Positions 1-32,000 of a stretch of DNA of 32,000 nt are shown here, piece by piece; the stretch's first letter is position 1; every line of letters begins with the position of its first letter. The notes under the pieces are model-generated. The model worked only from the letters and a program-made list of their open reading frames with translations, made no database searches and was not told where the DNA came from. Source of the stretch: an uncultured archaeon (GTDB taxonomy: Archaea > Asgardarchaeota > Lokiarchaeia > Sigyniarchaeales > Promethearchaeaceae); the NCBI GenBank assembly GCA_964426185.1, contig CAYRPF010000003.1, forward strand, positions 14,243 to 46,242, read 5' to 3'. The position numbers and the translations under genes are program-made.

Positions 1-18
1 ATAAAATATACAATACCT

Positions 19-903
19 ATGCAAAAAACCCATAAATCTCCCAATTTTAAAGATACCTTATGGAAATTAATTGAAAAAGAAGCACATATTATTAAAACTC
101 AAAAATTTCGATTACATGAAATTCTTCTTCTACAATGGAAATCTTATGACTTTGAATTTCCAGAAATTAATGATTTTTTTCCTAAAAAGGCTCTATTTTA
201 TACTAATCTATCTGCAAGAGTCCAAATTCTACAAGAATTATCCAATATTTTTTCCCAAGTTATACAAGTTATTTTACGAATTACAGAAATTCTATTGGTA
301 TTTTATCCTGACTCTGAAGATTTTCATCATACTTTCCCTTTTGAAAACAACAGAATAATTGCGTATAAAATGACTGAAGATTTGATTGGAAGCGTTTTAC
401 CAATTCTAAATTACCTTCAAAATCCGATTCAATTGGATATGTTGATTGTTGGAATTTTTAAGTCTACTTTAAAACTTACAGGTATGACACCTTTGGAAAT
501 TCAAACCGGATTAACCACCTACAATTTGCATTATTCATCTGAAAAGATAATTGAAATAATGAATAATATTAAAGAGAATTCAATTTGGATTCAATTTGAA
601 AAATGCAAATCTCCAGAAAATTCAACCATTTGGAAAATTGCGGCTGAAAAACCAATTCCGAATGAATTTTCCAAGCGATACACCAAGCAAATCTTACCGT
701 TAATTAATTGGGTGGTTAGCACTTGGCGTAGTCTATTTAATATTCGAGAACTTTATGTACCCATCTCTGATGAATATCCTCAAGCTGATGGCCTTCGAAA
801 AGCGATTGCCGCTGCAACACAACAAGGTTTTACTGCTGCATCAAATGTAATTCAAAATTTAGTTAATTATTATCAATTTCTATTGGATCATGCTAAAAAA
901 TAA
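19..903 (+). CDS. Hypothetical protein (294 aa), possibly with a winged-helix segment in the C-terminal half
   Basis: Long ATG-TAA ORF in an AT-rich genome. No family recognised. The segment LDMLIVGIFK...GMTPLEIQTGL...SEKIIEIMNNI has wHTH-like spacing (weak). Confidence 0.8.
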   Translation: MQKTHKSPNFKDTLWKLIEKEAHIIKTQKFRLHEILLLQWKSYDFEFPEINDFFPKKALFYTNLSARVQILQELSNIFSQVIQVILRITEILLVFYPDSEDFHHTFPFENNRIIAYKMTEDLIGSVLPILNYLQNPIQLDMLIVGIFKSTLKLTGMTPLEIQTGLTTYNLHYSSEKIIEIMNNIKENSIWIQFEKCKSPENSTIWKIAAEKPIPNEFSKRYTKQILPLINWVVSTWRSLFNIRELYVPISDEYPQADGLRKAIAAATQQGFTAASNVIQNLVNYYQFLLDHAKK

Positions 904-905
904 CA

Positions 906-995
906 TTATATCGCTTCTACTATGTACTCTGGATGGTTTTCAGCCCATTTAACCAAATCTTGTTCTATTTTTTCCAATTCTTCCTTGTTAATCAT
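906..995 (-). CDS. Small protein, 29 aa (MINKEELEKIEQDLVKWAENHPEYIVEAI), not in the ORF track
   Basis: ATG at 995-993 and TAA at 908-906. SD-like GTGAT lies just upstream (its GTG at 1004 is an alternative in-frame start). TATA-like TTTAAATA at 1049-1042 on the minus strand. The stop sits 2 nt from the convergent stop of 19..903. The sequence is amphipathic and helical. Confidence 0.7.
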   Translation of the reverse strand: MINKEELEKIEQDLVKWAENHPEYIVEAI

Positions 996-1173
996 TGTTA
1001 TCACATACTATTTTTCTTCAAACCGACACAAATTTGAAAAATATTTAAAGATTTTGGCACCCATTTCTGTTATTCATGAAAAAGTGAAATATTTTCGATT
1101 TTATTTCTTAAAAATTTATGGAAATGTTTGGGTTTAAGATGGGAGATCGCCAACTTTTTATCTTGGGAGAAAA

Positions 1174-1200
1174 TTATATAACTACCTAACCTACTAGGTT
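1174..1200 (+). promoter_or_regulatory. glnA promoter: TATA box plus 13-bp palindrome
   Basis: TTATATAA at 1174-1181 followed by AACCTACTAGGTT (1188-1200), which overlaps the start region. TGGGAGA direct repeats at 1140 and 1164. Confidence 0.45.
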
Positions 1201-2503
1201 GATGCTGATGGAAAATTTTAATGTAGAATATTTCAAAGAGAATGGAATCCAATTTATTCAGTTTCAATTTACCACGATTAGTGGTGAATTAAAGGAAGTG
1301 GAATTTCCCATCGAGAATTGGGAATCCATGAAAGATGGGACTGGAGTTGATGGAAGTTCATTAGGATTTTTAAGCACTGAGCAATCAGACATGCGTGCTA
1401 TTCCTGATTACGAGACCTTTTCAATTCTTCCTTGGGACTCAAGAGTCGGACGTTTTATTTGTAATTTATATAATAATAATAATCAACCCTATCCAACTGA
1501 TCCACGTTCAATATTAATAAAAGTCTTGAAAGAAGCAGAAAAGAAGGGCTACTATTTTAAAGTACGCCCAGAATTAGAATGGTACTTTCTTGATGACGAT
1601 TTGGAACCAGCTGATGAGGGTTCATATATGTGTACGGTGCCTGAGGATGAATTGCATTTAGTTCGGCGTGAAATTGCCAGTAGTATGATTACCATGTTTA
1701 CTCACGGCACACCTCACACCATCCATCATGAAGTTGGACCTGCACAACAAGAAATCGAACTAGCAAAAGAATATGCCCTTTATCAAGCTGATAATGTGCA
1801 AACTGCAAAAGTTATTACCAAACAAGTTGCTCTGGAACATGATCTGGTTAGCACCTTTATGCCTAAACCATTTCAAGAAGAAGCTGGAAGCGGATTGCAC
1901 ATACATATATACATGGAAGATAAAGAAGGAAACAATCTTTTTGCCAAAGAAGATGGTATTTCTGATGAATTGAAGTATTTCATTGGAGGAATCATCCATC
2001 ATGCAGATTCTCTTTCTGCGCTATTAAATCCGTCCACAAATTCCTATAAACGCTTGGTTCCTAATCATGAAGCTCCAGTATATAAATCATGGGGAATCGG
2101 AAATCGAACTGCTTTAATTCGGGTTCCTGGGTATGAAAATAAAGCCCACTTAGAATATCGTGCAGGGGATGCTTCTATGAACATATATCTTGGAATGGCG
2201 GCATTATTCGCTGCTGGTTTAGATGGAATTGAGAAAAAAATCAAACCAAATGAACCTACTCTGGCCAATGTCGATCACATGAGCCTGGCTGAACGAGATA
2301 AACTGGGAATTACCCGATTACCTGTTGATTTCAATGCTGCTGTTGAAGCGTTTCGTGTATCGTCCTTTATGAAAACTCTGTGCGGAGAATCTTTATTCAA
2401 TATTTTATTAGAAAAATATAATCTTATATTGGAATCTCATCGTGTCGCACAACGTGGCGATTATGAACATGAATGGGAATTAGAGCAATTTCTGAATTGT
2501 TAA
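1199..2503 (+). CDS. glnA: Glutamine synthetase type I family protein (start may be ATG 1202 or 1208)
   Basis: Motifs VDGSS..F...EQSDM, PELEW, HHEVGPAQQEI, TFMPKP...GSGLH, NSYKRLVP.HEAP, NRTALIR, LEYR. Confidence 0.9.
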   Translation: MMLMENFNVEYFKENGIQFIQFQFTTISGELKEVEFPIENWESMKDGTGVDGSSLGFLSTEQSDMRAIPDYETFSILPWDSRVGRFICNLYNNNNQPYPTDPRSILIKVLKEAEKKGYYFKVRPELEWYFLDDDLEPADEGSYMCTVPEDELHLVRREIASSMITMFTHGTPHTIHHEVGPAQQEIELAKEYALYQADNVQTAKVITKQVALEHDLVSTFMPKPFQEEAGSGLHIHIYMEDKEGNNLFAKEDGISDELKYFIGGIIHHADSLSALLNPSTNSYKRLVPNHEAPVYKSWGIGNRTALIRVPGYENKAHLEYRAGDASMNIYLGMAALFAAGLDGIEKKIKPNEPTLANVDHMSLAERDKLGITRLPVDFNAAVEAFRVSSFMKTLCGESLFNILLEKYNLILESHRVAQRGDYEHEWELEQFLNC

Positions 2504-2613
2504 AAAAATTTTAATTCTAACTTTTTTTCCATAAAATCTAAGCATATTTCGGTTCTATTTGCATCTAATCATCAATTTTTCCAGTAATTATTTGTAAAGG
2601 ATTTTTTTTAATT

Positions 2614-2755
2614 TGAAATATCTCATATTCTTAAGAAATGGACTATGAAATATTTCAAAACGAATAATATTATATATGATCTGAGTTTTTAAATCTTATA
2701 TTTCTTGACTGATATACAGTGATTATGTGGTAAATGTGTGGCTGAAACACTTTCA
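2614..2755. promoter_or_regulatory. Repeated TGAAA-N2/3-TTTCA palindromes around the promoter of the PadR-type gene
   Basis: TGAAATATCTCA (2614-2625), perfect palindrome TGAAATATTTCA (2646-2657) and TGAAACACTTTCA (2743-2755). TATA-like stretch at about 2668-2677. Confidence 0.45.
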
Positions 2756-3266
2756 AATTAAGAATATGATGGAAATCTTTCATCATTTAAGATTATTGCT
2801 AATATTCAACTGTATTGCTAAGCATCCAGAGGGGATTACTTTTTATCAAATTCAGCAAATAAATCACATTCCACACTCTAAAGTATATCGAGTAATGAAT
2901 CATTTAACCGAGCAAGGATATTTGCATAGAAAGGAAGTGAAGAACGAGTTAGGGCGCCCAAAATATTTGTTTTTTCTAACCCCTGAAGGAGAATTAAAAC
3001 AAAATCAATTGCGAGCAGATTTAAATAAAATCTTTACTTTCATTCAAGTTAGATTTCCACGCGCCAAGGAGATCGATTTCAATTCTTTTTTACAAGATGC
3101 TTCCTTAGAGATGTGGCAAGATCCGATATCAGAAATACTAAAATCAGAGATTTCCAAAGAAAAAAAGCGTCAAATTCTACAAAACATGTATGAAGATACA
3201 CAAGACCGTCTCAAACTGATATCGAAAGCCATAGCCAAATTAGAAGCAGATAATACTGCAAAATAA
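2727..3266 (+). CDS. PadR/MarR-type winged-helix transcriptional regulator (start may be ATG 2766/2769)
   Basis: GITFYQIQ...SKVYRVMNHLTEQGYL...GRPKYLFFLTPEG is a typical wHTH with wing. First gene of an operon with an ABC exporter. Confidence 0.8.
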   Translation: MVNVWLKHFQIKNMMEIFHHLRLLLIFNCIAKHPEGITFYQIQQINHIPHSKVYRVMNHLTEQGYLHRKEVKNELGRPKYLFFLTPEGELKQNQLRADLNKIFTFIQVRFPRAKEIDFNSFLQDASLEMWQDPISEILKSEISKEKKRQILQNMYEDTQDRLKLISKAIAKLEADNTAK

Positions 3267-3298
3267 ATAACTAATAAAACTAATCGGAGAACGAAAAG

Positions 3299-5155
3299 AT
3301 GATTAAGCAAATAGATAAATCCAACAATTTACCTTCAAAAATTTCCACTATAAGCAGCATTAGGATGATATTTTCTTATGCACTATTGAAAAAGAAGGAA
3401 TTCATTCTCATGCTCCTTTTTATGGGGCTTGGAATTACTTTTATGATGATATCACCCCAAATATCACGTCGAGTGATCAATATCTTAGAAAATAACGATA
3501 GTAATACTTCGGTCAATGACATCTTATTACCCATCGGTTTGGGTGTTTTAATCTCTTTAGTAGGTGCCATTGTTTTAGGTATTGGAAGATATTTTTCCGC
3601 CATAGTGGGGACTGAAGCCCAGTATAACATAAGGAAAAGCGTATACAATGCTATCAATCGTCAAACATTTTCCTTTTTTAATAAAGCAGAGACAGGAGAT
3701 TTGGTAGCTAGGGCTACCTCGGATATCGAAATGACCACACCTGTATTCAACCAAGGGATCACATTAGGATTTCAGTCTATAATCATGATGATTGGTGTGG
3801 TTGTGGGAATTTCAATCACCTTTCCTTCGATTTCGTGGATTATCTTGTTAGCAGTGGGATTATTCCTTTTGGCAATTTCTTTCTGTGCCAAACGAATGCA
3901 GATTGCCTATGTAAAATCGCGTAAAACTTTTGGGAATCTCACCACAGTTTTTCGAGAAAATATTATTGGGGCTCAAGTAGTGCGCATTTTCAATAGTCAA
4001 GAAAAAGAAATCAAAAAATTCCGAAAAGAAAATGCTGATTTCAAGGATTATACCATCGAAGCCATTAAATGGTCTACTATTTTACGATATTCTGGATGGA
4101 TCATGTTGGCAGTTATGTCGAGTTTTGTTTTGATAATTGGTGGTTGGCAAGCTTATGTTGCTTATCAAAATCAAGACCTTTCTTTTGATTTGGGGAGATT
4201 TATCGCAATGTTGATGTATATTTCCATGTTAGGAATGCCCATTAATCAAGTTAATAATGTGGTAATGAATTTTGTCCAAGCTAATGCAGCGATGATACGC
4301 GTTAAAGAAGTTCTTGATGCAATGCCTGAAATTATGGAAGATACCAATGCAATTTCTGCTGAAAATATCCGTGGAGATGTTGAATTCCGCAACGTCAATT
4401 TTGGTTATACGTCGACTTTGGTTCTAAAGAACATAAATCTAAAAGTTGAGGCAGGAACAACCATTGCGCTTTTAGGGACAACTGGTTCTGGTAAATCAAC
4501 TTTAATCTCATTACTCCCTCGTTTTTATGATGTAGTGAATGGAGAACTGTTAATTGATGGAGTAAATATCAAAAAATATAAAATTGAAGAACTCCGTAAA
4601 CAGATAGCTGTGTGTTCACAGAATATCTTTCTATTTAATATTTCCATTGCAGATAATATCCGATACGGCCGTCCGGATGCATCCATGAACGAAGTTATTC
4701 AAGCGGCTAAAGATGCTAATATTCATGAATTTATCGAGAGTTTACCCGACAAATACGATACTTTAGTGGGCGAACGAGGAATATCTCTTTCAGGTGGTCA
4801 AAAGCAACGTGTTGCTATTGCCAGAGCTTTGATAATCAAACCGAAAATTCTCATTTTGGACGATAGTACTTCTAGTGTAGATGTAACTACTGAATATCAA
4901 ATTCAAAAAGCTTTGGAAACGGTCATGCGGGGTAGAACCACTTTTATCATTACTCAACGGTTATCCACTATCCGCAATGCCGACCGAATAGTGGTTATGG
5001 ACCAGGGCAGAATAGTAGGCATGGGAAAACATGAAGAACTGTATGAGGAAAATGCCATCTATACTCAAATTTATCAAACTTTATTTACCAAACAGAAACC
5101 GTTAGAAACTGAACCCATTCCATCAGAAATTACACGAACAGTAGGAGGTCATTAA
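3299..5155 (+). CDS. Heterodimeric ABC exporter subunit (TMD+NBD) carrying the degenerate catalytic residues
   Basis: TM-rich N-terminal half. Walker A GTTGSGKS, signature LSGGQ, Walker B ILDD (E to D), switch ITQR (H to Q), as in TM287-type subunits. Confidence 0.93.
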   Translation: MIKQIDKSNNLPSKISTISSIRMIFSYALLKKKEFILMLLFMGLGITFMMISPQISRRVINILENNDSNTSVNDILLPIGLGVLISLVGAIVLGIGRYFSAIVGTEAQYNIRKSVYNAINRQTFSFFNKAETGDLVARATSDIEMTTPVFNQGITLGFQSIIMMIGVVVGISITFPSISWIILLAVGLFLLAISFCAKRMQIAYVKSRKTFGNLTTVFRENIIGAQVVRIFNSQEKEIKKFRKENADFKDYTIEAIKWSTILRYSGWIMLAVMSSFVLIIGGWQAYVAYQNQDLSFDLGRFIAMLMYISMLGMPINQVNNVVMNFVQANAAMIRVKEVLDAMPEIMEDTNAISAENIRGDVEFRNVNFGYTSTLVLKNINLKVEAGTTIALLGTTGSGKSTLISLLPRFYDVVNGELLIDGVNIKKYKIEELRKQIAVCSQNIFLFNISIADNIRYGRPDASMNEVIQAAKDANIHEFIESLPDKYDTLVGERGISLSGGQKQRVAIARALIIKPKILILDDSTSSVDVTTEYQIQKALETVMRGRTTFIITQRLSTIRNADRIVVMDQGRIVGMGKHEELYEENAIYTQIYQTLFTKQKPLETEPIPSEITRTVGGH

Positions 5156-5156
5156 A

Positions 5157-7466
5157 TTGGCGCATCGAAGAAGAATGATTTTAGAAAAAACCAGTCGTTA
5201 TGTAGACGATAAAACCTTATGGAAATGGATGTTGTCATATTTAAGGGCAAATTTCGGTGCATTCGTAATTATCATCTTTGGAATGTTTATTTTTACTGGA
5301 ATGCAGGCTATTCTTCCAATGCTACAACAGAGGTTGATTGATGATGGAATTTTAAAAAGTAATGAAACAGTAGTAATTTCAATTTTAGTGATATATACCA
5401 GCTTTCGGATACTTTCAAGCATAGGAAATGGATTTTCGGAGTATATTCTGGCTAAAATTGGAACTAATGTGGTTTATCGAGTTAGACAAGATTTATTTAT
5501 TAACCTGCAAAAAACTTCCATGGATTATTTTGATAAGGTGCACAGTGGAGATATAATAAGTACGGTTACCAACGATGTCGATCAATTAAATATGGTATTT
5601 GGCGGTCAATTGGCAACATTGTTAACAGATATGTTTCGAGGTATAATGGTGTTAATTTTAATGTTCATTATGAACTGGGAATTAACGATCGTAGCATTAC
5701 TATTAGTTCCCTTGTTATTTTTACTATCGCGCATCTTTATCAAAAATGTACGCAGTATGTTCAAAACCACTCGGAAAAAACTTTCTCAAGTAACTAGTGT
5801 CGCAGAACAAAATATTTCGGGAATGAAGGTAATTCAATCCTACGGTAAACAACGAGAGGCTGCCGAGGAATTTGATAAGGCTAATCGGGCGAATCAAGAA
5901 GCATTTCTGCGGGTACGTAGGATAATGTCGTTTCTTTTTCCCCTATTTTTCTTCGTATCGAGTATCATGGTTGCTATTGTAATGCTATACAGTGGAAGCG
6001 CTTACTTGAAGGGGATTGGATTTTTAGGTTCTACAATTACTTTAGGTATGGTGTCATCATTTTCGAATTATTTGAATCAATTGATGATGCCAATCATGAT
6101 GATTGCGTTTTTTACCCAACAGATGCAATCTACCCTTGCAGCAGCGGAACGTGTATATTTATTGCTACATGAAGAAAACGAAATTTCAGATCCCCTCAAT
6201 CCGGTTGAGCTATCTGAAATTAAAGGGAAAATCGCTTTTAATGAGGTAACATTTGCATATAGTAAACGAAAAGCTAAAAAACCCATCAAAGTAATTGATC
6301 CAATGGCTTCCTCCCGAAAGAAGAACAAAATGCGAAATAAAAATGGCAAAAACCAGAAAAAGAAAGCTTTAACCCAAAAAATTTCAAATGGAGACCTTAA
6401 TTCAAAACCCCCTTCTATTACAGCTCCCCCCACCCAAAAGTTTCCATCCATTTATGAACAGTTTTTAGCAAATCCTGATCTCTACTTAAAACTGGCACGC
6501 CAACTTGATTCTCAGCTAAAAGGAGAAAATTTCGCTCCCAAGCTTTCATCGGGTGGAGATGGAGGGGGAAACATGAATACGGGAAATTCAGCGATGAACG
6601 GGGAAAATTCAGGCCAAATGTCGCTCGATAATATCCCACGGACAAAAATTCTTGAAATTTTGGGATCTCCACGCGTTCCACCCGAAATTTTCGAGCAGTT
6701 TTCTCCCACTGTTCAAGCTTTGATTCAAGAAGATCGTTTGATCCAAGAATATAAGGCACATACTGGGAATGTAATTGAAAATTTTTCTCTAAAAATTGAT
6801 GCAGGTAAGACAGTGGCCATAGTAGGACCCACTGGAGCGGGAAAAAGCACATTAATTAAGTTAATTACCCGGTTTTACGATTTAAAGGAAAATCACGGTG
6901 AAATTTCCTTAGAAGGGATAAATATCAAAAATTTAAGGAAAGCAGATTTACGTCAAAGCATTGGAATGGTTCCTCAAGATAGTTTTCTTTTCAACGGTAC
7001 TATTTTAGATAATCTTTATTACGGAGTTCCAGATGATGTACCTCACGTGGTTGATGAAAAAGTATTGTCAATTACCCAATTTTTAGGTTTGGATAATTTT
7101 ATCCGTGAAATGCCAGAAAAATATGATACCCAATTAATTGAGAATGCAAGTAATCTTTCTGTAGGGCAGCGCCAATTAATTGCATTCGCACGAGTATTGA
7201 TGGTTAATCCCGAGATCTTAATTCTTGATGAAGCTACCAGTTCTGTCGACCCTTACACAGAAACCTTAATCCAAGAGGCTTTGGAAAAGGCGAAACAAGG
7301 ACGCACAACCATTATAATTGCCCATAGATTATCGACTATTAAGAATGCGGATGAAATATTTGTTATAGACAAAGGAAAGCTGGTGGAGCATGGAAATCAC
7401 CAAACTCTGATGCAAAAACAAGGTCATTATGCAAAATTAGTCGAAATGCAAGCTAAAGGGCTTTAA
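5157..7466 (+). CDS. Heterodimeric ABC exporter subunit (TMD+NBD) with a 170-aa insertion in the NBD
   Basis: TTG start with SD GGAGGT at about 5144. Walker A GPTGAGKS, signature LSVGQ, Walker B ILDE, switch IAHR (TM288-type). Confidence 0.93.
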   Translation: MAHRRRMILEKTSRYVDDKTLWKWMLSYLRANFGAFVIIIFGMFIFTGMQAILPMLQQRLIDDGILKSNETVVISILVIYTSFRILSSIGNGFSEYILAKIGTNVVYRVRQDLFINLQKTSMDYFDKVHSGDIISTVTNDVDQLNMVFGGQLATLLTDMFRGIMVLILMFIMNWELTIVALLLVPLLFLLSRIFIKNVRSMFKTTRKKLSQVTSVAEQNISGMKVIQSYGKQREAAEEFDKANRANQEAFLRVRRIMSFLFPLFFFVSSIMVAIVMLYSGSAYLKGIGFLGSTITLGMVSSFSNYLNQLMMPIMMIAFFTQQMQSTLAAAERVYLLLHEENEISDPLNPVELSEIKGKIAFNEVTFAYSKRKAKKPIKVIDPMASSRKKNKMRNKNGKNQKKKALTQKISNGDLNSKPPSITAPPTQKFPSIYEQFLANPDLYLKLARQLDSQLKGENFAPKLSSGGDGGGNMNTGNSAMNGENSGQMSLDNIPRTKILEILGSPRVPPEIFEQFSPTVQALIQEDRLIQEYKAHTGNVIENFSLKIDAGKTVAIVGPTGAGKSTLIKLITRFYDLKENHGEISLEGINIKNLRKADLRQSIGMVPQDSFLFNGTILDNLYYGVPDDVPHVVDEKVLSITQFLGLDNFIREMPEKYDTQLIENASNLSVGQRQLIAFARVLMVNPEILILDEATSSVDPYTETLIQEALEKAKQGRTTIIIAHRLSTIKNADEIFVIDKGKLVEHGNHQTLMQKQGHYAKLVEMQAKGL

Positions 7467-7555
7467 TTTTTCTTTTTTTTATAATTTTATTGAAATTTAG
7501 GCATTTACCAAATATTAGAATCAAACTTATTAAAAAAGAATAAAACATTAAAAAA

Positions 7556-8647
7556 TCAAAATAATAGGTCAATCGGTTGGGAGATTGCCTTATACAATAC
7601 TTTAACCACCATTTCAACATCTTCAACATAATTCTGGGCGAGTGGTGAATGTATATAGCGACAAGGCACGGATACGCAAGCAGCTGGAATTCCTTTATTT
7701 AATGTGTGAAAAGCACCAGCATTGGTACCACCAAAAGTGGGAAGTTTGTATTGAAACGGAATTTGCAAATCTTGGGCCGTTTGTTGAAGATATTTCAACA
7801 GTTTGGCATGATATATCGTTCCGTGATCTGCTGCAGAAAATGCGGGCCCATGCAGGCACTTGGTTGGGCATTTATCTGCAGAAACCCCTGGCACATCTGC
7901 AGCTATAGTATTTTCAATAGCAATTCCAATATCAGGATTTAGACTGTGTGCGGCAACTTTTGCCCCTCTTGCTCCAACCTCTTCTGCAATGGTGAATGCA
8001 AAACAAATAGTATTTTCAATTGGTTCCGCTTCACTAAGTAGTTTGGCAACTTGAAGTAATACATTACAGCCTGTCCTATCATCAAATGCTCGACCGCGCA
8101 TAATTCCCAAATTCGGCAGATATTCGAAATCTGCAGCCAAAACGCCGGCAGATCCTATATCAATACCCATTTTCTGAACTTCTTCGTGTGATTGAGCGCC
8201 GATATCAATAAATAGATCCATAAAATTCGGACTTTTTTCTCGCTCTGCTTGTGAGGTGATATGGGGTGGTGGCATTCCGATAATTCCTGTTATTTTTTCA
8301 CCTTTTTCGTTCAGTATTTCTACTTTACTGCCTGGATACAATCGTGGATCAATACCTCCTAACGGAGAAAACCTTAAAAAACCTTGTTCATCAATGAACC
8401 GAATCATAAAGCCGACTTCATCCATGTGGGCATCAAGCATAATTCGTTGGCCTTTAGGATTTGAACCGGGTTTTTCTGCTAAAACATTTCCCAAGGGGTC
8501 AATCCAGACTTTTTCCACAAATTTCTTCATCTCGCTATAAATCAAATTTCTGACTGCTTCTTCCCGTCCAGAAACACCGATTGATGAAGTTAGACTGCGT
8601 TGCAACGCTACTATATTCTCATGTAAAATATTTTCGGAATCAAGCAT
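7556..8647 (-). CDS. M42 family (TET/FrvX-like) aminopeptidase
   Basis: GVSGREE, DAHMDEVG, PLGGID, FIDIGA, RAFDDRTG, EEVGARGA, GGTNAG, PCRYIHSP. Confidence 0.93.
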   Translation of the reverse strand: MLDSENILHENIVALQRSLTSSIGVSGREEAVRNLIYSEMKKFVEKVWIDPLGNVLAEKPGSNPKGQRIMLDAHMDEVGFMIRFIDEQGFLRFSPLGGIDPRLYPGSKVEILNEKGEKITGIIGMPPPHITSQAEREKSPNFMDLFIDIGAQSHEEVQKMGIDIGSAGVLAADFEYLPNLGIMRGRAFDDRTGCNVLLQVAKLLSEAEPIENTICFAFTIAEEVGARGAKVAAHSLNPDIGIAIENTIAADVPGVSADKCPTKCLHGPAFSAADHGTIYHAKLLKYLQQTAQDLQIPFQYKLPTFGGTNAGAFHTLNKGIPAACVSVPCRYIHSPLAQNYVEDVEMVVKVLYKAISQPIDLLF

Positions 8648-8671
8648 ATTTTGAATAGATGCGAGTTGGAG

Positions 8672-9445
8672 TTAAAGATTTGGATCTTCCAACAACCGGT
8701 TGAGTTCACCCAAATTTGGAATGTCTTGAGCGATTTGCCTTTCAATCCGTGATATCATCCGATTTCTTTTTGACCAGATAATTATTTGCTCGATCTCAAA
8801 TAATAAATAAACAAAACAAAGTAAAGCGCTTAAACGCAAGAGGATTTTGTAAATACGGAAGACTACCAGAAAATTCGGGGCATGTGGAAGCTGTATATAA
8901 TGTCTGTAGATGAAAAAGAAATATCCCAACAACAAAATAGTGATAAACATCAAGATACGAATGAATTTAATTTGGTTTATGATATGATATTGGGAGCGGG
9001 TTAATGAAGTGTGTGATATACGCTGGGACATCCTATTCCATTTAAATATAACAACAAATTGAATGATTGCTAATCCACTGATAAGTAAAAGTATAATGAA
9101 AATACCAATGAAGCGTAAAAGATGAACCCGTTCTAAGATAAAATTCATTCTTCGAGCAAGACGATAGATGACAAATTCGATAATTAGGGTTAGTAGGGTA
9201 AATATCGCTCCAATAACTTGAATAACTTCGGTCTTTTTAGTTACCTTTTGATATTGTAAAGATATTTGTTGGTATCCCGGATTTGCTGATGGAGCAGGAA
9301 AATAAGTATTTACATCTTGTTGATCTCCATAATCATCAGAACCTCTTGGATTTCGCTGTTCTCGAGAAAAATTTGGCGATTCCGGATTATTTGGCGATTC
9401 TGGATTATTTGGATTGTTTATCATATTTGGATCTGAATTATTCAT
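8672..9445 (-). CDS. Membrane protein with four predicted TM segments and an Asn/Pro-rich N-terminus
   Basis: Four hydrophobic stretches. SD-like GGAG upstream. Co-oriented between the HTH gene and the M42 peptidase. Confidence 0.8.
   Translation of the reverse strand: MNNSDPNMINNPNNPESPNNPESPNFSREQRNPRGSDDYGDQQDVNTYFPAPSANPGYQQISLQYQKVTKKTEVIQVIGAIFTLLTLIIEFVIYRLARRMNFILERVHLLRFIGIFIILLLISGLAIIQFVVIFKWNRMSQRISHTSLTRSQYHIINQIKFIRILMFITILLLGYFFFIYRHYIQLPHAPNFLVVFRIYKILLRLSALLCFVYLLFEIEQIIIWSKRNRMISRIERQIAQDIPNLGELNRLLEDPNL
9371..9415. repeat. In-frame 18-bp tandem repeat (two copies plus a partial copy) encoding NPESPN
   Basis: ATTTGGCGATTCCGGATT / ATTTGGCGATTCTGGATT / ATTTGGATT. Confidence 0.85.
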
Positions 9446-9470
9446 TATATCTGCTCCTTTATGGTTGATT

Positions 9471-9761
9471 TTATACTTCTAATTCATTTGACAGCTGCAT
9501 AAACCACGCAAAGCGCTGTTTTCCTTTTGGGGTTATTCTTATACGCATTCTAATGCGTTCTTTACCCCATTTTTCTTCTTTTACTGAAATATAACCTGCG
9601 GAAACCAATTGCTCGATATATTTTTCACCTATGGTTGTTTTGATCCTTACATTTTTGTAGATTTGAGTTTTAACCATGCCGTCTGGTTCAGACTTCAGTA
9701 ATTCTTCCAAAATGGACTGAATCAACATTACAGCGGATCGATATTTACGGGTGGAGGGCAT
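9471..9761 (-). CDS. Small archaeal winged-helix transcriptional regulator
   Basis: RS...IQSILEEL....DGMVKTQIY..V.......KYIEQLVSAGYI...ITPKG pattern of small archaeal wHTH proteins. Confidence 0.85.
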   Translation of the reverse strand: MPSTRKYRSAVMLIQSILEELLKSEPDGMVKTQIYKNVRIKTTIGEKYIEQLVSAGYISVKEEKWGKERIRMRIRITPKGKQRFAWFMQLSNELEV

Positions 9762-9863
9762 GGAACATCATTCTACTTATGTAATGGTTTTTTAAATATT
9801 TTAACTCTGAGGAACCTTTGGTGCTATGAATTAATATCATATCTTTTTATTTATTCTTTTATC

Positions 9864-10403
9864 CTAGGTAATGGCTCTTAACAGATCCCACAGTTGATTT
9901 ACCCATGGAATTTTCTTTTTCTCAAAAAATTCGATTAATCTGCGATAATTTGCAAGAATTTCTTCCTTGGAGGCGTTAAAATGGGTAAAAATTTCATCTC
10001 CCAACTGTTGCCACCAAGATACAATATCTTGGAGATTATGATATTTATCCGCAGCTGATACCCTAATGGCGTTTATTGATGCTTTTGTGGTTAAATGCTT
10101 AAAATATCGATCTTTCCGTTCCTTCCAAGGTAATTTTTTATCGGTTTGGCTCACATCCATAACAATCTGAGTAATTTCTTCGCCGAATTTTTTCCGTAAT
10201 TGATCAAATGTAACAGGTGTATCTTCTGCTACATCATGTAAAATGGCGGCAATAATCAAAGATTTATCAGAGTAATAATCGGCCAACAAACCCGCAACTG
10301 CGAGTGGATGAACAATAAATGGATCACCATCGAGTTTTCGGTCCTGACCTCGGTGAGCTTTATTGGCAAATTCGATAGCAGAATATATTGATAATGAGTG
10401 CAC
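9864..10403 (-). CDS. Stand-alone RelA/SpoT-type HD hydrolase (Mesh1/SAH-like)
   Basis: AHRGQDRK..GDPFIVHP, AAILHDVAEDT, FGEEIT.IV, ADKYHNL. No synthetase domain. Confidence 0.88.
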   Translation of the reverse strand: MHSLSIYSAIEFANKAHRGQDRKLDGDPFIVHPLAVAGLLADYYSDKSLIIAAILHDVAEDTPVTFDQLRKKFGEEITQIVMDVSQTDKKLPWKERKDRYFKHLTTKASINAIRVSAADKYHNLQDIVSWWQQLGDEIFTHFNASKEEILANYRRLIEFFEKKKIPWVNQLWDLLRAIT

Positions 10404-10595
10404 ATTTTTTACTATGATTGAATAGAAATATTAATTTCTATTTTGAACCTTTTAAATTCTGTTAGAGTACCTTTGGTATGCAACAACTTAAAAACAAAGA
10501 CTAAGATGAAAATTATAGAACGAAAACTTCGTTTGTATTTTATTGTAAATTTCACGTATTACTAATATTAGAAAAATCAATGGTGAAATAAAAGA

Positions 10596-12221
10596 ATGAA
10601 AAAAAAAACTATTCTAACTTCCGGAGCACTTTTAATGTTGCTTTTGTTCTCTGGGGCATCTTCTGTCTTGGCTGTTGGAAATTATTCCGTTTCGGAAAGA
10701 ATTGGCCACAATTTTACCGAAGAAAGCTGGGCAATTCGATATGATGTGCTCAGTCAAAAATTAGTTGAAGATCTCACACCAGGAAATTATTCTGGAGACT
10801 TGAATGAAGAAATTCCCGACCAAGCCCCGAATAGGGATGCAATTTTCTATATCGCTTATATGAATTTAGGCCAAGTACAAACGATCTATATGGCCTTTGA
10901 CAGTTTCTCCAACGACAATCGAAACATGACTTACTATGGAGTATCCCCATATCAAATTATTCAACAACACTACCGTACCGGCGCGGGAAAACACGTAATC
11001 GTACAGAATGCATTTACCGGACTGGTGGCATATAAAGAAAACGGAACATTGAACGGAGTTCCTGATAGAAATGAGAGCCTTTATTTTGGAGATTCGTTTA
11101 ATAACCAGCTTTACAAATTCTACTTAAATCGATTGTTGGTATGGACTTTAGGTTATTTTCCATTTGATATGGAAAAAACTCCCAGTGCTACCCCCAAAGT
11201 CTTGACTCGCACTGAAACGACTGATGGTTTCGAATATAAATTCGGAATGGATTATAGTGATTTATTTATTGTATGGTACCCTGTAGATCTACCAGACGAT
11301 ATTAATGAACTTCAAACCGGTGATTCGATTCTTGGACGAGTGGTTGCATTCTCAGAACTTTCTTATCTAAACTTCACTTATACATTATCCGGAGCTCTTG
11401 TTGAAGATAAACCTGTTAACGTCACACTTACCACCGAGTATGATATTGGCCCGATTACGGATTTATGGATTGTGAATGATCCACAAGATAAGACTGAAGC
11501 GTTTGGTGGGGATTATTATAATCCTTTATTCACCGATAAAGATATTTCTCACTATAATACCAGTGAAAGTATAACAGAACGACTTTCTGGAACAGAAGAT
11601 ATCCCCGGATTTAGCTTAGCAGTGTCTAACTATGCTCGAATAATAAATATTGAAGCCACAGTTGAAGATGCATACAACACTGAAGTAATTGACAATAACG
11701 GAACCGTGGTTGATGGAGAACAAGCAAATGAAAATGTGACTGCATTGGAACTAAGAACTGCCAATCAACCTGCATATAAGATTGATTTTGCCAGCAAACC
11801 CGATTATACATTAAATGATGAAAATATTTATGATGCGCCTGTTAAGCTCTTTCCTTTTGCACGTATTAGAAATCCCATTTTTAACAAATTAGATGCATTT
11901 GCATTTATTTATTTGAATGGAATGACTCGTTCCATGATTGAGGCCCGAATTCAAATGGCAAAAGAGAAATTCTCCCTAGATGACAAACAGCTTACAGTGG
12001 ATGTTTCAAGAAGAAATGTATTCTATACGATATGTTTCCCCGAATGGGGCGGCCAATCGATCTACCAAGATCCCACCTTTACAGCTTATGCTGATCCAGG
12101 TGATTTAGGTGTAGTGGGTGGAGTACTAAGTCAAATCGATGGATATGGGCTCAGCGTTATAGGTTTAGCTGGTTTAGGTGCAACGGCGTTAATATGTAAA
12201 TCATTGAAACGCAAAAAATAA
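10596..12221 (+). CDS. Secreted, C-terminally anchored cell-surface glycoprotein
   Basis: Signal peptide MKKKT...VLA, many N-x-S/T sequons, PEWGGQSIYQDP near the end, then IDGY + TM helix + KRKK (Loki-CTERM/PGF-CTERM-like). Confidence 0.85.
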   Translation: MKKKTILTSGALLMLLLFSGASSVLAVGNYSVSERIGHNFTEESWAIRYDVLSQKLVEDLTPGNYSGDLNEEIPDQAPNRDAIFYIAYMNLGQVQTIYMAFDSFSNDNRNMTYYGVSPYQIIQQHYRTGAGKHVIVQNAFTGLVAYKENGTLNGVPDRNESLYFGDSFNNQLYKFYLNRLLVWTLGYFPFDMEKTPSATPKVLTRTETTDGFEYKFGMDYSDLFIVWYPVDLPDDINELQTGDSILGRVVAFSELSYLNFTYTLSGALVEDKPVNVTLTTEYDIGPITDLWIVNDPQDKTEAFGGDYYNPLFTDKDISHYNTSESITERLSGTEDIPGFSLAVSNYARIINIEATVEDAYNTEVIDNNGTVVDGEQANENVTALELRTANQPAYKIDFASKPDYTLNDENIYDAPVKLFPFARIRNPIFNKLDAFAFIYLNGMTRSMIEARIQMAKEKFSLDDKQLTVDVSRRNVFYTICFPEWGGQSIYQDPTFTAYADPGDLGVVGGVLSQIDGYGLSVIGLAGLGATALICKSLKRKK

Positions 12222-12275
12222 CTGATTTTTTTTTCTTTTTGATATTAAATAACTGATTTTTTTTCTTTTTGATAT
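12216..12275 (+). repeat. Tandem duplication of the stop codon and T-tract terminator
   Basis: AAATAACTGA-T9-C-T5-GATAT at 12216 and AAATAACTGA-T8-C-T5-GATAT at 12247. Confidence 0.9.
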
Positions 12276-12290
12276 AATATTTTGTCTTTG

Positions 12291-12310
12291 CTCGTAAAAA
12301 TTTTTATGAG
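12291..12310. promoter_or_regulatory. 20-bp near-perfect palindrome upstream of the GTPase promoter
   Basis: CTCGTAAAAATTTTTATGAG has one mismatched pair. TATA-like ATTATAA at about 12324. Confidence 0.4.
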
Positions 12311-12383
12311 AAATTGCCAAATAATTATAAGTATGCAAATCACATAAATAAATAAGGGGAAACAATCTTCTATGGGGGATTAG

Positions 12384-13298
12384 ATGGCGGATTCAAATTT
12401 AAAAATTGCATTAATCGGGTTAGACAATGCAGGAAAAACTTCAATTATACGTACACTTAACCGAACTTTTAATATTAAAGGAAAAATCACGCCAACTAAA
12501 AGTGTTGAACGGACTACTTTCACCCTTTTCTCTCATAAAGGTAGCATTTGGGATTATGGCGGCCAACAAAGTTATAGAAGTGATTATCTTGAAAACCCTG
12601 ATCGATATTTAACCGATATTCAATATATTTTTTTTGTTGTTGATGTACAAGATGGAATTCGATTTCCCCATGCTACTGATTATTTTAAACAAGTATATGA
12701 AATTATTCATGGTCAAAACCCTTCAGTAATTGTGACTGTCTTATTTCATAAAATGGATCCAGAGATATCCGATAGTATAGAGTTAAATAAAAGTATAGAT
12801 CGAATTTCATTAGAATTTCAGCATATCGTTGAGAATAATGAAATTGGTTTTTATAGAACATCCATTTATGATCCTATATCTCTACTTAATTCCGTCTCAC
12901 TTCCAATTCTTGGCAATCAACCGATCTACAATATGATTTCAATGTTATTGGCTGAATTTGCGATGAGTCATTCCATTGAATATATCGCCGTTTTAGTGAA
13001 TGAACTATTTGAATTGGGGTCATTTCGATTGAAATCTTCAAAAGAAAATTTCTTACAAGCATCTCGTGATTTTTATTATCAAGTTACCGCTTCAAAGAAT
13101 ATATTACAATCCGGTGAATATGATGTTAAGGGATATAAATTTGTGATTGTAAATAGAAATGTGTTAGATTATAACTATTGCTTAAACTATGCTCATCCAA
13201 TTGGTCAATTAGAGAATTTACCTTCTAAAGAAGAACTCCGAGGGCTTTTTCAAGTTATTAATGAAAAAATAGAAGAATTTCATCCGAGCTTATTTTAA
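12384..13298 (+). CDS. Arf/Rag-like small GTPase with a C-terminal roadblock/longin-like domain
   Basis: G1 GLDNAGKTS, G2 TPT, G3 WDYGGQ, G4 HKMD, G5 TSIYD, plus about 125 extra alpha/beta residues. Confidence 0.88.
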   Translation: MADSNLKIALIGLDNAGKTSIIRTLNRTFNIKGKITPTKSVERTTFTLFSHKGSIWDYGGQQSYRSDYLENPDRYLTDIQYIFFVVDVQDGIRFPHATDYFKQVYEIIHGQNPSVIVTVLFHKMDPEISDSIELNKSIDRISLEFQHIVENNEIGFYRTSIYDPISLLNSVSLPILGNQPIYNMISMLLAEFAMSHSIEYIAVLVNELFELGSFRLKSSKENFLQASRDFYYQVTASKNILQSGEYDVKGYKFVIVNRNVLDYNYCLNYAHPIGQLENLPSKEELRGLFQVINEKIEEFHPSLF

Positions 13299-13330
13299 TG
13301 AAAAAATAGAAGAATTTCATCTGATTTTAT
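13258..13330 (+). repeat. 37-bp-period tandem duplication of the GTPase 3' end
   Basis: TTAATGAAAAAATAGAAGAATTTCATC exact at 13258 and 13295, with a degenerate continuation. Confidence 0.9.
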
Positions 13331-13427
13331 TCTTTTTCTACTTATCAAATTTAAATTTTTTCAGCAAATGTGCAAAAATTTTTCTTTTACGCTACTTTGA
13401 ATAGAATTAATAAGCTAAATCAACAAT

Positions 13428-13517
13428 GGTCTCTCACGGGCAGAGTGGTCTTTGCCGCCGGGCTTCAAACCCGGATTCCCTTAACCAGGGTGGGAGTTCG
13501 ATTCTCCTGAGAGACCG
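13428..13517 (+). tRNA. selC: tRNA-Sec (anticodon UCA)
   Basis: 9-bp acceptor stem GGTCTCTCA/TGAGAGACC. 7-bp D-stem GGCAGAG/CTTTGCC with a 4-nt loop. Anticodon arm CCGGG-CTTCAAA-CCCGG (TCA at 13465-13467). Long variable arm CCCT/AGGG. 4-bp T-stem GGAG-TTCGATT-CTCC. G discriminator. CCA not encoded. Confidence 0.96.
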
Positions 13518-13617
13518 CTTCACATAATAATATTCGTTATTGGCACGTTGTCTCTTATCTATACTGCTTCACATAATAATATTCGTTATTGGCACGTTGT
13601 CTCTTATCTATACTGCT
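13517..13617. repeat. Perfect 49-bp tandem duplication of the ABCE1 3' end abutting tRNA-Sec
   Basis: GCTTCACATAATAATATTCGTTATTGGCACGTTGTCTCTTATCTATACT at 13517 and 13566, with GCT at each junction. Confidence 0.95.
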
Positions 13618-15486
13618 ATTTTTCTTATTTATTCTTGCTCGACCAGTATCTTCATCCCTTCGAAAAGTAATATCCAAAATTTTAAGAAAAGCATTCATAC
13701 CTTCACGTTTATTTAAAGGACCAACTGTTTTTCCATGGATTCCAGGAATACCGGTAAATAAAATCAATCTGTCAGATAATGCATCTACAATCGCTAAATC
13801 ATGTTCAATAACCACCGTAGTGGCACTCATTCTTTTAGTTATGGCACGAATTACCCCAGAAATATGAAGTCGTTCTTCTACATCTAAATAAGCGGATGGT
13901 TCATCCAAAATGTATAGTTCTGCGCGTTTTGCCAGACAAGTAGCAATAAAAACACGTTGTAACTGTCCCCCAGACAAATCACGAACGTTTGAATTTAGGA
14001 GTTTATCCACCCCTAAAGGAGAATATAGCAATTGTTTCATAGAATCCGAGAAATCATAATTTTGAGCATTATTCATGATAAAATCTTGTACACTGCCATT
14101 AAAATCCCTTGTAATATATTGTGGTTTGTACGATACATAACGATCCACCGATTTAAAATCACTATTTGAATCGGGGGGGAGTTTTCCTGCGAGAATTTTT
14201 GCGAAAGTTGATTTTCCGGTTCCATTTTCACCCACAATACCTAAGATTTCACCTTCGTAAATTGTACCAGGGCTTACTTCAAGTTTAAATTTATCAAATG
14301 TTTTATAGATGCTCCCATAAGTAGCAAAAATTCGAGCATTTTCCCAAGATCGATTGCCTACACTTCGGCGAAAAGTGATTTTCGATTTTCTAAATTGAAT
14401 ATTTTCCGTTTTAAGAAATCCTGTAAGATACGCATTAATTCCAGCTTTAGTAGATTGGACATTAGTGATGACCCCAAATTGGTGTGGTTTCCCGTAAAAG
14501 AGATGAATTACATCAGAAAGATAGTCCAATATGGCTAAATCATGCTCAACCACTAAGACAGGGTAGTTTATATTGGAGTTGAAACCATTGGCCCTGGCTT
14601 GGAGTAATTCCGCCAATTTTATTCGTTTTTTAACATCTAAGAAAGTACAAGGTTCATCGATGAGATAACAGTCTGCATCTTGAATTAACACGGATGCAAT
14701 GGCAAATCTTTGGAGTTCACCTCCAGAACACTGAGAAAGTTCTCTCTCTGCAATAGTTTCGATGTCTAAATGTTCCCAAATTTTCTGAAAGAATGGATCA
14801 TCAATATTTTTCTGAGATTTAAGGATTTGTGATACAGTTTGACCTGAAAATTTTTCAAAATAAATACGTAACACTTGCTGTTTATATGCAATTCTGCGAT
14901 TATCATGATAAATATCATAAAAATGTGCCCGCATCTCGGAATCCCGCACTTTGTTCAAGAATTTTTTCCAATATTCTTTGGATGAGAATGGAAGATTTAA
15001 TGATAGTTCACCAAAATTGGGTTGGAGATCGCCACTTAAAATGTTCAAAACAGTAGATTTGCCTATTCCGTTAGGTCCACATAAGCCAGTTACTCTTCCT
15101 GGAATTAAAGTTGGTAATCCGAACAATCGAAAGCCGTGAGTTTCCATTTGTTGATGTTTCATATTCTGAAGAACTTGAGTGTTAATGGGAGGATATTCAT
15201 GAGTAATTAATTCGCTCTCTGGTTCGTCTAACAAAAATATTGAATATATGGCATGACGGGGGCAGACATTTAAGCATACACCACAACTGATGCAAAATTC
15301 AGAGAGAATGATCATTTTGTCTGCGGATTTTTTAAAGCGAATGGGTACTTCAGCCTTTTTCTGATGAGGTTTTTTGCGTGCGTTACTAAGGGTAATGGGG
15401 CACTGTTTCACGCATGGTCTTCCACAACTTTGAGGGGAACATAGATCATAATCTATCAAAAAAACCTTTTTCATGAATATTTTCAA
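13555..15486 (-). CDS. rli: Ribosome recycling ATPase ABCE1/RLI (start probably ATG 15474)
   Basis: N-terminal FeS domain CSPQSCGRPCVKQCP...CISCGVCLNVCP. Two NBDs (GPNGIGKS, GENGTGKS; SGGE, LSGGQ; VEHDL, IEHDL). C-terminal ITFRRD..TGR.RINK...EYYY. Confidence 0.95.
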   Translation of the reverse strand: MKIFMKKVFLIDYDLCSPQSCGRPCVKQCPITLSNARKKPHQKKAEVPIRFKKSADKMIILSEFCISCGVCLNVCPRHAIYSIFLLDEPESELITHEYPPINTQVLQNMKHQQMETHGFRLFGLPTLIPGRVTGLCGPNGIGKSTVLNILSGDLQPNFGELSLNLPFSSKEYWKKFLNKVRDSEMRAHFYDIYHDNRRIAYKQQVLRIYFEKFSGQTVSQILKSQKNIDDPFFQKIWEHLDIETIAERELSQCSGGELQRFAIASVLIQDADCYLIDEPCTFLDVKKRIKLAELLQARANGFNSNINYPVLVVEHDLAILDYLSDVIHLFYGKPHQFGVITNVQSTKAGINAYLTGFLKTENIQFRKSKITFRRSVGNRSWENARIFATYGSIYKTFDKFKLEVSPGTIYEGEILGIVGENGTGKSTFAKILAGKLPPDSNSDFKSVDRYVSYKPQYITRDFNGSVQDFIMNNAQNYDFSDSMKQLLYSPLGVDKLLNSNVRDLSGGQLQRVFIATCLAKRAELYILDEPSAYLDVEERLHISGVIRAITKRMSATTVVIEHDLAIVDALSDRLILFTGIPGIHGKTVGPLNKREGMNAFLKILDITFRRDEDTGRARINKKNSSIDKRQRANNEYYYVKQYR

Positions 15487-15594
15487 TAATATTTCATATT
15501 AAATGAAGTTATACCCACTATTTTTATCTCATTAAATGGAACAACCCAAATGATTTTAGGGGTGTGGGATTAATTCCTATCAGAAGGAAGGGAA

Positions 15595-16623
15595 ATGGAT
15601 ACACACAAAAAAGAATATGATGTAGTTGGCTTGGGTTCATGTACTATGGATCTAATTTTTGCAGTTGATGACATTATGCGTATGGAACTTATCGATCGAG
15701 ACAATGTGGAGAAAAAATACGTTGCTATCGAAAATTCCAGTAAATTAAATGTAAGTTCTGTAAAATCTTTTCCCGGTGGTTCGGCTGCCAACATTGCATG
15801 TGATTTAGCAAATATCGGGATGAAAACTGCCTATATAGGTGGAATTGGAAACGATCCTGCAGGAATTGCATGTATGAATGATCTACATCATCACCATGTA
15901 GATACTTCTGGTGTGAAAGCATTTGAAGAAGATTCAACAGCACATTCGATAATTATCATTAATTCCAATTATAAAGATCGTTCAATTTTAGCATACAAAG
16001 GGGCAAATGATTTATTTTCTCCAAAACACATTCCAGAATCAATGTTGATCAATACCCGCTGTTTTGTTTGGACCAGCCTTACTTCTCCCAATGGGATTGA
16101 AGCAATTCGAAAATGCATTCGACTCACTAGAAATTCAGGTGGATTTATTGCAGCAGCTCCTTCCATTTCAATTATCAAAAAAAATCGTTCTGCCGCTCTA
16201 GAACTGCTGAAGATGTCAGATATTGTGAGTTTAAATGATGAAGAAATTGAAGCTTTGACTGAGATTAAAGGACATTTACATGAAGCAATGGCTCAACTTT
16301 TTAAATGGGGATTGAAATGGGTTAATCTTACTATGGGAAAAGACGGGCAATGGTTGAGTGATGGTAAGACTTTGGTAAAAACTCACCCTCCAACTATTCA
16401 CGTGATGGATACCACAGGTGCCGGTGATGCAACGATGGGGGGAATAATTTACGGTTATCTTAACAAAAAAAGCCTGCAAGAGACATCTATTATCGCCAGT
16501 TCATTAAGTGCCATGGAGATTGAAACGCCAGGAGTTCGTGTCGGACTTCCAGAAAAATTCTCCGAACTGCAGAAATTTATTGATGAACATGAATTTCAGC
16601 AAGAAACGAGTAATTTTCTATAA
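15595..16623 (+). CDS. PfkB/ribokinase family carbohydrate or nucleoside kinase
   Basis: PGGSAANIA, GIGND..G, LNDEE, TMGKDG, DTTGAGDA. Confidence 0.93.
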   Translation: MDTHKKEYDVVGLGSCTMDLIFAVDDIMRMELIDRDNVEKKYVAIENSSKLNVSSVKSFPGGSAANIACDLANIGMKTAYIGGIGNDPAGIACMNDLHHHHVDTSGVKAFEEDSTAHSIIIINSNYKDRSILAYKGANDLFSPKHIPESMLINTRCFVWTSLTSPNGIEAIRKCIRLTRNSGGFIAAAPSISIIKKNRSAALELLKMSDIVSLNDEEIEALTEIKGHLHEAMAQLFKWGLKWVNLTMGKDGQWLSDGKTLVKTHPPTIHVMDTTGAGDATMGGIIYGYLNKKSLQETSIIASSLSAMEIETPGVRVGLPEKFSELQKFIDEHEFQQETSNFL

Positions 16624-16660
16624 TAATAACTATTTTTTTCCATGATAAACAATAGAAAAT

Positions 16661-18022
16661 ATGGATAAATCATCACCCATTTCAATAGTAGCTCCTTACA
16701 ACATGATTATTGCCCGATATGTTGAAATTGGATTAAAATCTCGAAAAGTCAGAAATCGCATGGAGCAGAGATTACTAAAACATATTCAAGCAATCCTTTC
16801 TCGCGAATCGGTCAAATGTGAAAAAGCGTACTGTAAATGGGGGCGTTTGATCTTTGAAATTTCAGCACAAGAAATGGAAAAAACCCTTCTCATTTTTCGA
16901 AATATTATCGGTATTCATTCTTATTCTCCTGTGATCCAGGTAACAAACCAATTAGATCAACTGTTTCAAGCTATACAAGATTTTTCTCTTAATTATCTGA
17001 CAGACAATGACTCCTTTGCTGTGAGGGTAAAACGATTTAAAACCTTTCCTAAAACTTCTCTTGAATTGGAACGCGAAATCGGTGAACTTGTTTTAAAAAC
17101 TTTTCAAGAAAAAGAAAAAACGCTTCACGTGGATTTGGATAATCCTAAAAAAACAATATACTTAGAAGTAAAAGAAGAAAGCGCCTATCTTTTCGGGGAT
17201 ATCTATTACACTGCTTGGGGCGGAAATCCTATTGAAAACGATAAGGCAATGTTCACATTTTGGAAAGGCTTACCTGGAGAATTGGCGTCTGCTTTTTTAC
17301 TTACCCGTCGTGGAACGGTTACAATTCCTGTTATCTTTTATGATAATTCAACAAAATTAACACAAGATGAAAACCCATTACTTCCTATTTCAATGAATAA
17401 TCTGCAAGTGCTGAGTGCGTATTATTCTTTTCCATTACCTTATATAATGGTAAATATGAAATCAGTAGTGAATTTTTGGGAACAAAAAAATGAAGAAGAA
17501 TGGCTTGTTTCTTTCTCCAAGGAAGATTTCTATAATAGGGTTGCAATTTTGATAATATCTAATTTATTAAAGCAAAAAAACTTAGCAGACCTTTTATTTT
17601 GTCAAAATAAACGACTTCTTATAAAAGGTGTGATATTCAGTAATCATTCCTTGTTTAACCCAGCGGACCACTCCAACTATTCTATAGATTTATTAAAATT
17701 TGTCCAAAGACAAAGCTTATCTTGTTTTTTTCCTTTACTTGGATTACCTTCCCCAGTTATCAACCAAATCGAACTTAGTCTAACAAAACAATCATACGAG
17801 TTAATTTCTACCGAATTTTCACTTTCGTCGCTAATACAACCATTTCTTACAAATTCTGCAGATGATCGGGCAATATTTATTAAACATGACACTAGTTCCA
17901 GAGATGATGATGAATTGGTGGAATATTTTGATAAATGGAAGGAGTCTGAAGATTTGGAAAATTTAATACAGCAAGTTCTTGCCGAGATTCAAATTCGAAA
18001 ATCTGTTTCCCACTTCTTCTAA
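16661..18022 (+). CDS. ThiI-like THUMP-domain protein with a degenerate PP-loop domain
   Basis: IARYVEIGLKS..VRNRME, GIHSYSP, SFAVRVKR, SLELEREIG, VDLDNP match the ThiI NFLD-THUMP region. The SGGxDS motif is absent. Confidence 0.82.
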   Translation: MDKSSPISIVAPYNMIIARYVEIGLKSRKVRNRMEQRLLKHIQAILSRESVKCEKAYCKWGRLIFEISAQEMEKTLLIFRNIIGIHSYSPVIQVTNQLDQLFQAIQDFSLNYLTDNDSFAVRVKRFKTFPKTSLELEREIGELVLKTFQEKEKTLHVDLDNPKKTIYLEVKEESAYLFGDIYYTAWGGNPIENDKAMFTFWKGLPGELASAFLLTRRGTVTIPVIFYDNSTKLTQDENPLLPISMNNLQVLSAYYSFPLPYIMVNMKSVVNFWEQKNEEEWLVSFSKEDFYNRVAILIISNLLKQKNLADLLFCQNKRLLIKGVIFSNHSLFNPADHSNYSIDLLKFVQRQSLSCFFPLLGLPSPVINQIELSLTKQSYELISTEFSLSSLIQPFLTNSADDRAIFIKHDTSSRDDDELVEYFDKWKESEDLENLIQQVLAEIQIRKSVSHFF

Positions 18023-18062
18023 TGAATTAATTTCGATATAACATAATTATTATATAGAATTA

Positions 18063-19460
18063 TTATCCAGGACGGGCAAAAACATAAAATTCTCGAATCA
18101 AATGCTTGGTTCCGCGATCATACAAATTTTTACTTTGACCTCGATCAAATTTATAAAGAGGATTTTCCTTTACGTCAAACCGTTCTGTTTTTAACAGTTG
18201 AATTGGCTTAAATCCTGCTTCAGTAGCCATTTCATGAATGGGAAGGGCTATCTGTCTTTCATCTTTGGTTAAAACAATTGGTGCTACTAAGGCTATCCGT
18301 GTGTTTGGTTTTAACAATTGGAAAGATTGATTAAAGAGTTGTTCGTAAACAGGAATGACTTTTTCTTCAATTACTGGAATGATTTCAGAATATTCTGGAA
18401 AGCTGCGAAAATATGGCAATAAAACTGGTTCACTCGCAATACCATCAAAAAAATTGGGCTTAAAATAAGTTAGAAGATCTGAAATTTGTGAGTGAATAAC
18501 TTGTTTTTTTATTTTTTCACTGAGAAGAGATGATTGTAGTAATTTTGTAGTATATTCCAAATTATCCCGTGCACCAGAAACTTGCGTGTGATCATTATCT
18601 GCTCCATATGGTTGAAGACCCATCAATAGGGCAAATTGAAGAATAGTTCCCGAACCACAAAATGGATCTAAGATTCGTTTGTTTTCTAAAGGGCTTTGTA
18701 ATTGTAGAAAAGAAAGAAGAGTTTTAGCAAATTTTGGAGGTATTGTTTGTTGAAATTTTTTAAATGGCCGTTTTTCGTCTAATTCTTTCTGTAAATTGGA
18801 ATCAGATACGGTAATGGTTCGACCAATATACATACCTTGATCGGTAATGCAATATAATATTTCTGCCCGATTAGGCTTATAGAGTTTATAAGCAAAATAG
18901 TGGTGTGGAAATAATGGATTCAATTTTCCCGTTTCAATGTTTTTTTGGGGATATTTATAGTAAATTGCTTTTTTAGCGCCTTGTTCCTTTAAGTAAGTAT
19001 TATAGAATTTATTCAAATAATGCAGTACATAGCGGACTAAGACACTGGAATAATAAGGATCATCAAAACTCTCTGGGTAGATAGAATTTGCTATGAAAAA
19101 CTCTTGGCCTTCAATCTTGGGAAATAATTCGAAAATTAAATCGATAAGGGTATTGTCTAGATATTTACGCCCGGCATAAATTTTAGGACGATTTTCTTCC
19201 ATATTAACTGGAAATGCACTTTTTAAGACAGAAATACCCATAAAATCATACATCAATCCGATTTTTTGGATGCTCCCCATACGTATCATTAGATTTCCAA
19301 TTTCTTCTAATTCGATTTCTTGATTTTCGAATTCCACGATAGCGCAATTTGTAGAATAATCTAAAATCTTTCCTCGATACTGTGAAGTTTGGAGATACGA
19401 ATCAATTTCTGCAAGAGCAAGACGGTAGTTTTTCCCCAAAATGAAAATATATTTTTCCAT
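18063..19460 (-). CDS. Trm11/TrmG10-like SAM-dependent RNA methyltransferase
   Basis: YIFILGKN..LALAEI N-terminus, IPPKFAKTL, ILDPFCGSGTIL, YGAD. DGIASEP at motif IV. Confidence 0.8.
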   Translation of the reverse strand: MEKYIFILGKNYRLALAEIDSYLQTSQYRGKILDYSTNCAIVEFENQEIELEEIGNLMIRMGSIQKIGLMYDFMGISVLKSAFPVNMEENRPKIYAGRKYLDNTLIDLIFELFPKIEGQEFFIANSIYPESFDDPYYSSVLVRYVLHYLNKFYNTYLKEQGAKKAIYYKYPQKNIETGKLNPLFPHHYFAYKLYKPNRAEILYCITDQGMYIGRTITVSDSNLQKELDEKRPFKKFQQTIPPKFAKTLLSFLQLQSPLENKRILDPFCGSGTILQFALLMGLQPYGADNDHTQVSGARDNLEYTTKLLQSSLLSEKIKKQVIHSQISDLLTYFKPNFFDGIASEPVLLPYFRSFPEYSEIIPVIEEKVIPVYEQLFNQSFQLLKPNTRIALVAPIVLTKDERQIALPIHEMATEAGFKPIQLLKTERFDVKENPLYKFDRGQSKNLYDRGTKHLIREFYVFARPG

Positions 19461-19578
19461 CAGTATGTAAAAGGTGCCATTTGATTAGAATTTTTGCTTT
19501 TCATCAATATCTATGAAAAATACAAAGAATTTGGATTAATTAAAGAAAATGGATGATATATTTGAAAAAATAAAATCA

Positions 19579-20247
19579 TTAATCCCGTTGCTGTTTTAAT
19601 TTCTTAATTTCCGCTTCTAGATCATTTATTTCTCCTTCAAAGGATGCCCCTCCAGGAACTGAAGGAAGCGCTTCACGCGTGTTAATTGAAAGTTGAGCAT
19701 CCACTTCCGCCAATGCGTTGTCCACTTCTTCGTCAGTAACGCTGGTTGCTGAGCTATCTTCCGAAAGTTCTAATTGTGTATTGACTTCTGAGAATATTGC
19801 ATCCATATTTCCAAACCCTAAATCCAACTGACTTAACATGTTTGAAATTTCGGGAGCTTTCACACTAATTTGAAGTTCTCCCAAAACCCCTGCGATATCT
19901 TTCGCCACTCCGGTAAAATCTCCGATAGCTTTTGCTTGTTCTAACTTGAATTGAACTCCATCTAAACGGACCCGAAAATTTTCAATTGAGTGAACCCATT
20001 TTTGGAATTGCAGATGATTTTTCATATGAAGCCGACTTCCGGGTATGTCACCCGATTCTCGTCTTTGGATTGCTTTTTTTTTTGCTAACTTTCCTTTCTG
20101 TTCCATCTTAACTACTTGTCGTTGAAGTCGCTTATTAAAAATTTTAAGACTGGTGATGGTTTTTCGTAAAGGGTCAATGTCATCCTTTTTTTTATAACCT
20201 CCAGATAACCACGCTGTAAATTTCTTGAGACTGCCCAATTTGTTCAC
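19579..20247 (-). CDS. ESCRT-III (Snf7 family), Vps2/24/46 (CHMP1-like) class; start probably TTG 20238
   Basis: LKIFNKRLQRQ..KME.....KKKAI....GD..GSRLH..N...RLDGVQFKLEQA aligns by eye with CHMP1/Did2. Acidic helix TDEEVDNAL, LPSVP, terminal DLEAEIKKLK. SD-like GGAAGTGA 5 nt before the TTG. Confidence 0.9.
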   Translation of the reverse strand: MNKLGSLKKFTAWLSGGYKKKDDIDPLRKTITSLKIFNKRLQRQVVKMEQKGKLAKKKAIQRRESGDIPGSRLHMKNHLQFQKWVHSIENFRVRLDGVQFKLEQAKAIGDFTGVAKDIAGVLGELQISVKAPEISNMLSQLDLGFGNMDAIFSEVNTQLELSEDSSATSVTDEEVDNALAEVDAQLSINTREALPSVPGGASFEGEINDLEAEIKKLKQQRD

Positions 20248-20420
20248 TTCCGATGATAAATCTTACTAAATTGAATTATTAAATTAATATATTTAATATA
20301 AAGTAAAAGGTGAATTCCCTTAAAAAACTCTTAGGAGTCCAATCTCATTTTGAATATCTGAAGCAAACATTCTTTTTTCTTAAATTCATTTATAAGATAG
20401 AAACACATCAAAGAAAGGTG

Positions 20421-21095
20421 ATGGCAATCGGAACTTTAAAAAAATTGGTTGATTGGTTAAACGGTGATGATGATAGTAACAATGTATCTTCTTCTCCTCA
20501 TTCTGTGTCTCCTCGGATTAAAATAAAAGTTTTTAACAAGCGTCTGGCCCGAATGATATCTAAAATGGAAATTCAAGAAGCGAGGAACAAGAAAAAGGCT
20601 CAAGAAGCTCTGAGCAACGGTGATAAAACTGGGGCTCGAATTTACATGAAAAATTCTTTACAATATCGAAAATGGGCTCACGCAACTGAAAAATTTAAGA
20701 TGCGAATGGAGGGAGTGGAAATGAAATTAGATCAAGCCAAGATGATTTCCGATTTTTCAGGTGTGGCGCAAGATATCGTAGGCACACTGCGGGGATTACA
20801 ACAGCAAGTAAAAATGCCAGAAGTCAGCAAGATGTTATCTCAGCTAGATATGGGATTTGGGAAAATAGATGCCGTTTTATCCGAAACTTCAAGCCAACTG
20901 GAATTGAGTGATGATGCTTCTTCCACGGCAGTCTCAGAAAAAGAAGTGGATGAAGCTTTAGAAGAAGTCGATTTAGAATTGAGCGCCAATTCATTAACAG
21001 CACTTCCTGAAGTACCCCAAATGCAAGAAAAAGATGTTAGTATTGAAGATCTGGAGCAAGAAATTAAAAAGTTGAAAGAAAAAAATAAAATATAA
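20421..21095 (+). CDS. ESCRT-III (Snf7 family), Vps2/24/46 (CHMP1-like) class, paralogue of the adjacent gene
   Basis: Aligns without gaps to 19579..20247 over about 165 aa at roughly 55% identity (hand count). Homology starts at MAIGTLKKL, so the start is placed at ATG 20421 rather than 20310. Confidence 0.9.
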   Translation: MAIGTLKKLVDWLNGDDDSNNVSSSPHSVSPRIKIKVFNKRLARMISKMEIQEARNKKKAQEALSNGDKTGARIYMKNSLQYRKWAHATEKFKMRMEGVEMKLDQAKMISDFSGVAQDIVGTLRGLQQQVKMPEVSKMLSQLDMGFGKIDAVLSETSSQLELSDDASSTAVSEKEVDEALEEVDLELSANSLTALPEVPQMQEKDVSIEDLEQEIKKLKEKNKI

Positions 21096-21342
21096 ATATC
21101 ACGTTTCTGTAGATTTCAAAAACAGATAACCTTTTTTTTTGTCGATTTTCTTTTTATCTATGTTAAGGAAATAATAAATTTTGTTTTTGGACAAAATTAT
21201 TGTTCAAAATAAAATTCATATCCCGCTGAACATTGGAAAAATTAGAACACAAATCTTGGAAAATTTACTATAATGATCTATAAATATTTTTACTCTTTTA
21301 CAATAATAAATTCAAACAAATTTTGAAATTGGAGATATCATC

Positions 21343-21843
21343 ATGAATTTAACAGAAACGTTTATCAAAATACGAGAAAGTAAAGGGGATTCTCTTGCTG
21401 AAGAATATTCCAATAGAAAAAAATGCGAAAAATTGGATCTCCAAGTTGAGAGCCTCAGCATGAGTTTACAGATGGAATTTAGCCGTATTCAAGGAAGTTC
21501 GCTACATCAGCTTCAATCAAATTCAATTGGGGATCATATTAGGGATATTGTTGAAGATGGAGTGAATGATATCATAACAACTATTAATAAACGGCCTATC
21601 GTTTTCAAATCCTATTTGGAGATTTTATATCAAAATCTTCAAACTTTCTTCTCACCTGAAGCAAATCAAGTTTTTTATGAAGTTCAGCAACTTCATCTTA
21701 CTTATAATTTCAATCAAATCGCATGGAAAATAAAGGATTTCGATTACCAAACCATCATTCGTATTTTGAAATGTTTAATAATTGGAAATGTGCTGCGACG
21801 CTACAACCGCCGGAAATTTATTCCTGGTAGTTGCTATACATGA
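21343..21843 (+). CDS. Hypothetical helical protein (166 aa) ending GSCYT
   Basis: ATG with SD GGAG upstream and TATA-like TATAAATA at about 21279. Ends TGA-TAA. Confidence 0.75.
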   Translation: MNLTETFIKIRESKGDSLAEEYSNRKKCEKLDLQVESLSMSLQMEFSRIQGSSLHQLQSNSIGDHIRDIVEDGVNDIITTINKRPIVFKSYLEILYQNLQTFFSPEANQVFYEVQQLHLTYNFNQIAWKIKDFDYQTIIRILKCLIIGNVLRRYNRRKFIPGSCYT

Positions 21844-22152
21844 TAAAAACGCGATAAATTATGAAGATTTATTCTTTTTGATCACTTTCTTTTCTTTTTC
21901 ATTATTTTTAGTATCTTTTTTACAATTTATTCAAATCGTAAAATATAGAATCATATTATATTCACTTTTAGATGCAATAAATCTTATTTATTCATAAAAT
22001 TTTCAATTATTTACATAATTCATAGCACTATCTTAAATAACTTCTGCTTAATTGGGTATTACACTTTCTCTTTTCTTCTTACCAGCAAGATTGATTGCTT
22101 TACCTTCAAAAATATTTTTGTTAGGTCATTCCTTTGAATGAGTATTTTCAAT

Positions 22153-22261
22153 GTGGGTGGGGAGGTAATTCCTTCGCACTTTAAGATTTTTTCACAGATC
22201 CCATAATATTATGCGGGTCACAAAGCCCACCTAAAGATGTGACACAAAGGGAGGTGGATCT
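22153..22261. ncRNA. Candidate structured RNA or regulatory element
   Basis: GC-rich island in an AT-rich intergenic region with several hairpins and a possible pseudoknot. No family recognised. Confidence 0.3.
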
Positions 22262-22364
22262 TCATTTTTCGAGAAGTCAAGCATAAGTTTTAAATTACTT
22301 CTAAACAAAACTTAACAACAGAAGAATATATTTTCTTCTGAACAACTTTTACTAGGAGAATAAA

Positions 22365-25300
22365 ATGAAGGATTTTAGATTCTCTCTATCGAAAACTCGT
22401 TATCGTATCGGTATTTTACTGCTTATGGTAGTAATGATGGTGCCAATGGGGATTGCATCAAGCATGCCGGCAACTAATAACACGGTAACGGGTGAAACTC
22501 AAAAAGAGTTTACTAATGCTAATCCAGACCTGGTATTAGATGATTCTAAATTAGATGGGTATCTTTCTGAAATGATAAAAAACAACAAGATACTCGATGG
22601 AATCAACTATATCAACGGTAAAATGAGCGTTCAAATGCTCGTTGCTGGAGACCCATATCTTGGGGGAAAAATCAATCCAATTACAATTTCCAAACTTGGG
22701 GATGATGTATTTTGGGTTCATGCAACCGTCGACAATATTGCTGATATAGAAACTTTACAAGCAGAAGAAAATGTTTTAAAAATTGGTGCTGACCGATATT
22801 ATGGACCAGATCGTTCTTCTATCGGAACAGATCCTCAATCATTTAAACATCTTGATATGAGCGCACCTGTGTTTATGGATAAAACAGATATAATGGATGC
22901 AAATGTTCCAGTGACCGATTCTGTTGAAACTCGTGAAATTTTAGGTGTAAATACAGTTAATGAGATGGGCTTTAATGGTTCAGGTGTTATGGTAAATATT
23001 CACGATACTGGAGTTGACTTTGGTCATACTGCTTTACGAAATGCCATGGCTGTAGATGAAAACGGTTATCCTCTATCATTTGAGCCTATGGGTCGTATGT
23101 CTTTGACCAGTTTGTGGAGTTATGATTACTGGATGAGTATTTATAATGATCCATGTCACAATCCGGAAGGTTATGATGCTTACATAGCTGGATTATTAGA
23201 AAGTTGGTTCTCACCCAGGCATACTGATGCTGATGGATATATTTCTTTATCCGGATATTCTAACTTGTTTGCTTATGTCGCTGACTTAGGTTCCTTATAT
23301 ACCATGGGTCAACTTGGAATATCATTACCTTCTTCATACTATGTTGGAAATTTACCTGGAAATAACACCGGATATGCTTTCGGTATGGCAGTTACTCACA
23401 ACAACGGATATATTCAATTTGTCCCCTTCTTAGAGGCTGATGCCGATGATGATGGCGCCTATGATACTCTTTATGTCGATTATCAATCAGGTTGGGCTTT
23501 AACTCTTTGGTGGTGGATTGAAGATGATTATTATTATGATTTAGCTCCATTCAACTTTACAATCGGTGGAGTTCATAATAATACCAATAATTTAGCACTT
23601 TCCGCGGATGTTTGGGATGGAGTTACCTTCGGTGCTCAAGATGGATATTATGATATTTCCATGGGTTCCATCGGCAATGTATATGATATGATGGATTTAA
23701 TCGATGGTGACATGTTATTAGGTATCCCTGCTGATGGAAAAGCTTTAGGACACATTTGGGATGTTGGCGGCCACGGTACCGGTTGTGCTGGATATGTTGC
23801 TGGTGCTTGGACCGATTATCAATTATTAGCTGATCCAAACGAATGGACATACCCTGATGATAATTACTTCACAATTGGAGGTATGGCTCCAGAAGCTAAC
23901 ATCATTGCAACCGCTGGATTTTCTAGCACTGCTACTGAACTAGGATGGCAATGGGCTAGTGGTTTTGACTACAATTCTACTTCTGGCTATTGGGAATATA
24001 ACCCTGCATCAACCCATCGAGCAAATGTGAGTTCCAATAGTTGGGGTATCAGTGCAGTAATGGATGGAAATGGAATTGCTTATGGATTCGATTTTGAAAC
24101 CATGTTTATTGATTACCTCTCAGCTCCTGGATATATTGATGCGAATTATCCTGGTCTCCTCTTCCTTACTTCTACTGGAAACGGTGGATCTGGTATGGGA
24201 ACCTCCAAACAGCCCAGTCAATCAACCGCTGCTGTAGCAGTTGGAGCTTCTACCGTTAACTGGTGGCGATATACTACCGGATATGGTGATAATGAAACTC
24301 AGCAAGGTAATGATCAAATTATTGGTTGGAGTGATAATGGTCCATCTTTAACTGGCTATCCAAAGATCGATATAGTTGCCCCTGGTGCTTTCGATTTCAG
24401 CATTCAACCAGTTGAAATTGGTGGTGTTACCTTTACTGAAGTATTTGGTGGAACATCCGCTTCTTGTCCAGTTACTGCTGGAAGTATGGCCGTGTTATAT
24501 CAAGCATGGAACAAGGCTCATCCTGGAGTCCAACTAACTCCCGATATGGCTAAAGTCATATTGAAGAGCACTGCGAAAGACTTAGGTTATGATCCTTACA
24601 TGCAAGGTGCGGGTCGTGTCGATGTTTATGCCATGGTAGATTATGCTATGGGTTGGAATGAAACCTTAATTGCATATAGTTATGATGCCCCTGCCATGAC
24701 AGTTGATCGATCGTTCTTTAATTTCTATTATTACTACTTTGGAGAATTACCTCCATTGGCAGTTCAATATCTCGCCGATACTGCAGTTTATGGAGGAGCA
24801 ATGTTGCCTGGTGAAACCGTATATAATGATTTGCATGTTTTAGGTAACCAAACCTCTTTGGATTATGAAGCAGTTACCTTCAATACGGTCTATACTGCAG
24901 TTAACAGCTCATCTGAATTGCATACCTCAGAATATTATACGAAATTCGCTTTGGCTGATCTCTTCGACATTACTCAGTTACGTGATGCAGATTACTTCCA
25001 GTTAATTTTGGCAATGGATTTCGACGAAGCAATGGAATATCGTAATACCTATCATCGCAATCCTCCATATATGTATGTTACCTCTTTAGAAAGTGGTACA
25101 ATTGGAGCAGGTGATGAAGAATTTGCTTTCTGGAACTATGCATACGATAACAACAACTTCCAAGATCTCTTCTTACCAACGAACTTCATTCAAGATTCTG
25201 AAAATCCTGTCTATATTCAAGTACGGGATTACGTCTTCAACAATGAAAGTTCATACTACGATGAAAACTGGACTGGTATTGATTTTACCTTATCTGTGCG

Positions 25301-27311
25301 GGCTTTCAAGCGAGAAGTAGATCCTCAAATCGGATTTGTCGATTTAGGCAATGGAGATTTCAACGTTTCCATCACAGTTGATCCTTTAGCTGTGCCAGGA
25401 ATGTATGAAGGTTATATTGTCCTAAATAGTACTAACGATAACCAGATGTTGGTTCCATACGGTTACAGCGTTGCTGCGTACGTGCAAAATTACAGCACCG
25501 CAGGTTGGACCTATCTCAGTGATGGTTCATTTACTGGTCGACCAAACGATAATGGTTTGTATGGTTGTGCTGATTGGGATTGGCGCCCAGAATCAGGTGA
25601 TTGGCGTTATTACGATTTCTACGTAGAAAACTCCTCCGAAATGAACACCATTGCTTTAGAATTAACCTGGGAAAATCCTGGTTCCGAAATGAACATGTGG
25701 TTAATGGATCATGATGGTTGGATAATTGATTATACCGATTATATGACAAATGGGGGTCAATATATTTCAAATTTGAATGCTCCTCCAACTCAACAGAGAT
25801 TATTAGTAGATCTTCCATGGACAACTGATCTTTGGACAGTTATTGTTCATTCAACCACATTGGCTCCAACAGTAGATACAGTTCCATTAGAGAACTTTAC
25901 TTTGAAAGTCACCTATATGAATGATACGGTTGATACTTTCACAGAACCGGGTGTTACCGTTACTGTTCCGGGTGATTTTGCAACATCTACTGGAGTTCCG
26001 GTAACTAATGAGATATATACTGTTGAATGGGATATTGTTTCAAGCAATCCTATTCCTGAGTTTGTTAATGATGAATATAACAACACCTTGGCAATTACGG
26101 CAGGAAATGTGATTGAAGAGACTATTGATTTGAGTGCAGATGAATTGGTTAAGAATACTGGTAATATTGTCCCCGAATATACTAAAGGAGTATATTTAGA
26201 AGCGGGTCAATATGTTTCTGGTACGTTGGATTGGACTGATTCTTCCGATTTCGATTTCTTATTGATTCCCGCAGGTGCTCCATACGATTTTGATTCGGAT
26301 ATTTTCGGTGCTCCAGCAGCAACCAGTTCTCGTCCCGAACACTTTGAAGGCTACATTCCAGCTACTGGATTGTATGAAATTGTTGTTGAATGGTATGATG
26401 GTCCTGGAACAGATGTGACATTTAGTTATGTGTTCTCCATTTTAGGAGATGATATCTATTACGCCAATGTATTACCTGGCACAGCTATGACCGTGAATAT
26501 GACTGATTTAGGTGCCGCTCAAGGAACCTATTTAGTTACAACCACCAGCGCTGGATGGAACTTTGACCATACCATCAATACTCGCTTTATCTATGACACC
26601 GGTGCTCCAGTGATTACTGCTCCAGATCAAGTGGGTGCTTATCAAGAATGGAATACCTTTGAATTCTATATTGATGAAGCTTCTGAGGGAACTTATGAAG
26701 TATATAATGGTGAATGTCTATTAGCTGCAGGTGAATTCAGTGGTTCTGGATATGTTGATTTCGATTTCTTCGGTTATGAATTGGATGTCTTTGATTTCAC
26801 CGTAATCGTAGAAGATATGTTCGGAGACAACGATACTCAGATACTCTCTGCAACAATTGACTTCTGGCCCGATTTCGACTATATCGATATCGCAAGCACC
26901 AGCTTTGTATTTGCTCCGTATGATGTTGATATGGTTTCTGGTTATTATGAAGTGTATGTCGATGGCGTTTTATATCAAAATGGTTCTGTTGCAGATGCTG
27001 AAGAAATCTCTGTTGATACTTCCGATTGGGATGAAGGTTCCTATGCAATTGAAATCTATATCTTCGATGAATATGGTTATGGAGTAATGACCGAATTCAC
27101 CGTAATGATCATTGCCGGTCCTGAAACTACAGTCACAGTTACAGAAACAGTTACAGTTACAGAAACAGTTACAGTGACTGTTACAGAAACAGATGATACC
27201 GCCACAGATGATACTTCTGGTGGTGGAGGTATTCCTGGATATACAGTAGGCGCTCTGATCATTGTTACCTTAGGTGCTGCTGCTTTATTATTGAAAAAAT
27301 ATCGTAAATAA
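22365..27311 (+). CDS. Large surface-anchored S8 subtilase (pyrolysin-like, with a large insert in the catalytic domain)
   Basis: Signal peptide. Catalytic D (IHDTGVD), H (GHGTGCAG), oxyanion N (TGNGG), S (GGTSASCP). Thr-rich linker. IPGY+TM+KKYRK Loki-CTERM-like anchor. SD AGGAG. Confidence 0.95.
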   Translation: MKDFRFSLSKTRYRIGILLLMVVMMVPMGIASSMPATNNTVTGETQKEFTNANPDLVLDDSKLDGYLSEMIKNNKILDGINYINGKMSVQMLVAGDPYLGGKINPITISKLGDDVFWVHATVDNIADIETLQAEENVLKIGADRYYGPDRSSIGTDPQSFKHLDMSAPVFMDKTDIMDANVPVTDSVETREILGVNTVNEMGFNGSGVMVNIHDTGVDFGHTALRNAMAVDENGYPLSFEPMGRMSLTSLWSYDYWMSIYNDPCHNPEGYDAYIAGLLESWFSPRHTDADGYISLSGYSNLFAYVADLGSLYTMGQLGISLPSSYYVGNLPGNNTGYAFGMAVTHNNGYIQFVPFLEADADDDGAYDTLYVDYQSGWALTLWWWIEDDYYYDLAPFNFTIGGVHNNTNNLALSADVWDGVTFGAQDGYYDISMGSIGNVYDMMDLIDGDMLLGIPADGKALGHIWDVGGHGTGCAGYVAGAWTDYQLLADPNEWTYPDDNYFTIGGMAPEANIIATAGFSSTATELGWQWASGFDYNSTSGYWEYNPASTHRANVSSNSWGISAVMDGNGIAYGFDFETMFIDYLSAPGYIDANYPGLLFLTSTGNGGSGMGTSKQPSQSTAAVAVGASTVNWWRYTTGYGDNETQQGNDQIIGWSDNGPSLTGYPKIDIVAPGAFDFSIQPVEIGGVTFTEVFGGTSASCPVTAGSMAVLYQAWNKAHPGVQLTPDMAKVILKSTAKDLGYDPYMQGAGRVDVYAMVDYAMGWNETLIAYSYDAPAMTVDRSFFNFYYYYFGELPPLAVQYLADTAVYGGAMLPGETVYNDLHVLGNQTSLDYEAVTFNTVYTAVNSSSELHTSEYYTKFALADLFDITQLRDADYFQLILAMDFDEAMEYRNTYHRNPPYMYVTSLESGTIGAGDEEFAFWNYAYDNNNFQDLFLPTNFIQDSENPVYIQVRDYVFNNESSYYDENWTGIDFTLSVRAFKREVDPQIGFVDLGNGDFNVSITVDPLAVPGMYEGYIVLNSTNDNQMLVPYGYSVAAYVQNYSTAGWTYLSDGSFTGRPNDNGLYGCADWDWRPESGDWRYYDFYVENSSEMNTIALELTWENPGSEMNMWLMDHDGWIIDYTDYMTNGGQYISNLNAPPTQQRLLVDLPWTTDLWTVIVHSTTLAPTVDTVPLENFTLKVTYMNDTVDTFTEPGVTVTVPGDFATSTGVPVTNEIYTVEWDIVSSNPIPEFVNDEYNNTLAITAGNVIEETIDLSADELVKNTGNIVPEYTKGVYLEAGQYVSGTLDWTDSSDFDFLLIPAGAPYDFDSDIFGAPAATSSRPEHFEGYIPATGLYEIVVEWYDGPGTDVTFSYVFSILGDDIYYANVLPGTAMTVNMTDLGAAQGTYLVTTTSAGWNFDHTINTRFIYDTGAPVITAPDQVGAYQEWNTFEFYIDEASEGTYEVYNGECLLAAGEFSGSGYVDFDFFGYELDVFDFTVIVEDMFGDNDTQILSATIDFWPDFDYIDIASTSFVFAPYDVDMVSGYYEVYVDGVLYQNGSVADAEEISVDTSDWDEGSYAIEIYIFDEYGYGVMTEFTVMIIAGPETTVTVTETVTVTETVTVTVTETDDTATDDTSGGGGIPGYTVGALIIVTLGAAALLLKKYRK
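27129..27191 (+). repeat. Coding repeat (ACAGTT/ACAGAA)n encoding the TVTVTE linker
   Basis: ACAGTCACAGTTACAGAA ACAGTTACAGTTACAGAA ACAGTTACAGTGACTGTTACAGAA. Confidence 0.9.
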
Positions 27312-27339
27312 TAATCTACAGAGCATCTAAGTATAAATA

Positions 27340-27381
27340 ATTACTCCGTGAAAATGGAGTAATCACATTTTTTTCTTTTTT
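27340..27381 (+). terminator. Hairpin plus T-tract downstream of the subtilase
   Basis: ATTACTCCGT-GAAA-ATGGAGTAAT (10-bp stem, GNRA loop) followed by TTTTTTTCTTTTTT. Confidence 0.75.
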
Positions 27382-27534
27382 CGTTTCGTTTTCGTTTCGC
27401 TGTTTTTCTACAATTTTCTTTATTGTTTTCATCATTCTTCTTCTTGGGAATTTCTACTATTTCATGAGAAATACGCGGATTTTGACCGTTTAGCAAAATC
27501 TTAAATCATTTTACTTCCAACATACCTATATAGA

Positions 27535-29664
27535 ATGCCAGAAAATGAGCCCTCAATAAATCAATTACTTCATAAAGCTGAAGAATTAAATCATTCTGAT
27601 CCAACTGAAGCTGAAAAAATGTTCCGTAATTTGTTAAAGTTAGATTTGGATAGATCAATTTGGTTTAAAACACAAAGAGGGTTAGCCTTTAGTCTCTGTC
27701 AGCAGGAAAAGATTACTGAAGCCAAGCAAATTTATCAACATTTGCTTCAGCAGTCACGCGAACTAAATTTAGATGAAATTTTTGCAGATGCTAACGTTGG
27801 ATTGGCCAGAATTGCCATGGAAACTGGTGAATTAAAGAAATGTGCTGAATATTCTCAAATTGCCTTAAAAATTTACCGAAATTTAAATTTAATAGAACAA
27901 GAAATTACCACGTTGAACATAATTGCTGTGAATGCTTATTCTCGCGGAGACGTGATTTCTGCCTTAGAGAATTTCAAAACTTGCTTAAAAATAATGCCTA
28001 ATACTAGAACTCCTGCATATTCGAATGTTTTAAATAATATTGCACTTACATATCGATTGCAAGGAAATCTGGAGAAAGCTGTTGAATACTTCTCTAAGGC
28101 AATAGAAGCTGCTAAAATTAGTGGGTTTGAATGGGTATTGAGTACACATGAAAACAACCTTGGCGAAACTCTCTGTCTCTTAGGAGAATACAACCAAGCT
28201 AAAGAGCATTTTAAAATAGCAATGGAAATTGCAAAAAATCACAACGATTTACGCAATATTGCCTTGGTAAAATCAAGTTATGCTCAATATCTAATAGAAA
28301 CTGGTCAGCTTGATGTGGCTTATCAAAAACTTCTAGAAGCTTTTCAAATTCACGAAAAAATAAATGATCCGCTAAGTAAGATCATTTTACTTCTTAATTT
28401 TGCAAATTATTGGCATGTTAAGGGACATTTACAGAAAGCTAAATTTAATTTAGAAGATGCGTGGCGAATAATCAAAGAATCAGGAGTACAAGAGTCTGCT
28501 ATAGAGGTATTAATTGCCTTAGTCGAAGTTTACGAATCTACGGGTAATACTGAGAAAGCTTATGAATATTTGCTAATTGCCCATCAAATGGCTCAAGAGA
28601 GGGATTCAGATTTAGCCAGAACTCAAGTTTTAACTCAACGAGGATTGATTTTAGTTAATCAAAAGCAATTTCATGAAGCAGAATTAATTTTAGATGATGC
28701 GATTTGGTTGGCAAGAAGAATTCAACATTCAGAATTAGAGTATAAATCTGAAATTTTATTGTCTAGAAATTATTTAGGACAATATCAGCAAGATTTTAAC
28801 GAAATTTATATCCATAAATCCTTAGAACTAATAACAGATGCAAAATTTATCGCAAAAAAACAAAAACTCATTCCCCGTTATATTGACATTCTCATTATTG
28901 AAGGAATGCTTTTAACCAGTACAAATCAAGAAGAAAAAGCGAAAAAAATATTAACTGAAGCTAAAACACTTGCAAATGAGCGGGGTATGATAATTCAAGC
29001 TCAAACTGCCCAAGATAGGTTGTTGTTGATTTTGGGAGGCACTACTACTAAAAAAAATCAAAAACCCTTTAAAAAAATGGTTCTATCTCTTATTCTTGAT
29101 GAAATATCCAGAGCTACTGCCACATATTTGGAGTCAAATTTCTCAGAGGGCGATTTAGATGAGACCTTCATGGCTGTTTTTTCCATGGATCCAGAAACTG
29201 GACCAAAAATTCTGGAAACCGAAAATATTGATTTAACTGATCAATTTTGGTACCGTCAAATATATCAAATTGCTTCTTTATACTCCGTCAGTTTAATTCA
29301 AAGTCAAGCATATCATGAAGGTTTATTTGGGCCACTTCCCTTTGGGGAAACAAATTTACGTAGCATTATTTATACATGCAAATTTCCCTCTTCAGATTCG
29401 CCCTCTTCAATTTTAAATTCTTCCAATTTAAGTTCGCAAGATTTGATTAATTCAGAAGCAGATATTGTTCTATTTTGTATGGTTTTTCCTATGGGTATGA
29501 TACCATTATTTTATGATCGGACTAAAGTGGAAGTGATTTTTGCAAAACAAACCAAATCTTTGACTTCATTTTCTCAAATAACTAAAGAATTTTTAAAAAT
29601 CATGCATGAAAATATCATAGCGGAAATTATTGCTGATCTCTATGATCCATTAACTGAAATATAA
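27535..29664 (+). CDS. TPR-repeat protein with a C-terminal uDENN/longin-like domain
   Basis: About 500 aa of TPR repeats (e.g. LNNIALTYRLQGNLEKAVEYFSKA). The C-terminal domain starts FMAVFSMDPETGPKIL and contains EGLFGPLPF. Confidence 0.85.
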   Translation: MPENEPSINQLLHKAEELNHSDPTEAEKMFRNLLKLDLDRSIWFKTQRGLAFSLCQQEKITEAKQIYQHLLQQSRELNLDEIFADANVGLARIAMETGELKKCAEYSQIALKIYRNLNLIEQEITTLNIIAVNAYSRGDVISALENFKTCLKIMPNTRTPAYSNVLNNIALTYRLQGNLEKAVEYFSKAIEAAKISGFEWVLSTHENNLGETLCLLGEYNQAKEHFKIAMEIAKNHNDLRNIALVKSSYAQYLIETGQLDVAYQKLLEAFQIHEKINDPLSKIILLLNFANYWHVKGHLQKAKFNLEDAWRIIKESGVQESAIEVLIALVEVYESTGNTEKAYEYLLIAHQMAQERDSDLARTQVLTQRGLILVNQKQFHEAELILDDAIWLARRIQHSELEYKSEILLSRNYLGQYQQDFNEIYIHKSLELITDAKFIAKKQKLIPRYIDILIIEGMLLTSTNQEEKAKKILTEAKTLANERGMIIQAQTAQDRLLLILGGTTTKKNQKPFKKMVLSLILDEISRATATYLESNFSEGDLDETFMAVFSMDPETGPKILETENIDLTDQFWYRQIYQIASLYSVSLIQSQAYHEGLFGPLPFGETNLRSIIYTCKFPSSDSPSSILNSSNLSSQDLINSEADIVLFCMVFPMGMIPLFYDRTKVEVIFAKQTKSLTSFSQITKEFLKIMHENIIAEIIADLYDPLTEI

Positions 29665-29684
29665 AAAATTAATATAAAAAATTA
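29658..29684. repeat. 13-bp tandem duplication at a convergent stop-codon junction
   Basis: AATATAAAAAATT at 29658 and 29671. Confidence 0.7.
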
Positions 29685-30472
29685 CTATTTTTATTTCTTT
29701 TTTGGGCAAGTAAAAGAAGAGAATCGTGTTTTGAAGAACTAAACGGGATTTTATTATATGATCCCCAAGTTTCTAAAATTTCCAAGTTGAAGGAAGAAAG
29801 GATTTTTGCGATTTCTGAATTGGAAATTAACGGCCAGAATGATTTGTGTGCTTTAACTTCCGGTTTTGATCTATTTTTCTTTTGATATACTTCAACAAAT
29901 TCGACTTCCATCTGATTTTGGTGTAAATTGGGATCGAATCTTTTTATGGTATAAAAATTATCCCCTTCCTGGGTGTGACAAATTGGAGATGGTACATATC
30001 CTTTCCGAGGTTTGGAATTATTCAAGATCTGGAAAAACAATAGGCCATTAGGGGCTAAAAATTGATTAATGCGGCTGAAAAGTTCTAGTGGTTTATGATC
30101 TTCCAGCATTAAGAGGATAGAATTTCCTAAACTATAAATAAAATCAAATTTACCAAAATTTGATGGGGATTGTGAAAAAAAGTCCCCTGCGTGAAAATTT
30201 ATTTGGGAAGATATAGCCCAGTCAAACGAAATCAATAGTTTTTGGGCTAATTGAATCATTTCTGATGATAAATCAATTCCTACTAACTCTGCTTTAGGAA
30301 AATATTTTGCCAATTCTGTTAAATGTTTACCAGGACCACAACCCAAATCTAAAATTCGTATTTGTTTTTGGGTTGTGTTTTTTTGTTCACAAATTTCCTT
30401 TAGAATAGGTATTTCCCGTCGTAAACGCTTTTGCCAGTTAATTGTTTGTAAATAAATTTCTGCACTCATCAT
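29669..30472 (-). CDS. Class I SAM-dependent methyltransferase (glycine/sarcosine N-methyltransferase-like)
   Basis: ILDLGCGPG, VGIDLSSEMI, FDFIYSLGNS, LAPNGLLF, WGSY. Confidence 0.9.
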   Translation of the reverse strand: MMSAEIYLQTINWQKRLRREIPILKEICEQKNTTQKQIRILDLGCGPGKHLTELAKYFPKAELVGIDLSSEMIQLAQKLLISFDWAISSQINFHAGDFFSQSPSNFGKFDFIYSLGNSILLMLEDHKPLELFSRINQFLAPNGLLFFQILNNSKPRKGYVPSPICHTQEGDNFYTIKRFDPNLHQNQMEVEFVEVYQKKNRSKPEVKAHKSFWPLISNSEIAKILSSFNLEILETWGSYNKIPFSSSKHDSLLLLAQKRNKNSNFLY

Positions 30473-30531
30473 TTTGAGATACCTAGTTAAATTCTAAAGG
30501 AGAAATATGATGTAAAAAAGCTAACTAAATT

Positions 30532-31167
30532 TTAATTGATTCGAATAACTTTCACATGAAATACCAGTAATTTGTTATACAATTGAGAATTTGAAGGACC
30601 GTAGCCTAAAATTTCTTCTCCAGTTACGTCATCGAGACCATCGTTGTTTGCATCCGGCTGACCTGGAATTTCAAAAGTTTTCGATTCTCCTTCTTCCATG
30701 CCAAGAATTTGATAGTAAAATCCCTTAATTAGGCGAGTTTTTGAAACTTCAGTATCGAATTCAGAGGGACCTTGAAAAGGTTCTTCGGAATTTATATCTA
30801 CTTGGTTATCGCCATCAAAATCAACCCATAATGTATACTCCAACCGCACATTGTCGCCGGGTTGAATTCCTGAAGTAATAACAGGATCGTTACTGGTATC
30901 ATCTGAAATATAGATGCCGGGTCCAGGATTTAAAACAGCAGCAGCTGCTTTTTCTAAATTATTTTGCTTAACTTGAATTCCAATCACAATTCCACCTGCA
31001 ATCAGAACCGTGGCGATAGTAAAAAGGGCAAAACCCACATTTCTCCGATGGCTTTTACTATTTAAAAATTCCTCATCATAATATTTAGGTTGATTAGATT
31101 TTCGTGGGTTAGAACGGTAATCTTGAACTTTCTTAGTTACCTTAACTTGATATTTACTTTTTCCCAT
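30532..31167 (-). CDS. Membrane-anchored FKBP-type peptidyl-prolyl isomerase
   Basis: Basic N-terminus, one TM helix, then IQPGDNVRLEY, LIKGF..ILGMEEGESKTFEIP, GYG, LVFHVKV. Confidence 0.82.
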   Translation of the reverse strand: MGKSKYQVKVTKKVQDYRSNPRKSNQPKYYDEEFLNSKSHRRNVGFALFTIATVLIAGGIVIGIQVKQNNLEKAAAAVLNPGPGIYISDDTSNDPVITSGIQPGDNVRLEYTLWVDFDGDNQVDINSEEPFQGPSEFDTEVSKTRLIKGFYYQILGMEEGESKTFEIPGQPDANNDGLDDVTGEEILGYGPSNSQLYNKLLVFHVKVIRIN

Positions 31168-31638
31168 GCTATATTCACTTAATTTAAAGAATCACGATTT
31201 TAGTAGTTAATTGTTATAATAAAATAATGAGGGGTTCGTATAAAAATTAAAGGCATGATAGATATTATTATAAGTGCAAAAAAGTTTAAGGAGAAATTAA
31301 GACTTCAAACTTAGAATATTTCCAATTTTTCTATTGCATTTTTTGGAATTATTCCAATTTATAGAATTGGTTTTCAGAAATATTTAGTACTAAAATTGAA
31401 AATGCTAAATAATTCGAAATGCATAAATAGGTAAACTCTCTTATGTGTTCACATAGGATTATATTTCATAGAAAAATGGAAATAAGAAAAGTTAGAAATT
31501 TTCCAATGTGGAGAGATTTTCTAATTATCCTTAAATACCAAGATTGATTCATTGTAAGTAACACATCCTAGAAAAAGGAGTTCTTTAAACTTAAACAAGA
31601 ATAATTAAAAACCAAATATTCAGAGGGGAATCAAAGTA

Positions 31639-31902
31639 TTGGAAACTACCTTTCAAGCAACTAACCTAAGCCGCCTTAAAATCGCAGATCGATTACGATT
31701 AATTCGCTCAATTACGGACGACTTCCAACGACATTATGTATTTAAGGACGGGCTTCGCTTTAACTTTCTATTTGGACTATACAGCCAAAAACTGGAAAAT
31801 TTGCTGAACGAATGCGATCAAATTGATGACGAACAATTTCATAGTAATTTAAAAATTTTAAGGCGTTCTGTAGAAGAGATGGCGCCTTATATAATTAAAT
31901 AA
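31639..31902 (+). CDS. Hypothetical protein (87 aa, helical)
   Basis: TTG start preceded by GAGGGG. Followed by T-tracts. Plausible amino-acid composition. Confidence 0.7.
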   Translation: METTFQATNLSRLKIADRLRLIRSITDDFQRHYVFKDGLRFNFLFGLYSQKLENLLNECDQIDDEQFHSNLKILRRSVEEMAPYIIK

Positions 31903-32000
31903 TTATCTTCTAATCTAATCAAAACATACCTGTTCTCTTTTTCATGAGAAATGATCGACCAACAATCTAACAAATCCTTTTTTCATTTCTTTTTTCATTT

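Follow-up and report, generated by a model that had tools for sequence, protein, structure and literature searches.

The two divergently transcribed Snf7-family genes in this window (the whole 32,000-nucleotide stretch that was analysed, taken from contig C3 of a 3.26-Mb, 92%-complete assembly) were found to encode A-type ESCRT-III proteins, here called A1 and A2, and comparison with related genomes indicated that they descend from an old duplication inside one Lokiarchaeal family. We judge it somewhat probable that the two duplicates act as late-acting, co-assembling subunits of the cell's one ESCRT-III/Vps4 machine.

The genes lie in divergent open reading frames at 19579..20247 (minus strand) and 20310/20421..21095 (plus strand). 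A1, the slow-evolving paralogue, was placed at 19579..20238 on the minus strand (219 aa with TTG 20238 as the start, 222 aa with GTG 20247), and A2, the faster-evolving one, at 20427..21095 on the plus strand (222 aa from a probable ATC start at 20427, or 224 aa from ATG 20421). A 261-aa reading frame opening at GTG 20310 was considered as the true A2 and rejected, its extension having no counterpart in orthologues. By BLASTP, A1 and A2 were identical at 109 of 219 positions (50%, E = 5e-74), and the gap-free part of the alignment gave 53.8% identity over 186 aa (shuffled controls: mean 7%, maximum 14.5%). A sequence-only reading made beforehand had counted about 55% identity over about 165 aa by hand, and this count proved exact, since the computed identity was 55.2% over the best gap-free 165-aa stretch. 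The same reading had described two divergent Snf7-family genes about 180 bp apart, and the measured gap was 173 bp when counted from GTG to ATG, and 188 bp for the preferred starts (TTG 20238 and ATC 20427). No ORF in the window matched the Vps4, ESCRT-I, ESCRT-II or ubiquitin families, as that reading had also stated, and the neighbouring genes were of a housekeeping kind (an ABCE1-like ATPase, a PfkB kinase, a THUMP/ThiI-like protein, a methyltransferase, an S8 subtilase and a Gtr1/RagA-like GTPase).

Genome-wide, a copy inventory yielded four Snf7-like genes, namely A1, A2, a third paralogue (A3) and one B-type gene; because the assembly is 92% complete, a further ESCRT-III gene could be missing from it. 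Both members of the pair exceeded the Pfam Snf7 (PF03357) cut-off of 27.3 bits (A1, 40.3 bits; A2, 41.2 bits) and scored 39.5 and 43.6 bits in a six-frame search of the genome with the same model, while NCBIfam CdvB models matched them weakly (27 bits against equivalog cut-offs of 350-370). Single-sequence searches of the PDB matched CHMP1B, Vps24, CHMP3 and CdvB. A family profile built from 22 Lokiarchaeal relatives matched CHMP1B at 2.6e-18, CHMP2A at 8e-13, Vps24 at 6e-12 and CHMP3 at 1e-10, with CHMP1A matched as well (1e-18 to 1e-10); against B-type chains it reached 5e-5 for Loki Vps20/32/60 and 0.04 for yeast Snf7, the exception being Heimdall ESCRT-IIIB, the single B-type that scored well (1.8e-12). 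Run against 1.84 billion representative proteins, the profile collected 1669 relatives, the best 150 of which include clusters named CHMP1 (Neobodo) and Vps24 (fungus), alongside Snf7 proteins of Odin and other Asgard archaea. In the AlphaFold model of A2, a short N-terminal helix precedes a long hairpin, after which come three shorter helices and one at the tail (helices at residues 31-65, 69-109, 113-141, 173-192 and 208-222; hairpin pLDDT 77-92). In a Foldseek search of the PDB with this model, the top 38 rows were ESCRT-III superfamily chains, mostly at a probability of 0.94-1.0 with two at 0.77-0.80; the TM score rose to 0.67 (closed IST1), every E-value lay above 0.01, and the best fold matches were CHMP1B/IST1, CHMP2A-CHMP3 and CdvB structures. 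The first 110 residues are basic in both proteins (pI 10.6 in A1, 10.1 in A2) and the remainder is acidic (pI 4.05 and 4.19, respectively). A1 and A2 are A-type (Vps2/24/46, CHMP1-3-like) ESCRT-III proteins, the class to which both had been assigned from the sequence.

The phylogeny agreed with this assignment. A tree of 88 rows and 222 columns was inferred with IQ-TREE (LG+C20+F+G4 PMSF) and rooted on eight Lokiarchaeal B-type proteins; eukaryotic CHMP2 and IST1 were absent from its references. The A and B classes were split at 100/100 with the pair on the A side, so that neither copy grouped with Vps20/32/60. Every A1, A2 and A3 sequence fell in a single clade (100/99) nested among single-copy Lokiarchaeal A genes, within which the A2 core clade was recovered at 96/85 and the A1 clade, A3 included, at 92/91; A3 itself formed a long branch within A1 (100/100). 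The eukaryotic CHMP1 and Vps24 sequences made up another clade (100/96), which joined non-Loki Asgard proteins (100/99) apart from the Lokiarchaeal A clade. Because the pair is nested in the Lokiarchaeal ESCRT-IIIA clade and the eukaryotic A-types stand elsewhere, the tree indicates that A1 and A2 arose from a duplication in archaea, within a single Lokiarchaeal family and separately from the eukaryotic CHMP1/2/3 split, and the independent archaeal duplication proposed from the sequence is thereby borne out. The label "CHMP1-like", however, stands as a description of best-hit similarity only: a specific grouping of the pair with eukaryotic CHMP1 to the exclusion of CHMP3/Vps24 was not found in this tree, in which the two copies together are orthologous to all the eukaryotic A-types present.

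A1 and A2 are neighbours in 10 of 14 species-level genomes of the family, including those of Lokiarchaeum ossiferum and Promethearchaeum syntrophicum MK-D1. In Harpocratesius (3 genomes) and Lokiarchaeum (2 genomes) the copies stand head-to-head with 130-190 bp between them; in Promethearchaeum (4 genomes) they are also head-to-head but have a gene of about 2 kb between them, and in one further, fourth genus they are co-directional, 75 bp apart, and branch first in each clade. The distribution across these four genera indicates that the duplication predates the divergence of Harpocratesius, Lokiarchaeum, Promethearchaeum and the fourth genus. Since the copies of the co-directional genus branch first in each clade, the pair probably began in tandem and took its head-to-head form through a later inversion, an order of events reconstructed from the branching. 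Elsewhere in the family, one genus has a single A copy, none was found in one 80%-complete genome, and one genus (g4) carries a more divergent tandem A pair. The g4 pair was examined as a product of the same duplication and rejected, an AU test against joining its second member with A2 giving p = 0.014 for a group that had been named after seeing the tree. Weak matches of the C-terminal half to ORFs of about 1480 aa in related genomes were treated as spurious, the one inspected being an SMC-like coiled-coil protein. Flanking genes common to this genome, H. repetitus and L. ossiferum comprise the methyltransferase, the THUMP protein, the PfkB kinase and a 166-aa orphan. The sister family has one A gene, 32-42% identical, that stands head-to-head with Vps4-Vps25, with EAP30 adjoining, and the B-type gene is single-copy in both families. 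It looks as though, in the family studied here, the A gene moved out of the Vps4 cluster and was duplicated, the pair now being the standard A-type set.

The copies share one architecture. All retain the basic N-terminal and acidic C-terminal halves, an N-terminal G-x-L-K-K...W-L helix, an invariant L-P within ALP(S/E)VP and an L-x3-[IL]-x2-L-[KR] tail. The MIM2-like proline motif reads ALPSVP in A1 (19651..19668, minus strand; its L and P columns are invariant in the family alignments) and ALPEVP in A2 (21000..21017, plus strand; from the translation and the family alignments). The MIM1-like C-terminal helix is INDLEAEIKKLKQQRD in A1 (19582..19629, minus strand), with the pattern L-x3-I-x2-L-K in the translation and its columns conserved across the family, and IEDLEQEIKKLKEKNKI in A2 (21042..21092, plus strand), read from the translation and alignment and coinciding with the model helix at residues 208-222. 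Relative to the MIM1 consensus (D/E)xxLxxRLxxL(K/R), the pair keeps the spacing L-x3-[IL]-x2-L-[KR], but the Arg is replaced by Glu. The genome's own B-type protein carries a similar MIM1-like tail, and the motif is therefore no class discriminator in this genome. The A1 and A2 clades carry different fixed residues at no more than five alignment positions, and thus there is no clear sign of a specialised A1/A2 hetero-interface; a complex prediction on the A1 and A2 cores scored 0.14 (mark 0.32), which weighs neither for nor against binding.

An SD-like GGAAGTGA lies 5-6 nt upstream of TTG 20238, likewise in the complete same-genus genome of Ca. Harpocratesius repetitus (G001), and translation of A1 from this codon gives the conserved N-terminus Met-Gly-Ser-Leu-Lys-Lys. 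For A2, an ATC directly precedes the conserved Gly codon in all three Harpocratesius genomes and MK-D1, where it stands 5-8 nt after an SD-like GGTG or GGAAGG, and in one Harpocratesius genome (G002) the stretch from the preceding stop codon to this ATC is free of in-frame ATG, GTG and TTG codons. Because the ATC and its SD-like context are conserved and G002 is without a canonical upstream start, A2 translation probably begins at AUC, 20427. The divergent intergenic region shared by the genes (20239..20426, 24% GC) is presumed to hold both promoters. Orthologous spacers measure 133-182 bp in this genome, Ca. H. repetitus, G002, G006 and Ca. Lokiarchaeum ossiferum. Comparison of orthologous spacers revealed a conserved core, CCCTTAAAAAACTCTTAGGAGTCCAATC (20317..20344), consisting of a TATA-like run and an unknown element, which is near-identical in this genome and Ca. 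H. repetitus and recognisable in G002, G010 (Ca. Lokiarchaeum ossiferum) and G006. No copy of the core at ≤2 mismatches was found elsewhere in the genome, including upstream of B, A3 and Vps4; the element occurs at the A1/A2 locus alone and therefore gives no sign of a common regulon. A shared promoter is, moreover, not required for the pair, because MK-D1's genus has a gene between the copies and one genus has them co-directional.

A1 and A2 have evolved at markedly different rates. Synonymous sites were saturated even within Harpocratesius (dS between this genome and Ca. H. repetitus), and dN for the same comparison was 0.037 for A1, 0.162 for A2, 0.167 for A3 and 0.049 for B. Identity to the Ca. 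H. repetitus orthologue was 97% for A1 and 75% for A2. All four genes are under purifying selection, A1 being about as constrained as B and A2 changing about 4 times faster than A1. The very unequal rates (dN 0.037 vs 0.162) lend support to an alternative in which the copies are subfunctionalised and do not co-assemble, each forming its own polymer downstream of the same B subunit in a different process (e.g. division vs vesicle/protrusion scission), like CdvB1/CdvB2 in Sulfolobus. The relaxed adjacency in two genera is in keeping with this alternative, as is the repeated A-type duplication in the order (the g4 tandem pair, a second f4 type and A3), which suggests easy functional splitting. 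We nevertheless regard it as unlikely, if still worth taking seriously, because adjacency has been kept wherever the pair occurs despite saturated synonymous divergence, and A1 and A2 are about equal in length, carry the same motif set and differ at very few clade-distinguishing positions. That same domain and motif architecture, together with purifying selection on both copies, would also suit redundant dosage duplicates with the same function, retained merely to raise the amount of A-type protein. This explanation is improbable, however, since the two orthologous groups have remained apart in four or more genera, at just 50% identity and with no trace of homogenisation, the rates and start codons of A1 and A2 differ, and purely redundant copies are rarely retained in the long term.

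The remaining ESCRT parts were located throughout the assembly. A single Vps4 with MIT, AAA and Vps4_C domains was found on C14, adjoining Vps25-like and EAP30/Vps22-like genes, and no ESCRT-III gene stands beside this Vps4/ESCRT-II cluster; the pair on C3 is thus outside any Vps4/ESCRT cluster, as the sequence-only reading had held. The B-type gene, on C51, matches the solved Loki Vps20/32/60-like chain 9fn1_U (E = 2e-40), Vps28 is on C1 and ubiquitin on C28, and a search for an Ist1-like gene returned no match in this genome and was blank in control genomes too. A3, a 238-aa paralogue on C22, matches Snf7 at an E-value of 5e-4 only and is 28-31% identical to A1 and A2; it is a fast-evolving A-type seen only in Harpocratesius among the genomes searched. 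No cluster-type A gene was present in this 92%-complete assembly. ESCRT parts are therefore spread over at least six contigs (C1, C3, C14, C22, C28 and C51), and in this genome a place outside the Vps4 cluster is the rule, so that it does not single out the pair. The least probable of the explanations considered is an A/A' module that remodels membranes on its own, apart from the canonical ESCRT-IIIB/Vps4/ESCRT-II pathway. The pair does lie far from the Vps4, ESCRT-I, ESCRT-II and ubiquitin genes, but this distance says little where all ESCRT parts are scattered. The canonical pathway, moreover, would have no other A-type gene to draw on among those found, both proteins retain the MIM-type tails by which Vps4 is expected to grip them, and a single Vps4 carries MIT and Vps4_C domains. 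The "distinct module" put forward from the sequence accordingly found no support: with a lone B-type gene, a lone Vps4 and no A gene of the cluster type, A1 and A2 resemble the A-type set of the one system. On the same inventory they most likely both serve a single ESCRT-IIIB/Vps4 pathway, by homology with the systems described below.

For the favoured reading, that the duplicates co-assemble late in one ESCRT-III/Vps4 machine, we envisage the following course. The pair would stand in for the single A gene that lies beside Vps4 in the sister family, and A1 and A2 would be transcribed together from the shared divergent control region of about 180 bp. The single B-type filament would recruit both proteins to the membrane, which their N-terminal amphipathic helix and basic helical hairpin are expected to bind; there A1 and A2 would probably co-assemble, and Vps4 would recycle them through the MIM1-like C-terminal helix. 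Homology with the Asgard and eukaryotic systems already characterised suggests that the B-type filament brings in A-type subunits, which increase membrane curvature and are then recovered by Vps4 (PMC11804906, PMC11791191, PMC7240154). A1 would be the strongly constrained core subunit and A2 a modulating partner, likely less abundant in view of its roughly fourfold faster change and its probable weak AUC start. Co-assembly itself is plausible, the pointers to it being lasting adjacency, the shared control region, equal architecture and the precedent of eukaryotic A-types. A bolder form of this reading is possible but doubtful: A1 and A2 might form an obligate heteropolymer within an independently evolved multi-subunit late ESCRT-III, with four subunits in Harpocratesius (B, A1, A2 and A3), in which the ratio of the two would be set by the shared divergent promoter and weak starts (TTG for A1, AUC for A2).

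The family that holds both well-studied cultured Lokiarchaea has two A-types and Harpocratesius has three, against the minimal picture of one A and one B subunit, and expansion of late-class paralogues has therefore taken place inside archaea as well. The presence of two A-types bears on the interpretation of experiments with MK-D1 or L. ossiferum proteins, and the pair gives a ready-made case in which to ask why A-type subunits tend to function in pairs. The advance is incremental, because two A-type copies were already listed for MK-D1, and its additions are modest: A3 in one genus, the A1/A2 rate asymmetry, the lost Vps4 linkage and the probable AUC start.

The closest known system is that of MK-D1, for which "CHMP4, CHMP1A, CHMP1B, VPS4" have been named and expressed in HeLa cells (Naripogu et al. 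2025, bioRxiv 10.1101/2025.11.01.685982). The pair is thus in part an already described complement, with MK-D1 listed as having "CHMP1A/CHMP1B", while the synteny, age and origin of the MK-D1 pair are not described in that work (10.1101/2025.11.01.685982). MK-D1 has orthologues of A1 and A2 (72% and 58% identical) in the same two tree clades and likewise one B-type gene ("CHMP4") and one Vps4; unlike the present locus, its A1 and A2 are separated by the gene of about 2 kb, and it has no third paralogue. Because MK-D1 gives just two A-type matches, its "CHMP1A" and "CHMP1B" are probably QEE17875.1 and QEE17873.1/.2. We found no paper naming the MK-D1 or L. ossiferum accession numbers or locus tags, and the MK-D1 and Harpocratesius accessions were looked for in, and absent from, the text supplements of Makarova et al. 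2024, who say merely that Asgard archaea have "fewer paralogs" than eukaryotes (PMC10936438). Published accounts give Loki and Heimdall ESCRT-III two subunits, an A and a B, whose genes cluster with those of Vps4 and ESCRT-II (PMC11804906, PMC11791191). In these systems, ESCRT-IIIA of Heimdallarchaeota AB_125 comes into play once ESCRT-IIIB has acted and shapes membranes into tubes (Souza et al. 2025, PMC11804906), and "CHMP1-3" of Loki GC14_75 (KKK42122.1) modulates CHMP4-7 tubes (Melnikov et al. 2025, PMC11791191). The canonical Asgard ESCRT-IIIA proteins of AB_125 and GC14_75 have the same class and architecture as A1 and A2, but they are encoded by one A gene, whereas this genome has two (three with A3) away from Vps4. 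A1 and A2 are, furthermore, only 28-42% identical to single-copy Lokiarchaeal A genes.

Among eukaryotes, CHMP2A-CHMP3 (Vps2-Vps24) and CHMP1B-IST1 (Did2-Ist1) are paralogous A-types that co-polymerise and recruit Vps4 through MIM1. Such heteropolymers provide the best eukaryotic sequence and fold matches to the archaeal pair, but the duplications were independent; the eukaryotic MIM1 Arg is Glu in the archaeal pair, and co-polymerisation is known for the eukaryotic pairs and plausible for the archaeal one. The CdvB, CdvB1 and CdvB2 proteins of the Sulfolobales are archaeal ESCRT-III paralogues with divided roles and a dependence on Vps4 (CdvC). CdvB proteins are without MIM1 (PMC7240154), and the Sulfolobales set belongs to a different lineage and arose by a different duplication from that of A1 and A2. 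Should A1 and A2 indeed form an obligate heteropolymer, archaea would have arrived by convergence at an equivalent of CHMP2-CHMP3 or CHMP1B-IST1.

Besides the head-to-head pair in the window, formed by the slow-evolving minus-strand gene A1 and the faster-evolving plus-strand gene A2, the source genome carries a third A-type ESCRT-III paralogue, A3, which encodes 238 aa on the plus strand of another contig (C22:7352-8065, equivalent to L061:1501-2214) and is flanked by genes for an HD hydrolase and an ROK kinase. In the tree, A3 was placed on a long branch inside the A1 clade (support 100/100), and among the genomes searched it was confined to the three Harpocratesius genomes and two metagenomic representatives; the copy in Ca. 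H. repetitus is annotated as 'hypothetical'. Purifying selection acts on the gene (dN/dS about 0.12), and its predicted product retains both an LPDTP motif and a MIM1-like tail. The same contig holds a 29-aa fragment that is 79% identical to the A3 N-terminus (C22:6488-6574, equivalent to L004:559-645), and beside it lies a partial copy of the HD-hydrolase gene that neighbours A3 (L004:163-465); together they appear to be what is left of a segmental duplication at this locus.

Both members of the head-to-head pair seem to begin at weak start codons. A1 starts at TTG, while the start of A2 is probably ATC, as judged from the start region (window 20421-20429) compared with its orthologous counterparts in L009, L010 and L011: in four genomes an SD-like GGTG precedes a conserved ATC, which is directly followed by the Gly of the A2 N-terminal helix, and in one of these four there is no canonical in-frame start upstream of the ATC. 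The weak starts may set the A1:A2 subunit ratio. Downstream of A2 on the plus strand lies a 166-aa ORF of family F6 (window 21343-21843) with no Pfam match; it is conserved in Ca. H. repetitus, again downstream of A2, while L. ossiferum has its counterpart near the pair. A gene for a Gtr1/RagA-type small GTPase (window 12384-13298, plus strand; Pfam E 1.5e-19) is located 6 kb from the pair and is preceded by a 541-aa ORF for which no family match was found.

Elsewhere in the source genome, the Vps25-like ORF called from ATG spans 190 aa, whereas the Vps25 proteins of the sister family measure 293-299 aa. The interval between this ORF and Vps4 (C14:28474-28816, in L007) looks like Glu/Lys-rich open coding sequence, and the genome's own Vps25 probably extends beyond the ATG ORF at its N-terminus. 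On contig C51, the single ESCRT-IIIB gene has directly downstream of it a minus-strand ORF of at least 437 aa (L001:3-1313), truncated at the edge of the L001 sequence, that carries a P-loop GTPase-like motif, GRAGSGKN, at its start.

An N-terminal Met-Gly is shared by most A-type ESCRT-III proteins of Lokiarchaea, and N-terminal acylation is possible, as a lead only. The genome encodes a 362-aa protein (contig C31, L104:763-1848, minus strand) whose best eight PDB sequence matches were all N-myristoyltransferases (E about 1e-3), with human NMT2 aligning over residues 21-267 and a Pfam NMT score at the cut-off (24.6-25.2 versus 25 bits). The residues after Gly2 in these ESCRT-III proteins do not match the preference generally described for eukaryotic NMT.

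Extra A-type ESCRT-III copies also occur in other Lokiarchaeales. Genus g4 (L042; G005:C109) has a tandem pair of A-type genes that are co-directional and arose separately, and family f4 (L059/L047) has a second A-type form of ~220-260 aa with a Gly/Ser-rich N-terminal insert, as well as two B-type genes; ESCRT-III gene duplication is recurrent in the order. In the sister family f3 (L044, L048, L049), the single ESCRT-IIIA gene and Vps4 lie head-to-head, Vps25 comes next after Vps4, and a convergent EAP30 gene follows, an order that is probably the ancestral arrangement.
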